In this document: in pieces, positions 1 to 64,000 of the stretch
Numbering within the stretch: the stretch's first letter is position 1
Layout of the letters: each line of letters begins with the position of its first letter
Assembly (NCBI GenBank): GCA_034110465.1
Contig: JAWUZD010000012.1
Span: forward strand, 80,017 to 144,016
DNA: 64,000 nucleotides
Direction: 5' to 3'
Source: Mesoflavibacter sp.
GTDB taxonomy: Bacteria; Bacteroidota; Bacteroidia; Flavobacteriales; Flavobacteriaceae
Made by a program: the position numbers and the translations under genes
Notes under the pieces: model-generated
What the model was told of the DNA's origin: nothing
Database searches by the model: none
The model's input: the letters and a program-made list of their open reading frames with translations, nothing else

Positions 1-436
1 GATCTTTATACTGAAGTCCTTCGCCCGTTTTAAAAAACTCGCCAATAGCTTTTTCCCCAGAATGTCCAAAAGGTGGATTTCCAATATCATGCGCTAAGGC
101 TGCAGACGCTACTATAGCTCCAAAATCGTTTGCTTGATAACCTAATGAATCTTTTAAATTTGGATGTTTTTCTAATATTTTCTTACCAACTAATCTTCCT
201 AAAGATCTTCCCACAACACTTACTTCCAAACTATGTGTTAGACGTGTATGTACAAAATCTGTTTTAGATAATGGTATAACTTGAGTTTTGTCTTGTAAGC
301 TTCTAAACTCTGTAGAAAAAATAACACGATCGTAATCCACCTCAAATCCTAAACGAGTTTCGTCTTGTTCTTTTCTTAAACGTTTGTTTTTATCGCCTTG
401 TCTTTTAAGTGATAAAAGCTGCTCCCAATTCATCAT
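1..436 (-). CDS. dgt: dGTP triphosphohydrolase-like HD-domain protein, N-terminal part (gene runs off the left edge)
   Basis: Not in the ORF track because it is truncated. Reverse translation from ATG at 436 gives MMNWEQLLSLKRQGDKNKRLRKEQDETRLGFEVDYDRVIFSTEFRSLQDKTQV...HTRLTHSLEVSVVGRSLG...LAHDIGNPPFGHSGEKAIGEFF. RLTHS...HDIGNPPFGH is the dGTPase-family HD signature. Confidence 0.8.
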   Translation of the reverse strand, partial: MMNWEQLLSLKRQGDKNKRLRKEQDETRLGFEVDYDRVIFSTEFRSLQDKTQVIPLSKTDFVHTRLTHSLEVSVVGRSLGRLVGKKILEKHPNLKDSLGYQANDFGAIVASAALAHDIGNPPFGHSGEKAIGEFFKTGEGLQYKD

Positions 437-445
437 AAATTTTGA

Positions 446-1024
446 TTATTTCCAAGTAATAGTTTCCATTAATTGTTGGATGTCACTTTTTAGGTAATGT
501 GCTGCTGGTAAAATAGAATCGTAATTAGGTTTTGCATAAAAATACAATGATCCTGTTAAAAAATGATTTATACTATCTGTTACATAAAATTGAGATTGCG
601 ATGCCGCATTTCCGCCAACTTCATAAAACATCCCATAGACCTTTCTGTCTTTGTTTTCGTATATTTGCTCAACAATATCGTCTGCTTTTTTAGTATGCTC
701 TTGTGTAAAATTCTGAGCATCTATTAAATATTTTTTTAAATTTTCCGGATTATTATTTACAGGCTTATATGTTAAATAAATAGTCCCTTTTATCATAGAA
801 TATTCAATATTTACTGCAATACTTTCTTTATCCCCTCTAATTTTTGAAATTTTTAAGGTGTCGGAAAACGTATTTACATCAATACTAAAAGGCAGATTAG
901 TTTCTTTCGTTTTATAAATTGCTTCTGGATAACTTAATCTTAATTGTGCTTTTGGTTTTGGCGTAACATCTTCCTGACAAGATACCACTAGAAATAATAA
1001 AAAAAGTATAAGAATTCTGTACAT
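446..1024 (-). CDS. gldD: gliding motility lipoprotein GldD
   Basis: 192 aa with signal peptide plus lipobox (LFLVVSCQED). It lies 7 nt downstream of the gldE-like gene, in the ssb-gldE-gldD arrangement described for Flavobacterium johnsoniae. Confidence 0.65.
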   Translation of the reverse strand: MYRILILFLLFLVVSCQEDVTPKPKAQLRLSYPEAIYKTKETNLPFSIDVNTFSDTLKISKIRGDKESIAVNIEYSMIKGTIYLTYKPVNNNPENLKKYLIDAQNFTQEHTKKADDIVEQIYENKDRKVYGMFYEVGGNAASQSQFYVTDSINHFLTGSLYFYAKPNYDSILPAAHYLKSDIQQLMETITWK

Positions 1025-1031
1025 ATTAAAT

Positions 1032-2339
1032 TTAAGGTAAGGTTACTTTTAAACGTTTTATGCGTTTTTTATCTAAAGCCTCTATAGTGAAAACGTAATT
1101 TTCGAAATTTATTTTACTATTTCGTTTAGGAAATTTTCCTGAAACTTCTAAAATCAACCCAGCTAAAGTTTCTGCTTCACCTTTTTTTGTTTCAAAAATG
1201 GTTTCGTCTTCTAATTTAATAACTCTATAAAAATCTTTTAAAGCTGTTTTAGCTTCAAACACATAGTTTTTATCGTCTAACTTAGAATAAACTAAATCCT
1301 CATCATCAAATTCATCACTAATATCTCCAACAATTTCTTCAATAACATCTTCTAAAGAAATCAATCCAGATGTTCCACCATATTCATCTACAACAACTGC
1401 TAAATGGACTTTTCTCTCTTGAAATTCCGACATTAAATCGTCTAATTTCTTATTTTCTGTAACAAAAAAGGGTTCTCTTAAAAGCGTTGTCCAATCATAC
1501 TCATCTTCGTTATTATGTGGTAATAAATCTTTAACATAAAGAATACCTTTAATTTGGTCTATACTTTCTTCGTAAACAGGAATTCTAGAATAACCTTTAT
1601 CTATTAATTTAGGAAGAATGTTTTGAAATGACTCGACTATATTCAACGCAAAAATATCAATCCTTGGTTGCATAACTTGTCTGGTATCTGTGTTACCAAA
1701 AGATACAATTCCTTGAAGGATTTTCTGTTCTTCGTCTGTAGTATCTTCATCACTAGTTAATTCTAAAGCTTGTGATAGCTGATCTACACTTAAATTAACT
1801 TTTTGTTTTCCTAATTTCTTATGAATACCAATAGTAATAGCGCGCATTGGCATACTTAAAGGCGAGAACAACACGTCTAAAACCTTTAACGGATACGCCA
1901 TAAGTTTTGCGAATTTTACATTGTTTCTACTTGCGTAAATCTTAGGTAATATCTCTCCAAAAAGTAAGATTAAAAAGGTGATTAAAACGACTTCTAAAAC
2001 AAACTTTAGTACTTCCGAGGAAATCCCTGCAAAAATAATATCTCCTAAAAATGCAAAGAGAATTACTACAGCAATGTTTATAAAGTTGTTGGCAACAAGA
2101 ATAGTTGCTAATAATTTTTTGGGGCGTTCTAAAAGTTTTGAAATTATAATGATACGTTTATCAGTTTGCTCTTCTTCTAAAACCGATTTAGACAAGGAGA
2201 AAAAAGCTACTTCTGCTCCAGAAATCAATGCTGAAAAAAACAACAGAATAAACAGTAATATAAAACTAAAAACATCTGAAAATACAGAAAAATCGATAGT
2301 TAAAAATGAAAATAATAATCTTGTGGGTTCAGGATCCAA
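1032..2339 (-). CDS. gldE: gliding motility protein GldE (CNNM/DUF21 transmembrane + CBS pair + CorC/HlyC C-terminal domain)
   Basis: 435 aa. The N-terminal half has hydrophobic helices. It is followed by a CBS-pair region (RQVMQPRIDIFAL...IPVYEESIDQIKGILYVKDLL) and a CorC_HlyC-like tail (LAGLILEVSGKFP...KRIKRLKV). Position is between ssb and gldD. Confidence 0.75.
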   Translation of the reverse strand: MDPEPTRLLFSFLTIDFSVFSDVFSFILLFILLFFSALISGAEVAFFSLSKSVLEEEQTDKRIIIISKLLERPKKLLATILVANNFINIAVVILFAFLGDIIFAGISSEVLKFVLEVVLITFLILLFGEILPKIYASRNNVKFAKLMAYPLKVLDVLFSPLSMPMRAITIGIHKKLGKQKVNLSVDQLSQALELTSDEDTTDEEQKILQGIVSFGNTDTRQVMQPRIDIFALNIVESFQNILPKLIDKGYSRIPVYEESIDQIKGILYVKDLLPHNNEDEYDWTTLLREPFFVTENKKLDDLMSEFQERKVHLAVVVDEYGGTSGLISLEDVIEEIVGDISDEFDDEDLVYSKLDDKNYVFEAKTALKDFYRVIKLEDETIFETKKGEAETLAGLILEVSGKFPKRNSKINFENYVFTIEALDKKRIKRLKVTLP

Positions 2340-2354
2340 TGTTATTTTTTTAAA

Positions 2355-2786
2355 TTAAAAGGGTAAATCATCTTTTTCGGGTTTATCCTTAATTGTCTTT
2401 GTTGCTGTTTTTGGTGTTTCAGTTTGCTGTGGTACGTTTTGAGGATCTTTTTTAGTACTTAAAAACGTGAAATCTGTGACTTGAATTTCAGATGAATAGC
2501 GTTCTACACCAGCATCATCTTGCCATTTTCTTGACTTAATTCTTCCTTCTACATAAACTTTATCGCCTTTTGTTAGATATTTTTCGCAGATTTCTGCAGC
2601 TTTATTTCTAACTACAATATTATGCCATTCTGTGTTTGTAACACGTTCGTTAGTTTGTTTACTTGTATAAGTTTCGTTAGTGGCTAAAGGAAAACGACCA
2701 ACACAATTACCACCTTCAAAATAATGCATTTTAACTTCGTCGCCTAAATGGCCTATAAGCATCACTTTATTTAAAGTTCCAGACAT
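2355..2786 (-). CDS. ssb: single-stranded DNA-binding protein
   Basis: 143 aa with an OB fold (LNKVMLIGHLGDEV...TEWHNIVV...GDKVYVEGRI..RKWQD) and the acidic C-terminal tip DDLPF typical of SSB. Confidence 0.95.
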   Translation of the reverse strand: MSGTLNKVMLIGHLGDEVKMHYFEGGNCVGRFPLATNETYTSKQTNERVTNTEWHNIVVRNKAAEICEKYLTKGDKVYVEGRIKSRKWQDDAGVERYSSEIQVTDFTFLSTKKDPQNVPQQTETPKTATKTIKDKPEKDDLPF

Positions 2787-2855
2787 AATTTTTAATTTAA
2801 ATGGCTAATCTACTATTTCAATTTAATAAAGTTACAAAAAAAATAAAAGTTCGTG

Positions 2856-3887
2856 CTAAAAATTAAATGATTTTATAAAATTCGCTATTAAAACTGGTAC
2901 AGGAAAATCGTGTAATTTGTTTATTTTAATTGAATTTTTACATTTCTCAGACGTATTAACCACCCAAAATTTGGTATACAAATGCTGATGTGATAATTTA
3001 TGAACTACAGGCACTTGATTATATAAAGACACATCAAAATCCTTAAGTTCTAATTCTCTTTTTATATATGAATAGATTTCGGAAGTATCAACTTCAGATA
3101 AACTATTATATAATGGAAACTGATAAAGGTTTTGCCAAATACCTTTTCCTATACGTTTTTCTAAAACAACATTATCATCATTTATAATTACCAGAAAATT
3201 AAAAAATTTAGTAGTCACTTTAGTTTTTTTAATTTTTACAGGTAATTCATTCACTTTATTTGTGTTAAAAGCTATGCATTTAGCATTAAATACGCAGTCA
3301 CTACATAAAGGCTGTTTTGGCTTACAAACTTGCGATCCATAATCCATTATCGCTTGATTAAACGTAGCTGGTTGTTTTTTATCCAATAACTCTTGAGCTA
3401 AAACTTTAAATTCTTTAATCCCATTAGTGCTATTTATAGGTGTCTCAATACCAAATATTCGAGCTAAAACTCGATAAACATTGCCATCTACAACTGCAGT
3501 TTTCTCATTAAAACAAATAGAAGCTATTGCACTTGCTGTATAATCGCCAACGCCTTTAAGTTTTTTTATATCATCATAAGTACTAGGAAAAACACCATTA
3601 AGATTTTCAACTACATATTTAGCAGATGAGTGTAAATTTCGTGCTCTAGAATAATAACCTAAGCCTTGCCATAAATTTAGAACATCTTCTTCTTTTGCTT
3701 CTGCTAAATCGAAAATTGATGGAAAATTCACTGTAAATTTAGTGTAATATGGCCAGCCTTGCTTAACCTGTGTTTGCTGTAATATAATTTCAGACAGCCA
3801 AATAAAATAAGGGGTTTGAGTTTCTCTCCACGGAAGACTCCTTTTATTTACTGAATACCAATTAATTAGAGTTTTTGAGAAATTCAT
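2856..3887 (-). CDS. mutY: A/G-specific adenine DNA glycosylase
   Basis: 343 aa. LPWR...PYFIWLSEIILQQTQV, HhH-GPD region (LKGVGDYTASAIASI), a 4-Cys Fe-S loop (CKPKQPLCSDCVFNAKC) and a NUDIX-like C-terminal domain. Confidence 0.9.
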   Translation of the reverse strand: MNFSKTLINWYSVNKRSLPWRETQTPYFIWLSEIILQQTQVKQGWPYYTKFTVNFPSIFDLAEAKEEDVLNLWQGLGYYSRARNLHSSAKYVVENLNGVFPSTYDDIKKLKGVGDYTASAIASICFNEKTAVVDGNVYRVLARIFGIETPINSTNGIKEFKVLAQELLDKKQPATFNQAIMDYGSQVCKPKQPLCSDCVFNAKCIAFNTNKVNELPVKIKKTKVTTKFFNFLVIINDDNVVLEKRIGKGIWQNLYQFPLYNSLSEVDTSEIYSYIKRELELKDFDVSLYNQVPVVHKLSHQHLYTKFWVVNTSEKCKNSIKINKLHDFPVPVLIANFIKSFNF

Positions 3888-3951
3888 CTAGTACTAAAAA
3901 TATAAAAGTCAAAATTAATCTTTTATTGCTATAAATTTTAATGAATTACGC

Positions 3952-3983
3952 TTGAAATATTGAATATTAAATGACTATATTTG
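3952..3983 (+). promoter_or_regulatory. candidate Bacteroidota sigma-A promoter for the HU gene (-33 TTG / -7 TATATTTG)
   Basis: TATATTTG at 3976-3983 matches the Bacteroidetes -7 consensus TAnnTTTG. A TTG at 3952-3954 lies 21 nt upstream. The start codon is at 4020. Confidence 0.4.
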
Positions 3984-4019
3984 CAAGCCTTATAAATTTA
4001 GTAACTTAATTATAACAAA

Positions 4020-4310
4020 ATGACTAAAGCAGATTTAGTATCTAAAATTTCTGAAAAATTAGGAATAGAAAAAGGAGACGTACAAGCTACAGTTGAAACT
4101 TTTATGGAAGAAGTAAAAACTTCTTTAGAAGCTGGAGATAATGTTTACCTTAGAGGTTTTGGAAGCTTTATAATTAAAACCAGAGCAGAAAAAACTGGTC
4201 GTAACATTTCAAAAAATACGACTATTAAAATTCCTGCACACAACATACCTGCGTTTAAGCCAGCTAAAGTATTTGTAGAAGGTGTAAAAACTAACGTAGA
4301 AGTAAAGTAA
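4020..4310 (+). CDS. hup: HU family DNA-binding protein
   Basis: 96 aa. MTKADLV..ISEKLG...V..FMEEV...L..GD.V.LRGFGSF....RAEKTGRNI..NT.I.IPA...P.FKP matches the HU/IHF fold signature. Confidence 0.9.
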   Translation: MTKADLVSKISEKLGIEKGDVQATVETFMEEVKTSLEAGDNVYLRGFGSFIIKTRAEKTGRNISKNTTIKIPAHNIPAFKPAKVFVEGVKTNVEVK

Positions 4311-4342
4311 AAACGAATTATTAATCTAAAAAAACCTATTTT

Positions 4343-4432
4343 ATGCCAAGCGGTAAAAAACGTAAAAGACACAAGGTTGCGACACACAAGCGTAAGAAAA
4401 GAAGACGCGCTAATCGTCACAAGAAAAAGTAA
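4343..4432 (+). CDS. 29-aa ultra-basic peptide, probable small ribosomal protein of the bS22 (mS38/AURKAIP1-like) type
   Basis: Too short for the ORF track. ATG at 4343 to TAA at 4430-4432 encodes MPSGKKRKRHKVATHKRKKRRRANRHKKK, of which about 20 of 29 residues are K/R/H. A strong hairpin terminator follows directly (4438-4466). The KKRKRxK...HKxKKxxR pattern resembles bS22/mS38 peptides as I remember them. Confidence 0.5.
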   Translation: MPSGKKRKRHKVATHKRKKRRRANRHKKK

Positions 4433-4437
4433 TAAGT

Positions 4438-4466
4438 TAAAAAAGTAGTTGTAAGACTACTTTTTT
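4438..4466 (+). terminator. rho-independent terminator after HU/basic-peptide unit
   Basis: AAAAGTAGT-tgtaag-ACTACTTTTTT: stem 4441-4449 / 4456-4464 followed by a T run. Confidence 0.7.
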
Positions 4467-4614
4467 GGTTTATTAAAAACTCAGTTCTTTGAAATAGAGT
4501 TCTACTTAATTTAACAACCTTAATTAAGCTAGAAACTCATTGGATTTAATCATCCTGTGAAAGAAATAATGTATAATCCATCTGTACTTAATTGTATGGA
4601 TAAAAATTAACGAA

Positions 4615-6159
4615 ATGGAAAAAGAATTGATTATTCGATCTAATCCGGAACATGTTGATTTTGCCTTATTAAAAGATGGAAAACTTATTGAATTACATAA
4701 AGATGAAGATGATAACAAATTTGCTGTAGGCGATATATTTATTGCTAAAGTACGCAAAGCTGTTCCGGGACTAAATGCGGCATTTGTAAATGTAGGCTAC
4801 GAAAAAGATGGCTTTTTACATTATCACGATTTAGGACCTAAAATCTCTTCAGTTATAAAATTCACTAAAAATGTAAGCTCAGGTAAACTTAAAGATTTTT
4901 CTTTAAAAAATTTCCCATTTGAACAAGACATTGCTAAAGACGGAACTATTAGCGATGTTCTAAAATCTAACCAATCTATACTGGTTCAAGTTGTAAAAGA
5001 ACCAATATCTTCTAAAGGCCCAAGAATAAGCTCAGAGCTTTCTATTGCCGGAAGATATATAGTTTTAGTGCCTTTTTCTAATCGTATTTCTATTTCTCAA
5101 AAAATAGAGGACAAAGAAGAAAAAGACCGCTTAAAAAGACTTGTAAAGAGCATAACACCTCAAGGATTTGGAGTTATTGTTCGTACAGTAGCAGAAGGCC
5201 AAAAAGTGGCAGAATTAGATCAAGATTTACAAAACTTACTTGGTAAGTGGAATACAATGTGTAAAAAACTACACAAAGCAAACCATCCAAGTAAAGTATT
5301 AGGAGAATTAAATAAAGCCTCTTCAATTTTAAGAGACATATTTAACGATTCCTTTACAGGAATTCAAGTAGATGATGCACAACTATTTGAACAAGTAAAA
5401 GATTATGTGCAAACAATTGCACCAAAAAAGGAGTCTATTGTTAAGCATTACAATGCTAACGTACCAATTTTTGAAAAATATGGTATTGAACGTCAAATTA
5501 AAACTGCTTTTGGCAAAACAGTTTCTATGTCTAGAGGTGCATACCTTGTTATAGAGCATACGGAAGCTTTACATGTAGTAGACGTAAATAGTGGTAATCG
5601 TTCTAACAAAGCAAACTCTCAAGAAGATACAGCTTTAGAAGTCAACTTAATTTCTGCAACGGAGGTTGCAAGACAACTACGTCTAAGAGATATGGGCGGA
5701 ATTATTGTGGTCGATTTTATTGACTTAAATACTGCCGAACATAGAAAACAACTTTTCGATCATTTACGAGAAGAAATGAAAGATGATAGAGCAAAGCACA
5801 AAATATTGCCTCCAAGCAAATTTGGGCTAATACAAATTACAAGACAACGTGTAAGACCAGAAATGAACATCAAGACGCGAGAAGCTAATCCTGATGGAAA
5901 TGAAGGCCAAGAAATTGAAGCACCAATAGGAATAGTGCAAAAAATTGAACACGAAATTGATCAACTATTAAAAAAAGGCCATAAAAAGGTAACGTTAAAT
6001 ACGCATCCTTTTATTGCAGCCTTTTTAACCAAAGGATTTCCGTCTATCCGTTCAAAGTGGTTTTTTGAACACAAAAAATGGGTGAAAGTATCACCAAGAG
6101 ATGCATTTACTTATCTAGAATATAATTTTTCTGATAAAGATGGCAAGCTCATTAATTAA
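4615..6159 (+). CDS. rng: Rne/Rng family ribonuclease (RNase G-like)
   Basis: 514 aa. S1 domain (VGDIFIAKVRKAVPGLNAAFVNVGYEKDGFLH), then the catalytic core (ALHVVDVNSG, GGIIVVDFID, FGLIQITRQR). Confidence 0.9.
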   Translation: MEKELIIRSNPEHVDFALLKDGKLIELHKDEDDNKFAVGDIFIAKVRKAVPGLNAAFVNVGYEKDGFLHYHDLGPKISSVIKFTKNVSSGKLKDFSLKNFPFEQDIAKDGTISDVLKSNQSILVQVVKEPISSKGPRISSELSIAGRYIVLVPFSNRISISQKIEDKEEKDRLKRLVKSITPQGFGVIVRTVAEGQKVAELDQDLQNLLGKWNTMCKKLHKANHPSKVLGELNKASSILRDIFNDSFTGIQVDDAQLFEQVKDYVQTIAPKKESIVKHYNANVPIFEKYGIERQIKTAFGKTVSMSRGAYLVIEHTEALHVVDVNSGNRSNKANSQEDTALEVNLISATEVARQLRLRDMGGIIVVDFIDLNTAEHRKQLFDHLREEMKDDRAKHKILPPSKFGLIQITRQRVRPEMNIKTREANPDGNEGQEIEAPIGIVQKIEHEIDQLLKKGHKKVTLNTHPFIAAFLTKGFPSIRSKWFFEHKKWVKVSPRDAFTYLEYNFSDKDGKLIN

Positions 6160-6160
6160 T

Positions 6161-6198
6161 AAAAAACGCGTTACTAATATTTAGTAACGCGTTTTTTT
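6161..6198. terminator. bidirectional hairpin terminator between rng (+) and the aldo-keto reductase (-)
   Basis: AAAAAACGCGTTACTAA-tat-TTAGTAACGCGTTTTTTT: a perfect 11-bp stem flanked by an A run and a T run. Confidence 0.8.
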
Positions 6199-6218
6199 AT
6201 GTCTTAAAATCACTTTTT

Positions 6219-7253
6219 TTAAGAAGCTGGATTAGGCATAATACTATGAATTTTATTTATTTCTCCTAACAACTCATCCGAAATAGTAACCTCTATAGAT
6301 TTAATGTTTTCTTTTAATTGCTCTAAACTTGTTGCTCCAATAATATTACTTGTTATAAATGGTCTTTGGTTTACAAAGGCTAAGCTCATTTGTGCTAGTG
6401 TTAAATTATTCTTTTCTGCCAATTCTAAATACAGTCTAGTAGCTTCTGTGGATTGCTCACTGCTATATCTTGCAAAACGTGGAAATAACTTTAATCTTGA
6501 ATTAGATCCTTCAATTCCTTTTAAATATTTTCCAGACAATACACCAAATGCCATTGGAGAATATGCCAAAAGTCCTATGTTTTCTCTGTCAGAAATTTCC
6601 GCCATATCACCTTCGTAAATACGATTTATTAAAGAATATGCGTTTTGAATAGTTATTGGTCTTACTAATTTATTTTTATCTGCTTCATTTAAATAACGCA
6701 TAGTTCCCCAAGCCTTTTCATTACTTAAGCCTACGTTTCTTATTTTTCCAGATTTTACTAAATCGCTTAATGTTTCTAAAACAGTTTGAAAATTATCCTG
6801 CCAAACCTCTTCTTTTTGCTTTACATAATCCCTTACACCAAAAGTATTTGTTGTTCTTTCTGGCCAATGTAATTGGTATAAATCTATATAATCTGTTTGC
6901 AAACGTTTTAATTCAGAATTTACTGCTTCATTTAGAGCTTCTTTAGAAAAACCAGAGGTTCTAATATGTGCTGTATAGTCTCCAGGACCTGCAATTTTTG
7001 AGGCTATAACTAAATCTTCTCTTTTTTGATTTTTTAACCAATTACCAATTATTTTACTTGTTCTTCCTTGAGTTTCTGCTGTGGCAGGAACTGGATACAG
7101 TTCTGCAGTATCAATAAAATTAACACCTTGACTTACGGCATAATCTAATTGCTCGTGTCCTTCTGATTCTGTGTTTTGGTTTCCCCAAGTCATAGAGCCT
7201 AGACAAATTTTACTTACTTTTATATCTGTATTAGGTAGTGTTGTGTATTTCAT
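6219..7253 (-). CDS. tas: NADP(H)-dependent aldo-keto reductase, Tas-like
   Basis: 344 aa, collinear with my memory of E. coli Tas: LG.MT.G.QN.E...H.QLDYAV.QG.N.ID.AE.YPVP...ETQG.T, LKRLQTDYIDLYQ.HWP.R.TN, GKIR..G.SNE.A.G.MRYL, PF..S...GAT...QLK.NI.S. Confidence 0.85.
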   Translation of the reverse strand: MKYTTLPNTDIKVSKICLGSMTWGNQNTESEGHEQLDYAVSQGVNFIDTAELYPVPATAETQGRTSKIIGNWLKNQKREDLVIASKIAGPGDYTAHIRTSGFSKEALNEAVNSELKRLQTDYIDLYQLHWPERTTNTFGVRDYVKQKEEVWQDNFQTVLETLSDLVKSGKIRNVGLSNEKAWGTMRYLNEADKNKLVRPITIQNAYSLINRIYEGDMAEISDRENIGLLAYSPMAFGVLSGKYLKGIEGSNSRLKLFPRFARYSSEQSTEATRLYLELAEKNNLTLAQMSLAFVNQRPFITSNIIGATSLEQLKENIKSIEVTISDELLGEINKIHSIMPNPAS

Positions 7254-7275
7254 CTTTAAAAAATTAGTTCTGTAA

Positions 7276-7316
7276 ATATAAAAAGCCTTTTAGCATGTTA
7301 TCCTGCTAAAAGGCTT
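7276..7316 (-). terminator. rho-independent terminator of the OmpA-family gene
   Basis: AAGCCTTTTAGCA-8 nt loop-TGCTAAAAGGCTT (7283-7295 / 7304-7316). On the minus strand the stem is followed by TTTTATATTT. Confidence 0.7.
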
Positions 7317-7349
7317 AAATGTTTGTTAATTTGGTAAAATTAATAAAAA

Positions 7350-8309
7350 TTATCTTTTCTCTAACAATCTTGAAAGCTTATCTAACTTAGGTGTTAGTAT
7401 AACTTCTATACGTCTATTTTTTGCTTTTCCTTCAAGAGTTTCATTAGTTGCTATTGGAGCAAATTCTCCTCGTCCTGCTGCAGTAAGATTATCTCTTTTA
7501 ATTGACTTATTTTTTTCTAATATATTTACAATTGCTGTAGCTCTTTTAGTAGATAAATCCCAATTACCTGAAATTTGATTAGATCCTTTAAATGGATCGT
7601 TATCTGTATGTCCTTCAATTAAAACTGAAATTTCTGGGTTTTCTGCTAAAACTTCACCTAACTGCATAACAGCTTTTGCGCCATCTTGTCCAACAGACCA
7701 ACTTCCTGGTTTAAACAACAGCTTGTTTTCCATAGATACATAGACTTTTCCATCTCGTTGCTCTACCGTTAACCCTTTACCTTCAAAATCTGTTAATGCA
7801 CTTGAAATTGAATTTTTAAGCTCTGTCATAGAAGCATCTTTTGCAGCTATTACACTTTCTAACTCTGCTACGCGCTGAGATCTATTTTCTAATTCTGCTT
7901 TTAAAGTTTCTAATCTTGCACTTTCTGATGCTAATGCAGATTCTTTAGCTTCTAGTTTTGCTAAAAGCTCTTTATTTTTCTTAGTGTTTTCTGATAAAGC
8001 AGATGAACTGTTTTTTTCTAAAGCATCATAAGATTCCTTAAGTGTATTATAATTTGTTCTTGCTGCGGCTAAATCTGCTACTAATTTATTTTTAGTGTCA
8101 ACTGCTTGATCGTATTCAGACTTTAACTTAATAAAATCGTTAGACGTTGCATTTTTAGTTTTTAATAAGGTTGCATTCTCATCGGCTAAATCAGAATTTT
8201 CCTTTTTTAAATCTGCATATTTATTTTCTAAATCTTTATATACTTTTGGCGATACACAAGCTGTTAATAATACACTTGATAAGGCAAAAGTTAGAAGTCT
8301 GTTTTTCAT
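7350..8309 (-). CDS. OmpA-family lipoprotein with long N-terminal coiled coil
   Basis: 319 aa with lipobox LLTACVSP. Residues about 25-170 are heptad-like and A/E/K/L-rich. The C-terminus is an OmpA_C peptidoglycan-binding domain (IEGHTDNDPF...NWDLSTKRA.AIV...AAGRGEF.P...........NRRIEVIL). Confidence 0.8.
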   Translation of the reverse strand: MKNRLLTFALSSVLLTACVSPKVYKDLENKYADLKKENSDLADENATLLKTKNATSNDFIKLKSEYDQAVDTKNKLVADLAAARTNYNTLKESYDALEKNSSSALSENTKKNKELLAKLEAKESALASESARLETLKAELENRSQRVAELESVIAAKDASMTELKNSISSALTDFEGKGLTVEQRDGKVYVSMENKLLFKPGSWSVGQDGAKAVMQLGEVLAENPEISVLIEGHTDNDPFKGSNQISGNWDLSTKRATAIVNILEKNKSIKRDNLTAAGRGEFAPIATNETLEGKAKNRRIEVILTPKLDKLSRLLEKR

Positions 8310-8317
8310 AATTTATT

Positions 8318-9079
8318 TTATTTATCTAATTCAACTACTATTGGACAATGGTCGCTATGTTTGGCTTCTGTTAAAATAAGCGCTCTTTTTATTTTTGATT
8401 TTAAGTTTTCTGAAACCATTGCATAATCTAAACGCCAACCTTTATTATTAGCTCTAGAGTTTGCTCTATAACTCCACCAACTAAATTCTTGTTTCTCTGG
8501 ATGAATAAAACGATAAGAATCTGTAAAACCTGAATTTACAAAACTGGTTAACCACTCACGTTCTTCAGGTAAAAACCCTGAAACACCTTTCATTTTTGGA
8601 TTATGAATATCTATTGCTTCGTGACAAATATTATAGTCACCACAAACTACCAAATTTGGTTTTTCTACTCTTAATTCCTTTAAATAGGTTTTAATTGAAT
8701 CCATATAACCAAACTTAAACTCTAAGCGTTCAATATTTGTTCCACTTGGCAAATATATACTCATTACAGATATGTCGCCAAAATCTGCACGAATATTTCT
8801 TCCTTCAAAATCCATTTCTTCTATTCCTGTTCCATACTCTATATGATCTGGTTCCACTTTACTTAAAATAGCCACACCACTATAGCCTTTTTTTTGTGCA
8901 GAATACCAATAGTTATATTTATAACCAGCTTCTTCAAACACACTTAAATCTAACTGTTCTTTATTTGCTTTAATTTCTTGTAAACATAAAACATCTGGAT
9001 TAGCACTTTTTAGCCAATCTATAAACCCTTTTTTTAAAGCTGCTCTTATACCATTTACATTGTAAGAAATAATTTTCAT
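8318..9079 (-). CDS. xth: exodeoxyribonuclease III (AP endonuclease, EEP fold)
   Basis: 253 aa. MKIISYNVNGIRA...DVLCLQEIK, GYSGVAILSK, VVCGDYNICHE.IDIHNP, SWWSYR......N.GWRLDY, SDHCP. Confidence 0.9.
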   Translation of the reverse strand: MKIISYNVNGIRAALKKGFIDWLKSANPDVLCLQEIKANKEQLDLSVFEEAGYKYNYWYSAQKKGYSGVAILSKVEPDHIEYGTGIEEMDFEGRNIRADFGDISVMSIYLPSGTNIERLEFKFGYMDSIKTYLKELRVEKPNLVVCGDYNICHEAIDIHNPKMKGVSGFLPEEREWLTSFVNSGFTDSYRFIHPEKQEFSWWSYRANSRANNKGWRLDYAMVSENLKSKIKRALILTEAKHSDHCPIVVELDK

Positions 9080-9188
9080 TAGGATATATTGAAATGAATT
9101 TTAGCTAAAGTAAATAATGCTTTACTTTTACACTATAAAACTTACTGTTTTTTATGAAATAATTCTATAAAAATTTAGTTTACTCAAT

Positions 9189-12100
9189 ATGAAATATTGT
9201 CTTTTTATAATTCTCTTCTTTATAGGCTGTGTTGCGTTTTCGCAAGATGAGTTACAAGAGGTGAGTTCAAAAAAAATGGCTGTTTCAGATACTATTACAA
9301 TAGAACCATTTAGTATTAGATCTTATCAATTTAAAGTAACTACAAAAAGTGGGGAAATTATAGATTCTACAAACTACAGTATAGATTTTAGTAGCGCTAC
9401 CTTAAAATTAAAAAATACTATTGATTCTGATAGTATTATTATAAATTACAGAAAATACCCAGAATTTATTACTAGAATATATCGAGGTTTAAATACTGAT
9501 TTGATTGTTGAAAATAATAGTAATCAAGAAAAATTATATAAATTTCAGGAACCCACAGAAGAAAAAACATTTAAACCTTTTGATGGATTAAACACGTCTG
9601 GAAGTATCTCTCGTGGTGTTACCGTAGGAAATAATCAGAACTCTGTTTTAAATAGTGAATTAGACTTACAAATTTCGGGGAAACTAAACGATAAAATTAC
9701 ATTACGGGCAAGTATTCAAGATGCGAATGTGCCATTACAACAAAGTGGTTATTCTCAGCGTTTAGATGAATTTGATCAAATTTTTATAGAACTTTATACT
9801 AATAAATGGTCTATAAGAGCTGGAGATATAGATCTCCAAAACAACACCTCTTATTTTGCCAATTTTAATAAACGTGTTCAAGGTTTATTACTAGCTGCAA
9901 ATATTGGAAATGAAGCTAACGAGACAAAAATTTTTGCTGCTGGTGCATTAGTTAGAGGTCAATTTCAAACCTACCAATTTACTGCACAAGAAGGAAATCA
10001 AGGTCCATATAAATTACAAGGTGGAAATGGAGAATTATTTGTATTAATTGTGTCTGGAAGCGAAACTATTTCTGTTAATGGAATTGCATTACAAAGAGGA
10101 GAAAACAAAGATTACATTATAGATTATAATGCTGGAGAACTAATTTTTAACTCCACTTATCCTGTGACTTCAGAAATGCGTGTTAACGTAGATTTTCAAT
10201 ATAGTGAGCGTAATTATTCTAGACTTGTTGTTTATGCTGGTGGGGAACATAAAGGTGAAAAACTTCAAGTTTCTGCTTCTGTATATTCTGAAAACGATTC
10301 TAAAAACAACCCATTACAACAAAATATAAGCACTGAACAAATAACTACTTTAAGTGAAGCTGGAGATAACCAAGCACTTATGACAACAAATTCTGAAATT
10401 GCCGAAGCTTATAACGAAAATCGTATTTTATATAAGAAAGATGTTGTTGGAACAGAAACTATTTATGTTTTTTCTACAAATCCTGCAGATGAATTATTTA
10501 GCGTTCGTTTTACTAATGTTGGGCAAAACAATGGAGATTACAACATAACAAGTTCTAATGCCATTTCTAATATTTTTGAATATGTTACGCCAATTTCTGG
10601 TATTTCTCAAGGAAGTTATTCACCAATAGTACAACTTATTGCACCAACAAAATTACAAATAGCTACTGTAAATGGTAGTTACGAATTTAATGAAAAAACA
10701 AAAGCATTGTTTGAAATTGCTGCAAGTAAAAACGATTTAAACTTATTTTCTGATATAGACGATGAGAACAATAACGGATTTGCAGGAAAGCTAAATTTAA
10801 CCAGAGACTTAATTAAAAAAGACCGTCTAAATCTATTATCTGTTTATACTGATGTGGATTTTATAAATAAAGATTTTAGAAATATTGAGGGTTTGTATGA
10901 AGTAGAATTTAATAGAAACTGGAATATAAATCAGCCTAGAAGTAATCAACTAAACACAAATTTAGGAGATCAGCTTCTAGCAACTTCCGGTATATTTTGG
11001 ACTAAAAAAGACAAACTAAATGTAAATTATAAATTTGAATATTTAGACTTTGAAGAAAATTTTAAAGGAAGCAAACACAATATAAGCTCCAATTACAAAC
11101 ACAAAAAACTAAACATTAATACAAACACAAGTCTTTTAAACACCGATGAAGTTAATGCAGAATCTCGCTTTTTTAGAACCAACAATAGAGCAATTTATAG
11201 ACTAGAAAAGCAATGGTTTGGAGCTGAATTTTCTTCCGAAGAAAACAAAAAAAGAATAAAAGACACAAAATTACTTACCAATTTAAGTCAGCGATTTATT
11301 GCATACAATGCCTTTACAGGAATTGGTGATAGTACAGGTGTTTTTACAGAAATTGGCTACAAGTATCGTATTAACGATAGTTTGGTTAATAACAAATTAG
11401 AAGAAGTAAATAAAAGTAACACTTATTATGTAGACTCTAAATTAATAGAAAACTCAAAAACTAATTTAAGTCTATTTGTAAACTACAGAACGTTAAACTA
11501 TTCCGCAGAAAACATCTCTTCAGAAAACTCATTAAACTCCAGATTACAATATAATCAGAAATTTCTAAAAGGATTTGTTCAAAGCAATACGGTTTTCGAA
11601 ACCAATTCTGGCGCTATTCCAAGACAAGATTATACTTATGTTCAAGTGGAATTAGGTCAAGGTTCTTATGTCTGGATAGATTATAACACTAATAGTATTC
11701 AGGAATTAGAAGAATTTGAAGTTGCGCCTTTTCAAGATCAAGGCGAATATCTTAGAGTACTTTTTCCAAATCAAAATTTCTTAAAAACACATCAAAATAG
11801 ATTGAGTCAAACTTTAATATTAAATCCAACAAATTGGGTTAATTCTGAAAATAAAATTAGTAAAATTTTATCCCATTTTTATAATCAAACCAGTTACTTA
11901 ATTGACCAAAAAACAGAACGAAAAGGAGATAACTTTAACCTAAATCCTTTTAGAAAAAACGAAGAAGATATTTTAGGCTTACAACTTAACTTTAGAAACA
12001 CATTGTTTTTTAATAGAGGAAAACAAAAATACACCACAAGTTATTCTTATTTAAACAACTCTACTTCTAATACCTTAACCTTTGGATTTATAGAAAACGA

Positions 12101-12629
12101 ATTAACAAGTCATATTCTAAATTTTAATCACAAAATTAAAAATAGTTGGCTAGTTACTATTGAAACAATTTTAAGTAATAGTATTAGTGAAAGTGAAAAC
12201 TTTAGTAGCAAAAATTTTAATATTGATAGCGAAACATTTTTCCCAAAACTATCTTATTTACTTACCGAGAACACACATTTTGATGTGTTTTATCAATATT
12301 TAAACAAAAATAATACCATTGGAAATTTAGAAGCCTTACAACAAAATAAATATGGCTTAAGTTTTGGACTAACTCCAAAAGATGCTATTAAAGGTACAGT
12401 AAGTGGAGAATTTAATGTAATTAACAACACCTTTTCTGGAAACACAAACTCGCCAGTTGGTTATCAATTACTAGAAGGTTTACAACCAGGTAGAAATTTA
12501 ACTTGGAGTGTTATTGCGCAAAAGAAAATCACCAAATACTTAGACTTAAATTTAACTTATTTTGGTCGAAAAACAGAAACCAGTAGAGCAGTTCACACAG
12601 GAAATATTCAGTTAAAAGCTTATTTTTAA
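9189..12629 (+). CDS. very large conserved hypothetical protein, probable outer-membrane beta-barrel
   Basis: 1146 aa with an N-terminal signal peptide (FFIGCVAFSQ). Composition is N/S/T/Y-rich with alternating residues throughout. The C-terminus ...TGNIQLKAYF ends in the aromatic residue typical of OMP beta-barrels. I recognise no catalytic motif. Confidence 0.45.
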   Translation: MKYCLFIILFFIGCVAFSQDELQEVSSKKMAVSDTITIEPFSIRSYQFKVTTKSGEIIDSTNYSIDFSSATLKLKNTIDSDSIIINYRKYPEFITRIYRGLNTDLIVENNSNQEKLYKFQEPTEEKTFKPFDGLNTSGSISRGVTVGNNQNSVLNSELDLQISGKLNDKITLRASIQDANVPLQQSGYSQRLDEFDQIFIELYTNKWSIRAGDIDLQNNTSYFANFNKRVQGLLLAANIGNEANETKIFAAGALVRGQFQTYQFTAQEGNQGPYKLQGGNGELFVLIVSGSETISVNGIALQRGENKDYIIDYNAGELIFNSTYPVTSEMRVNVDFQYSERNYSRLVVYAGGEHKGEKLQVSASVYSENDSKNNPLQQNISTEQITTLSEAGDNQALMTTNSEIAEAYNENRILYKKDVVGTETIYVFSTNPADELFSVRFTNVGQNNGDYNITSSNAISNIFEYVTPISGISQGSYSPIVQLIAPTKLQIATVNGSYEFNEKTKALFEIAASKNDLNLFSDIDDENNNGFAGKLNLTRDLIKKDRLNLLSVYTDVDFINKDFRNIEGLYEVEFNRNWNINQPRSNQLNTNLGDQLLATSGIFWTKKDKLNVNYKFEYLDFEENFKGSKHNISSNYKHKKLNINTNTSLLNTDEVNAESRFFRTNNRAIYRLEKQWFGAEFSSEENKKRIKDTKLLTNLSQRFIAYNAFTGIGDSTGVFTEIGYKYRINDSLVNNKLEEVNKSNTYYVDSKLIENSKTNLSLFVNYRTLNYSAENISSENSLNSRLQYNQKFLKGFVQSNTVFETNSGAIPRQDYTYVQVELGQGSYVWIDYNTNSIQELEEFEVAPFQDQGEYLRVLFPNQNFLKTHQNRLSQTLILNPTNWVNSENKISKILSHFYNQTSYLIDQKTERKGDNFNLNPFRKNEEDILGLQLNFRNTLFFNRGKQKYTTSYSYLNNSTSNTLTFGFIENELTSHILNFNHKIKNSWLVTIETILSNSISESENFSSKNFNIDSETFFPKLSYLLTENTHFDVFYQYLNKNNTIGNLEALQQNKYGLSFGLTPKDAIKGTVSGEFNVINNTFSGNTNSPVGYQLLEGLQPGRNLTWSVIAQKKITKYLDLNLTYFGRKTETSRAVHTGNIQLKAYF

Positions 12630-12704
12630 TAAAACATCTAAAGTAGTTTTAAAACATCTTTTTTTATATATTGTACCAAATTTTAAAAACACAAACTACC
12701 ACTT

Positions 12705-13496
12705 ATGAAAAAATTTGCTCCTTTACATATAGCTTTAGCTATATTTTGCCTTGCATTTACTACTAGTTATGCTCAAGACAAGCCAGTAAAAACCTTATTA
12801 AACTCATATATAAAATATAATAATACTTTAAACGATAGTACAAGTATTACTAAATTAGGAGATTTAATGCACGAGAAGTTTAACAACAATACTACGTATG
12901 TTGGTTTAACAGGTGCTTTAAAAAGATATACTTCTAACTTAGAGGAAACTAAAATTGAACTAAAAGACAAAGCTAAAGACAATAACTACAATTTTAAACT
13001 GACTTTAAAAGATGTTGTTTATGAGTCTCAAAAAGAAAAAGCAGGAACTATTTCTGGTGTTGTAGAATTTGTATCTACTATAGACGGACAAATTACTGAA
13101 AAAGGTACTATCCTTATTAATTTAGTAGCTACTAAATATGTTGGCGACTGGAAAATTATTCAGATTAATACCGTTAAAATTTCTGAACGTAGCGAAGTTG
13201 GTAACTGTGTAAGTTATTTATTTTCTAACGGAAACTCTTACTTTAACTCAGAAACTTATTATCCTGCAGGAGTAAAATACAACAGAGAATTTCAATCATT
13301 TAGAATTGGTAAATCTCAAGGTGAACGTGCTATTGTAAATAGAGGAGATAATAACAAAGCATTTATCTGGAAAGAAAATGGAGATGTCTATAATGGAAAA
13401 GAACTAATTGGTAAAGCTGAAGAAGGAAAAGATGCCATTAAATTAGTTATTCAAAATGCATACTCTAAAACATGTACAGAGTTTACTTTTAATTAG
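12705..13496 (+). CDS. secreted hypothetical protein
   Basis: 263 aa with a signal peptide (ALAIFCLAFTTSYAQ). It lies 75 nt downstream of the 1146-aa gene on the same strand and is followed by a strong terminator. I recognise no motif. Confidence 0.6.
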   Translation: MKKFAPLHIALAIFCLAFTTSYAQDKPVKTLLNSYIKYNNTLNDSTSITKLGDLMHEKFNNNTTYVGLTGALKRYTSNLEETKIELKDKAKDNNYNFKLTLKDVVYESQKEKAGTISGVVEFVSTIDGQITEKGTILINLVATKYVGDWKIIQINTVKISERSEVGNCVSYLFSNGNSYFNSETYYPAGVKYNREFQSFRIGKSQGERAIVNRGDNNKAFIWKENGDVYNGKELIGKAEEGKDAIKLVIQNAYSKTCTEFTFN

Positions 13497-13542
13497 TACT
13501 TAGTTGCTAGTCTTTTAGAGATTAGAAAACTATTGCTTAATA

Positions 13543-13584
13543 AAAAAACTCCCAAAACTGAAGTTCAGTTTTGGGAGTTTTTTT
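13543..13584. terminator. bidirectional hairpin terminator (12705-13496 unit vs glyQS)
   Basis: AAAAAACTCCCAAAACTGAA-gt-TCAGTTTTGGGAGTTTTTTT: a 15-bp perfect stem with A and T flanks, between convergent genes. Confidence 0.85.
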
Positions 13585-13626
13585 ATGGCGTTAATCTAAA
13601 AATTAACACATTAATATATTACGAAT

Positions 13627-15168
13627 TTACATTCGCTTCAACCAATGTTTTACATCTACTTCTTGAGCAATAATATCTTTTAAATCTGCTATAGCAACAC
13701 GTTTTTGCTCCATAGTATCTCTATGCCTAATAGTAACCGTTTGGTTTTCTATAGTGTCATGATCTACAGTAATACAAAATGGTGTTCCTGCAGCATCTTG
13801 ACGTCTATAACGTTTTCCAACAGCATCTTTTTCATCGTATGCTACATTGAAATCCCATTTTAAATCTTCAACAATTTGTTTTGCTATTTCTGGTAATCCA
13901 TCTTTTTTAACTAATGGAAAAATAGCGGCTTTTGTTGGTGCTAAAACTGCTGGTAATTTTAAAACTGTACGTGTTGTATTATTTTCTAATTCTTCTTCCA
14001 TTAAAGAAGACGAGAATACAGCTAAAAACATACGATCTAAACCAATAGACGTTTCTAATACGTATGGTGTATAACTTTTGTTTTCTTCGTGATCAAAGTA
14101 TTGTAATTTCTTACCAGAATGTTCTTCGTGCGCTTTTAAATCAAAATCTGTACGAGAATGTATTCCTTCTAATTCTTTAAACCCAAAAGGAAACTTAAAC
14201 TCAATATCAGATGCTGCATCTGCGTAATGTGCTAATTTTTCGTGGTCATGGAAGCGATAATTTTCCGCACCTAAACCTAAAGAATTATGCCATTTTAAAC
14301 GATTTTCTTTCCAAAAATCGTACCATTCCATTTGAGTTCCTGGTTTAATAAAAAATTGCATTTCCATTTGTTCAAACTCACGCATTCTAAAAATAAATTG
14401 CCTTGCAACAATCTCATTTCTAAACGCTTTTCCTGTTTGAGCAATTCCAAAAGGAATTTTCATACGTCCCGTTTTTTGAACGTTTGCAAAGTTTACAAAA
14501 ATACCTTGCGCTGTTTCTGGTCTTAAATACAAATCCATTGCAGATTCTGCACTTGCTCCTAGTTTAGTTCCAAACATTAAGTTAAACTGCTTAACATCTG
14601 TCCAGTTTCTACTTCCAGAAAGTGGACAAGCAATTTCTAATTCTTCTATTAAAGCTTTAACATCGGCTAAATCTTCGTTAGTTAAAGATTCGCCTAAACG
14701 CTTTAAAATACTATCTATTTTATCTTGATACCCCTTAACTCTGCCGTTAGTAGCTACAAATTCCTCTTTATTAAAATCATCACCAAAACGTTTTGCGGCT
14801 TTAGCAACTTCTTTATCTATTTTAGCTTCAATCTTAGCACAATAATCTTCTACTAAAACATCTGCTCTGTAGCGCTTTTTAGAATCTTTATTATCTATTA
14901 AAGGATCCGAAAACGCATCTACATGACCAGAAGCTTTCCACGTTTTTGGATGCATAAAGATAGATGAATCTAAACCAACAATGTTGTCGTTTAATTGCAC
15001 CATTGCTTTCCACCAATAATCGCGAATGTTCTTTTTTAATTCTACTCCATTTTGTGCGTAATCATATACTGCACTTAATCCATCGTAAATTTCACTACTC
15101 TGGAAAATGTAACCATACTCTTTTGCATGAGAGATTACTTTTTTAAATTGATCGTCTTGATTTGCCAT
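13627..15168 (-). CDS. glyQS: glycine--tRNA ligase (dimeric class II, GlyQS type)
   Basis: 513 aa. YGYIFQSSEIYDGL...YDY...G..LK.NI...WW, LRPETAQGIFVNF, FGIAQ.GK.FRNEI, GLDR, and a C-terminal anticodon-binding domain. Confidence 0.95.
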   Translation of the reverse strand: MANQDDQFKKVISHAKEYGYIFQSSEIYDGLSAVYDYAQNGVELKKNIRDYWWKAMVQLNDNIVGLDSSIFMHPKTWKASGHVDAFSDPLIDNKDSKKRYRADVLVEDYCAKIEAKIDKEVAKAAKRFGDDFNKEEFVATNGRVKGYQDKIDSILKRLGESLTNEDLADVKALIEELEIACPLSGSRNWTDVKQFNLMFGTKLGASAESAMDLYLRPETAQGIFVNFANVQKTGRMKIPFGIAQTGKAFRNEIVARQFIFRMREFEQMEMQFFIKPGTQMEWYDFWKENRLKWHNSLGLGAENYRFHDHEKLAHYADAASDIEFKFPFGFKELEGIHSRTDFDLKAHEEHSGKKLQYFDHEENKSYTPYVLETSIGLDRMFLAVFSSSLMEEELENNTTRTVLKLPAVLAPTKAAIFPLVKKDGLPEIAKQIVEDLKWDFNVAYDEKDAVGKRYRRQDAAGTPFCITVDHDTIENQTVTIRHRDTMEQKRVAIADLKDIIAQEVDVKHWLKRM

Positions 15169-15329
15169 ACTACAAAAATATAAAAACTATGGTTATTTAT
15201 CTCGCTTTTTAGAATGATAAACGTTTAAAATCTAAACATCTTAAAATATTTTATAGTTTTAAATTTTATATATAAGAATCGTTTTAATTATATTTTTCGT
15301 AAATTGAAGTGTATCAGCAACATAGACTT

Positions 15330-16010
15330 ATGCTAAAAGCGCTTTTTAATTTGTTTTTCCCAGAAGTTTGCTTGGCTTGTATTCAACCTCTTTTAGATAA
15401 TGAACTTACTATTTGCACTAATTGTAGACACAATTTACCAGTGACTAATTTTCATTACAACGACACTAATAATTTAGTAAAGAAAGCCTTGTATGGTAGA
15501 GCCGAAGTTGAACAAGCTACGTCTTTATTTTATTTCGAAAAAAAGAGTATTGTTCAGCAGTTAATACATCAATTAAAATATAAAAATCAACCCATAATAA
15601 GTGATTTTCTTGGAAATTGGTTAGGTTCAGAACTATCTAATTGTAATGATTATAAAAATATTGATGTTGTAATTCCTGTGCCACTGCACTATAAAAAACT
15701 TAAAAAAAGAGGCTATAATCAAGTTGAAGGTTTTGGAAAAACTCTGGCTAAACATTTAGAATGTACTTATTTGGATAATGTACTTGTAAAAACAACTAAT
15801 ACATCTTCTCAAGTTAAAAAAACACGTTTAGAACGTTGGCAGTTAAAAAAGGAATTGTTTACCACACAAAACTTAGACCTTATTAAAAACAAACATATCT
15901 TACTGGTAGACGACATTATTACTACTGGTGCAACTTTAGAAAACTGTATTATAGAACTAAACAAAGCACATAATATTAAAATTAGTATTGCTGTTATGGC
16001 AATAGCATAA
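15330..16010 (+). CDS. comF: ComF family protein (phosphoribosyltransferase domain)
   Basis: The track ORF starts at GTG 15309. I prefer ATG 15330 (MLKALFNLFFPEVCLAC). There are N-terminal Cys pairs (C.AC...C..C) and a C-terminal PRTase motif (ILLVDDIITTGATL). Confidence 0.8.
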   Translation: MLKALFNLFFPEVCLACIQPLLDNELTICTNCRHNLPVTNFHYNDTNNLVKKALYGRAEVEQATSLFYFEKKSIVQQLIHQLKYKNQPIISDFLGNWLGSELSNCNDYKNIDVVIPVPLHYKKLKKRGYNQVEGFGKTLAKHLECTYLDNVLVKTTNTSSQVKKTRLERWQLKKELFTTQNLDLIKNKHILLVDDIITTGATLENCIIELNKAHNIKISIAVMAIA

Positions 16011-16070
16011 GTTGTTTTTCGTTAAAAGCTAAATAAGTTGTTTCTTTGTTTTAGAATTTAGTTTAGGTTT

Positions 16071-17681
16071 ATGAAAACACGTATTTACAATACTTTATTT
16101 CTAGTAATTATTCTTGCTATTATTTTAAATTGTGCCAACAGAGGAAATCCATCTGGTGGCGATAAAGATGTGTTACCTCCAAAAATAACAAAATCTGAAC
16201 CAGAAAATTTTAGCACTAATTTTAAAGGGAAAGAAATCCGTATTTACTTTGATGAATATGTTAAGATTAAAAATCTAAGCAAACAATTAATTATTTCTCC
16301 ACCAATGGATATTGAGCCAGAAATAACACCTTTAAGTACTGCTAGCAAGTATATTAAAATTAAATTAAATAGTGATTTAGAAGAAAACACAACCTATAGT
16401 TTTAATTTTGGAAATAGTATTGTAGATAATAACGAAGAAAACCCATTTCCGTTTTTTAAATATGTTTTTTCTACAGGAACTTACATAGACTCTCTAAAGG
16501 TTCACGGGAAAATTAGTGACGCTTTTGATAGAAAAGTAGAACCATTTGTAATTGTTAATTTATACGAAAAAGATAGTACATATAAAGATTCTGTAGTGTA
16601 TTTAAAGAAACCTAAATACATGACTAACACACAAGATAGCACGACTAATTTTAAAATAGAAAACATAAAAGCTGGAACCTACAAGTTAGTTGCTATTAAG
16701 GATAATAACGAAGATCAAAAATTTCAGCAAAAAGGAGACAAAATAGGTTTTATTGAAGATTTTATTACTGTTGGACAAGATTCTACTTTTTACGATATTA
16801 AATTATTTAAGGAAGCAATAGATGATAAGGCTTTAAAGCCAAGGTTAGTTTCTGGGGAGAATATTACTTTTGGTTTTGAAGGTGATTACACAAATTTTAA
16901 GATTCAAACGCTTTCTGAAACACCAAAAGAATTTGAGTCTGTAGTTATTAAACAATTTGAAAAAGACAGCTTAAATTATTTTTACAAGCCTAAATTAGAA
17001 CAAGACTCTTTAATCTTTAAAGTGACTAATTCTAAAAAGATTGACACATTTACAGTTAGAATTAAAGACAATAGACGCGATACTTTAAAAATAACTGACT
17101 TAAATAAAGGTAAGATTCGTTTAGACGAAAACTTTAGAATAAATGCTAACATTCCATTTTCTAAAATAGATCCAGCCTTTATTAAAATAATGGATAAAGA
17201 TTCTGTTTCTGTAAGTTTTAAAACTGACTTAGATGTTTTAGAAAACACGTATAGCTTCAATTTTGATAAAACCGAAGACAATAAATATACTTTAGATTTA
17301 TTACCAAATGCCATAACAGACTTTTTTGGTAAAACGAATGACACGTTACAGTTTAGAGTTACTACTAAAAAACTAGATAGCTACGGGAATAAAAAAGTTA
17401 ATTTAAAAAATGTAACATTTCCTGTTTTTGTTCAGCTTGTAGATAATAAAAACGAAATTAAATATAGTGTTTACATTAAAGAAAAAACACAACCTATTGA
17501 ATTTCTCAATACTGAACCTGGCATTTATTATCTAAGAGTCCTTTTTGACACCAATAAAAATGGCATTTACGATGCTGGAAACTACTTAAAACAAGAACAA
17601 CCAGAACGTGTAAGTTATTCCAATGAAGAAGTAGAAGTTAGAGCAAGTTGGGACGAAGAGATTGAATTTACTTTAGATTAG
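16071..17681 (+). CDS. Ig-like domain-containing lipoprotein (conserved Bacteroidota hypothetical)
   Basis: 536 aa with lipobox ILNCANRG. The N-terminal PSGGDKDVLPPKI..SEPENFSTNF motif is typical of the SbsA-Ig-like lipoprotein family of Flavobacteria. The remainder is beta-rich. Confidence 0.55.
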   Translation: MKTRIYNTLFLVIILAIILNCANRGNPSGGDKDVLPPKITKSEPENFSTNFKGKEIRIYFDEYVKIKNLSKQLIISPPMDIEPEITPLSTASKYIKIKLNSDLEENTTYSFNFGNSIVDNNEENPFPFFKYVFSTGTYIDSLKVHGKISDAFDRKVEPFVIVNLYEKDSTYKDSVVYLKKPKYMTNTQDSTTNFKIENIKAGTYKLVAIKDNNEDQKFQQKGDKIGFIEDFITVGQDSTFYDIKLFKEAIDDKALKPRLVSGENITFGFEGDYTNFKIQTLSETPKEFESVVIKQFEKDSLNYFYKPKLEQDSLIFKVTNSKKIDTFTVRIKDNRRDTLKITDLNKGKIRLDENFRINANIPFSKIDPAFIKIMDKDSVSVSFKTDLDVLENTYSFNFDKTEDNKYTLDLLPNAITDFFGKTNDTLQFRVTTKKLDSYGNKKVNLKNVTFPVFVQLVDNKNEIKYSVYIKEKTQPIEFLNTEPGIYYLRVLFDTNKNGIYDAGNYLKQEQPERVSYSNEEVEVRASWDEEIEFTLD

Positions 17682-17707
17682 TCTAAACTGAAAAATTATT
17701 TTTTTCT

Positions 17708-17731
17708 CATTCTTCGCCACTACGCAGAATC
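17708..17731 (+). repeat. short 3'-UTR hairpin motif, copy A (CATTCTTCGCCACTACGCAGAATC)
   Basis: Imperfect palindrome ATTCTTCG-ccacta-CGCAGAAT, 27 nt after the stop of 16071-17681. Related copies lie at 56761-56781 (+) and 61846-61865 (-), each just 3' of a stop codon in the sense orientation. Confidence 0.4.
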
Positions 17732-17780
17732 TACAATACTATATTAGTACTCAGATTTGAATCCGACAGAAAAACATCTA

Positions 17781-18569
17781 TTAATCTAAACGCATTTCAA
17801 AATCATCCATATCGTTTAAGAAACCAAGCTTTTTTCTTGTGGTTTCTATATGGGTTTTAGATAAGGTTACTATTTCAATGCCTGCTTTATAAGCTTCTAA
17901 TTTTGATTCTTTTTCGCCTAAAACATTATAGACCGCAGAATCTCCGGAATATTCATAGTTGTTTGCATCCAAACCTACTCTATTTACACCAATACAATAA
18001 CTCATATTTTCTATGGCACGTGCTTTTAATAGTGTTTTCCAAGCCTGAATACGTTGTTTTGGCCAATTAGCTGTATAAAGTAGAACATCGTAATTCTCAA
18101 CGTTTCTAGCAAAAACAGGGAAACGTAAATCGTAACAAATTAATGGGCAAATTTTAAAGCCTTTATACTCTATAATTAGCTTTTTATTTCCTGACGTATA
18201 AACCTTGTTTTCTCCAGCTAAAGTAAAACTGTGGCGTTTATCGTAATAATTTATAGTTCCGTTTGGCTCTACAAAGACTAGCCTATTTCTATACGTATTA
18301 TCAACTTTAATAACCAAACTACCAGTTATGGCCAAGTTGCATTTTTTGGAAAGTTGTTTTAACCAAGTTATGGTTTCTCCTTCCATAGTTTCTGAAACGT
18401 TTTCTGGATTCATAGTAAAACCAGATGTAAATAATTCTGGTAAAACTATAAAATCTGCTTTACCAGAAATCAATTCTATTTTTGAAGTGAAATTGAGTCG
18501 ATTTTGTAGCGGATTTTCCCAAACTAAATTAGATTGAATTAAAGCAACCTTTAAGCTGGCTTCTTTCAT
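17781..18569 (-). CDS. yafV: omega-amidase / carbon-nitrogen hydrolase, YafV-like
   Basis: The track ORF extends to 18653 and would overlap the upstream gene. I prefer Met29 (MKEASLKVALIQSNLVWE) at 18569. It is collinear with E. coli YafV as I remember it: LPE.FTSGF.M, FYDKRH.F, ICYDLRFPV..RN...YD..LY.ANWP..R...W..LL.ARAIEN..Y..G.NRVG. Confidence 0.85.
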   Translation of the reverse strand: MKEASLKVALIQSNLVWENPLQNRLNFTSKIELISGKADFIVLPELFTSGFTMNPENVSETMEGETITWLKQLSKKCNLAITGSLVIKVDNTYRNRLVFVEPNGTINYYDKRHSFTLAGENKVYTSGNKKLIIEYKGFKICPLICYDLRFPVFARNVENYDVLLYTANWPKQRIQAWKTLLKARAIENMSYCIGVNRVGLDANNYEYSGDSAVYNVLGEKESKLEAYKAGIEIVTLSKTHIETTRKKLGFLNDMDDFEMRLD

Positions 18570-18576
18570 TTTAAAA

Positions 18577-19077
18577 TTATAATTTTTGATATTTACGCTC
18601 GTAATCGCTAGCTTTCTTTTGTAATTCCTCAAGTTTCTCTTTCCAATCTTCAATATCGTTTGGAGATAACTTCCCTTTTTTTAATTTTCTTTCGTATTTG
18701 TTTTGTGCGTTTTTTAAATCGTCTTTAGCGTCTATATAACTTTTTCTTGCACGGTTTCGTTCTTCTATTTCCTTTTCTATTTTGTCTTGTTTTTTTTCAG
18801 CCTTCTCTTGTGCTTTTTCTAATTTATCTTGTTTTTTCTCTAAAGCATCTTGCTGATCTTCTATTTCTTTTTCAGCGTCTAAACGATCTTCTAATGTATT
18901 TAATACATTTTGTTTTTCTTCCTTAGATAAACTTTCAGTAACATCTACATCTCCTTTAAAAATTGATGTTCCTTTAACCGTATATATACTTCCATCTGTA
19001 GTAATTACTTTATCGGTAGAACCGCAAGAAAAAGCTAAAACAACAAATACTATGGGTAATAATTTCTTTAGTTTCAT
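18577..19077 (-). CDS. lipoprotein with K/E-rich coiled-coil C-terminal half
   Basis: 166 aa with lipobox VLAFSCGS. The second half is EKE/QDK low-complexity heptads (EKKQDKLEKAQEKAEKKQDKIEKEIEERNR). Confidence 0.55.
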   Translation of the reverse strand: MKLKKLLPIVFVVLAFSCGSTDKVITTDGSIYTVKGTSIFKGDVDVTESLSKEEKQNVLNTLEDRLDAEKEIEDQQDALEKKQDKLEKAQEKAEKKQDKIEKEIEERNRARKSYIDAKDDLKNAQNKYERKLKKGKLSPNDIEDWKEKLEELQKKASDYERKYQKL

Positions 19078-19233
19078 TTAGTGGTTTATTTATCAGGTTA
19101 AATATATTAAACCCTTTTAAAAGCTCACAATCTTTAGTAAAATATTATGAAGTTTTACTAATAAAAGAAGTTTTAAGGTTTTTTACTGTTCTCTTAATTT
19201 AATATATTGCTAGTTCAAAATAGATATAATTAT

Positions 19234-21384
19234 ATGAAATATTTGAAAATTTTAATTCTCTTAGTTGTAAGTCAAACTTTTGCGCAACAAGGCGGAATGT
19301 GGATTCCTTCTTTATTGGAAGGTATGAACGAAACTGAAATGACTGCTTTAGGAAGCAAAATGACAGCTAAAGACATTTACGATGTTAACAATTCTAGCCT
19401 TAAAGATGCTATTGTACATTTTAATGGTGGCTGTACTGCCGAGATTATCTCGGACAAAGGTCTGTTATTAACTAATCATCATTGTGGTTATGGTGAAATC
19501 CAGTCGCATTCGTCACTTGAAAACGATTATTTAAAAGATGGTTTTTGGGCAATGTCTTTAGACGAAGAGTTACCTAACAAAGATTTATATGTAGAGTTTA
19601 TTGTTAGAATAGAAGATGTAACCACTAAAGTTTTTGAAGGTGTTTTAGATACTATGACTGAAGAAGAAAAGCAATCTCTTATAACAAAAAATAGTAACGC
19701 TTTACAAAAAGTAGTAACTAAAGAAACTTGGCAAGACACCAAAGTAAAATCATTTTACAACGGAAATCAATTTTTCTTATTTGTTACAGAACGTTATAAT
19801 GATATAAGATTAGTTGGTGCGCCACCAACAAGTATTGGTAAATTTGGAAGTGACACAGATAATTGGGTTTTTCCAAGACATACTGGAGATTTTTCTATGT
19901 TTAGAATTTATGCAGATAAAAACAATAGACCTGCAGAATACAGTAAAGACAATGTACCATTTACACCAAAACATCATTTACCAATTTCTTTAGATGGTAT
20001 TGAAGAAGGTGATTTTACTATGATTTTTGGATTTCCTGGCAGAACAGACGAATATTTACCTGCAGCAGCAATTGAGCATATTACTAAAGAATATAACCCT
20101 ACAAATATTGCTATTAGAGAAGCTGCTTTAAAGGTTATTGATGCTAATATGAAATCGAGTGATGATGTTCGTATTAAATATTCTTCTAAACAAGCAAGAA
20201 TTGCAAATGCTTGGAAAAAATGGATTGGAGAAAATTTAGGAATCCAAAAAAGTAATGCCATTGCAGAACGTAAAGCTTTTGAAGCTAAGTTTACTAAAGC
20301 TTTAAAAGAAAAAGGATTAGAAGAAAAGTACGGTGCAATTTTACCAGAATTCGACAAACTTTATAAAGATTTTGGACCTATAAATATTAAACGTAGAAAC
20401 TTTATTGAAGTATTTTTAGTGACTAATGAATTAATGCAAATGACATTTAGAGCTTACCAATTTGAACAAACTGTTGCTGCACAACCAGAAGCATTTGATA
20501 AAGCTAAAGCAAGTTTAGAAAATACATTAAAAGGGATTCATAAAAACTATGATGTTACTGTAGATAAAGGTGTTTTTGAAAACGTTATGCCATTTTATCA
20601 GCCAAACAATGTAGATTCTACTATTTATAAAACCTCTGCATTTACAACTTTAGATAGTGCTTTAAAATTATTAAATGGTTCTAAAGAAGACATTATTAAA
20701 GCGTTAAATAACGATACAGCTTATGCTTATGCAAAACCAATGATTTCTGAGTTCTATAATAGTATAAACGCGGAATACATTGCCAAAAACACTCCAATTA
20801 CTGCTTTACAAAAAAAGTATATGACAGCATTAATGGAAGCTTTACCTAACGCACGCTATTTTCCAGATGCAAATAGCACATTACGTGTTACCTACGGACA
20901 AGTAAGAGGTTACTCGCCTAGAGATGCGGTTTATTACCAACCTGTAAGTTATTTAGATGGCGTTATTGAAAAATATGTACCAGGAGATTATGAATTTGAT
21001 GTACCACAAAAATTACGTGATTTATACGATGCTAAAGATTACGGAGATTATGCAGATAAAAATGGAAAAGTACCTGTTTGTTTTTTAGGAACTAATCATA
21101 CTACTGGAGGAAATTCTGGAAGTCCTGCAATAGATGCTAACGGAAATTTAGTTGGTTTAAATTTTGACAGAGTTTGGGAAGGAACTATGAGCGATATGAA
21201 CTACGATCCTGAAATTTGCCGTAACATTATGGTAGACGCAAGATATGTACTTTTTATTGTAGATAAATATGCTGGAGCAACACATTTAATAGATGAAATG
21301 ACTTTAGTACATCCAAAAAAAGAGGTGAAAAAAGAAGCTCCAAAATCTAAGTCCAAAAAGAGAAATAAAAAACGTAAGAGATAA
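19234..21384 (+). CDS. S46 family dipeptidyl-peptidase (DPP7/DPP11-like)
   Basis: The track ORF starts at 19207. I prefer ATG 19234 (MKYLKILILLVVSQTFAQQGGMW). Catalytic His context is LLLTNHHCGY and catalytic Ser context is TTGGNSGSPAIDANGNLVGLNFD. It ends in an unusual K/R tail. Confidence 0.85.
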   Translation: MKYLKILILLVVSQTFAQQGGMWIPSLLEGMNETEMTALGSKMTAKDIYDVNNSSLKDAIVHFNGGCTAEIISDKGLLLTNHHCGYGEIQSHSSLENDYLKDGFWAMSLDEELPNKDLYVEFIVRIEDVTTKVFEGVLDTMTEEEKQSLITKNSNALQKVVTKETWQDTKVKSFYNGNQFFLFVTERYNDIRLVGAPPTSIGKFGSDTDNWVFPRHTGDFSMFRIYADKNNRPAEYSKDNVPFTPKHHLPISLDGIEEGDFTMIFGFPGRTDEYLPAAAIEHITKEYNPTNIAIREAALKVIDANMKSSDDVRIKYSSKQARIANAWKKWIGENLGIQKSNAIAERKAFEAKFTKALKEKGLEEKYGAILPEFDKLYKDFGPINIKRRNFIEVFLVTNELMQMTFRAYQFEQTVAAQPEAFDKAKASLENTLKGIHKNYDVTVDKGVFENVMPFYQPNNVDSTIYKTSAFTTLDSALKLLNGSKEDIIKALNNDTAYAYAKPMISEFYNSINAEYIAKNTPITALQKKYMTALMEALPNARYFPDANSTLRVTYGQVRGYSPRDAVYYQPVSYLDGVIEKYVPGDYEFDVPQKLRDLYDAKDYGDYADKNGKVPVCFLGTNHTTGGNSGSPAIDANGNLVGLNFDRVWEGTMSDMNYDPEICRNIMVDARYVLFIVDKYAGATHLIDEMTLVHPKKEVKKEAPKSKSKKRNKKRKR

Positions 21385-21404
21385 CCTTACTATTTAGTGA
21401 AAAT

Positions 21405-21441
21405 AAAAAAGCATCAAGTTCTATAGAGTTTGATGCTTTTT
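21405..21441. terminator. hairpin terminator between the S46 peptidase (+) and the MutS-related gene (-)
   Basis: AAAAAGCATCAA-11 nt-TTGATGCTTTTT. Confidence 0.7.
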
Positions 21442-21462
21442 CTATTTAAAATTAGAGCAAAA

Positions 21463-23232
21463 CTATACAATTTCCATTTTCTTTAATAAGAAACTGGCGT
21501 TCATATTTTGACAAATCCCTACTTTAAATTTATAATCAAAAGACAACACATCGTTTTCTATAAATGCGTCAAAATAATAATTTTTTACTTCAGGTAGTTC
21601 TGCTGAAATTTCACATAAACTTAAATCGTGTGTTGCAATAATTCCATTGGCGTTACTGGCAACTAGTTTTTGCACAAACTTTTTAGAGCCTTCTGCTTTA
21701 TCTTTACTGTTAGTTCCTTTTAGTATTTCATCTAGAATAATAAAATAGCTTTCATTTTTAATAGCATCTACTATAAATTTTAAACGTGTTAATTCGCTAA
21801 AAAAGTAAGAGCTATCATCTGTTAAATTATCTGTTGTACGCATACTTGTAATCAGTTTTGTAGGCGCATAAGTACTTTCTTTTGCACAAACTGGCAAACC
21901 AACGTTAGCCATTACAATATGTAAAGAAATGGTTCTCAGAAACGTACTTTTTCCGGCCATATTTGCACCTGTAACAATAAAAAACTGATTGTTTTTAATT
22001 AAAACATCACTACAAACTCTTTTGTCTTTTTTTAATAATGGATGACCTAAATCTTTAGCTTTAATCGCATTATTTTGATTTAATATATTTGGAAACACTA
22101 AATCTTGATTATTAAAAACATATGTTCCAAAACTTTGGTAAGCATCAAAAAAAGAAATAACACTAAACCAGTTCTCAACAATGTTTCTGTGTTGTTTAAT
22201 CCATTTTTCTATTAAAAAAGCATTTTTAATATCTAATAGAAAATACCCATTTCCAAAAATGGCACCAATTAAATTATTTCGATTATCTAAAGCATCTAAA
22301 TGTTTTGAGAACTGCTTAAAAATAGCTGAAGCTTTTTTTTCTTCAGAATTAATTAAAGCTTGCTGTTCTATTAATTTTTTTGAAGTAAATGTTTGATTTT
22401 CTATAGCATCTAAAAGCGTTGCGTACTGCTTAAATGTGTCTTTTATTTTAGAGGTATGTTCTGATAACGATGATATTTTCTTAAAAAAACAACCAGATAA
22501 TCCTAAACCAACTAGCAACCAATAACCAAAATAAGCTGCTGGCAAAATTTTAAAAATTGTTAAAGCTAAAAGCGCTAATGAAACAATTGAGAATCCATAA
22601 GCTAAACCAACACTATATTTTGGTAAAAAAGGCTTATAAGCTGTCATCCATTTTAAAACTGTAGGAATTTTAGCTTCGGTTTTTATTAGGCTTGCTGTAG
22701 CTTGATAGTGTTGTCTAAATTTAGTTTTGTCTGCTAATTCTTTAATAGCATCTTGACGTGTTTCTATATTAGAAACCTGATTAGCTTTAAGTAATTCTGC
22801 TAGGTATATTTTACCTTCTAGTGTTTGTGTTCTATCTAAATTTTGAAAAAAAGACCCTTTACCAAATAAATCTATATCTAAACAATAGGCGTGATTAGAA
22901 TCTTGAAATTCTAAACCTTGTTCTTTATAGAAGAAATCTCCCGTTGCTTGTTTTATTTCGTCTTTATTAATAGCAATTAATGCTTTATGGTAATCTCTTA
23001 CTGCTTTTAAGCTTGTATATTTATGTAGTAAATATAAAAATACAATTAAACCTATACAGCCAATTATTAAAGCTATTGTGGTTGTTCTATAAGTAAAGTA
23101 TAATCCTAAACCAGTGGCTAAAAAGACAACTAATCGTGTAAAACTAAGAACTAAAAGCTCTTTTTTGTTTTTAGATAATTGAACTTTTAATTCTGTTAAT
23201 GTATCTTGGTAATAGGTTAATGATTTAGACAT
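21463..23232 (-). CDS. MutS-related ATPase (MutS domain V only) with N-terminal membrane segments
   Basis: 589 aa with hydrophobic helices near residues 25-75 and 205-250. The C-terminal MutS ABC-ATPase domain has Walker A (TGANMAGKSTFLR), a signature/Walker B region (SYFIILDEILKGTN) and THD. Confidence 0.75.
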   Translation of the reverse strand: MSKSLTYYQDTLTELKVQLSKNKKELLVLSFTRLVVFLATGLGLYFTYRTTTIALIIGCIGLIVFLYLLHKYTSLKAVRDYHKALIAINKDEIKQATGDFFYKEQGLEFQDSNHAYCLDIDLFGKGSFFQNLDRTQTLEGKIYLAELLKANQVSNIETRQDAIKELADKTKFRQHYQATASLIKTEAKIPTVLKWMTAYKPFLPKYSVGLAYGFSIVSLALLALTIFKILPAAYFGYWLLVGLGLSGCFFKKISSLSEHTSKIKDTFKQYATLLDAIENQTFTSKKLIEQQALINSEEKKASAIFKQFSKHLDALDNRNNLIGAIFGNGYFLLDIKNAFLIEKWIKQHRNIVENWFSVISFFDAYQSFGTYVFNNQDLVFPNILNQNNAIKAKDLGHPLLKKDKRVCSDVLIKNNQFFIVTGANMAGKSTFLRTISLHIVMANVGLPVCAKESTYAPTKLITSMRTTDNLTDDSSYFFSELTRLKFIVDAIKNESYFIILDEILKGTNSKDKAEGSKKFVQKLVASNANGIIATHDLSLCEISAELPEVKNYYFDAFIENDVLSFDYKFKVGICQNMNASFLLKKMEIV

Positions 23233-23267
23233 GTAAAATGAAGAAGGGTTTGAAATTAATTAAGCGT

Positions 23268-24209
23268 TTAAAGTTGATCAATTTCTTTGAAAATATTGAA
23301 TACGGTTTGTACTGCATTTTTGAAAAATAACTGATCTATTTTATCAAAATCGTCTGTTGGTTTATGATAATCTTCGTGATCTGCTACACCAAAATAAATA
23401 AATGGAATGTCTGCTTTAAAAAACTCTGCGTGATCACTAGAATATATCCAATTCTCTGTTCCATCAATTCCCTCGTGAGAACGAATTAATTTCACCTCAC
23501 CAATTTGCTTATGGTTTGACACAATGTTTTTAAAAGCGTCGTTATATCTTGTTCCAACCGCAAACAATTCATTATCATCACTTCTACTAATCATATCCAT
23601 ATTAAGGTTTACAATTATGTTTTGCTTTGGTAAAATTAAATTATTTACAAAATATTTAGCGCCTTGTAATCCTAATTCTTCACCATCAAAAGCTGCTAAA
23701 ATAACATTGTTTTTTGGTGGATTAGTTTTAAAATATTCTGCAAAAGCTAGTAATGCAGATGTTCCAGATGCATTATCGTCTGCGCCATTATAAATTTTAC
23801 CGCTCTTTACACCTTCATGATCGTAATGTGCAGAAATTACAATAGTCTTTTTACTTAAAGAAGTTCCTTTTATAAATCCAATCACATTTGTTGCTTTGTA
23901 TTCTTTACCTCTTGCTACAAAAGTAAATGGTTGCTCGAAAGACTCAAAAAGTGGTAACACGTTCTGTTTTGTAAATGCTTTTATTAGGTAGTTTTTCGTT
24001 TTTATAGCTCCAGCTGTTCCGGTTCTTCTTCCGGTAAAACTATCGTCCGATAAGGTTTTAATATAAGATATAAGATTCACAGAGTTAAAATTATATTTTA
24101 CATCTGGTGATTCTATACTTTGTTCTTGTGTGTTTATATTGGAGGTGTTTTTAGTTGCTCCGCAAGACATTAAAAGTACGAATCCTAAAACACCTATATA
24201 GATTTTCAT
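23268..24209 (-). CDS. M28 family metallopeptidase (lipoprotein)
   Basis: 313 aa with lipobox LLMSCGAT. Zn-ligand contexts are SAHYDHEG, GADDNASGTSALL, FDGEELGLQGAKYF, NLNMDMI and SDHAEF. Confidence 0.85.
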   Translation of the reverse strand: MKIYIGVLGFVLLMSCGATKNTSNINTQEQSIESPDVKYNFNSVNLISYIKTLSDDSFTGRRTGTAGAIKTKNYLIKAFTKQNVLPLFESFEQPFTFVARGKEYKATNVIGFIKGTSLSKKTIVISAHYDHEGVKSGKIYNGADDNASGTSALLAFAEYFKTNPPKNNVILAAFDGEELGLQGAKYFVNNLILPKQNIIVNLNMDMISRSDDNELFAVGTRYNDAFKNIVSNHKQIGEVKLIRSHEGIDGTENWIYSSDHAEFFKADIPFIYFGVADHEDYHKPTDDFDKIDQLFFKNAVQTVFNIFKEIDQL

Positions 24210-24216
24210 AATTTGA

Positions 24217-26229
24217 TTATTTTTTGATAAATTTCTTTTGATATAAACGCTGTTCTTTTTGAAACGACAAAATATATGTCCCTAATTGTAAAGCTCTTAT
24301 GTCGACCTTGTTTTCAACTGTTTTAAAATTAAAAATGCGTTGACCATTTATATTATGAATTAGCAGTTTTCCTTCTTGTAAATCTATGTTTTTAAAATAA
24401 ATGTAATCTTTGGAAGGGTTTGGATAAATCAATATATCTTCAGATAAAAAATCATTTATACTTAAGGTTTGTCCTTCAGTTACATTGATTGTTGCATTGA
24501 TTGTTGGGTTGTTAATAACATCTACTATACCAGAAGGCCAATTTATAGTTATCTGAGTTATTGATGTATCTGAACCTAAACCAAAATGAGCTGTTAAAGA
24601 ACTCATATGTCTAAATCCGTCTCCGGATCTAACATCTCTTATTTGAGTTCCAAGTGCACTTACAATTTCAATTCTTGTTCCAATACCATTTAAATTACTT
24701 CCTGTTGGATTACTAATATCTCCAATTGTATTTATTTTAATCCAATTGTTAGAATTCCCTTCATTTCTATACCAATTACCATTTGAATTAAAAACATCTA
24801 AAAAACCATCGTTATTTAAATCTCCAACAGCTCCAACAGAAAACCCTACTGTTGTTTCTGTAAAAGTTAAATCCTGATTATTAATTAGCATTTTATTTCC
24901 TGCTGAAAAAACATCTAAATAGCCATCATTATTAAAGTCATGAGTTATATGTTCTATTCCTGTATCTAAAAATGTATCTATTCCTGTACCAGCAGTAATA
25001 TCAGTAAAAGTCCCATCTTGATTATTATGCATCAATTTATGAGAACCATCTATAAAAGAACTTGCTCCAACAAAAACATCCATCCAACCATCATTATCAT
25101 AATCTCCCCATGCTGATGACCAAGTTTGAATTGGATCATATAAGCCAGAGGCTACACTTACATCTGTATAGTTTCCATTTCCGTCATTCTGAAATAATTC
25201 ATTAAATCTTGCAGATGCTGCTGCTCCACCACCATTACATTTAGATATAAACAAATCTATATCACCATCGTTATCATAATCTGTCCATAGAGAAGCATAA
25301 TTTCCACCACTTGGAGCATCTCCTAAACCGCCTTGATTATGTGTTAAATTTCCAGAACCATCATTTAAATAAAATTGGTTAGGACCAACATCATGACAAA
25401 CAAAAGCATCTAAATCTCCGTCGTTATTAATATCTACAAAATTTGTTCTTTGTGAAAAAACATATTCTGGGCCAGAAACTTCTAAATAACCTGTTCCGTC
25501 TCCATTTGCTTTCATGAAAGTGACTCCACTACCAGATCCATACATTAAATCATTATATCCATCATCATTAATATCTCCTGCCGCTATACTCCAGCTTGGT
25601 AAATAATCTGCATTATCTGTTGTATAATTTTCAATTGTAAAAACGCCTGAAGGTTGTTGATAGTTAATATTTATATTCGTTGCACTTACAGCTACAATAT
25701 CATCTAAATAATCACCATTCATATCTACAACACAATTTCTATAACTTCCTGTAGATGTTATTGGTGTTGTAATAAATGAAACCAATGGCGGTACATAGAC
25801 AGCTTCAGTTAATTGAAAATCAAACCCGTTAGATTCCCATCTATTATCAAAAGCTACATAATAAGTTACCCCACTTAAAGCGTTAAAGGTTGCTGTAGAT
25901 AAAAATCCTGCTCCAGAATCATCATCTCCAGAATGACAAACTAATGAGCCACAAGAACCTTTATACACATGAAATCTTGTGTCTTGACTTGTATTTATAG
26001 GTAAATCTGTAGTAATTGTAACTGTATAATTATTTGTTGGTGTATAAGTATACCATTCTGCAGCGGTTGCATTTCCTGTTCCTGAACAAACTAGCATTAC
26101 GCCATCTGTACCATCTATAGTTGCAACTGTGGTAATTCCTGACGAGACTGCAACTGCTGTGTTACATGTGTTTTGTGCTTCTACTATTAAACCAAATAGT
26201 AAAATAATTATTAATGTAATTTTTTTCAT
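24217..26229 (-). CDS. FG-GAP/VCBS 7-bladed beta-propeller protein (CRTAC1/ASPIC-UnbV-like) with T9SS C-terminal sorting domain
   Basis: 670 aa with a signal peptide. There are seven Ca-binding FG-GAP-type loops: DMNGDYLDD, DINDDGYND, DINNDGDLD, DYDNDGDID, DYDNDGWMD, DFNNDGYLD, DLNNDGFLD. An UnbV/ASPIC-like segment follows (GIGTRIEI...RDVRSGDGF.HMSS...HFGLG). The C-terminal ~75 aa (IYPNPSKDYIYF...GTYILSF) is a T9SS CTD. Confidence 0.75.
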   Translation of the reverse strand: MKKITLIIILLFGLIVEAQNTCNTAVAVSSGITTVATIDGTDGVMLVCSGTGNATAAEWYTYTPTNNYTVTITTDLPINTSQDTRFHVYKGSCGSLVCHSGDDDSGAGFLSTATFNALSGVTYYVAFDNRWESNGFDFQLTEAVYVPPLVSFITTPITSTGSYRNCVVDMNGDYLDDIVAVSATNININYQQPSGVFTIENYTTDNADYLPSWSIAAGDINDDGYNDLMYGSGSGVTFMKANGDGTGYLEVSGPEYVFSQRTNFVDINNDGDLDAFVCHDVGPNQFYLNDGSGNLTHNQGGLGDAPSGGNYASLWTDYDNDGDIDLFISKCNGGGAAASARFNELFQNDGNGNYTDVSVASGLYDPIQTWSSAWGDYDNDGWMDVFVGASSFIDGSHKLMHNNQDGTFTDITAGTGIDTFLDTGIEHITHDFNNDGYLDVFSAGNKMLINNQDLTFTETTVGFSVGAVGDLNNDGFLDVFNSNGNWYRNEGNSNNWIKINTIGDISNPTGSNLNGIGTRIEIVSALGTQIRDVRSGDGFRHMSSLTAHFGLGSDTSITQITINWPSGIVDVINNPTINATINVTEGQTLSINDFLSEDILIYPNPSKDYIYFKNIDLQEGKLLIHNINGQRIFNFKTVENKVDIRALQLGTYILSFQKEQRLYQKKFIKK

Positions 26230-26249
26230 AGTTTAATAAGTGTTAATTA

Positions 26250-27341
26250 TTAATTACAAACTTGAGTTAATTCATCAATCCAATCATTGATTAAAGTAAC
26301 AGCTTTATCATCTACTAAATTTCTACCTATTAAAGGCATTCTTGTACTTTCATTTATGGAATTCATTCTAAAAGACATTACAGATCTTTCTGGTCTTCCA
26401 GGAGAAACCACATGTGTTAATGTACTATTAATATCTTCATCTGGAATTACACAAATTCCAATGTTATCTTCTGAAGTTTCTGTATCTTTAAATGATAACC
26501 TAATAGGTCTATAAGAACAATGTGTATTGTCCGAATGGCAATGTGCACAGTTTATATCTAAATAAGATCTTGCTCTTAATTCTAATGGTTGACTTAGGTC
26601 TTTCCAATCTATAACAGAATTAACTGAGCTTAGGTCCGTATTATTTAAATAACCTTCTTGAATTAATTTTTGTAATTGATTTACTGTTCCAGAAGAATAA
26701 CTATATGTAGAATTTAAATTTTGTGGCTTTACACCAATTGGTGTTGATATGTTACTTTTTTTATGGCAAGTTAAACACTCAGATTCTGAAGGAATTCTGT
26801 AATTATTTGATTTAGCAACTCCTTCTTCTAACCACTCTATGTTTATATTACTACCTGAGTTATCTAAGAATGCTTCAGTTTGACTGCTATTCCAAACATA
26901 CTCTGAAAAAATCCAGCCAGTTGTTTTTTTAATAAGTAGTCTTGTTTCTATTATTTGTGTAGAATTTGTTGGCAAAACATTATCGTAATAAAATGTTTTA
27001 ACAATAATAGTACCTACAGGGAAATCTAAAACTTCAAAATCCGAAATATAATTTGCCGAAACATTATCTGGCATCCATATAAAATGCTTCTTTTTGGCAT
27101 AATCTGTAAATAAAGAAGAAATAGGTTGATATGGTATTACTCCTAAAACAGGAGATTGATTTTTTAAACCTCCATCAAACATATTATAATCTGAAAGCTT
27201 AGTATAGGGAAAAGCTTCTAAGTCATAATTCACAGGAGACTCAGCTGGCACATAAAGTTCTTCATTATCATTTTCAGAACATGAAAACAAAAACAAAAAA
27301 ATAAAAAGAGTACTTAGAAATTTGGTTGGTTTTATTTGCAT
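26250..27341 (-). CDS. di-haem c-type cytochrome-like lipoprotein (two CxxCH motifs)
   Basis: 363 aa with lipobox LFLFSCSEN. CLTCH is encoded at 26763-26777 and CAHCH at 26535-26549. A possible distal Met lies in STRMPLIGR. Size and motif spacing remind me of the 'SO_2930/HNE_0200' di-haem family; this is recalled, not verified. Confidence 0.55.
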   Translation of the reverse strand: MQIKPTKFLSTLFIFLFLFSCSENDNEELYVPAESPVNYDLEAFPYTKLSDYNMFDGGLKNQSPVLGVIPYQPISSLFTDYAKKKHFIWMPDNVSANYISDFEVLDFPVGTIIVKTFYYDNVLPTNSTQIIETRLLIKKTTGWIFSEYVWNSSQTEAFLDNSGSNINIEWLEEGVAKSNNYRIPSESECLTCHKKSNISTPIGVKPQNLNSTYSYSSGTVNQLQKLIQEGYLNNTDLSSVNSVIDWKDLSQPLELRARSYLDINCAHCHSDNTHCSYRPIRLSFKDTETSEDNIGICVIPDEDINSTLTHVVSPGRPERSVMSFRMNSINESTRMPLIGRNLVDDKAVTLINDWIDELTQVCN

Positions 27342-27384
27342 AATTTAATCTTTAAACTTCTAACAATATACATTTTTTATAATA

Positions 27385-27417
27385 AAAAAGCCAAGCATAA
27401 TATGCTTGGCTTTTTTT
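27385..27417. terminator. hairpin terminator ending the sdhCAB operon
   Basis: AAAAAGCCAAGCATA-ATATGCTTGGCTTTTTTT palindrome, 20 nt downstream of the sdhB stop (minus strand), with A/T runs on both sides. Confidence 0.8.
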
Positions 27418-27436
27418 ATTTTAAATAAAATGTTTT

Positions 27437-28183
27437 TTATCCTTTTAAAGATGCTGATAAATATTCGCGATTCATACGAGCAATATTCTCTAAAGAAATT
27501 CCTTTAGGGCATTCAACTTCACAAGCTCCTGTATTAGTACAATTTCCAAATCCTTCATCATCCATTTGCTTCACCATATTTAAAACACGGTCTGTAGCTT
27601 CTACTTTTCCTTGAGGCAACAAGGCAAACTGAGAGACTTTAGCACCGACAAATAACATTGCCGAAGAGTTTTTACAACTTGCAACACAAGCACCACAACC
27701 AATACATGTTGCTGCACTAAATGCATCATCTGCATCTTTTTTATTTATTGGAATTGCATTTGCATCAATTGTGTTTCCAGAGGTATTTACCGAAATAAAT
27801 CCACCTGAATGCTGAATACGATCAAAAGCGGTTCTGTCTACAACTAAATCTTTTATTACAGGAAACGCTTTTGCTCTAAATGGCTCTATAAAAATAGTAT
27901 CGCCATCTTTAAACATACGCATATGTAACTGACACGTTGTAACACCTCTATCTGGTCCGTGCGCTTCTCCGTTTATATATAAAGAACAAGATCCACAGAT
28001 TCCTTCACGACAATCGTGATCGAAAGCAACCGGCTCATCTCCTTTTTCAATTAACTCGTTATTTAAGACGTCTAACATTTCAAGAAAAGACATATCTGGA
28101 GAAATATCGTTGATTTTATAATCAACCATTTTCCCTTTATCGTTAGCGTCTGTTTGACGCCATATTTTTAACGTTAAATTCAT
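27437..28183 (-). CDS. sdhB: succinate dehydrogenase/fumarate reductase iron-sulfur subunit
   Basis: 248 aa. 2Fe-2S motif CREGICGSC.....G.......C, 4Fe-4S motif [11 protein letters not shown] and 3Fe-4S motif [12 protein letters not shown]. Confidence 0.93.
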
Positions 28184-28191
28184 AGCTTTTC

Positions 28192-30204
28192 TTATTTATA
28201 ACTTCTTTGTTTTAATTCAATGTCGTTGAACTCTAATTGTTCCTTGTGTAAAATAGCATCACTTGGTTCTCCTTTGTATTCCCAAGCAGATACATATGCA
28301 AAATTAGCATCGTCTCTTTTAGCTTCACCTTTTTGTTCACCATCTAATTCGACAGCATCTTCTCTAAAGTGTCCTCCACAAGATTCTTCTCTATCTAAAG
28401 CATCTTTAGCAAAAAGCTCTCCTAATTCTAAGAAATCTGCAACACGTCCAGCTTTAGCTAATTCTTCATTAAACTCGTTAGCTGTTCCAGGAACTCTAAC
28501 ATCGTTCCAGAATTCTGTTCGTAAAGCTTTAATTTCTGCAATTGCTTCGTTTAAACCTTGTACATTACGAGACATTCCAACTTTATTCCACATAATCTTA
28601 CCTAAGCGTTTGTGGAAATAATCTACAGAATGAGTTCCGTTATTATTAATTAAATGATCTATATTTTTTCTAACTTCAGCTTCAGCTTCGTCAAATTCTT
28701 TAGTGTCTGTTGGAATTGAACCAGTTCTAATATCATCAGATAAATAATCACCTATAGTATAAGGTAATACAAAGTATCCATCTGCTAAACCTTGCATTAA
28801 TGCCGAAGCACCAAGTCTGTTTGCACCGTGATCAGAAAAATTAGCTTCTCCAATACAATATAATCCAGGAACTGTTGTCATTAAGTTGTAGTCTACCCAA
28901 ACTCCACCCATAGTGTAGTGTACTGCTGGATAAATCATCATTGGTGTATTATACGGATCCTCGTCTACAATCTTATAATACATCTGGAATAAATTCCCGT
29001 ATTTATTTTTTATAACCTCTTGACCTAACTTTTTAACTAAAGCAGCATCGTTCGAATCTAAACCTTTAACAATAGTTTGTTCTGTTCCGTAACGTGTAAT
29101 TGCAGATGCAAAATCTAAATAAACAGCTTCTCCTGTTGCATTAACACCAAAACCAGCATCGCAACGTTCTTTTGCTGCACGAGACGCTACATCTCTTGGT
29201 ACTAAATTACCAAATGCAGGATAACGACGTTCTAAATAGTAATCTCTATCTTCTTCTGCTAATTCTCTTGGTTTTAAAGTTTTGTTACGAATTGCCTCAA
29301 CATCTTTTATATGTTTTGGAACCCAAATACGTCCATCGTTACGCAACGACTCAGACATTAACGTTAATTTAGATTGATGATCTCCAGAAACAGGAATACA
29401 TGTTGGGTGAATTTGCGTGTAACATGGATTTGCAAAATATGCGCCACGTTTATGTGCTTTCCAACCTGCGGTAACATTAGACCCCATTGCGTTTGTAGAT
29501 AAAAAGAATACGTTACCATAGCCTCCAGTACCTAAAACAACTGCATGAGCCGAATGTCTTTCTATATCTCCATTAATTAAATTTCGCGTAATAATTCCAC
29601 GAGCTTTACCATCAACCTTAACAACGTCTAACATTTCGTGACGGTTGTACATCTTAATTTTACCACGACCAATCTGACGATTCATTGCAGAATAAGCTCC
29701 TAATAATAATTGCTGTCCTGTTTGTCCAGCTGCATAAAAAGTTCGAGATACTAATACACCACCAAACGAACGGTTATCTAATAATCCACCATATTCACGT
29801 GCAAAAGGAACTCCTTGAGCAACGCATTGGTCAATAATATTGGTAGAAACCTCAGCTAAACGATATACGTTAGCCTCACGAGAACGGTAATCTCCACCTT
29901 TTACAGTGTCGTAAAACAATCTGTAGGTAGAATCTCCATCTCCTTGGTAATTTTTTGCTGCGTTAATTCCTCCTTGTGCTGCAATAGAATGCGCACGTCT
30001 TGGAGAATCTTGGAAGCAAAATGCTTTTACGTTATACCCTAACTCTGCAAGCGTTGCCGCTGCAGATCCACCAGCTAAACCAGTACCAACAACAATAACA
30101 TCTATATTACGCTTGTTTGCCGGGTTAACAAGATCAATTTTATTTTTATAATTAGTCCATTTGTCTGCAATTGGACCTTTTGGTATTTTAGAATCTAAAG
30201 CCAT
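28192..30204 (-). CDS. sdhA: succinate dehydrogenase/fumarate reductase flavoprotein subunit
   Basis: 670 aa. FAD fold [14 protein letters not shown], covalent-FAD His context [18 protein letters not shown], and catalytic HYTMGG / RLGASAL contexts. Confidence 0.95.
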
Positions 30205-30217
30205 AGTAAACTATATT

Positions 30218-30904
30218 TTAGTGGTTTAAAAAGTGAAAAATTGCAATAAAAATAAATCCAACTGGAATACCAATTGCATAAACCTTGCTGAACGTTTTTA
30301 AACCTTTTGTATATTTATTGTTTGCTCCAACAGATTGAAATGCTGACTCAAAACCGTGTAATAAGTGAAGTGCTAAAAAGACAAAAGAAATTACATAAAG
30401 TGCAACTCTCCAACCATCTACAAACTTATGCTGTAAATGCTCTAAATATCTATAACCACTATCAAGACTATTTGGATCTATTAGACCAGACATATCTCCT
30501 TCAATAAATTTTATATTTATTTCTGGAAACCAAAAATCATAAAAGTGAAGTGCCATAAAACCTAAAATGGCAAGTCCACTCCAAATCATATTACGACTCA
30601 TCCAAGAAGAATTAGCTCCTCCATTATTTTTTGCATAGCTAATTTGACGTGCTTTATTGTTTTTAATTTCTAAAACAAATCCCATTACAAAATGGAAGAT
30701 AACACCAAGTATTAATACAGGCTGCATTACATATTGAATAACCCAAAACGTTCCCATAAAGTGAGAAACTTCGTTAAAAGTATCTGGACTTAATACAGAA
30801 ATAATGTTTATTGAGAAATGTTGAAGTAAGAAAACCATTAGAAAGAGTGCTGAAAGTGCCATAGCAAACTTTCTTCCAATTGAAGAATTTAAAATTCCGC
30901 TCAT
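30218..30904 (-). CDS. sdhC: succinate dehydrogenase/fumarate reductase cytochrome b subunit (Bacteroidota single-subunit type)
   Basis: 228 aa with five predicted TM helices and conserved His residues (QHF, FHFV, LHFY, LHLLHG). It lies directly upstream of sdhA. Confidence 0.85.
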   Translation of the reverse strand: MSGILNSSIGRKFAMALSALFLMVFLLQHFSINIISVLSPDTFNEVSHFMGTFWVIQYVMQPVLILGVIFHFVMGFVLEIKNNKARQISYAKNNGGANSSWMSRNMIWSGLAILGFMALHFYDFWFPEINIKFIEGDMSGLIDPNSLDSGYRYLEHLQHKFVDGWRVALYVISFVFLALHLLHGFESAFQSVGANNKYTKGLKTFSKVYAIGIPVGFIFIAIFHFLNH

Positions 30905-30930
30905 TATTTTATAGTTAATTGTTTGTTACA

Positions 30931-30962
30931 CAAATATAAGACGCAAAGCCTACTATAACAAA
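30931..30962 (-). promoter_or_regulatory. candidate sdhCAB promoter (-33 TTTG, 20-nt spacer, -7 TATATTTG)
   Basis: Plus-strand CAAATATA at 30931-30938 is the reverse complement of TATATTTG (TAnnTTTG). Plus-strand CAAA at 30959-30962 is the reverse complement of TTTG. The spacer is 20 nt and the start codon is at 30904. Confidence 0.45.
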
Positions 30963-31026
30963 TATTAACAATTAATTATAAGCTTATTTAGAATGGGTAA
31001 AGCCAGAGGCTGATTTTGTTTAACTT

Positions 31027-31590
31027 TTAACACATAAAATCAGCGAAAGCAACAATATTTAATCTCTCTTTTTTAAGCCAGTGATTTTTATTGACTTCAT
31101 ACCTTCTATCTAAACAATTATCTCTTTTGTTAAAAAACTCTTTTACAGGTGTCATAAATTTTTCCAATATTTTTACAGAACCTAAATTAATAGTATTAAC
31201 ATCTGCTGTAACTTTATCGACTTTTAGCACTTTAAAATAATAATCTAGAAGTCCTTTAGTAGTTTCTGTCCCGTAACCTTTTTCCCAATAATTTGCTCTA
31301 AAACGATATCCTAACTCATTTTCATTCTTTTCATTAAACAAAAACATACAAAGTCCAATAAGTTCTGGTTTCTCTTTTTCAAAAACGCCAAAAAGACACT
31401 TTTTAGTATGTAAGTTGCTTAATTCTATATTCAGGTTTTTATTAAATCGTTCGGATATTTGACTTTCAGTAAAAGCCACTTGTGGTATTAACGCTAAAAC
31501 TTATGTATCCGCAAGCATTTCAGCAAAGTGATTTTTATCTACTTGCTCTAATATTTTTATAATTAACCGTTCTGTTTTGAATAGTACCAT
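31027..31590 (-). pseudogene. GNAT (RimJ/RimL-like) N-acetyltransferase interrupted by an in-frame TAA
   Basis: ATG at 31590 gives MVLFKTERLIIKILEQVDKNHFAEMLADT, then TAA (31501-31503), then, in the same frame, VLALIPQVAFTESQISERF... which is the 150-aa track ORF. The N-terminal 'ERLIIK.LE..D' strand is the usual start of RimJ-type GNATs. The C-terminal part carries the GNAT core (GYRFRANYWEKGYGTE). Confidence 0.6.
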
Positions 31591-31617
31591 TTTTAATTTA
31601 TTTAAGATTTAAAAAAA

Positions 31618-34428
31618 TCACTCAACCTCAAACTTCTTCTGTAAACCATCAAAATCAAAATAATAAACACCTTTTGGCAAGTAACTTTCTCCATTTTTAG
31701 CTGGCTCAATATCTATGCTTGAATTTTCTTTAAGTAACGCTTTAACTCCTTTTTCTGTTAATACTAAATTATAGGATGAAGAGTTAAATCCTTTATTTGC
31801 TATTATAGTAAACAGATTCAGTACTTTTTTGTTTTCGGAAAGTACTTTTATTTCAATCTCTTGGGGTTTATTAGAGAAAAACTGAAGCTCTAAACTTGGC
31901 TCAGAAGCTTTTAACCATTTACTCCAAGAATTCCCCCAAGACTTTGAATGCCTAATAGATTCTATTTCAAAAACGGTAATATTTTCAGTTAATAACACTT
32001 CTGAATAATTTTGAAGTGCTTTAATATTGGTTTTATAAATGCTTCGGCCGTGAGTTCCTAATAGCAAATCTCCAGATGCTTTTTGCAAGACCAAATCGTG
32101 CACTGCCACTGCTGGTAAATTCTCAGAAAAAGCGTGCCATTTTTCGCCTTTATTAAAAGACACATAAGCACCATTATCTGTTCCTAAATACAAGATATTT
32201 TGTTTTTCTAAATCTTCTTTTATCACATTTATGGGTGACTTTGCAATTCCTGAATCTATTAATTTCCAAGTAATTCCATAATCTTCGGATTTATAAACAT
32301 AACTTTTAAAATTATCGTTTCTATAACCATTTAAAGTAACATAAACACGTTCTTTTTTATGTTGTGAAGCCACAATTCTTGAAACCCATAAATCTTGTGG
32401 AAAATTATTAGAAATAAGCGTCCAAGTTGCACCTGAGTTTTTTGTAATTTGAACCAAACCATCATCCGAACCTGAATAAATTAGTCCGAATTGAAAAGGC
32501 GATTCGCTTATAGTAGTTAAAGTTCCAAAGGCTACATTACCTTTTTTTCCACCTTTGGTTAAATCTTCTGAAATAGCTTCCCAGTCGTTTCCTTGATTTA
32601 GAGAACGCATCAATTTATTTCCTCCTAAATATAAAATATCTTGATTATGAGATGATAGTAAAATTGGTGTTTGCCAATTGAACCTATAAGGACTTTCGCC
32701 TAACGTATGTTTTGGCTGAATGTATTTTTGATCATCATTTTCACGATTAATTCTGTAATAATTACCAAACTGGTAACCTGTGTAAACTATATTAGAATTT
32801 CTAGTATCAACTTGAATTTGCATTCCATCTCCGCCCATAATACTCTTAAATGGGTTTTCTCCACTTTGTTGCCAACGCTTACTAATTTTTGATTTGCTTG
32901 ACCCAACCCAAACACCATTATCTTGTAAACCACCATAAACATTATAAGGCGTTTCGTTATCTACATTTACGGTATAAAACTGACCGACTGGATTAACGTT
33001 TAATTTCTCCCACGTTTCGCCATCATCATAACTCATATTTAATCCGCCATCGTTTCCATTAATTAAATGTCCTGCTTTTTTAGGATTTACCCAAAGCGCC
33101 TGATGATCTGCGTGTACATTTTCTCTACTTATAGATTCAAAATTTTTACCTGAATCTTTAGATTTTAAAATGGGAACACCTAAAACATAAATGTTATTTT
33201 CGTTTTGAAGATCTACTCTGATTTCGCCAAAATAATAACCGTAACTATACACCAAATCATCTAAATAATCCTGATGCGTTTTTTTCCAATCTTTTCCACC
33301 ATTAATAGTTTTATAAACTTCTGCTCCAACTACAGGTGTATCAAAAAGCATAGAATTAGCATCTTCTAAATAATGTGCCAAATCTATAGGTTTTACGTTT
33401 CCGCTTCTAACCATTTGCTTTACGTTTTCGGCACGATATTTCTCCTGAAAATCATTCGTTTTTAAAAATCCATTCAGTTTTTTATCTGTTAGAGCTAAAA
33501 ATTCCGTTTCGCTCATAGTTTTAAAATCTTCTTTAACTAAACCTCGCTTTTTAGTTTCCTTATCCTCTAAAGGTCTTCTTGCTTGGCTATCGTGATACGC
33601 ATAAACTGTATTTGCATTAAAAACCGCTAAACCAATACGTCCAACCGTTTTTCCTGTTGCAAATCCACTTTGTTCTGTAGAAATTTTAGTCCACGTTGCT
33701 CCTGCGTTTTCACTTTTATATATGGCTGAATTATTTCCGTTACCATTAAAATTCCACGCTTTTCTATCTTTAGTCCAAGAAGCCGCATACATAACATTAA
33801 AATTTTCTGGAGCAAACTGCACATCTATAATTCCGCTTAAATCGTCTACAAACAAGGTTTTATTCCAAGTTTTTCCACCATCTAAGGTTTTATAAATTCC
33901 TCTATCTTGATTTGGCGTATATAAGCTTCCTAAAACACCAACAATAATTTGGTCTTTATTGTTTGGATTTATTAAAATTCTTCCTATATGTTGAGAGTTT
34001 GGTAAACCTATATGTTCCCAATTTTCACCATTATCTCTAGATTTTAAGATTCCAATTCCCACATAAGAAGAACGTGAACTGTTATTTTCTCCTGTACCAA
34101 CATAAATTGTTTTACTTTTCCAATGCACAGCAATATCTCCTACATTTTGTGTTGGATAATTATCCAAAATAGGATCAAAACTACTTCCGTTATTTTTAGT
34201 ATACCAAACGCCTCCAGAAGCATAGGCCACATAAAATTCGGTTGGATTATTAGGGTTTACATCTAAATCCACAACGCGACCACTCATTACAGTTGGTCCA
34301 ATATTTTTAAATGCGATGTTTTTTACTAACGATTGCTTTTGTAGTTCTTGTAATTTTAAAGCGTCTTGCTGAGCATCAGCCGAAAGAACCAAAGTAAAAA
34401 AAGCAAGAATGGAAACGAATATTTTCAT
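31618..34428 (-). CDS. secreted BNR/Asp-box repeat (sortilin/VPS10-like tandem beta-propeller) protein
   Basis: The track ORF starts at 34467. I prefer Met14 at 34428 (MKIFVSILAFFTLVLSADAQ signal peptide). There are multiple Asp-box-like S.D.G.TW motifs (SRDNGENW, TLDGGKTW, SENAGATW, TINGGKDW, SYDDGETW, TKNSGATW, SEDYGITW). Confidence 0.7.
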   Translation of the reverse strand: MKIFVSILAFFTLVLSADAQQDALKLQELQKQSLVKNIAFKNIGPTVMSGRVVDLDVNPNNPTEFYVAYASGGVWYTKNNGSSFDPILDNYPTQNVGDIAVHWKSKTIYVGTGENNSSRSSYVGIGILKSRDNGENWEHIGLPNSQHIGRILINPNNKDQIIVGVLGSLYTPNQDRGIYKTLDGGKTWNKTLFVDDLSGIIDVQFAPENFNVMYAASWTKDRKAWNFNGNGNNSAIYKSENAGATWTKISTEQSGFATGKTVGRIGLAVFNANTVYAYHDSQARRPLEDKETKKRGLVKEDFKTMSETEFLALTDKKLNGFLKTNDFQEKYRAENVKQMVRSGNVKPIDLAHYLEDANSMLFDTPVVGAEVYKTINGGKDWKKTHQDYLDDLVYSYGYYFGEIRVDLQNENNIYVLGVPILKSKDSGKNFESISRENVHADHQALWVNPKKAGHLINGNDGGLNMSYDDGETWEKLNVNPVGQFYTVNVDNETPYNVYGGLQDNGVWVGSSKSKISKRWQQSGENPFKSIMGGDGMQIQVDTRNSNIVYTGYQFGNYYRINRENDDQKYIQPKHTLGESPYRFNWQTPILLSSHNQDILYLGGNKLMRSLNQGNDWEAISEDLTKGGKKGNVAFGTLTTISESPFQFGLIYSGSDDGLVQITKNSGATWTLISNNFPQDLWVSRIVASQHKKERVYVTLNGYRNDNFKSYVYKSEDYGITWKLIDSGIAKSPINVIKEDLEKQNILYLGTDNGAYVSFNKGEKWHAFSENLPAVAVHDLVLQKASGDLLLGTHGRSIYKTNIKALQNYSEVLLTENITVFEIESIRHSKSWGNSWSKWLKASEPSLELQFFSNKPQEIEIKVLSENKKVLNLFTIIANKGFNSSSYNLVLTEKGVKALLKENSSIDIEPAKNGESYLPKGVYYFDFDGLQKKFEVE

Positions 34429-34541
34429 AGGAAACGAATATTTTGAATTAATAACGTAAAAATTCACCTTAAAAATACAGAAGAATAGACGTTTAAACCC
34501 TATAAATTGGTTAAAAACTAACAGTTTGGCTTAAATAAACG

Positions 34542-34549
34542 TACTTTTG
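34542..34549 (+). promoter_or_regulatory. candidate -7 box (TACTTTTG) for the DEAD-box helicase gene
   Basis: Matches TAnnTTTG, 49 nt upstream of ATG 34598. The upstream TTTG at 34525-34528 is closer than the canonical spacing. Confidence 0.3.
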
Positions 34550-34597
34550 CGACTTATATATACCCAAAGAGTGACTACTGGGTTAGAAATACGATTT

Positions 34598-35881
34598 ATG
34601 ACATTTGAAGAATTAGGCTTATCAGAACACATTTTAAAAGCCGTTAAAGCAAAAGGTTACACACAACCTTCGCCAATACAAGAAAAAGCAATTCCACATA
34701 TATTAGAAGGTAAAGATGTTTTAGCATCTGCACAAACAGGAACCGGAAAAACTGCAGGATTTACATTACCAATTTTAGAAATTTTAGCAGCTTCTAAAAA
34801 AGAAGGAAAAAGACCAATTAGATCTTTAATCCTAACTCCTACAAGAGAACTAGCTGCTCAGGTTTATGAAAACGTTAGAGAATATAGCGAGCATTTAGAT
34901 GTTAAATGTGCCGTAATTTTTGGAGGTGTAAAAGCAAAAGCACAAATTACTACGTTACGCAGAGGTGTTGATGTTTTAGTAGCAACTCCAGGACGTTTGT
35001 TAGATTTAGAAAGTCAAGGCGCTTTATCTCTAAAACGTGTAAAAGTATTTGTTTTAGATGAAGCAGATAGAATGCTTGATATGGGTTTTTTAAGAGATAT
35101 TAAAAAAATAATTTCTTTAATGCCTAGCGAAAGACAAAATTTACTGTTTTCAGCAACGTTTTCTAAAGACATTAAAGCTCTAGCACATACGTTTTTAAAC
35201 AATCCTGTATCTGTAGAAGCTACTCCAGAAAATACTGCTACAGAAACTATTACACAACGTGTTTATAATGTTGATAAAGGCAAAAAGACCGAAGTTTTAA
35301 TTAATTTAATTAAAGACGGAAATTGGAGTCAGGTTTTAATATTTACACGTACAAAACACGGTGCAAATAAATTAACCGAAAAACTTAATAAAGCAAATAT
35401 TACGGCAGCAGCCATTCACGGAAATAAAAGTCAAGGTGCAAGAACTAAAGCTTTAGCTAATTTTAAAAGTAATAGCATTAGAGTTCTAGTAGCTACAGAT
35501 ATTGCAGCTCGTGGATTAGATATCCCGCTTTTACCACATGTTGTTAATTTTGAGTTGCCAAACGTACCAGAAGATTATGTACATAGAATTGGTAGAACTG
35601 GTCGTGCTGGAGCAAAAGGAGAAGCGATTTCTTTAGTTTGTAGCGAAGAAATGGATTACAAAAAAGCCATTGAAAAAGTATTGAACGAGCGTTTGGAAAA
35701 TGGAATAATTCCAGGTTACGAACCTACAGATACTGCAGCACCAAAAAAAGCAGCACCACAGAAAAACAAGAAAAAATACTCGGACAATAAAGGTAATTCT
35801 GGAAACGGAAAACCAAAAAGACAAAGACCAAGTAATGACGATCAAAGAGGACGAAATTCTGGAAACAGAAGACGTTCTTAA
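34598..35881 (+). CDS. rhlE: DEAD-box ATP-dependent RNA helicase (RhlE-like) with basic RG/K-rich tail
   Basis: The track ORF starts at 34547. I prefer ATG 34598 ([10 protein letters not shown]). Motifs seen: Q motif, [18 protein letters not shown] (VLDEADRM), [19 protein letters not shown]. Confidence 0.9.
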
Positions 35882-35896
35882 AATAAATTATATTAA

Positions 35897-36481
35897 ATGG
35901 AATATGATCAAGTAAATTTAAAATGTTACTTAAAAAAACATATTAATGATGCTTATTTAGAACATCATATTCCATTTATATTAGAACATTTTACTTTTCA
36001 AGAATTAAAAAAGAACAGCTTTTTTTCTCAAGAAGGTAAAATTTGTAATGCATTTTGTTACATCGAGTTTGGAATATTACAACATTCCATATCTACTAAA
36101 AAAGACGAAAAAACTACTTATTTAGCTTTAAAAGACTCTTGTACTTCTGCCTTAAAAAGTTTTAAAAACAAAACACCTTCTAAGAAAAACATTAAAGCCA
36201 TTAGTAATTCTGGTTTGTGGGTTATTAATTTTACAGATTTTTCTTTTCTACTAAAAAACAATAGTGCATTTAAGACATTCTATTACAACCTTGTGGAATA
36301 TCAAATATTTCTAATTGATGATTATCGCATTGATTTATTAACGCTTTCTCCTGAAGAACGCTATAAGAAAATGCTTAAAAAAGAATCAAAACTACTTCAA
36401 CAAATTCCATTAAGCTATTTAGCCACATTTTTAGGGATTTCCACTAGAAGTATGAGTAGAATTAGAAAACTTTCAAATTAA
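35897..36481 (+). CDS. Crp/Fnr family transcriptional regulator
   Basis: 194 aa with an N-terminal cNMP-binding-like beta-roll and a C-terminal HTH (LSYLATFLGISTRSMSRIRK). Confidence 0.6.
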   Translation: MEYDQVNLKCYLKKHINDAYLEHHIPFILEHFTFQELKKNSFFSQEGKICNAFCYIEFGILQHSISTKKDEKTTYLALKDSCTSALKSFKNKTPSKKNIKAISNSGLWVINFTDFSFLLKNNSAFKTFYYNLVEYQIFLIDDYRIDLLTLSPEERYKKMLKKESKLLQQIPLSYLATFLGISTRSMSRIRKLSN

Positions 36482-36499
36482 CGCCATTTGGCGTTTTTA
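36480..36499 (+). terminator. short hairpin terminator after the Crp/Fnr gene
   Basis: ACGCCA-tt-TGGCGT followed by TTTTT. The stem is short. Confidence 0.45.
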
Positions 36500-36516
36500 A
36501 TATCTTTTTCTTTAAC

Positions 36517-36524
36517 TACTTTTG
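36517..36524 (+). promoter_or_regulatory. candidate -7 box (TACTTTTG) for pepP
   Basis: Matches TAnnTTTG, 20 nt upstream of ATG 36544. Confidence 0.35.
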
Positions 36525-36543
36525 AAGTATAAAATCATACATT

Positions 36544-37833
36544 ATGAAATACGACAGAATAGATTCTAAGTTATTTATTAAAAATAGAAAAAACTTTGCT
36601 GCAATAATGCAACCTAAAGGGATTGCTTTTTTTAACTCTAACGACATTTATCCTGTTAGTGCAGACAGTACTTTACCTTTTGCGCAACATAGAGATATCT
36701 TTTATTTAAGTGGTGTAGATCAAGAAGAAAGTATTTTAGTTTTATTTCCAGATTGTCCTAACCCTAAAAATCGTGAAGTTTTATTTTTAAAAGAAACTAA
36801 CGAACATATAGCAATTTGGGAAGGCGAAAAACTAACTAAAGAAGCGGCTTTTGCTACAAGTGGTGTAAAAACAGTTTATTGGTTATCGGATTTAGACAAA
36901 GTGTTATTTGAAATGATGACACAAGCTGAAACCATTTACATTAATACAAACGAACATTATCGTGCTAATGTAGAAACACAAACACGTGAAGATCGTTTCA
37001 CTAAATGGATAAAAGATAAATATCCAGCACATAGCGTAGCTAAATCTAATCCTATTTTACAACGATTACGTTCTGTAAAAGATCAAATAGAATTGGATCT
37101 AATGCAAATAGCTTGCGATATTACTAACAAAGGTTTTAGACGTGTTTTAGGCTTTACAAAACCTGGTGTTTTTGAGTACAACTTAGAGGCCGAATTTATG
37201 CACGAATTTTTAAATAACCGTTCGGATGGATTTGCATATACACCAATTATTGCTTCTGGAAATAACGCTAACGTATTACATTATATAGAGAACAACCAAG
37301 AATGCAAATCTGGAGATTTAATCCTTATTGATGCTGGCGCAAGCTACGCTAATTATAGTAGTGATATGACTAGAACAATTCCTGTTTCTGGACGTTTTAC
37401 AGATAGACAAAAAGCAGTTTACAATGCTGTAAATAAAGTAAAAAACGACGCCACTAAATTATTAGTCCCAGGAACTATTTGGGCCGATTACCACGTAGAA
37501 GTTGGTAAGATAATGACAAGTGAATTATTAGGTTTAGGCTTATTAGATAAAGCAGACGTGCAAAATGAAAATCCAGATTGGCCAGCTTACAAAAAATACT
37601 TTATGCACGGTACAAGTCACCATATTGGATTAGACACACACGATTACGGAATTTTGACAGAGCCTATGCAAGAAAATATGGTTTTTACTGTTGAGCCTGG
37701 TATTTATATTCCAGACGAAAACTTAGGAATACGTTTAGAAGATGATCTTGTTATCCAAGCCAACGGAGAACCTTTTAACTTAATGAGAGATATTCCAATT
37801 GAAATTGAAGAAATTGAAGATTTAATGAACTAG
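36544..37833 (+). CDS. pepP: Xaa-Pro aminopeptidase (M24B)
   Basis: 429 aa with an N-terminal creatinase/AMP_N domain. Metal-ligand contexts are LIDAGASYANYSSDMTRT, HGTSHHIGLDTHD, FTVEPGIY and IRLEDD. Confidence 0.9.
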   Translation: MKYDRIDSKLFIKNRKNFAAIMQPKGIAFFNSNDIYPVSADSTLPFAQHRDIFYLSGVDQEESILVLFPDCPNPKNREVLFLKETNEHIAIWEGEKLTKEAAFATSGVKTVYWLSDLDKVLFEMMTQAETIYINTNEHYRANVETQTREDRFTKWIKDKYPAHSVAKSNPILQRLRSVKDQIELDLMQIACDITNKGFRRVLGFTKPGVFEYNLEAEFMHEFLNNRSDGFAYTPIIASGNNANVLHYIENNQECKSGDLILIDAGASYANYSSDMTRTIPVSGRFTDRQKAVYNAVNKVKNDATKLLVPGTIWADYHVEVGKIMTSELLGLGLLDKADVQNENPDWPAYKKYFMHGTSHHIGLDTHDYGILTEPMQENMVFTVEPGIYIPDENLGIRLEDDLVIQANGEPFNLMRDIPIEIEEIEDLMN

Positions 37834-37856
37834 TTAAAACTAGATTTATCATATTT

Positions 37857-37887
37857 AAAAACCACTACTTCGTTAGTGGTTTTTTTG
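37857..37887 (+). terminator. rho-independent terminator after pepP
   Basis: AAAAACCACTA-cttcgt-TAGTGGTTTTTTT. Confidence 0.75.
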
Positions 37888-37918
37888 TACTTTTAAATTA
37901 GAAAAAAATAAGAAATCT

Positions 37919-38461
37919 ATGCAAACCAAAATAGCAATTCTAAGAGGTATTAATGTTGGCGGACATAGAAAAATATTAATGGCGGATTTAAGACAAGTTC
38001 TTGAAAATTTAGGTTTAAGAAACGTATCAACTTATATACAAAGTGGTAATGTTATTTTTAAGTCGGATAAAAGTAATGCTGTTTTAGAAAACGAAATTGA
38101 AAACACTATTAAAACCAACTTTAATTTTGATCTGCCTGTTATTGTTAGAAGCAAAGATGAATTGTTTTCAATTATAGAAAACAATCCTTTTAATAAAGAT
38201 GATGTTGATATTACTACACTTCATATTACATTTTTAAAATCATCACCAAATAAAAAAGAAACAAGTCTTTTAGATTTGAACTTATATAAACCAGATCAAT
38301 TTTTAATTTCAGATAAAACGGTTTATTTGTGTTTAGAAAAGAAGTATCACAAAAGTAAATTATCTACGAACTTCTTTGAGAAAAAATTAAACGTTGGTGC
38401 AACAACTAGGAATTGGAAAACAACACTTAAGCTATTAGGGTTGTGTGAGAAATTAAATTGA
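37919..38461 (+). CDS. DUF1697 domain-containing protein
   Basis: 180 aa. The opening ILRGINVGGHRKILMADLR...NV.TYIQSGNVIF is the DUF1697 signature as I remember it. Confidence 0.7.
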   Translation: MQTKIAILRGINVGGHRKILMADLRQVLENLGLRNVSTYIQSGNVIFKSDKSNAVLENEIENTIKTNFNFDLPVIVRSKDELFSIIENNPFNKDDVDITTLHITFLKSSPNKKETSLLDLNLYKPDQFLISDKTVYLCLEKKYHKSKLSTNFFEKKLNVGATTRNWKTTLKLLGLCEKLN

Positions 38462-39724
38462 TTTCTTCTTAAAATTAGCCAATACAAAAACAAATATTGA
38501 TGGTAAAACCCAAGCTAAACTATATTTAATTAAAGGAATTTTTTCAATTAGATTAATCACAACATTAGAACTATCAAAATCTAACGGAAATGCATCTGGA
38601 ATACTAAAAAGTATAGCTGTAATAACAACTGCTTTAAAAACAAATCCTGAAGTGTATTTATCTGGCAGCACATTTAGAATTATTAACACAATGGTTACTG
38701 GGTAAATAATCATTAAAATTGGAATAGCTATTTCAATAATAAAATCAACATTAAATTGCCCTATTAAAACACCAAAAACACAACTGAAAACTGCTGTTAT
38801 TTTATAAATTAAATTAGAGTTATTAAAAAAACCTCTAAAATAATCTGAGACTCCAGTTACAATTCCAACTGCAGTTGTAAAGCAAGCTAAGGCAACTAAA
38901 ATGCTTAAAAAAGTAGTTCCTATATAACCCAAAGTAGATGTGCTTAATTGTGTTAAAATTTCAATTCTTGATGCTTCTTTTGGGATTTCTGAGTTAAAAG
39001 AAGCGCCTAAAGCAATTAAGCCTGCATAAATTATAAGCAACCCGAAACCGGCTATTAATCCAGATTTTTTTATAATGTCTTTTTTAGCTTCAAAAGAAGT
39101 AAATCCTTTAAGTTTTAATGAGATTACAACAACACCACCAATTACTGCGCCTCCAATAGCATCGAATGTTTGATAACCTTCTAAAACACCAGATATAAAA
39201 GGCGTTTTAAATGTAGATGGATTTATAAGTTCTGGAGATGTAAAAAGTCCAATACAAATTATTGTTAATAGTATTGCTACAATTATTGGGGTTAAAAATC
39301 GTCCCATTAAACTCAAAATTCGAGATCTATTCAATACAAAAATCAATACTAAACTAAAATAAATTGCACTTGTTAATAATGCACTAGTTTCAAAATAAGG
39401 TTGAATAGACATTTCGTGCGTAACACTTGCGGTTCTTGGCGCAGGTAACAACACACAAATAACATAAATAATAAAACAATAAATGGTGGCAAATAATGGA
39501 GATACTTTTTTAGCAAAATCAAATAAAGAGCCTTGAAGTTTTGCGTGAGCCAAAATAGCTAATATTGGAATAATAACCGCTGTAGTTATAAAACCTAAAG
39601 TAACCAACCACCAATTTTCGCTAGCCTGAACACCTAAAAATGGAGGTAAAATAAGATTTCCAGCACCAAAAAACATAGAAAAAAGTGCAAATCCAGTAAT
39701 TAGTATTTCTTTAGTTTTATTCAT
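38453..39724 (-). CDS. brnQ: branched-chain amino acid transport system II carrier protein
   Basis: 423 aa with about 12 TM helices. The N-terminal FALFSMFFGAGNLILPPFLG motif is typical of BrnQ/LIVCS. Confidence 0.9.
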   Translation of the reverse strand: MNKTKEILITGFALFSMFFGAGNLILPPFLGVQASENWWLVTLGFITTAVIIPILAILAHAKLQGSLFDFAKKVSPLFATIYCFIIYVICVLLPAPRTASVTHEMSIQPYFETSALLTSAIYFSLVLIFVLNRSRILSLMGRFLTPIIVAILLTIICIGLFTSPELINPSTFKTPFISGVLEGYQTFDAIGGAVIGGVVVISLKLKGFTSFEAKKDIIKKSGLIAGFGLLIIYAGLIALGASFNSEIPKEASRIEILTQLSTSTLGYIGTTFLSILVALACFTTAVGIVTGVSDYFRGFFNNSNLIYKITAVFSCVFGVLIGQFNVDFIIEIAIPILMIIYPVTIVLIILNVLPDKYTSGFVFKAVVITAILFSIPDAFPLDFDSSNVVINLIEKIPLIKYSLAWVLPSIFVFVLANFKKKSI

Positions 39725-39759
39725 TTTAGGAATTTATCTTTACCGAATATAGAACAAAA

Positions 39760-40536
39760 ATGATTTTAGAACACAAAAGCGCCAAAATATTTTATTCCGT
39801 AACTGGTGTTGGAGATCCAATTGTTTTACTTCACGGGTTTCTTGAAAACACAACTATGTGGAATAACCTTATTGATGATTTATCTAAAAAAAATCAAGTT
39901 ATAACTATAGATTTATTAGGTCACGGACAAACGGATTGCTTAGGCTATGTGCATACAATGGTAGATTTTGGAGATGCTGTAAATGCAGTTTTAAATCACT
40001 TAAAAATCTCAACTTTTAAAATCGTTGGACATTCACTTGGCGGATACGTTGCTTTAGCCTTAGCAGAATTAAATCCAAATGCGATTAAAGGTCTATGTTT
40101 AATGAATTCTACAACAGAATCAGATGATAAAGACCGAATAACACTTAGAAACAGAGCTATAAAAACTGCTAAAAAACAATATACTAGTTTAGTATCTATG
40201 TCTATTAATAATTTGTTTTTTGAAGCGAACCGCAATGCTTTTTCTGATGACATTGAAAGCCTTAAAATTGAAGCTTTAAAAACACCTATTCAAGGCTATA
40301 TTGCTGCGCAAGAAGGAATGAAAGTTAGGTCTAACCAGACTGAATTTTTTAAATCTTCAAAATTCAATAAATATATTATAGCTGGAAAAAAAGATCCTGT
40401 TTTAGATTTTGAAGCGATTAAAAATATAGCGTATAGTTGTAATGCTAATTTTATAGGTTTAAATGGCGGACACATGAGTCAAATAGAAGCTTTAGCCGAT
40501 TTAAAATCGGCCTTGCTTCAATTTATAAACACTTAA
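39760..40536 (+). CDS. alpha/beta hydrolase
   Basis: 258 aa. Oxyanion HGF (LLHGFLEN), nucleophile elbow GHSLGG, C-terminal His (GGHMS). Confidence 0.8.
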   Translation: MILEHKSAKIFYSVTGVGDPIVLLHGFLENTTMWNNLIDDLSKKNQVITIDLLGHGQTDCLGYVHTMVDFGDAVNAVLNHLKISTFKIVGHSLGGYVALALAELNPNAIKGLCLMNSTTESDDKDRITLRNRAIKTAKKQYTSLVSMSINNLFFEANRNAFSDDIESLKIEALKTPIQGYIAAQEGMKVRSNQTEFFKSSKFNKYIIAGKKDPVLDFEAIKNIAYSCNANFIGLNGGHMSQIEALADLKSALLQFINT

Positions 40537-41585
40537 TTTTCTTCTTGAAAGTTTTTCCAACCTTGCGCTTGTAACTCTATTTTTGTTTCGCCACGGGTTA
40601 CTAAATGCTTTCCAAGCTCAGGTTCTGTCATATAACCAATAACCGTAAAGTTAGGATTTCCTTTTATTTTTGGAAAATCTTCTTGAGAAATAGTCATTAA
40701 CAATTCGTAGTCTTCTCCACCATTTAAAGCAATAGTTGTACTATCCATATTAAATTCTTCGGCTGTAGAAATTACTTGTGGATCCAACGGAATTTTATCC
40801 TCATAAAGATCGCAACCAACATTGCTGTGTTTACAGATATGTAGAATTTCAGAAGATAATCCGTCGCTAACATCTATCATACTTGTTGGTTTCACTTCTA
40901 AGTCTGACAACAACTTAATAACATCTTGCCTTGCTTCTGGCTTTAATTGACGTTCAAGAATATAGGTATAAGCATCTAGGTCTGGTTGACTTTGTGGATT
41001 TACTTTAAAGACTTCTTTTTCGCGCTCTAAAACTTGTAATCCTAAATATGCCGCGCCAACATCTCCTGTAACAACAAGTAAATCATTAGGTTTTGCGCCA
41101 GTTCTATAAACAACATCTTCTTTTTCAACTTCACCTAAAGCTGTAATAGAAATTGTTAATCCAGATAATGATGATGTGGTATCTCCACCAACAACATCTA
41201 CGTTATATAATTTTGCTGCGGTTTCAATTCCTGCATATAATTCTTCTAAAGCTTCTAATGGAAAACGATTAGAAACTGCTATTGAAACAGTAATTTGAGT
41301 AGCGGTTGCATTCATTGCAAAAACATCGGACAAATTAACCACAACAGATTTATAACCTAAATGTTTTAAAGGCATATAACTTAAGTCAAAATGCACACCT
41401 TCAACTAAAAAATCTGTAGTTACAACCACTTGTTTACTTCCAAAATCAAGCACTGCAGCATCATCTCCAATACTCTTAATGGTTGATTTATGTTTAATCT
41501 CAAAGTTTTTTGTTAAATGTTCAATTAGGCCAAATTCACCTAAAGTATTTAAATCCGTACGTTGTTGGTTTTTATCCTCTATCAT
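40533..41585 (-). CDS. thiL: thiamine-monophosphate kinase
   Basis: 350 aa AIR-synthase-like fold. LGEFGLI, IGDDAAVL, TTD.LVEGVHF, GGD, DVSDGL. It overlaps the convergent hydrolase gene by 4 nt. Confidence 0.9.
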   Translation of the reverse strand: MIEDKNQQRTDLNTLGEFGLIEHLTKNFEIKHKSTIKSIGDDAAVLDFGSKQVVVTTDFLVEGVHFDLSYMPLKHLGYKSVVVNLSDVFAMNATATQITVSIAVSNRFPLEALEELYAGIETAAKLYNVDVVGGDTTSSLSGLTISITALGEVEKEDVVYRTGAKPNDLLVVTGDVGAAYLGLQVLEREKEVFKVNPQSQPDLDAYTYILERQLKPEARQDVIKLLSDLEVKPTSMIDVSDGLSSEILHICKHSNVGCDLYEDKIPLDPQVISTAEEFNMDSTTIALNGGEDYELLMTISQEDFPKIKGNPNFTVIGYMTEPELGKHLVTRGETKIELQAQGWKNFQEEN

Positions 41586-41740
41586 ACTGCAAAATTAAGT
41601 AATCTTTAGCAATAGACAAATTTTGTTTAACCGTACTTTTTTATCGATAAAACAAACAATTCGAATGTTTTAACATTATTCAATTGTGAATATCTTAATA
41701 ATTTTATATTTTAGTTGCCAATTCAACAAACCCCATCCAA

Positions 41741-43261
41741 ATGCAGGTCAAAAAACTACTTACTTTATTATTAATATTACCTTTTTTTTCTATTTCGCAA
41801 GTACAAGAATGCACTAACAATCTAGCTGGCGGAATTTACCCATGTAATGATTATGATTTAATGTCTAATATTCCTATTTCTGTATTAGCAAATACAAATG
41901 GAAACCCAGAAGGTAGTGATGTTTGGGGTTGGACAGATCCACTTAACGGAAATGAATACGCAATAATTGCGCTTACAAACAGCACTGCTTTTGTAAATAT
42001 CACAAATCCTGTTAATCCAGTATTTATAGGTCGTTTAGATTCTAACGCAGGTAATAATTATTGGAGAGATGTAAAGGTTTATAATAATTTTGCTTTTATA
42101 GTAGCAGACAATGTTGGTTCTCACGGAATGCAAGTTTTTGATCTAAAAAGATTAAGAACTGAAACACCATTAAATCAAACTTTTTCTGCAGACTCTATTT
42201 ATACAGGTGTTGGTAGTTGTCATAACATTGTTATTAATGAGAGTGAAGCAATTGCTTATCTTGTCGGCTGTAGTTCTACAAATGGTGGAGGACCAATTTT
42301 TATAGATTTATCAGAATTTTCTCCAACTTCCTTAGCGCCTAATCCAACAGCAAATTTTATCAACGATTATACAGCTGGTGGATATTCTCATGATGCTCAA
42401 GTTGTAACCTACACAGGTCCAGATACAGATTATTATGATCCTGCAAATGGAATTACTGATAGACAAATTTATATTGGAAGTAACGGAAACACAGATAAAG
42501 TAGTTATTTTAGATGTAACCGATAAAAACAACATAATTCCTATTAATTCATTTACCTATACTCAAACTAGATATGCGCATCAAGGTTGGTTTACAGATGA
42601 TCAAAAATATTTTATTATGGGCGATGAAGTAGATGAACAATCTATAGGTTTTAATACTAAAACAATAATATTTGATTTTACAGATTTAGACATAGATTTT
42701 GATGATGCTGCAAATTCAGGCTTAACTCGATTTTATTTTGGTCCAGAAAGAGCTATAGATCATAATGGATATGTAAAAGGAAATGAGTTTTTTCTTGCTA
42801 ACTATAGAGCTGGAATGCGAGTTTTAGATATTTCGAATATAGATAACCCATCACTAAACCCAATGACAGAAATAGGTTATTTTGATACATATCCAGCAAG
42901 TAATTCAGCTAATTTTAATGGAGCTTGGAGTGTTTATCCTTATTTTAATAGTGGAAACATTATAATTAGTGATATTGAACGTGGTTTATTTGTAGTTAGA
43001 AAAAGTAATACACTAAGTACTCAAGAATTTAATACTGAAAACAGTATTAGCTTGAGTCCAAACCCTGCAAAATCATATTTTTCAATTAAATCTAATACTA
43101 CAATAAAGAGTGTTCGTATATATAATATATTAGGTCAAATAATCTTTAAAAAGGAGCAACTAAACACTAAAACCCATAAAATTAATACGTTAAATATCAC
43201 AAAAGGTGTATATTTAGTGAAAATTAACAATCAAATAACTAAAAAATTGATTGTGGAATAA
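41741..43261 (+). CDS. 'choice-of-anchor B'/LVIVD-type beta-propeller protein with T9SS C-terminal sorting domain
   Basis: 506 aa with a signal peptide (LLILPFFSISQ). Core motifs shared with its neighbour: GSD.WGWTDP, WRDVK.YNNFAFIVADNVGSHGMQVFDL, GSCHN, GYSHDAQV, YAHQGWF, AIDHNGYVKGNE, LANYRAGMR, WSVYPYFNSGNIIISDIE. The last ~75 aa (LSPNPAKSYFSI...KGVYLVKI) are a T9SS CTD (43037-43258). Confidence 0.65.
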   Translation: MQVKKLLTLLLILPFFSISQVQECTNNLAGGIYPCNDYDLMSNIPISVLANTNGNPEGSDVWGWTDPLNGNEYAIIALTNSTAFVNITNPVNPVFIGRLDSNAGNNYWRDVKVYNNFAFIVADNVGSHGMQVFDLKRLRTETPLNQTFSADSIYTGVGSCHNIVINESEAIAYLVGCSSTNGGGPIFIDLSEFSPTSLAPNPTANFINDYTAGGYSHDAQVVTYTGPDTDYYDPANGITDRQIYIGSNGNTDKVVILDVTDKNNIIPINSFTYTQTRYAHQGWFTDDQKYFIMGDEVDEQSIGFNTKTIIFDFTDLDIDFDDAANSGLTRFYFGPERAIDHNGYVKGNEFFLANYRAGMRVLDISNIDNPSLNPMTEIGYFDTYPASNSANFNGAWSVYPYFNSGNIIISDIERGLFVVRKSNTLSTQEFNTENSISLSPNPAKSYFSIKSNTTIKSVRIYNILGQIIFKKEQLNTKTHKINTLNITKGVYLVKINNQITKKLIVE

Positions 43262-43269
43262 ATTGAAAA

Positions 43270-44628
43270 ATGAAAAAACAACTATTCTTATTTGTCGCAT
43301 TTTTATGCTTCTCAATTGTTTTAACTTCATGTAAAAACGATGATGAGTTTATTACAACTAATACAAGTATTGATTCTGATGGAGATGGTATTCTAGACAG
43401 TTTAGATAATTGTCCTAACACTTCTAATCCTGACCAAATAGATAATGACGGTGATGGTATTGGGGATGATTGTGATAGTTCTCTAAACCCTTTATCTCCA
43501 TGTATATTAGGAATGGCTGGAGTTTACCCCTGTAACGGATTAGATTTAATGGGGTACATAGATGCGGATACATTAACTGGTGGAACTGGTATTGATGGTA
43601 GCGATATTTGGGGCTGGACAGATCCAATAACAGATCGAGAGTATGCTATAATAGGTATGGAAAATACAACTGCTTTTGTAGATGTAACAAACCCAACGGA
43701 TCCAATATTTCTGGGAAATTTAAACAGTTCTGCTGGTTCAAATTCATGGAGAGACGTTAAAACTTACAATAATTTTGCTTTTATTGTGGCTGATAATGTT
43801 GGATCTCATGGTATGCAGGTTTTTGATTTAACCAAACTTAGAAATATAATAAACCCTCCTCAAAATTTCACCCAAGATGCTTTATATACTGGAGTTGGAA
43901 GCTGTCACAATGTAGTTATTAATGAAAGTGAAGGGGTTGCTTACCTTGTTGGTTGTAATTCTACAAATGGTGGAGGGCCAATTTTTATAGATATATCATT
44001 ACCTACAAACCCAACACTAATAGGAGATTATACTGCTAGCGGCTATTCTCATGATGCACAAGTAATAACTTACAGTGGTCCAGATCAAGACTATCAAGGA
44101 AAAGAAATTTATATTGGAAGCAATGGCAATACAGATAAAGTTGTTATTTTAGATGTTACAGACAAGAATAATGTAATACTAATAAGTGATTTTACTTACC
44201 CTCAAACTGCTTATGCGCACCAAGGTTGGTTTACTGAAGATCAACGTTATTTTATTTTAGGTGATGAAGTAGATGAAATTAACTTTGGATTTAATACAAA
44301 AACATTAATTTTTGATTTCTCAGACTTAGACAACCCTTTACTTTCATCTAACTTCTCTGGAACTACAAAAGCAATAGACCACAATGGCTATGTTAAAGGC
44401 AATGAATATTATTTAGCAAATTATAGAGCAGGAATGCGTATTTTTAATATTGATAACATTGGTGCAGCATCTAATGCCTTATTAGAAACGCATTTTTTCG
44501 ATACATATCCGCCAAATGATAATGCTAATTTTAATGGAACGTGGAGTGTTTACCCATATTTTAATAGTGGAAACATTATAATTAGTGATATTGAAAAAGG
44601 ATTATTTATAGTTAGAAAAAATAATTAA
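43270..44628 (+). CDS. 'choice-of-anchor B'/LVIVD-type paralogue, lipoprotein with N-terminal thrombospondin type-3 Ca-binding repeats, no T9SS domain
   Basis: 452 aa with lipobox VLTSCKND. DSDGDGILDSLDNCPNTSNPDQIDNDGDGIGDDCD (43372-43476) is a TSP3 repeat pair. The remainder is collinear with 41741-43261 and has long identical peptide blocks, while the DNA differs at many synonymous sites. Confidence 0.65.
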   Translation: MKKQLFLFVAFLCFSIVLTSCKNDDEFITTNTSIDSDGDGILDSLDNCPNTSNPDQIDNDGDGIGDDCDSSLNPLSPCILGMAGVYPCNGLDLMGYIDADTLTGGTGIDGSDIWGWTDPITDREYAIIGMENTTAFVDVTNPTDPIFLGNLNSSAGSNSWRDVKTYNNFAFIVADNVGSHGMQVFDLTKLRNIINPPQNFTQDALYTGVGSCHNVVINESEGVAYLVGCNSTNGGGPIFIDISLPTNPTLIGDYTASGYSHDAQVITYSGPDQDYQGKEIYIGSNGNTDKVVILDVTDKNNVILISDFTYPQTAYAHQGWFTEDQRYFILGDEVDEINFGFNTKTLIFDFSDLDNPLLSSNFSGTTKAIDHNGYVKGNEYYLANYRAGMRIFNIDNIGAASNALLETHFFDTYPPNDNANFNGTWSVYPYFNSGNIIISDIEKGLFIVRKNN

Positions 44629-44630
44629 TT

Positions 44631-45959
44631 ATGAAAACACCCCATATATTTATAATTCTGATTTGTTTAATACAATTTGGTTGTAAAAATGATGACGATC
44701 AAATTCTGAATGCCTCAGTAATTGGAGATCTAGAATTTGCTCAAAATTATGGGGGACAAAAAAACGAAAGTGGTCAATCTGTTGTTGCTACTTCTGATGG
44801 TGGCTATGCTATTTTAGGCTATACACAATCTACCAATGGTGATATTACAGACAAAAATGAAGATAGTTTTGATTATTGGTTGCTGAAATTCAATGAAACC
44901 AATGAGTTGTTATGGACTAAAACCTTTGGGGGCACTTTAGACGATAGAGGTAATGATATTGTTGCCACACAAGATGGTGGATTTGCTATTACAGGTTATG
45001 GTTCTAGTAGTGATAATGATATTGATCTAAATAATGGAAATCAAGATTTTTGGATTTCTAAACTAGACTCCGATGGAAATATAACCTGGGAAAAATCTTT
45101 TGGATATAATGGTTCAGATAGAGCATATTCAATTATTCAAACTCAAGATCAAGGATTCTTAATTTCTGGAGTTTTAGATGTTACAGCTTCTGCTGGAGAA
45201 GGCAATAGTAAGAGTTATTTTACAGAACATGCTGGTGGAGATTATTGGGCTATAAAACTAGATAATAATGGAAACCAAGAATGGACTAAGTATTTTGGAG
45301 GAAATCTGTCAGATGATCCTTATGGAGTAACACAAACTTTAGACGGTAATTTTATTCTAATAGGTTCTTCAGATAGTGAAGATGTCGATATTACGAACAA
45401 CAAGGGTTCTTATGATTATTGGGTAGTATCCATTTCAAACTCCGGAATATTACTTTGGGAAAAGAATTTTGGAGGAACAGAAATAGATGAAGCAAGAGGA
45501 ATTACAAATACTACGGATGGAAATTTCTTAATTATAGGAAACACAAGAAGTAATGATATAGATATCTCTAATAATATTGGAGGTTCTGATATTTGGTTAA
45601 TTAAAATATCTCCATATGGAGAATTACTTTGGGAAAAAACAATAGGTGGAACAAGTTTCGATATTGGTAATAGTATTAGTAAAAGTATAAATGGGTATAT
45701 AATTTCTGGTGCATCTAGAAGTTTCGATGGAAACATAACTAGTAATAATGGTCAAAATGATGGATTCGTAGCAGAAATCAATGAAAACGGAGATCTTCTT
45801 TGGGCAAAATCTGCTGGTGGTTCAGACGAGGATTTAATATATGATAGTACTCAAATTAATAATGGAACAATTATATCTGTCGGAGAAACAACAAGTAACG
45901 ATTTCGATTTAAATAATAATAAAGGATTTACAGATTTATTAGTCTTAAAAATTAAATAA
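44631..45959 (+). CDS. lipoprotein built of seven ~55-aa repeats (SBBP-like beta-propeller)
   Basis: 442 aa with lipobox IQFGCKND. Seven tandem units follow the pattern W.K.FGG...D.....I..T.DGGF.I.G.T.S.D.DI..N.G..D.W..K....G...W, for example TKTFGGTLDDRGNDIVATQDGGFAITGY...DFWISKLDSDGNITW. Confidence 0.6.
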   Translation: MKTPHIFIILICLIQFGCKNDDDQILNASVIGDLEFAQNYGGQKNESGQSVVATSDGGYAILGYTQSTNGDITDKNEDSFDYWLLKFNETNELLWTKTFGGTLDDRGNDIVATQDGGFAITGYGSSSDNDIDLNNGNQDFWISKLDSDGNITWEKSFGYNGSDRAYSIIQTQDQGFLISGVLDVTASAGEGNSKSYFTEHAGGDYWAIKLDNNGNQEWTKYFGGNLSDDPYGVTQTLDGNFILIGSSDSEDVDITNNKGSYDYWVVSISNSGILLWEKNFGGTEIDEARGITNTTDGNFLIIGNTRSNDIDISNNIGGSDIWLIKISPYGELLWEKTIGGTSFDIGNSISKSINGYIISGASRSFDGNITSNNGQNDGFVAEINENGDLLWAKSAGGSDEDLIYDSTQINNGTIISVGETTSNDFDLNNNKGFTDLLVLKIK

Positions 45960-45964
45960 AAAAA

Positions 45965-46726
45965 ATGAAAAAAGTATTAGCCCTATTTTTAGTCATTACA
46001 TTGTTTTGGAGTTGTGGAGAAGATCTAGATGATAATGTTTCGACACAAGCAAATGTAAAATTTAATCTAACTCATTCTTTTGGAAACACAGAAGTAACTT
46101 TAGACAACTTTACAGATTTAGATTTAACTAATGCAAATGGTGAAGTATTAAATATTGAAAGAATAAGATACTTGATTTCAAGAATAGAATTAGTAAAATC
46201 TGATGGTGTTACATATAGATTAAAAGATTATAATTTCACAGATTTATCAGATAGTTCATCATATAATTTTAATGGAGATATATCAATTCCTTCAGGGATT
46301 TATACTTTAAGATTAGTTTGGGGGTTTAATGAAGAAGACAATTTAGATGCAGCGTATACAGATTTAAATACAGCTTCTTGGAACTGGCCTGCAATGCTTG
46401 GTGGCGGTTATCATTTTCTTCAGTTTGATGGAAAATACAATGTAAACACAACTACGCCATCATCATTTAATTATCATAACGGAACAGCTAAAAAAGCAGA
46501 TGGCACTTTTGAACAAAACTTTGCAACCATAGACTTACCAACAGCTATTTTTGTAGAAAACACAACATCAATAGAATTAAAATTCGATATTTCTGAATTA
46601 TTCAAAAACCCAAACACTTGGGATTTAAATGTATTGGATACACCTTTAATGCCAAATTATGATGCTCAAAAAATGATGCAAGCTAATGTTCAATCAGTAT
46701 TTAGTATTGGAGAAGTAACTAATTAA
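45965..46726 (+). CDS. mbnP: MbnP-like lipoprotein (partner of the downstream di-haem enzyme)
   Basis: 253 aa with lipobox LFWSCGED. It sits 4 nt upstream of a di-haem peroxidase-family gene, the canonical mbnP-mbnH order. RIRYLISRIELVKSDG and WNWPAMLGGGYHFLQFDG resemble MbnP family blocks as I remember them. This is not verified by search. Confidence 0.45.
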   Translation: MKKVLALFLVITLFWSCGEDLDDNVSTQANVKFNLTHSFGNTEVTLDNFTDLDLTNANGEVLNIERIRYLISRIELVKSDGVTYRLKDYNFTDLSDSSSYNFNGDISIPSGIYTLRLVWGFNEEDNLDAAYTDLNTASWNWPAMLGGGYHFLQFDGKYNVNTTTPSSFNYHNGTAKKADGTFEQNFATIDLPTAIFVENTTSIELKFDISELFKNPNTWDLNVLDTPLMPNYDAQKMMQANVQSVFSIGEVTN

Positions 46727-46730
46727 AATA

Positions 46731-47795
46731 ATGAAAATATTTAGACTCATTCTTATTTTATTTTTAGTTTCCTGTGGAGATAAAGAAACTGAAGTTGATA
46801 CCTATGAGCCTATTCCATATACGTTACAAATCCCAGAATTATTTCAACAAAAACTAATTCCACCATTAATTCCTATTAATAATAAACTAACAATTGAAGG
46901 TGTTACTCTAGGAGAAAAATTGTTTTTTGATAAGTTATTATCTACAGACAATTCTGTGTCTTGCGCAAGTTGCCATAATCCACAAGATGCTTTTTCAGAT
47001 AATAACATAGTAAGTACTGGTGTTAACGGTTTAACTGGCACAAGACATTCTATGCCACTATTTAATTTAGCATGGAACTTTGATGAAAAATTCTTTTGGG
47101 ATGGTCATGAGTTTAGCTTGGAACAACAAGCTTTAGAACCTGTAATTCAAGCAAACGAATTAGGGAATTCAGATTGGGAAATCGTTGAAGAACGTCTTCA
47201 AAACACCACAGAATATCCAGATTTATTCCAAAAAGCATTTAAAACATCTACTATAACAAAAACATTAATCGCACAAGCTATAGCTCAATTTGAACGTACT
47301 CTAATTTCAGGAAACTCTAAATTTGACAGATACAGTTTAGGCATAGAAACATTAACATCTGAGGAGTTAGATGGTTTAGATGTTTTTATGAATGAAGAAC
47401 GCGGAGATTGTTTCCATTGTCATGGTAATCCTAATAATCCACTTTGGACAGATAATAAATTTCACAACAATGGCTTAGATGCTACATTTACAGATTTAGG
47501 CTTAGGAGGATTTACTGGAGATCCAAATGACAACGGAAAATTTAAATCGCCTTCTTTACGTAATTTAGAATACACAGCTCCATATATGCATGATGGGAGA
47601 TTTGCAACCCTAGAAGATGTTATAAATCATTACAGCGAAGGTATTCAAGACTCGCCTACAATAGATGCTTTAATTAAAAAAGCTGATCAAGGTGGTGTTC
47701 AGCTACCAGTCCAAGATAAAGCTAATTTAAAAGCCTTTTTATTAACACTTTCTGATCCAGATTTTGTAAACAATTCTTTATTTCAAAATCAATAA
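46731..47795 (+). CDS. mbnH: di-haem cytochrome c peroxidase family protein (MauG/MbnH-like), lipoprotein
   Basis: 354 aa with lipobox LVSCGDK. CASCH is at 46962-46976 and CFHCH at 47409-47423. It has typical CCP/MauG blocks (GEKLFFDK.LS....SCASCH, FWDG, ALEP, F..FERTL, F......G.C..CH, F.N.G, FK.PSLRN...TAPYMHDG.F.TLE.VI.HY). Confidence 0.8.
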   Translation: MKIFRLILILFLVSCGDKETEVDTYEPIPYTLQIPELFQQKLIPPLIPINNKLTIEGVTLGEKLFFDKLLSTDNSVSCASCHNPQDAFSDNNIVSTGVNGLTGTRHSMPLFNLAWNFDEKFFWDGHEFSLEQQALEPVIQANELGNSDWEIVEERLQNTTEYPDLFQKAFKTSTITKTLIAQAIAQFERTLISGNSKFDRYSLGIETLTSEELDGLDVFMNEERGDCFHCHGNPNNPLWTDNKFHNNGLDATFTDLGLGGFTGDPNDNGKFKSPSLRNLEYTAPYMHDGRFATLEDVINHYSEGIQDSPTIDALIKKADQGGVQLPVQDKANLKAFLLTLSDPDFVNNSLFQNQ

Positions 47796-47861
47796 GAAAA
47801 ACATATACTATCCATATCAAAATTTAATGTTAGGTTCTTTAAAAAAAAGAGACTTATATTG

Positions 47862-47869
47862 TATATTTG
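47862..47869 (+). promoter_or_regulatory. candidate -7 box (TATATTTG) for the suf operon
   Basis: Matches TAnnTTTG, 34 nt upstream of ATG 47903. I found no well-spaced -33 TTG. Confidence 0.35.
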
Positions 47870-47902
47870 TGCTTTATTTAGATTAATTCTAATTGAAAAA
47901 TT

Positions 47903-48232
47903 ATGATAAAAGTTTCAGACATTGCTAAGAAAAAAGTAGTTGATCTTATGAATGATGATGGTTTTGACGCAGCGGTACATTTTGTACGTGTTGGTGTTAA
48001 AAGTGGTGGTTGTTCTGGATTATCTTACGACTTAAATTTTGATCAAAATCAAACCGAAGACGATAAAATCTTTGAGGATAATGGCGTAAAAATAATAGTA
48101 GACAAAAAAAGTTTTTTATACCTAATTGGAACCACTTTAGAATATTCTGGTGGATTAAATGGAACTGGATTTGTTTTTAACAACCCTAACGCTAACAGAA
48201 CTTGTGGTTGTGGAGAATCATTTTCACTTTAA
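47903..48232 (+). CDS. sufA: iron-sulfur cluster insertion/assembly A-type carrier (HesB/IscA/SufA family)
   Basis: 109 aa. The GGCSG block and C-terminal CGCGESF are the three conserved Cys of A-type carriers. Confidence 0.9.
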   Translation: MIKVSDIAKKKVVDLMNDDGFDAAVHFVRVGVKSGGCSGLSYDLNFDQNQTEDDKIFEDNGVKIIVDKKSFLYLIGTTLEYSGGLNGTGFVFNNPNANRTCGCGESFSL

Positions 48233-48307
48233 GAATTAAAAAACATATTGAAAAATTTTAACCGAATTAGTTTAAAATTAATTTTCAACTTTACAACATA
48301 AAACTTG

Positions 48308-49756
48308 ATGAGTAAATATACTGAAGATGACTTAAGAGAAGAGTTAAAAACCAAAGAATACGAATATGGTTTTTATACAGATATTGAATCTGAAACTTTC
48401 CCTATTGGTCTAAATGAAGACATTGTACGTGCTATTTCTAAGAAAAAGAACGAACCACAATGGATGACGGATTGGAGACTAGAAGCTTTCAAGGTGTGGA
48501 AAACAATGGAAGAACCTGATTGGGCAAATGTAAATTACACAAAACCAGATTTTCAGGCTATTGCTTATTATTCGGCTCCAAAAGCTATTGACCCCAACAA
48601 AACATTAGACGACGTAGATGCAGATCTATTAGCGATGTATAAAAAACTTGGAATATCTATAGACGAGCAAAAGAAAATGAACAACATTGCAATGGATATT
48701 GTTGTTGATTCTGTTTCTGTAGCAACTACATTCAAGAAGACTTTAGGTGAAAAAGGTATTATTTTTATGCCAATTTCTGAAGCAATACAAGAACATCCAG
48801 AATTAGTTAGAAAATATATTGGTACCATTATTCCAACAACAGACAATTATTATGCTGCTCTAAATTCAGCGGTGTTTTCTGATGGTTCTTTTTGTTACAT
48901 TCCAAAAGGGGTAAAATGCCCAATGGAATTATCTACATATTTTAGAATTAATGAAGGTGGAACAGGACAATTTGAGCGCACACTTGTTATTGCTGACGAA
49001 GGAAGTTATGTAAGTTACCTTGAAGGTTGTACAGCTCCAAGTAGAGATGAAAATCAATTACACGCAGCTGTTGTAGAACTTATTGCTTTAGACGATGCAG
49101 AAATTAAATATTCAACAGTACAGAATTGGTATCCAGGAAATGCTGAAGGAATTGGTGGTGTTTATAACTTTGTAACTAAACGTGGTTTATGCGAAAAGAA
49201 TGCGAAAATCTCTTGGACACAAGTAGAAACAGGTTCTGCTGTAACTTGGAAATATCCTTCTTGTATTTTAAAAGGTGATAATTCTGTAGGTGAATTCTAC
49301 TCTATAGCGGTAACAACCAATTACCAGCAAGCAGATACAGGAACAAAAATGATTCATTTGGGAAAAAACACAAAATCAACAATTATCTCTAAAGGAATTT
49401 CAGCTGGAAAATCTCAAAACTCTTATCGTGGTCTTGTACAAATTAGTTCTAGAGCAGAAAACGCAAGAAATTTCTCGCAATGCGATAGTTTATTAATGGG
49501 TAACGATTGTGGTGCTCATACATTTCCATACATAGAAGCAAAAAACAAAACTGCAATAATAGAACACGAAGCAACGACTAGTAAAATTGGTGAAGACCAA
49601 ATATTTTACTGTAACCAACGTGGAATAGATACAGAAAAAGCCATTGCTTTAATTGTAAACGGATTTAGTAAAGACGTTTTAAACAAATTACCTATGGAAT
49701 TTGCTGTTGAAGCACAAAAACTATTGGAAATTAGTTTAGAAGGATCTGTTGGATAA
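48308..49756 (+). CDS. sufB: Fe-S cluster assembly scaffold protein SufB
   Basis: The track starts at TTG 48305; ATG follows at 48308. 482-483 aa. [73 protein letters not shown]...RGI. Confidence 0.95.
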
Positions 49757-49780
49757 AAATTAAATTAAAATTTATTAAAA

Positions 49781-50185
49781 ATGAGAAACATATTATACAT
49801 TTTAGTTTTCGCGTTAAGCTTTTCAGCTTGTAAAAACGATTCAAAAGAAGTAGAAAAAATTGTAGAAACTATTGAAGATACAATTGCTAATGATGGTTTA
49901 ACCTTAATTGAAGGTGATTTTATTTATTACGCAGATGCAGCGGTTTTACAGACAAAAACTGGTTTTTTTGGTGTTATTCTTAATGATAAAGCAAAAGAAT
50001 TAGCCGAAAGAGCAAAACCATTTCAAAAGGAAACTACAGATATGGTTAAAGTTAGAGTTAGAGGTTTAATAGAACCTAAAGCTACTGATGCTGAAGGTTG
50101 GGATTTTACCGTAACCATTAAAGAAGTTGTTAGTGTTGAAGCATTAACTCTAAAAGAAAACGAAGTTATTAAAGTTGGAAAATAA
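49781..50185 (+). CDS. hypothetical lipoprotein inserted between sufB and sufC
   Basis: 134 aa with lipobox ALSFSACKND. Same strand, with gaps of 24 nt to sufB and 33 nt to sufC. I recognise no motif. Confidence 0.55.
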   Translation: MRNILYILVFALSFSACKNDSKEVEKIVETIEDTIANDGLTLIEGDFIYYADAAVLQTKTGFFGVILNDKAKELAERAKPFQKETTDMVKVRVRGLIEPKATDAEGWDFTVTIKEVVSVEALTLKENEVIKVGK

Positions 50186-50218
50186 GGTGATAAGCCTTTT
50201 CAAAATAAACACATTATA

Positions 50219-50971
50219 ATGTTAAAAATTAAAAACTTACACGCTAACATAGACGGAAAATCTATTTTAAAAGGTATTAATTTAGAAATAAAGGCAGGAG
50301 AAGTTCATGCTATAATGGGGCCAAATGGTGCTGGGAAAAGTACTTTAGCTTCAATAATTGCTGGAAAAGAAGACTACGAAGTCTCTGAAGGTAACATTAC
50401 TTTAGATAACGAAGATATTGAAGAATTAGCTGCAGAAGAACGTGCTCATAAAGGTGTGTTCTTATCATTTCAATATCCAGTAGAAATTCCTGGTGTTTCT
50501 GTAACTAACTTTATAAAAACAGCTATTAACGAAACGCGTAAAGCACAAGGTTTAGAAAATATGCCTGCAAACGTTATGCTAAAGTTAATAAAGGAAAAAG
50601 CAGAATTATTAGAAATAGACCGTAAATTCTTATCACGTTCTTTAAACGAAGGATTTTCTGGTGGAGAGAAAAAACGTAACGAGATTTTTCAAATGGCAAT
50701 GCTAGAACCAAAATTAGCTATTCTTGATGAAACTGATTCTGGTTTAGATATTGATGCCTTACGTATTGTATCTAATGGAGTTAACAAATTAAAAAGCAAG
50801 GATAATGCTGTTGTTGTAATTACACATTACCAACGCTTATTAGATTATATCGTACCGGATTTTGTTCATGTTTTAATGGATGGGAAAATTGTAAAATCTG
50901 GAGACGCTTCTTTAGCTTTAGAATTAGAGGCAAAAGGTTACGATTGGATTAAAGAAGAAGTTAACGCATAA
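50219..50971 (+). CDS. sufC: Fe-S cluster assembly ATPase SufC
   Basis: 250 aa. Walker [13 protein letters not shown] signature [11 protein letters not shown], Walker [13 protein letters not shown]-loop ITHY. Confidence 0.95.
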
Positions 50972-51133
50972 TAGTTAGCAGTGTTTTAGTCTTCAGTTAG
51001 CAGTTAAGTAAAACGTTGTTAATTTTGGATTTAACAAAAACTATTATATTATTTAAAGTGAAAGATTGCAGTTTTTTCTAGCATTTACAGCTAACCGAAT
51101 ACTGAAAACTTAGTACTGAAGACTTAAAAAGAA
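50972..51133 (+). repeat. 162-nt spacer inside the suf operon with terminal imperfect inverted repeats and CAGT/ACTG word repeats
   Basis: GTTAGCAGT occurs twice (50974-50982, 50996-51004) and pairs with ACAGCTAAC (51087-51095). TTTTAGTCTTCAGT (50984-50997) pairs with ACTGAAGACTTAAAA (51115-51129, one bulge). ACTGAA occurs twice in the right arm. The core between the arms is AT-rich. Confidence 0.4.
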
Positions 51134-52447
51134 ATGGATTTAAAAGATAAATTAGTTACCTCATTTTTAGCATTCGAAAATCAGGTCGATGTAGACTCTA
51201 ATATTCACGATATTAGAACTGAAGCTATAAAAACATTTGAAAGCAAAGGTTTTCCAACTAAAAAAGATGAAAACTGGAAATACACATCATTAAAAGGTGT
51301 GTTAAAACACGATTATAGTGTATTCCCTAAACATGAAAATGCTTTAGAATATAGTGATGTAAAAAAGTATTTCTTACATGATATAGATACCTATAAAGTA
51401 GTTTTTATTGATGGAAAGTACTCGTCTCACTTATCTCAAACAACACATGATGGTATAGATGTTTGTTTAATGTCTTCGGCTTTAAACAAACCTAAATACA
51501 AAATTATAGTAGATAATTACTTTAATAAAATTGCTCCAAAAGATAGTGTAACAGCTTTAAATACAGCATTTTCTAAAGAAGGCGCATACATTCATATCCC
51601 AAAAAATAAAGTGGTTGAAAAACCAATTCAAATTATTCATTTTTCTACAGGTAGTGAAGCTGCAACAATGTTACAGCCAAGAAATCTTATTGTTGTAGAC
51701 GAAAATGCACACGTACAAATTATAGAAAGACACCAGAGTTTAACAAATAATCCTGTTTTGACTAATTCTGTTACAGAAATTTTTGCTAATAAGCGCGCAA
51801 TTGTTGATTACTATAAAGTACAAAACGATAACCAGGAAGCATCGCTTATAGATAGTACTTACGTGAATCAAAAACGCGAAAGTTTAGCATCAGTACATAC
51901 GTTTACTTTTGGAGGAAAACTAACTCGTAATAACCTTAATTTCTATCAAAATGGAGAACATTTAGATTCTACAATGAAAGGAATTACTATTATTGGCGAT
52001 AAACAACACGTGGACCACAATACATTAGTGCATCATATTGAACCAAATTGCGAAAGCCACCAAGATTATAAAGGCATTTACAACGATAGTTCTACAGGTG
52101 TTTTTAATGGTAAGGTTTTAGTTGAAAAAGATGCACAAAAAACAAATGCATTTCAAGCAAACAATAATATTTTAACTAGCGATAAAGCATCAATTAACAC
52201 CAAACCTCAACTAGAGATTTTTGCAGATGACGTAAAATGTTCTCACGGTTGTACTATTGGACAGTTAGATGAAAGTGCTTTATTTTATATGAAACAACGT
52301 GGTATTCCAGAAAAGGAAGCTAAAGCATTATTAATGTTTGCCTTTAGTAATAACGTATTAAGCTCTGTTAAAATACCAGAATTAAAACAACGTATTACAA
52401 AATTAATTGCTACAAAATTAGGCGTAGATATTGGTTTTGACCTTTAA
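51134..52447 (+). CDS. sufD: Fe-S cluster assembly protein SufD
   Basis: 437 aa. SufB/D beta-helix with C-terminal ...KPQLEIFADDVKCSHG.T.GQLDE..LFY...RGI....A..LL..AF. Confidence 0.9.
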   Translation: MDLKDKLVTSFLAFENQVDVDSNIHDIRTEAIKTFESKGFPTKKDENWKYTSLKGVLKHDYSVFPKHENALEYSDVKKYFLHDIDTYKVVFIDGKYSSHLSQTTHDGIDVCLMSSALNKPKYKIIVDNYFNKIAPKDSVTALNTAFSKEGAYIHIPKNKVVEKPIQIIHFSTGSEAATMLQPRNLIVVDENAHVQIIERHQSLTNNPVLTNSVTEIFANKRAIVDYYKVQNDNQEASLIDSTYVNQKRESLASVHTFTFGGKLTRNNLNFYQNGEHLDSTMKGITIIGDKQHVDHNTLVHHIEPNCESHQDYKGIYNDSSTGVFNGKVLVEKDAQKTNAFQANNNILTSDKASINTKPQLEIFADDVKCSHGCTIGQLDESALFYMKQRGIPEKEAKALLMFAFSNNVLSSVKIPELKQRITKLIATKLGVDIGFDL

Positions 52448-52473
52448 TTTTTACTAATAATTTTAAATTATAT

Positions 52474-52506
52474 AAAGCAGTTACTTTTTTAGTAGCTGCT
52501 TTTTTA
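52474..52506. terminator. hairpin terminator between sufD (+) and the convergent LRR lipoprotein gene (-)
   Basis: AAAGCAGTTACT-ttttt-AGTAGCTGCTTTTTT, with one mismatch in the stem. Confidence 0.65.
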
Positions 52507-53433
52507 TTGGCTACAATTACCATTTTGCATATCTAGTAAAGTTGGATTATACGCACAACCTGAAACACCTGGGTAAGATTCCAAATTACCATTATTAATT
52601 AAATTATCTAAACCACAATAATCCGCTAAATTTACATTATTATTAATTACTAACGTATCGGCTTGCAACAAATTTTCTAAACCATCAAACGAGATTAAGT
52701 TTGGATTATATTTTACATCTAAACCCCAATCACTAATACCTGAGAGGTAAGTTAGTTCACCTAATCCAACAAAGTTTGTCAATGAATAATTATCATAAAT
52801 AAAAAAACCTCCAGAACCTTTTAAATTATCAAGGCCTGTAAAATTTGTGAGACTATTCTCCTGTTGTAAAACAAAACTTTCAATATACTCAATATTATTA
52901 AACCCGCTAAAAGAGGTTATGTTATCGTTAACAGAAATTCTAAGTTTTACAGAAATATTATTTAACTCTTCTAGACCAATAAAATTTAAAAGATTATGAT
53001 TAGAACTAAAATTTAAAGTCCCTATACTTGAAGGCACAACAATATTTCCTAAAGATTCTAAATATTGATTATTGTTTATACTTAAAACCCCTAAAAATGT
53101 TTGATTCGTTAAATTTATCCCTTCTAGACTAGTTACATTAGTATTTATAACATATAATCCCATAACTTCTTTAATCCCCGATAATGGCAACAAAGAATTT
53201 ATAGGAATGCTTTCCGGAGAACTCTCAATATGCAAAACACCATTTATCCCTGAATAACACATAGCACCAAAATCATTAACTTCAAATTGGTTCGTTAATG
53301 TAACATTTCCTTGAAAAATACTAGTATTTTCAGAACAAGTAGTAGATTGATTTTGTTGTTGGACTGAATTACTATCATCCGATGAGCAAGAAACAATAAA
53401 ACAAATAAAAGCTAATAAGTATAAATTTTTCAT
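52504..53433 (-). CDS. leucine-rich-repeat (receptor-L-domain-like) lipoprotein, antisense insertion between sufD and sufS
   Basis: 309 aa with lipobox FIVSCSSD. About 22-24-aa repeats of the form L.I..N..L..F.GL.NL..I.G: ...NQYLESLGNI, NHNLLNFIGLEELNNI, NDNITSFSGFNNIEYI, ENSLTNFTGLDNLKG, NYSLTNFVGLGELTYL, NPNLISFDGLENLLQ, NVNLADYCGLDNL. Confidence 0.6.
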   Translation of the reverse strand: MKNLYLLAFICFIVSCSSDDSNSVQQQNQSTTCSENTSIFQGNVTLTNQFEVNDFGAMCYSGINGVLHIESSPESIPINSLLPLSGIKEVMGLYVINTNVTSLEGINLTNQTFLGVLSINNNQYLESLGNIVVPSSIGTLNFSSNHNLLNFIGLEELNNISVKLRISVNDNITSFSGFNNIEYIESFVLQQENSLTNFTGLDNLKGSGGFFIYDNYSLTNFVGLGELTYLSGISDWGLDVKYNPNLISFDGLENLLQADTLVINNNVNLADYCGLDNLINNGNLESYPGVSGCAYNPTLLDMQNGNCSQ

Positions 53434-53453
53434 GTTAAAATTAATTTGCTACA

Positions 53454-53473
53454 ATATATATATATATATATAT
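53454..53473. repeat. (AT)10 dinucleotide microsatellite in the promoter region of the LRR lipoprotein gene
   Basis: 20 nt of perfect alternating AT, beginning 21 nt upstream of the start codon (53433, minus strand). On the minus strand it lies between a TTTG (53486-53483) and a -7-like TATATTGT (53458-51). Confidence 0.9.
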
Positions 53474-53571
53474 TCATGGATTCAAAACAACATTTTAAAA
53501 TAAAATTTATAGAAAATATTGATTACGATGTTTTTGGAAGATAAATAATTCATAATTAAAGCTACATGCCT

Positions 53572-53579
53572 TAACTTTG
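53572..53579 (+). promoter_or_regulatory. candidate -7 box (TAACTTTG) immediately upstream of sufS
   Basis: Matches TAnnTTTG and ends 4 nt before ATG 53584. This would imply a leaderless or near-leaderless sufS mRNA. Confidence 0.3.
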
Positions 53580-53583
53580 TACT

Positions 53584-54798
53584 ATGCTAGATATTAAGAA
53601 AATTAGACAAGATTTCCCTATACTAAATCGTGAGGTTAATGGTAAGCCTTTAGTGTATTTAGACAATGCAGCAACATCTCAAACACCACAACAGGTTATA
53701 GATGTTATTGTGGATTATTACAGTAATTACAACGCTAATATTCATAGAGGTGTTCATACCTTAAGTCAAGAAGCGACAGATAAATATGAAGAAGCTCGTT
53801 TAACGATTCAAAAACATTTTAATGCAAAAGAAGCGTACGAGATTATTTTAACGTCTGGAACTACAGAAAGTATAAATTTAGTTGCAAACGGATTTGCTTC
53901 ACTTTTAGAAAAAGGAGACGAAATTATTGTTTCGGCATTAGAACACCATAGTAATATAGTGCCTTGGCAAATGTTATGCAAAAAAACAGGTGCTATTCTA
54001 AAAGTAATTCCAATGACTCCAGAAGGCGAATTGGATATGCATACTTACGCAGAATTATTAAATAACAAAACAAAATTAGTTTTTGTAAATCATATCTCTA
54101 ATGCACTAGGAACTATAAATCCAATTGAAGCTATTATTGAACAAGCACACAATGTTGGAGCTGCTGTTTTAATAGATGGCGCACAAGCTTGTCCACATAT
54201 TAAGCCAGATGTACAAGCTTTAGATATTGATTTTTATGTTACCTCAGCACATAAAATTTGTGGACCAACTGGTGTAGGAATGTTATACGGAAAACAAGAA
54301 TGGCTAGAAAAATTACCACCATACCAAGGTGGCGGAGAAATGATAGCAACTGTAAGTTTCGAGAAAACTACGTATGCAGGTTTACCTCATAAATTTGAAG
54401 CTGGAACACCTAATATTTGTGGTGGAATAGCTTTTGGAGCTGCTTTAGACTATATGAATTCTATTGGATTCGATAAAATAGCAGCTTACGAAAATGAGCT
54501 TTTAGATTACGCTACGCAAGAATTATTAAAAATTGAAGGCCTAAAAATTTACGGAACCTCTAAACACAAAACCTCAGTAATATCATTTAATTTAGAAGGA
54601 ATTCACCCGTATGATGTTGGAACATTATTAGATAAAATGGGAATTGCAGTAAGAACTGGTCACCATTGTGCACAACCAATAATGACCTATTTTAATATTC
54701 CTGGAACCGTTAGAGCTTCGTTTGCATTTTATAATACTAAAGCAGAAATAGAAGCCTTAATTACTGGTGTAAAAAAAGCAAAAATGATGCTGAGTTAA
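53584..54798 (+). CDS. sufS: cysteine desulfurase SufS (class V aminotransferase, group II)
   Basis: 404 aa. YLDNAATSQ, NANIHRGVH.LS, PLP-Lys context SAHKICGPTGVG, active-site loop RTGHHCAQP. Confidence 0.95.
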   Translation: MLDIKKIRQDFPILNREVNGKPLVYLDNAATSQTPQQVIDVIVDYYSNYNANIHRGVHTLSQEATDKYEEARLTIQKHFNAKEAYEIILTSGTTESINLVANGFASLLEKGDEIIVSALEHHSNIVPWQMLCKKTGAILKVIPMTPEGELDMHTYAELLNNKTKLVFVNHISNALGTINPIEAIIEQAHNVGAAVLIDGAQACPHIKPDVQALDIDFYVTSAHKICGPTGVGMLYGKQEWLEKLPPYQGGGEMIATVSFEKTTYAGLPHKFEAGTPNICGGIAFGAALDYMNSIGFDKIAAYENELLDYATQELLKIEGLKIYGTSKHKTSVISFNLEGIHPYDVGTLLDKMGIAVRTGHHCAQPIMTYFNIPGTVRASFAFYNTKAEIEALITGVKKAKMMLS

Positions 54799-54809
54799 AA
54801 AACTCAGTC

Positions 54810-55299
54810 TTAATCCTTAAATATAAAAGGAACATATTTTCCTTCAAAATATAAACCATTAATAATACTTCCTTTTGGGATAGGTTGAGAAAACAAACCT
54901 TGTATAAAAAACGATTTTTTCTTACCAGGTTTTATTGTAAATATTCGTCTTTCTATTTTGTTTGCGAGCCGAAGACCTGATTGAATTCCTCCTACTTTTT
55001 GTGTTTTATTTGAATCGTATACAATACCTAATTCTCTTAAATCAATCTGAATTTTTTTATTTGTAGTATTTTTAATCCATATAACTACTTGGGCATTTCT
55101 ATAACCTTTTTTTTGCAAAAAAAGTTTGAGTACCCTGAAAATTACTCATAGCTCTATGTACAGAGTAAGAAAAACCTCTCATAGAGAAATTTTCAGGGTA
55201 CTCGATCCATTTTTTGGTATCTAAGCGCTGGTATTGTAATTTATTTTGAGACAAAAGAAACATTGGCAATAAAAACAAAATGGTAAAAAAATATTTCAT
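54810..55299 (-). pseudogene. secreted hypothetical protein split by a +1 frameshift in an A8 homopolymer
   Basis: Track ORFs 55099-55299 (signal peptide MKYFFTILFLLPMFLLSQ) and 54810-55118 overlap in different frames. The span is 490 nt, not a multiple of 3. The sense strand reads ...ACT TTT TTT GCA AAA AAA AGG TTA TAG. Removing one A from the A8 run (plus-strand T8 at 55107-55114) gives ...FFAKKGYRNAQVVIW... and one ~162-aa ORF. Confidence 0.55.
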
Positions 55300-55350
55300 A
55301 TTAAATTTGGCTTATTTTTTGTAGTTTTAACCATAAAAATAACAAATTTT

Positions 55351-56220
55351 ATGAAACTACTTATAATATCTCTTATAACTATATTTTTAAATGCTTGTGG
55401 TGGCTCTAAAGAGATTGCAAGTAATACAGCAAGTACAGAAATAAATTCTCAAACCTCTAAAGAACGTAATATGCAATCTGAAATAAAAAGAATAGAATAC
55501 GTAGCATCTACAAGAGGTTTTTACAACCGTATAACTATAATTCCAGATTCTGTAGTAACACAAATGACTAGAAATGGAAAGGAAACGTCTGCCTTTTTAT
55601 CAAAAGAAGATTGGGCTGAAATTAATACGCTAGTTTCTCAAATAGAAGTGGCAACAATTCCAAAATTAGAACCACCATCTCAAAACTACAGAACAGATGT
55701 TGCTGCAGCTGCTAGTTTACAAATTATTATTGGCGATAAATCTTATCAAACCTTAAGTTTTGATAATGGTAATCCTCCAAAAAAAATAGCAGCACTTGTA
55801 GAAAAGCTTATCGGATTCACAAAGAAAAAGGAATTAAATAAAAACAGTAAGCAATCTAATGTTACACGAATAGAATATGTTGCTGTTTCCAGAGGAACTT
55901 ACAATCGTATTATCATTTTACCAGAAACAGTTATTACACAGATGTCAAGAGGAGAAAAAGAGATTTCAAATCCTTTATCTGTAGACGATTGGACAGAGAT
56001 TAATACAATGGTAAGCAAAATTGAAGTTGCTGGATTACCAAAATTAGAAGCACCTTCTAAAAAACATCAATATGATGGCGCAGCTGGAGCATATTTTCAA
56101 ATTGCTATTGGAGAAAAATTGTATAGAACTGTAACTTTTGATGCTGGAAATCCGCCGAAAGAAATAGCTGAAATTGTTGAAAAATTATTCGGTTTCACTA
56201 ATACTACAAAAAAACAGTAA
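55351..56220 (+). CDS. lipoprotein made of two tandem ~113-aa domains of unknown function
   Basis: 289 aa with lipobox FLNACGGS. Residues 45-157 and 171-283 align without gaps (IKRIEYVASTRGFYNRITIIPDSVVTQM... vs VTRIEYVAVSRGTYNRIIILPETVITQM...; both end NPPK.IA..VEKL.GFT). Confidence 0.65.
   Translation: MKLLIISLITIFLNACGGSKEIASNTASTEINSQTSKERNMQSEIKRIEYVASTRGFYNRITIIPDSVVTQMTRNGKETSAFLSKEDWAEINTLVSQIEVATIPKLEPPSQNYRTDVAAAASLQIIIGDKSYQTLSFDNGNPPKKIAALVEKLIGFTKKKELNKNSKQSNVTRIEYVAVSRGTYNRIIILPETVITQMSRGEKEISNPLSVDDWTEINTMVSKIEVAGLPKLEAPSKKHQYDGAAGAYFQIAIGEKLYRTVTFDAGNPPKEIAEIVEKLFGFTNTTKKQ
55483..56199 (+). repeat. intragenic tandem duplication (2 x ~339 nt with a 39-nt linker; period 378 nt)
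   Basis: Protein-level repeat units are encoded at 55483-55821 and 55861-56199. By eye, more than half of the aligned residues are identical. Confidence 0.8.
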
Positions 56221-56277
56221 GTTCTTTTTTTAACGATATATTATATCTTTAAAGAGCTGTTTTAAAACGATATTCAT

Positions 56278-56285
56278 TAATTTTG
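56278..56285 (+). promoter_or_regulatory. candidate -7 box (TAATTTTG) for the sufE-sufT-DUF2480 unit
   Basis: Matches TAnnTTTG, 51 nt upstream of ATG 56336, within the 115-nt gap after the duplicated lipoprotein gene. Confidence 0.3.
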
Positions 56286-56335
56286 CAATCATTAAGAGTG
56301 ATATAAATTCGCTTCATTTCAAAATTCAGAATACT

Positions 56336-56761
56336 ATGCAAAGCATAAAAGACATACAAACCGATATTATTGACGAGTTTTCAATGTTTGAAGATTGGGA
56401 AGAACGCTACCAATATATGATAGATTTAGGTAAAACACTTCCGTTAATTAACGAAGAGTTTAAAACCGAAGATCATATTATAAAAGGCTGCCAAAGTAAG
56501 GTTTGGGTTCACGCAGAAATAGAAAACGCAAATGTTGTTTTTACAGCAGATAGCGATGCTATAATTACAAAAGGGATAATAGCTATTTTAATTCGTGTGT
56601 TCTCTAATCAAAGTCCACAAGCCATCTTAGATGCTAACACTGATTTTATTGATGAAATTGGGTTAAAGGAACACTTATCTGCTACAAGAGCAAATGGTTT
56701 GGTAAGTATGATCAAACAAATAAAAATGTATGCTGTTGCATACCAAGCACAATTAAATTAA
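56336..56761 (+). CDS. sufE: SufE family sulfur acceptor protein
   Basis: 141 aa. W..RY.Y.I.LGK.LP, active-site context IKGCQSKVW, D.DA.I.KG..A.L. Confidence 0.9.
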   Translation: MQSIKDIQTDIIDEFSMFEDWEERYQYMIDLGKTLPLINEEFKTEDHIIKGCQSKVWVHAEIENANVVFTADSDAIITKGIIAILIRVFSNQSPQAILDANTDFIDEIGLKEHLSATRANGLVSMIKQIKMYAVAYQAQLN

Positions 56762-56781
56762 TTCACGCGCAAGCAGGAATC
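56761..56781 (+). repeat. short 3'-UTR hairpin motif, copy B (ATTCACGCGCAAGCAGGAATC)
   Basis: Starts at the last base of the sufE stop codon. It shares ATTC...GC...GCAG(G)AATCTA with copy A at 17708. A second hairpin follows (ATTTCCGT-cttt-ACGGAAAT, 56802-56821) that overlaps the next start codon. Confidence 0.35.
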
Positions 56782-56819
56782 TATTAAATTACCATATTAA
56801 GATTTCCGTCTTTACGGAA

Positions 56820-57164
56820 ATGAAAAAAAATTATAAAATGAGCGACACAACTATAGATACAGCAGATTTAGGGGAGAAAATTGTAAAAGTTATAAAAACC
56901 ATTTTTGATCCAGAAATTCCAGTTGACATATATGAATTAGGTTTAATTTACGATGTTTTTGTAAACGAAGATTACGATGTTAAAATCTTAATGACTTTAA
57001 CAACACCTAATTGTCCAGTAGCAGAAACACTTCCTCGAGAAGTTGAAGAAAAGGTGAAGTCTTTAAAAGATGTAAACGATGCAGAAGTAGAAATTACTTT
57101 TGATCCACCTTGGACCCAAGATTTAATGAGCGAAGAAGCTAAACTTGAACTTGGAATGCTTTAA
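56820..57164 (+). CDS. sufT: SUF system Fe-S assembly protein (DUF59/MIP18, SufT-like)
   Basis: 114 aa. DPEIPVDIYELGLIYDV...LMTLTTPNCPVAE is the DUF59 signature. The start could instead be the internal Met at 56838. Confidence 0.85.
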   Translation: MKKNYKMSDTTIDTADLGEKIVKVIKTIFDPEIPVDIYELGLIYDVFVNEDYDVKILMTLTTPNCPVAETLPREVEEKVKSLKDVNDAEVEITFDPPWTQDLMSEEAKLELGML

Positions 57165-57196
57165 GATTTACATACAGTAAATATAATATTTCAGCT

Positions 57197-57715
57197 ATGG
57201 CAGAAGAAATTATAAATCGTGTTACCAATAGTATTCTTGAAGTTTTTGATTTAGAAGATTATTATCAAGAAGGTACAAGAACTTCAATTGACTTAAAAAG
57301 TTGGTTGGAGCACGAATTTATTCTACGTGAAAAAGACTTCAGAGCACAAGTTAAAGCCTACAATTGGGAACAACACAAAAATCAATACGTTGCTATTTAT
57401 TGTTCTAACGATGCTATTATTGCAGACTGGGCTTTTATGCTAATTACTATTGCACTTAAGCCTTATGCAAAACACATTACGTTTGGTACATTAATTGATT
57501 TAGAAACTAATTTATACCAAAATAAGTTAGCAAGTTTAGACCTTACAATATACAAAGACAAGCCTATAATTATCAAAGGTTGTGCTAAAAAACCGGTTCC
57601 TACAAGTGCCTATATTATGGCAACTAATATGCTTCAACCTATAGCAAAATCTATTATGTTTGGTGAAGCTTGTTCTGCTGTACCACTTTTTAAGCGCATT
57701 TCGTCCCAAAAATAA
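57197..57715 (+). CDS. DUF2480 family protein (conserved tail gene of Bacteroidota suf loci)
   Basis: 172 aa. Position after sufE/DUF59 and the N-terminal EEIINRVTNS.L..FDLE pattern fit my memory of DUF2480. Confidence 0.6.
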   Translation: MAEEIINRVTNSILEVFDLEDYYQEGTRTSIDLKSWLEHEFILREKDFRAQVKAYNWEQHKNQYVAIYCSNDAIIADWAFMLITIALKPYAKHITFGTLIDLETNLYQNKLASLDLTIYKDKPIIIKGCAKKPVPTSAYIMATNMLQPIAKSIMFGEACSAVPLFKRISSQK

Positions 57716-57778
57716 CACGCTTTATCGTATTTATTGGAAATAATGCGTTGAAAACACTTTTCTACTCGTCTTTTAAGT

Positions 57779-57786
57779 TAGCTTTG
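57779..57786 (+). promoter_or_regulatory. candidate -7 box (TAGCTTTG) for the DUF3078 gene
   Basis: Matches TAnnTTTG, 18 nt upstream of ATG 57804. Confidence 0.3.
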
Positions 57787-57803
57787 CGCTCTCAAAATTA
57801 ACA

Positions 57804-58730
57804 ATGATGAAAAAAATTACTTTTATTTTTGCATTACTTATTGGAACGCTTTCAATAAATGCACAAGAAACAACTCCAGAATCTACAAAAGAAGAACTAA
57901 AATCTCAAAAAGCTGAAAAACAAGCTGCTGCAGATGCTTTACAAGGCGAAGCTAATGCATTACAAGCTAAAATTGATGCACTTCCTGGATGGAGAAAAGG
58001 TGCTTTTGGTACTATTGGTGGTAGTGTTTCTGAATTTAACAACTGGTTTTCTCAAGCAGCAGCTAACAACTCTTCTGGAAACATTGGATTTACAGTTAAC
58101 GGTTTTGCAAATTTAATTCAAGAAAAATATTTCTGGAGAAACAATCTTAATGTAAATTTAGGTTGGATAAAATTAGATAATAAAGACAACCCTTTTGATA
58201 GTGAAAAATTTGAACCAAATACAGATGTATTTAACATTAGTTCTTTATACGGAAGAAATATTGCTAAAAACCTTGCTGTTTCTACTTTAGGTGAATATAG
58301 AACAACTATTTTAGATAATTTCAATGATCCTGGTTATTTAGATTTAGGTGTTGGTTTAACTTGGACTCCAATAGAAAATTTAGTAGTTGTAGCTCATCCG
58401 TTAAACTACAACTTTGTTTTTGCTAAAAATGATGCTGTATTTGAATCTTCACTAGGTGCAAAAATTGTTGCAGATTATACGCGTCAAATTGGAGCTATTA
58501 GTTTTAAATCTAATTTTTCTACATTTCAATCATATAAATCTGGGGATTTGTCTAACTTTACTTGGATAAATAGTTTTGGTTACAAACTATGGAAATCTAT
58601 TGGAGTTGGTTTTGACTTTGGTTTAAGAGGAAACAAACAAGAAGCTGCTAATTACCAAGGTGTATTATTACCAAATGCAGATAATAAATTACAGTCTTAT
58701 TGGTTATTTGGTCTAAACTACCAAATATAA
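57804..58730 (+). CDS. DUF3078-like outer-membrane beta-barrel protein
   Basis: 308 aa with a signal peptide (LLIGTLSINAQ) and a short coiled coil (QAAADALQGEANALQAKIDALPGW). The rest has alternating beta-strand patterns and ends WLFGLNYQI. Confidence 0.55.
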   Translation: MMKKITFIFALLIGTLSINAQETTPESTKEELKSQKAEKQAAADALQGEANALQAKIDALPGWRKGAFGTIGGSVSEFNNWFSQAAANNSSGNIGFTVNGFANLIQEKYFWRNNLNVNLGWIKLDNKDNPFDSEKFEPNTDVFNISSLYGRNIAKNLAVSTLGEYRTTILDNFNDPGYLDLGVGLTWTPIENLVVVAHPLNYNFVFAKNDAVFESSLGAKIVADYTRQIGAISFKSNFSTFQSYKSGDLSNFTWINSFGYKLWKSIGVGFDFGLRGNKQEAANYQGVLLPNADNKLQSYWLFGLNYQI

Positions 58731-58749
58731 TAACAACATTAATTATATA

Positions 58750-58784
58750 AAAAAATGCGCTTCAAAACTGAAGCGCATTTTTTA
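58750..58784. terminator. bidirectional hairpin terminator (DUF3078 gene vs hflX)
   Basis: AAAAAATGCGCTTCA-aaac-TGAAGCGCATTTTTT. Confidence 0.8.
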
Positions 58785-58805
58785 TATGAAATAGTCACAA
58801 TATAA

Positions 58806-60038
58806 TTATTCCTCTTCCTCCGAATTCATATTTGCATAATCGTAATCCGGATATAAAAAGTGATTATATGGAAAACGAGTGACGTGAATTTCTCTTACCT
58901 CATCGTAAACACGTTTCTTAAAATCTTCTAAATTTTCTTTACTTAAAGCAGATATAAACAAAGCGTTATTTCCTACTTTATTCATCCACGTTTTTTTCCA
59001 TTCTTCTAAAGAATAGTTTGCTCCTGTTCGTACAGCAATTAAATCAGTTTCATCAAAAGGTTCAGGTTTATAAGCATCAATCTTATTGAAAACCATAATA
59101 GTTGGTTTGTCTGCACCTTTAATTTCGCCTAGAATCTTATTTACAGAATCTATATGGTCTTCAAAATTTGGATGAGAAATATCTACAACGTGTAACAACA
59201 AATCAGCTTCTCTAACCTCATCTAAAGTACTTTTAAAACTATCTACTAACTGCGTTGGTAGTTTTCTAATAAAACCAACCGTATCACTTAACAAAAACGG
59301 TAAATTCTGAATCACTACTTTTCTAACCGTAGTATCTAAAGTGGCAAAAAGTTTATTTTCTGCAAACACTTTACTTTTACTTACCGTATTCATTAAAGTA
59401 GATTTTCCAACATTGGTATAACCAACTAAGGCAACTCTTACCATTTTACCACGATTTCCACGTTGTACGGCTTGTTGTTTATCTATAATTTTTATTTTGT
59501 TTTTTAGTAAGGCAATTTTATCGCGGACAATACGTCTATCTGTTTCAATTTCTGTTTCTCCAGGTCCACGCATTCCAATTCCACCTTTTTGGCGTTCAAG
59601 GTGTGTCCACATTCCTCGTAATCTAGGTAATAAGTATTCGCATTGTGCTAACTCTACTTGCGTACGTGCATAACTAGTTTGCGCACGTTGTGCAAAAATA
59701 TCTAAGATAAGGTTGGTTCTATCTAACACCTTACATAAAAGAATTTCTCCAATGCTACGTTGTTGAGATGGTGTTAACTCGTCATCAAAAATAGCCGTAC
59801 CAATATCATTTTCTTCAATAAATTTACGAACATCTTCTATCTTCCCAGTTCCTAAAAAGGTTTTAGGATTAGGCATTTCCATTTTTTGAGTAAATCGTTT
59901 TATAGATTCTCCTCCAGCTGTATAAGTTAAAAACTCCAACTCGTCTAAATATTCTGTAGACTGAGTCTCGTTTTGATCTTGTGTTATAACACCTATTAAA
60001 ACGCAACGTTCTAAGGTAATATCTTTCTTTTCTAACAT
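58806..60038 (-). CDS. hflX: GTPase HflX
   Basis: 410 aa with the HflX N-terminal domain (ELEFLT.TAGGE, DDELTPSQQR..., ILDIFAQRAQT..A..QVELAQ..Y). G1 is GYTNVGKST, G3 is DTVGFI, G4 is NKID. Confidence 0.93.
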   Translation of the reverse strand: MLEKKDITLERCVLIGVITQDQNETQSTEYLDELEFLTYTAGGESIKRFTQKMEMPNPKTFLGTGKIEDVRKFIEENDIGTAIFDDELTPSQQRSIGEILLCKVLDRTNLILDIFAQRAQTSYARTQVELAQCEYLLPRLRGMWTHLERQKGGIGMRGPGETEIETDRRIVRDKIALLKNKIKIIDKQQAVQRGNRGKMVRVALVGYTNVGKSTLMNTVSKSKVFAENKLFATLDTTVRKVVIQNLPFLLSDTVGFIRKLPTQLVDSFKSTLDEVREADLLLHVVDISHPNFEDHIDSVNKILGEIKGADKPTIMVFNKIDAYKPEPFDETDLIAVRTGANYSLEEWKKTWMNKVGNNALFISALSKENLEDFKKRVYDEVREIHVTRFPYNHFLYPDYDYANMNSEEEE

Positions 60039-60118
60039 AAATTTTCAATTACTACAAAGTTACATAATTACAGCCAACTATTATTTCGTATTTTTAAACC
60101 TTATAAAAAATTTAGCTT

Positions 60119-61081
60119 TTGATATTTAACCTCTTCAACTTAAAAAAAAACAAGCATTGTTTCGCATTTTATAATATTGAAAATCTTTTTGATATTTATA
60201 ATGAAAAAGATAAACACGACAGCGATTTTACTGAAACATCTGAAAAACGATGGACTCTAAAACGCTATAAGAATAAAGTAAACAAGATTAGTTTTGTTAT
60301 TTCTAAAATAGGTTTGAAAGAAACTGAAATGCATCCAGCATTAGTTGGATTAGCAGAAGTAGAAAACGAATCTGTTCTAAAAAGTTTAATTGAGCACGAT
60401 AATCTAAAAAATTGCAACTATAATTTTGTTCATTATAATTCCAAAGATGAAAGAGGTATTGATGTGGCCTTTATTTATGATACTAAAAAATTCTCAGTTT
60501 TAAATTCTAACGTTCATAGTATTATTTTACATGATGAAGACGGCGATGTAGATTATACAAGAGACATTTTACATATCTACGGATCTTTTTTAAATGAAAA
60601 AATAGATATTATTGTTAACCATTGGCCATCAAGACGAGATGGAAATAATGAAACGGCTAAAAAGAGAATGATTGCTTCTAACAAAGTATCTGAAATTATA
60701 ACTAACATTAGAGCTAAAAATAAAGATGCTAAGATTGTTATTATGGGCGATTTTAACGACGATCCAAGTAGTAAAAGCATAAAGTCTTTAGTTAACAACA
60801 ATGAGCTCTTTAATCCTATGGATACGCTTTTATCTATAGATAGAGGAACTACAGTTTATAGAGGCGATTGGAATTTATTTGATCAAATGATACTTTCTGT
60901 TAATTGTTTTAATAGAAAAGCTAAAAAACTACGCTTTGTAAATGCCAATATTTTTGATGCAGACTTCTTAAAACAACAAGAAGGCGATTTTAAAGGCACG
61001 CCATACAGAACTTATGTTGGAAAACAATATAAAGGTGGCTATAGCGATCATTTTCCGGTGTATACTATTTTTAAAAAGTAA
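60119..61081 (+). CDS. endonuclease/exonuclease/phosphatase (EEP) family protein
   Basis: 320 aa. FYNIENLFD, GLAEVEN, ERGIDVAFIY, IIVNHWPSRR, IMGDFNDDP, GYSDHFPV. The start is uncertain: the ORF opens at TTG 60119 and there is no upstream ATG and no signal peptide. Confidence 0.75.
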   Translation: MIFNLFNLKKNKHCFAFYNIENLFDIYNEKDKHDSDFTETSEKRWTLKRYKNKVNKISFVISKIGLKETEMHPALVGLAEVENESVLKSLIEHDNLKNCNYNFVHYNSKDERGIDVAFIYDTKKFSVLNSNVHSIILHDEDGDVDYTRDILHIYGSFLNEKIDIIVNHWPSRRDGNNETAKKRMIASNKVSEIITNIRAKNKDAKIVIMGDFNDDPSSKSIKSLVNNNELFNPMDTLLSIDRGTTVYRGDWNLFDQMILSVNCFNRKAKKLRFVNANIFDADFLKQQEGDFKGTPYRTYVGKQYKGGYSDHFPVYTIFKK

Positions 61082-61109
61082 GCCTATTCTTTTTTAGTCA
61101 TAAAAAACT

Positions 61110-61763
61110 CTAAACCTCCCCATTCCATTCTGTATAAAACTGCTTTAAAAACTGTTCCATATATTGGTGACGTTCTAGAGCGAGTTTCTTGCCTGTTTTA
61201 GTATTCATTCTATCTTTTAAAAGCAACAATTTTTCATAAAAATGATTAATAGTTGGAGCAGTAGAATTTTTATAAACTTCTTTACTCATATTTAAATCAG
61301 GTTTTATTTCTGGATTATAGATAGCCCGATTTTTAAATCCTCCATAATTAAACGTTCTAGCTATTCCAACGGCTCCTAAGGCATCTAATCTATCTGCATC
61401 TTGTACCACATCTAACTCAAAAGATTTAAACTTCTGAGTCTCGTTTCCGCCTTTAAAACTAATGTTTTCTATAATAGCTATAACGTGATTAATTATAGAT
61501 GCTTCAACTTTTAAAGATTCTAAAAATTGCTGCGCTACTTTTGGACCAACAGTTTCGTCTCCATTATGAAATTTACTATCTGCTATATCATGAAGTAAGG
61601 CTCCTAAAGCCACAACAAAAATATCTACTGGTTCTTGTTTTGCTATTAAAAGTGCATTTTTATATACACGTTCTATATGAAACCAATCGTGTCCGCCTTC
61701 TACATTTTTAAGCGTTTTTTTTACAAAAACTATAGTATCTTGAATGATTTGAGTGTTATCCAT
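61110..61763 (-). CDS. HD domain-containing phosphohydrolase
   Basis: 217 aa. GGHDWFHIERV...ALLHDIAD.KF..., DADRLDA.GA.GIAR. Confidence 0.8.
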   Translation of the reverse strand: MDNTQIIQDTIVFVKKTLKNVEGGHDWFHIERVYKNALLIAKQEPVDIFVVALGALLHDIADSKFHNGDETVGPKVAQQFLESLKVEASIINHVIAIIENISFKGGNETQKFKSFELDVVQDADRLDALGAVGIARTFNYGGFKNRAIYNPEIKPDLNMSKEVYKNSTAPTINHFYEKLLLLKDRMNTKTGKKLALERHQYMEQFLKQFYTEWNGEV

Positions 61764-61770
61764 AACACAA

Positions 61771-61806
61771 AAAAAATCCTTTCAATTTTAAATTGAAAGG
61801 ATTTTG
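61771..61806 (-). terminator. rho-independent terminator of the plsC-desaturase unit
   Basis: AAATCCTTTCAATT-tta-AATTGAAAGGATTT. On the minus strand the stem is followed by TTTTTTTT. Confidence 0.75.
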
Positions 61807-61845
61807 AGTTATTTATATTAAAAGATTTCAGAATGCACTGTATTT

Positions 61846-61865
61846 TGCGTCGTAGCAAAGAATGG
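61846..61865 (-). repeat. short 3'-UTR hairpin motif, copy C (minus strand CCATTCTTTGCTACGACGCA)
   Basis: The reverse complement CATTCTTTGCTACGACGCAAAAT aligns with copy A (CATTCTTCGCCACTACGCAGAAT) with few mismatches. It lies 9 nt after the desaturase stop codon, in the sense orientation. Confidence 0.4.
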
Positions 61866-61873
61866 AAAAACTT

Positions 61874-62860
61874 CTATAATTTAGCTGGTTCAACCCATTT
61901 AAATTGGTATGAATTTTCTGGAATAGTCATTCTATCTGCTATACGAGTCATTCTACTTGGTAACTTCATTAGGTAATCTCGTGCCTTCTCGGCTTCAGGA
62001 TTTAATCCGCCCATACTACCTATATCCCATTTCACTATTAATTTGTCAAGAATATCTATATAATCCATAGAAGTATATACACCAATACGCTGTGCTGTGT
62101 TAGAAAACTCCTCGAAAGCAGAACTAATTTTACCTCCAGATTCTCTTAAAAAGTGAGCTGGCATTGTAATTTTAGCTTTCATCATAGAATGAAAAGCCAT
62201 CATCATTTGGTTTGGGTCTTCTTTAAAAATACGATCTACAAAATCTGAATATGCCATATGGTGACGCATTTCATCTCCTGCAATAATTTTACACATTTTA
62301 GCTAATTGCTTATTTCCTCTAGCTTTTGCCATTTTAGCAACTCTATTATGAGAAATATAGGTGGCTAATTCTTGGAAAGATGTGTAAACAAAGTTTTTAT
62401 ATGGATCTCTATCTGTTCCAATATCAAAACCATCTGAAATTAAATGATGTGTGGTTTTTTCAATCTCTTTCATATTAACCCTTCCAGATAAGTACAAATA
62501 TTTGTTTAAAACATCTCCATGTCTATTTTCTTCCGCTGTCCATTGTCTTACCCATTTAGACCAACCATTTCGTTCTATTTGTCCAACACCTTCAACATCC
62601 ATTAACCAAGACTCATAAGACGGTAAAGCTTCTTCTGTAATCATATCTCCTACCAATACAACCCAAAAATCGTAAGGTAAATCTTTAGATAATTCTCTAA
62701 TTTCTTTTACTTCATCAAAAAAAGTATCCGATTCAGAATTAGGTAAAAAATCGCTAGGTTGCCAAATAGTGTCAACAGGTACTAAATATTTTTCAATTAA
62801 TGTGTCGATGTCTTTTTCAAGATATCTCATCACATCTAAACGTATGTTTTTTAATGACAT
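61874..62860 (-). CDS. soluble acyl-ACP desaturase (di-iron, plant/actinobacterial type)
   Basis: 328 aa with two di-iron E..H motifs (WTAEENRHGD and AGDEMRHHMAY), plus YTSFQE.AT..SH. It is collinear with stearoyl-ACP desaturase family members. Confidence 0.85.
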   Translation of the reverse strand: MSLKNIRLDVMRYLEKDIDTLIEKYLVPVDTIWQPSDFLPNSESDTFFDEVKEIRELSKDLPYDFWVVLVGDMITEEALPSYESWLMDVEGVGQIERNGWSKWVRQWTAEENRHGDVLNKYLYLSGRVNMKEIEKTTHHLISDGFDIGTDRDPYKNFVYTSFQELATYISHNRVAKMAKARGNKQLAKMCKIIAGDEMRHHMAYSDFVDRIFKEDPNQMMMAFHSMMKAKITMPAHFLRESGGKISSAFEEFSNTAQRIGVYTSMDYIDILDKLIVKWDIGSMGGLNPEAEKARDYLMKLPSRMTRIADRMTIPENSYQFKWVEPAKL

Positions 62861-62862
62861 AA

Positions 62863-63600
62863 TTATGTAGATTTAATAGCGTTTATAATGGTTTTTTCCA
62901 CAGTTTGTATTAATGATTCAGTTTCAAAATCTGCTACATTAAGATAGTCGTGAACGGTGAATGTGATTTTATGACCAATTCCCATTGGAAATTTACCGTA
63001 AGGTAAGGATTTCCAAGAATTATTTATGGTAATTGGGATAACTATAGCATTTGGCGATTTTTTAAATAGTACAGTAAGACCTTTAGTTTGAAATGGTTTT
63101 GGCTTACCTGTCTTACTTCTAGTTCCTTCAGGAAAAATAACTACTGCACGATTGTGTTTTTCTATGTATTTGGCAATTTTTGCAATTTCAGAAATAGCTT
63201 GTCGTGGGTTTTTACGATCTATTAAAGCCGATCCTCCAACACGTAAATTATATGATACACTTGGAAAACCGTGACCTAATTCTTTTTTACTTATAAATTT
63301 TGGATGAAATTTACGCATAAACCATATTATAGGAGGAATATCGTTCATGCTCTGGTGATTTGCCACAATAATAACAGGCCTATTTTTAGGAATGTTTTTA
63401 GGGATTTTAAAACTATATGTAAAGCCTAATAAATGTAAGCATCTTGTTAATCCACAATTTAACAAAGCAACACTTTTTTTATGTGCATTGTAACCAAAAA
63501 CCTTGTAGCAAAGAACTTGAATGGGATGAAATATAATTAAAAGCATCCCAAAAAAGAAAGCGTAAATAACGGTTAACGGATATGCTAATAATTTTCTCAT
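62863..63600 (-). CDS. plsC: 1-acyl-sn-glycerol-3-phosphate acyltransferase family protein
   Basis: 245 aa with an N-terminal TM helix. HX4D motif NHQSMND and FPEGTRS motif. Confidence 0.85.
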   Translation of the reverse strand: MRKLLAYPLTVIYAFFFGMLLIIFHPIQVLCYKVFGYNAHKKSVALLNCGLTRCLHLLGFTYSFKIPKNIPKNRPVIIVANHQSMNDIPPIIWFMRKFHPKFISKKELGHGFPSVSYNLRVGGSALIDRKNPRQAISEIAKIAKYIEKHNRAVVIFPEGTRSKTGKPKPFQTKGLTVLFKKSPNAIVIPITINNSWKSLPYGKFPMGIGHKITFTVHDYLNVADFETESLIQTVEKTIINAIKST

Positions 63601-63653
63601 TTTTAAAACCTAGTAATATTTAACAAAAATAGACACATTTAAGGATTAAGCAT

Positions 63654-63682
63654 AAAAAAACCACGCAAATTTGCGTGGTTTT
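63654..63682 (-). terminator. rho-independent terminator after the bacilliredoxin gene
   Basis: AAAAAAACCACGCAAA-TTTGCGTGGTTTT palindrome, 22 nt past the stop at 63704. The minus-strand transcript ends in T7. Confidence 0.75.
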
Positions 63683-63703
63683 ACTATGTGTGCATTGTAA
63701 ATC

Positions 63704-64000
63704 TTAACAATGAGAATTATAAGCATCTTTTAAATTTTCTGCAATTAATTCAGCTGGTCTACCTTCAATATGGTGACGCTCTAAAACGTGAACTAATTCT
63801 CCGTCTTTAAATAAAGCCATACAAGGAGAACTTGGAGGAAAAGGAACCATAAATTCACGTGCTTTATTAACCGCATCTTTATCAACTCCTGCAAAAACCG
63901 TTACAATATGGTTTGGTTTATGTGCATTATCTAAACTCATTTTAGCGCCTGGTCTTGCATTTGCTGCAGCACAACCACAAACAGAATTTACAACTAATAA
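63704..64000 (-). CDS. BrxA/BrxB (YphP/YqiW, DUF1094) bacilliredoxin-family protein; N-terminus beyond the right edge
   Basis: The track starts at an internal Met (63940), but the frame stays open to 64000 and reads ...[23 protein letters not shown].... The CGC redox motif followed by ...[22 protein letters not shown] is the bacilliredoxin signature. Confidence 0.7.

Follow-up and report, generated by a model that had tools for sequence, protein, structure and literature searches.

In the MbnP/MbnH pair, known from methanobactin operons of methanotrophs such as Methylosinus trichosporium OB3b, the Trp that the MauG-like di-haem enzyme MbnH oxidises in its partner MbnP is the first one of a WxW motif; the copper site of MbnP comprises WxW, His, Met and Kyn (PMC11951088). 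A precedent for the association of a propeller with a Cu chaperone and MauG is the mtoX-SCO1/senC-mauG operon (PMC5739008). TonB receptors or Cu chaperones are encoded around the canonical MbnP of Paracoccus, Trichormus and Ideonella, and a choice-of-anchor B (CAB) protein is absent there. In the marine flavobacterium Mesoflavibacter sp., an MbnP/MbnH pair and three exported beta-propeller proteins form one tightly packed unit. No account of CAB/SBBP propellers combined with MbnP/MbnH was found in the searchable literature, in keeping with the original prediction, to which no description of this combination as a system was known. The features, within the 64,000-nucleotide stretch of DNA analysed (the window), are as follows:

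41664..41712, + strand: putative promoter/regulatory region before gene 1, from a motif search of orthologous upstream regions
41664-41677, + strand: inverted repeat AATGTT-TT-AACATT, containing a TTTAACA element at 41669-41675
41705-41712, + strand: imperfect Bacteroidetes -7 box TATATTTT, 36 nt before the gene 1 ATG
41741..43261, + strand: gene 1, 506 aa, CAB propeller with SPase-I signal peptide (TIGR04312, 453.8 bits; cut-off 100)
41924-41932, + strand: WGW of gene 1
42215-42226, 42383-42400, 42572-42589 and 42755-42772, + strand: His-ring motifs of gene 1
gene 1 aa 23-421, + strand: seven-bladed CAB propeller (TIGR04312)
gene 1 aa 440-505, + strand: T9SS type-A C-terminal sorting domain (TIGR04183, 42.7 bits; PF18962, 47.4 bits)
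43270..44628, + strand: gene 2, 452 aa, CAB lipoprotein (LTSC/KNDDE; TIGR04312, 508 bits)
gene 2 aa 33-71, + strand: thrombospondin type-3 Ca-binding repeats (PF02412)
gene 2 aa 77-450, + strand: CAB propeller (TIGR04312)
44631..45959, + strand: gene 3, 442 aa, lipoprotein (FGC/KNDDD) with seven ~57-aa repeats
45965..46726, + strand: gene 4, 253 aa, lipoprotein (WSC/GEDLDD), divergent MbnP family (PF20243, 92.8 bits; cut-off 27)
46379-46387, + strand: WNW of gene 4, its first Trp (W139) being the predicted Trp-to-kynurenine site
46475-46477, + strand: H171 of gene 4, candidate copper-site residue
46649-46651, + strand: M229 of gene 4, candidate copper-site residue
46731..47795, + strand: gene 5, 354 aa, lipoprotein (VSC/GDKETE), MbnH-like (MauG-type) di-haem enzyme (PF03150, 185.6 bits)
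46962-46976, + strand: haem-binding CASCH of gene 5
47409-47423, + strand: haem-binding CFHCH of gene 5

The five open reading frames of the original prediction were all recovered on the + strand at precisely the positions given there, separated by 8, 2, 5 and 4 nt, and the operon-like packing is real. Their export signals are likewise as predicted, with an SPase-I type signal peptide (...FFSISQ) in gene 1 and lipoboxes in genes 2-5 (LTSC-KND, FGC-KND, WSC-GED and VSC-GDK, respectively). The LTSC/KNDDE sequence of gene 2 resembles a surface-export signal, and among orthologues of genes 3 to 5 the residues after the lipobox Cys are acidic and likewise surface-export-like. There is no convincing + strand intrinsic terminator within the unit, the sole matches being weak 5-6-bp stems in gene 3. 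The orthologous upstream regions reveal the -7 box TAnnTTTG in 26 of 36 cases (3.6 expected from shuffles) and TTTAACR in 17 of 36 (2.9 expected from shuffles), the latter usually lying exactly 38 nt upstream of the former. This conserved promoter-like region was found ahead of the first CAB gene only and, since the gaps (2-8 nt) are too short to accommodate more than a single upstream region of this kind, we infer that the five genes are co-transcribed. A Pfam scan of window ORFs, covering most of those of at least 400 aa, found neither a TonB-dependent receptor, the absence of which had been predicted, nor a copper gene.

Gene 4 is considered a divergent MbnP on three grounds: its Pfam score (92.8 bits), its conserved Trp/His/Met triad, and a fold match restricted to 7l6g. 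With its AF2 model (pLDDT 82) the MbnP structure 7l6g is the sole fold match (E about 1e-6, TM 0.57/0.50), the next hit having an E of 0.09; among eight flavobacterial and canonical MbnPs, none deviates at W139 or H171, and seven possess M229. Gene 5 carries both predicted CxxCH motifs, CASCH and CFHCH, and its di-haem assignment is confirmed by CCP_MauG (186 bits). Its best-scoring di-haem family is MbnH (TIGR04039, 238.6 bits, which is under the cut-off of 362.85), with the MauG family at 192.8 bits. The PDB sequence matches are headed by 6e1c (165 bits), with the canonical peroxidase 1iqc at 126 and MauG at about 80 bits, and identity to a canonical "MbnH family di-heme enzyme" is 36% over the full length. 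In the scheme that we favor, the di-haem lipoprotein would oxidise Trp139 of gene 4 to kynurenine, which together with His171 and Met229 would constitute a Cu(I) site.

The assignment of genes 1 and 2 to the choice-of-anchor B family holds (TIGR04312, 454 and 508 bits); their CAB domains are 68% identical, and both paralogues possess the blocks GSCHN, GYSHDAQV, YAHQGWF and AIDHNGY. The sorting domain of gene 1 predicts a product that is secreted or surface-attached via T9SS. The AF2 model of gene 2 (pLDDT 89, pTM 0.90) has seven blades of four strands each. Residues conserved throughout the family are, in gene 2 numbering, H180, H213, H261, H317, H371, W114/W116 and D332/E333/D335/E336; among 150 diverse CAB representatives, conservation is at least 98% at H213, H261, H317 and H371 and 90% at H180. 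Each successive blade contributes one ring His, situated where its first (presumably innermost) strand begins. The whole ring is retained in CABs with and without adjacent MbnP/H, which speaks against a tie between the two halves. Such a ring of four to five His with Asp/Glu points to metal bound at the face of the propeller, from which we surmise that CABs probably hold a metal centre and are probably metalloenzymes or metal-binding receptors. The original prediction regarded the His/Cys blocks as possible metal ligands or MbnH substrates; the His are conserved family-wide, whereas the Cys of GSCHN is conserved in 8% of the family only, and Cys residues were given no weight.

The best PDB fold match of the gene 2 model is 5hrm (E 1.7e-11), with moderate TM-scores of 0.65/0.51. 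This is the Sphingobium sp. TCM1 phosphotriesterase, the propeller of which reportedly carries a binuclear metal centre, in line with a metal site in CAB; it is a Mn hydrolase and not a Cu enzyme, an observation that speaks against copper. The match, and the mixture of His with Asp/Glu in the ring, would suit a metallo-hydrolase at the cell surface, its binuclear Mn/Zn/Fe centre being like that of the Sphingobium enzyme. Gene 5, which resembles canonical peroxidases too and scores under the MbnH cut-off, would then be mainly a surface-protecting peroxidase, and copper would have no role. The consistent pairing of gene 5 with an MbnP-fold protein that keeps the Trp/His/Met triad is instead the hallmark of MbnP/H pairs engaged in maturation rather than of a peroxidase serving detoxification; given this, the moderate TM-scores, and CAB profiles that detect no hydrolase by sequence, we consider the hydrolase improbable.

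The WGW motif (W114/W116) is at least 95% conserved across the CAB family, and W320 and W425, located next to the His ring, are also invariant. WGW is a WxW motif as in MbnP, where the first Trp is the MbnH target (PMC11951088); furthermore, maturation of Trp-derived cofactors in partner enzymes is a task of MauG homologues, and a MauG is encoded alongside the SBP56 propeller MTO (PMC5739008). The CAB itself might, then, be the direct MbnH substrate, with conversion of a conserved Trp (e.g., in WGW) to kynurenine or a quinone-type cofactor creating the propeller active site, and with MbnP as a second client or copper donor. WGW is, however, equally conserved in many CABs lacking an MbnH neighbour, and this proposal is a long shot.

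Six of the seven repeats of gene 3 end in W-x-K-x-(F/I/A)-G(G), and the product is presumably a seven-bladed propeller of the SBBP-like type. Its match to NF047494 scores 44.6 bits against a cut-off of 400, Pfam contains no family for it, and a conserved His or Cys cluster is absent. SBBPs of this type always lie between CAB and MbnP, and accompany CAB alone too.

The order CAB (1-5 copies)-SBBP-MbnP-MbnH was found in 47 of the 52 flavobacterial loci ascertained through MbnP, the other five comprising a stand-alone pair and four loci cut off by contig ends; where loci were ascertained through CAB, about 35 of 47 informative ones possess both MbnP and the di-haem gene. The MbnP hit of gene 4 and the co-occurrence of the genes in related genomes both bear out the original prediction, which the absence of either would have refuted. 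Chance would hardly account for an arrangement that is seen in the same gene order at about 80 other loci. Nearly all flavobacterial loci represent one orthologous slot (abhydrolase-thiL / module / sufA-sufB), so that the shared order is perhaps largely inherited rather than selected. MbnP/H is missing from four loci in which CAB+SBBP is followed directly by sufA, from five with CAB alone, and from L114, where CAB+SBBP occurs in an unrelated context; conversely, L051 has MbnP/H without CAB. The predicted five-gene unit is thus conserved in order but not obligate in composition. Adjacency to suf, which had been taken as a sign of metal homeostasis, proved to be lineage-specific synteny and was given no weight: the proteobacterial arrangement has no suf nearby. 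In addition, sufA is preceded by a Bacteroidetes -7 box of its own, and in several loci MbnH is not followed by sufA.

In Pseudoalteromonas xiamenensis (two strains) and Parashewanella spongiae, CAB is found head-to-head (divergent) with canonical MbnP and MbnH. The pairing thus recurs in a second phylum, which is independent support for the link. That link is facultative: most CABs outside Flavobacteriaceae are without an MbnP/H neighbour, CAB often occurs alone, and 9 or 10 CABs sampled from other bacteria had no such neighbour. This, the thiL/suf flanks common to the flavobacterial loci and the occurrence of either half without the other would be congruent with two unrelated systems placed side by side by inherited synteny, MbnP/MbnH serving copper homeostasis and the CAB/SBBP proteins being adhesins or surface-binders without metal. 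Descriptions of CAB and LVIVD proteins usually place them among surface or attachment proteins, and gene 2 contains thrombospondin-type repeats. We nevertheless hold this to be unlikely, since the Alteromonadales recurrence involves a different arrangement and canonical MbnP/H; L069 carries a more canonical, different MbnP type (141 bits) and a di-haem gene at the same position, after CAB-CAB-SBBP; the 2-8 nt gaps leave space for one upstream promoter-like region only; and an invariant His ring is unusual in a pure adhesin.

A functional link between the MbnP/H half and the propeller half is, in our estimate, rather probable. The best explanation of the whole, to which we assign a probability of roughly 0.45, is a co-transcribed envelope- or surface-located module of two functional halves, in which the MbnP/H pair serves metallo-propellers. 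The second half would consist of the CAB propellers, one T9SS-sorted and one lipid-anchored, as module effectors, and their constant companion gene 3. By analogy, MbnP/MbnH is best read as a facultative, accessory copper-handling or maturation pair; it would most likely acquire copper and pass it on to the propellers (or vice versa) and might also bring about their oxidative maturation. Copper capture and oxidative maturation, the functions originally proposed, are putative, and the specific copper handover, taken by itself, is doubtful. The logic would resemble that of the operon for methanethiol oxidase (a Cu-dependent propeller), SCO1 (a Cu chaperone) and mauG. Since the pairing recurs in unrelated bacteria, it provides a first functional lead for CAB, a very large uncharacterised protein family.

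The OB3b MbnP/MbnH pair (7l6g, 6e1c) shares with genes 4 and 5 an MbnP-fold WxW protein followed by a MauG-like di-haem enzyme, the conserved Trp/His/Met triad, and export of both proteins. Unlike OB3b MbnP, gene 4 is very divergent (about 14% identity in the fold alignment), and its family profile does not reach 7l6g; both proteins here are lipoproteins of a Bacteroidota host, joined to CAB and SBBP propellers rather than to a methanobactin operon, TonB-dependent transporter or Cu chaperone. MopE/CorA of methanotrophs are also surface-associated Cu(I)-binders with kynurenine in the copper site and an adjacent gene for a di-haem cytochrome c peroxidase homologue; their fold and sequence family differ from MbnP, and they have no described propeller partner. 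The Sphingobium phosphotriesterase resembles CAB as a seven-bladed propeller, whereas sequence relationship is undetectable and no MbnP/H association is known. As in the mtoX operon, the partners of a seven-bladed propeller with conserved His (in MTO, four N ligands to Cu) and Trp are a MauG-type di-haem enzyme and an accessory protein that binds copper; the copper partner here is MbnP and not SCO1, and the proteins are predicted to be surface/outer-membrane rather than periplasmic and soluble. CAB was rejected as an SBP56 member, with no Pfam hit and a generic fold match to 2ece only (rank 15, TM 0.52). Genes 1 and 2 are full-length choice-of-anchor B (TIGR04312)/LVIVD proteins with two anchors (T9SS, lipid); for this family, which is without assigned function, the present loci add conserved genomic partners (SBBP, MbnP, MbnH), and its candidate metal site is now defined.

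The original prediction described a compact unit of five genes for exported proteins, and this description was borne out. All five ORFs lie on the + strand at the coordinates listed here, the re-measured gaps between successive genes (8, 2, 5 and 4 nt) are identical to those claimed, and each product carries an export signal, namely a signal peptide in gene 1 and lipoboxes in genes 2 to 5. The last gene contains the two expected CxxCH motifs and, again in line with the claim, a consensus scan revealed no credible + strand terminator within the unit.

Features of the five-gene unit (CAB, choice-of-anchor B propeller)
Gene 1: 41741-43261, + strand, classical signal peptide, CAB, T9SS type-A tail
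Gene 2: 43270-44628, + strand, lipobox LTSC, thrombospondin type-3 repeats, then CAB
Gene 3: 44631-45959, + strand, lipobox FGC, seven repeats of approximately 57 aa (SBBP lipoprotein)
Gene 4: 45965-46726, + strand, lipobox WSC, MbnP
Gene 5: 46731-47795, + strand, lipobox VSC, CASCH at 46962-46976 and CFHCH at 47409-47423 (MbnH-like di-haem enzyme)

With a single strand, minimal gaps, no credible internal terminator and a single promoter-like region upstream, genes 1-5 have the sequence characteristics of an operon. A Bacteroidetes -7 box (TAnnTTTG) is found approximately 35 nt ahead of the start codon of the first CAB gene in 26 of 36 orthologous upstream regions, where 3.6 are expected, and a TTTAACR element is present upstream of the same gene at 17 of 36 loci (2.9 expected; upstream regions of the MbnP-ascertained loci described below), usually exactly 38 nt upstream of the -7 box. 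The window possesses TTTAACA at 41669-41675 within the inverted repeat AATGTT-TT-AACATT, together with an imperfect -7 box at 41705-41712 (whole region 41664-41712); the TTTAACR element may be the binding site of a regulator.

The unit is flanked by housekeeping genes: thiL, in the opposite orientation, precedes it, and sufA-sufB-(small lipoprotein)-sufC-sufD-sufS follows. The G+C content is approximately 31%, and the closest relative found is an Aurantibacter MAG (Flavobacteriaceae), the gene 4 of which shows 91% identity. The location beside suf had been taken to fit a metal-homeostasis neighborhood; this interpretation was abandoned, since sufA has a -7 box of its own and the adjacency is missing at several loci and in the Alteromonadales. 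The suf operon, otherwise cytoplasmic Fe-S assembly, includes between sufB and sufC a gene (49781-50185) for an exported protein, a predicted lipoprotein of 134 aa (…FSAC-KNDSKE) with no Pfam family. The window also contains a 1146-aa ORF (9189-12629) with no Pfam family at E ≤ 1e-5, and two further exported repeat proteins near the module (24217-26229 and 31618-34467, - strand), one an FG-GAP/ASPIC-UnbV protein with a T9SS sorting tail and the other a 949-aa Sortilin/BNR-repeat protein; neither accompanies the module at other loci.

Only recently has the MbnP/MbnH system been understood: its di-haem enzyme converts a tryptophan to kynurenine, and a copper site is thereby built. The MbnP identity proposed for gene 4 was confirmed by profile-HMM: Pfam PF20243 scores 92.8 bits against a cut-off of 27, aligning aa 29-221 with model positions 2-181 of 189, and NCBI names the orthologues "MbnP family protein." No NCBIfam family was matched at E ≤ 0.01, and searching the PDB by sequence with gene 4, or with a 30-member family profile, revealed nothing relevant, the solved MbnP (7l6g) not being reached; gene 4 thus represents a divergent branch. 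Only a fold search reached 7l6g. The AF2 model (pLDDT 82) matches all six of its chains (E 8e-7 to 6e-6, TM 0.57/0.50), the next-best match having an E value of 0.09. Copper in MbnP is described as bound by His, Met, water and a kynurenine, into which MbnH converts a Trp of a conserved WxW (PMC11951088). The single WxW of gene 4 is W139-N-W141, and when canonical proteobacterial MbnPs are included in the alignment W139 and H171 show no variation, while M229 is found in seven of eight, from which we infer that W139, H171 and M229 correspond to the copper ligands of 7l6g. Manesis et al. are said to have identified the first Trp of WxW as the modified residue in 2021. The fold match to 7l6g alone, the single WxW and the conservation of these three residues led us to regard gene 4 as a divergent MbnP and its pairing with gene 5 as of the MbnP/MbnH type (MbnP/H); conversion of Trp to kynurenine and binding of Cu(I) would be expected in gene 4.

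Gene 5 begins 4 nt after gene 4, and the adjacent pair is kept in more than 80 loci. Its haem c sites are CASCH (aa 78-82) and CFHCH (aa 227-231), which, together with 185.6 bits to PF03150 (CCP_MauG), substantiate the di-haem peroxidase/MauG layout originally proposed. The MbnH model TIGR04039 scores 238.6 bits, under its equivalog cut-off of 362.85 but still the top curated di-haem family, the MauG family scoring 192.8 bits; gene 5 is therefore termed MbnH-like rather than a certified equivalog. Its best sequence relative in the PDB is 6e1c, above the canonical peroxidases and MauG, and a proteobacterial protein with the annotation MbnH family di-haem enzyme shares 36% identity with it. On Paracoccus, Trichormus and Ideonella plasmids, the gene right after MbnP (L145:6696-7865, L146:6790-7941 and L147:6740-8011, respectively) carries the annotation "methanobactin export MATE transporter MbnM." In Paracoccus the encoded protein is 32% identical to gene 5 over its full length and has both CxxCH motifs, and is thus a di-haem MbnH homologue; the label looks like a propagated misannotation.

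The CAB assignment of genes 1 and 2 was upheld by TIGR04312 (453.8 and 508 bits, respectively, against a cut-off of 100), each match spanning model positions 1-364. Gene 1 also possesses a C-terminal T9SS type-A domain at aa 439-505 (TIGR04183, 42.7 bits, cut-off 23; PF18962, 47.4 bits, cut-off 27). An exhaustive profile search indicated that the CAB family comprises approximately 10,000 clusters of 50% identity at E ≤ 1e-3, and 2,423 at E ≤ 1e-30, the members being frequently long and multidomain; no functional study of "choice-of-anchor B" or "LVIVD" proteins was found in the literature. The AlphaFold model of the gene 2 CAB domain (pLDDT 89, pTM 0.90) consists of seven blades of four strands. 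Its best fold match in the PDB is 5hrm (E 1.7e-11, TM 0.65/0.51), the Sphingobium phosphotriesterase, a manganese enzyme whose propeller holds a metal centre; its other matches are propellers of a generic kind. No solved structure was reached from CAB by sequence, the CAB profile matching only thrombospondin repeats in the PDB. Homology to SBP56/methanethiol oxidase was considered and rejected: there was no Pfam match even at E ≤ 10, and 2ece ranked fifteenth (TM 0.52/0.44).

Conservation was assessed across 150 diverse CAB representatives, 39-62% identical to gene 2 (gene 2 numbering). H213, H261, H317 and H371 are at least 98% conserved, H180 is 90% conserved, and W114-G-W116, D262, D332/E333/D335/E336, D370, D411, W320 and W425 are at least 95% conserved. 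In the strand map of the model, the first strands of blades 3 to 6 begin with the four His and their Asp neighbors, the equivalent positions in blades 1 and 2 being D112 and R161/D162; this ring would presumably face the propeller axis. A His/Asp ring round the axis of a propeller usually marks a metal or active centre, and the four or five invariant His represent a candidate metal site. The original prediction had put forward His/Cys blocks as possible ligands, and its His residues stand. The Cys residues of GSCHN and VGC, conserved in only 8% and 2% of the family, respectively, were ruled out as metal ligands, and probably form a lineage-specific disulfide. The WGW motif (43609-43617 in gene 2, 41924-41932 in gene 1) shares the WxW pattern of the MbnP kynurenine site. 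His ring, WGW and acidic cluster are complete with or without an adjacent MbnP/H and, since WGW is kept even in CABs that have no MbnH neighbor, its role may be purely structural.

Of the description given for gene 3, the seven repeats of approximately 57 aa and the lipobox were verified, but the SBBP model was not matched above threshold: the leptospiral NF047494 (SBBP/LipL53-type) scores 44.6 bits against a cut-off of 400, with only seven-fold repeat architecture and lipobox in common, and the repeats belong to no Pfam family.

In the Bacteroidota, acidic residues right after the lipobox Cys send lipoproteins to the cell surface, the reported signals being C-X-K-(D/E)2 and SDDFE (PMC5080379). 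Genes 2, 3 and 4 (CKNDDE, CKNDDD and CGEDLDD) match this rule, with orthologues enriched in Asp/Glu at +4/+5, while gene 5 (CGDKETE) is ambiguous. These residues, together with the T9SS tail of gene 1, predict a cell-surface location for at least genes 1-4.

Gene order was compared in two collections of loci. Searching with gene 4, at one genome per species, yielded 52 MbnP-ascertained loci, all from Flavobacteriaceae, 47 of which have the order thiL(-), one to four CAB genes, SBBP, MbnP, MbnH and sufA-sufB. Four of the other five are cut by contig ends, while in the last (L051) an MbnP/MbnH pair genuinely stands alone, in another context. An apparent second copy of the module in a Urechidicola MAG (L039) was discounted as independent evidence, being 99.8% identical to L042 and located at a contig end; the whole module and an adjacent inverted segment are duplicated at 99.5-99.8% identity, which probably reflects an error of assembly or else a very recent duplication. 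The second collection, CAB-ascertained, consists of the 80 closest metagenome matches (53-75% identity), all in one chromosomal slot except L114 and L120. Among the 47 informative loci, 33 contain CAB, SBBP, MbnP and MbnH; variants are listed here.

Variant arrangements among the CAB-ascertained loci
L097: divergent MbnH
L069: CAB-CAB-SBBP, then a different, more canonical MbnP (Pfam 141 bits) and a di-haem gene
L058: MbnP present, MbnH absent
L113: MbnP present, no MbnH recognised
Four loci: CAB and SBBP leading directly into sufA
L114: CAB and SBBP in an unrelated context
Five loci: CAB alone

The number of CAB copies per locus ranges from one to five, and SBBP was not seen without CAB among the CAB-ascertained loci. 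Where absent from this slot in that collection, MbnP and MbnH are absent together, except in L058 and possibly L113. At L069 (12530-16863), where the more canonical MbnP replaces the flavobacterial type, approximately 2.3 kb of degenerate ORF pieces, among them the remnant of a LuxR-type HTH, separate MbnP from the di-haem gene. The gene order is well kept within the Flavobacteriaceae; CAB with SBBP, CAB alone and MbnP/H alone also occur. Since nearly all loci share one chromosomal slot, the conserved order by itself is weak evidence of functional coupling. Given that the link is facultative, there is also considerable scope for the view that the CAB/SBBP half and the MbnP/H half are functionally independent neighbors.

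Within a plasmid/chromid collection CAB was found in two records only, both from Pseudoalteromonas xiamenensis (H1 and H2). In H2 the gene for an 898-aa CAB protein (34% identical) is arranged head-to-head with those labelled "MbnP family copper-binding protein" and "MbnH family di-heme enzyme," and in H1 approximately 560 bp separate MbnP from CAB. The head-to-head layout is shared by Parashewanella spongiae, which has two CAB-type genes. This recurrence in Alteromonadales, with different MbnP subtypes and gene arrangements, reveals that the CAB-MbnP/H association is real and recurrent; it occurs in at least two phyla, with a third MbnP type in L069. MbnP/H was absent from ten other CAB neighborhoods examined, including those of Kangiella, an Anaerolineae MAG and Woeseia, and canonical MbnPs in Paracoccus, Trichormus and Ideonella are accompanied by TonB-dependent receptors or copper chaperones (PCuAC, SCO) and no CAB. 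The link is facultative, and in both families only a minority of members show it. A metal context for CAB is further hinted at, though more weakly, by a Pseudomonadota MAG (L142:1-7680), where CAB adjoins an imelysin (Peptidase_M75), a DHOR di-haem oxidoreductase and an ABC transporter of the Fe type, and by a Woeseia MAG (L143:42-7861), where a copper P-type ATPase and DUF411 are found 3.5 kb away.

On balance, we favor a functional CAB-MbnP/H linkage (probability approximately 0.6). In such a system the CAB propellers would be the effectors, exported metallo-propellers binding a metal at the His/Asp ring, with SBBP as a structural or binding partner. MbnH would oxidise W139 of MbnP to kynurenine, giving a Cu(I) site, after which MbnP/H would serve the propellers as an accessory for copper acquisition or insertion; MbnH might perhaps also modify a propeller Trp. 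A specific handover of copper from MbnP/H to the propellers is a tentative proposal, which we regard as somewhat unlikely. More doubtful still is that the CAB proteins are surface copper enzymes or receptors, whose metal centre, possibly with a cofactor derived from the WGW Trp, would be installed by MbnP/MbnH.

The individual families had already been named by annotation pipelines. No description of the CAB/SBBP-MbnP/H module was found in the literature, in agreement with the claim that the combination is undescribed, though a published analysis of MbnP neighborhoods might mention CAB/LVIVD. The conserved, apparently co-transcribed linkage, recurring in a second phylum, provides each family with a concrete, testable partner; it opens the very large, function-unknown CAB family to testing and enlarges the set of roles that kynurenine-based copper sites could play in biology. 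A functional link would mean that marine Flavobacteriaceae, an abundant group, handle copper or mature proteins oxidatively at their surface by a new route. Should MbnP/MbnH install the CAB centre, kynurenine/MauG-type maturation would no longer be confined to one small copper-binding protein but would reach a class of extracellular enzymes widespread in marine bacteria, several thousand sequence clusters in number.

The closest functional precedent is the methanethiol oxidase operon, which encodes an SBP56 propeller, with conserved Trp and with copper on four conserved His, an SCO1 chaperone and a MauG homologue (PMC5739008); the likeness is one of operon logic only, CAB not being an SBP56 member. 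The MbnP/H pair described here represents a divergent branch that is new, as are its host group and its context, and it is found without a TonB receptor, methanobactin genes or copper chaperones; the lack of a receptor had been predicted, and neither a TonB-dependent receptor nor a copper gene occurs among the Pfam-scanned ORFs of the window (most ORFs of at least 400 aa).
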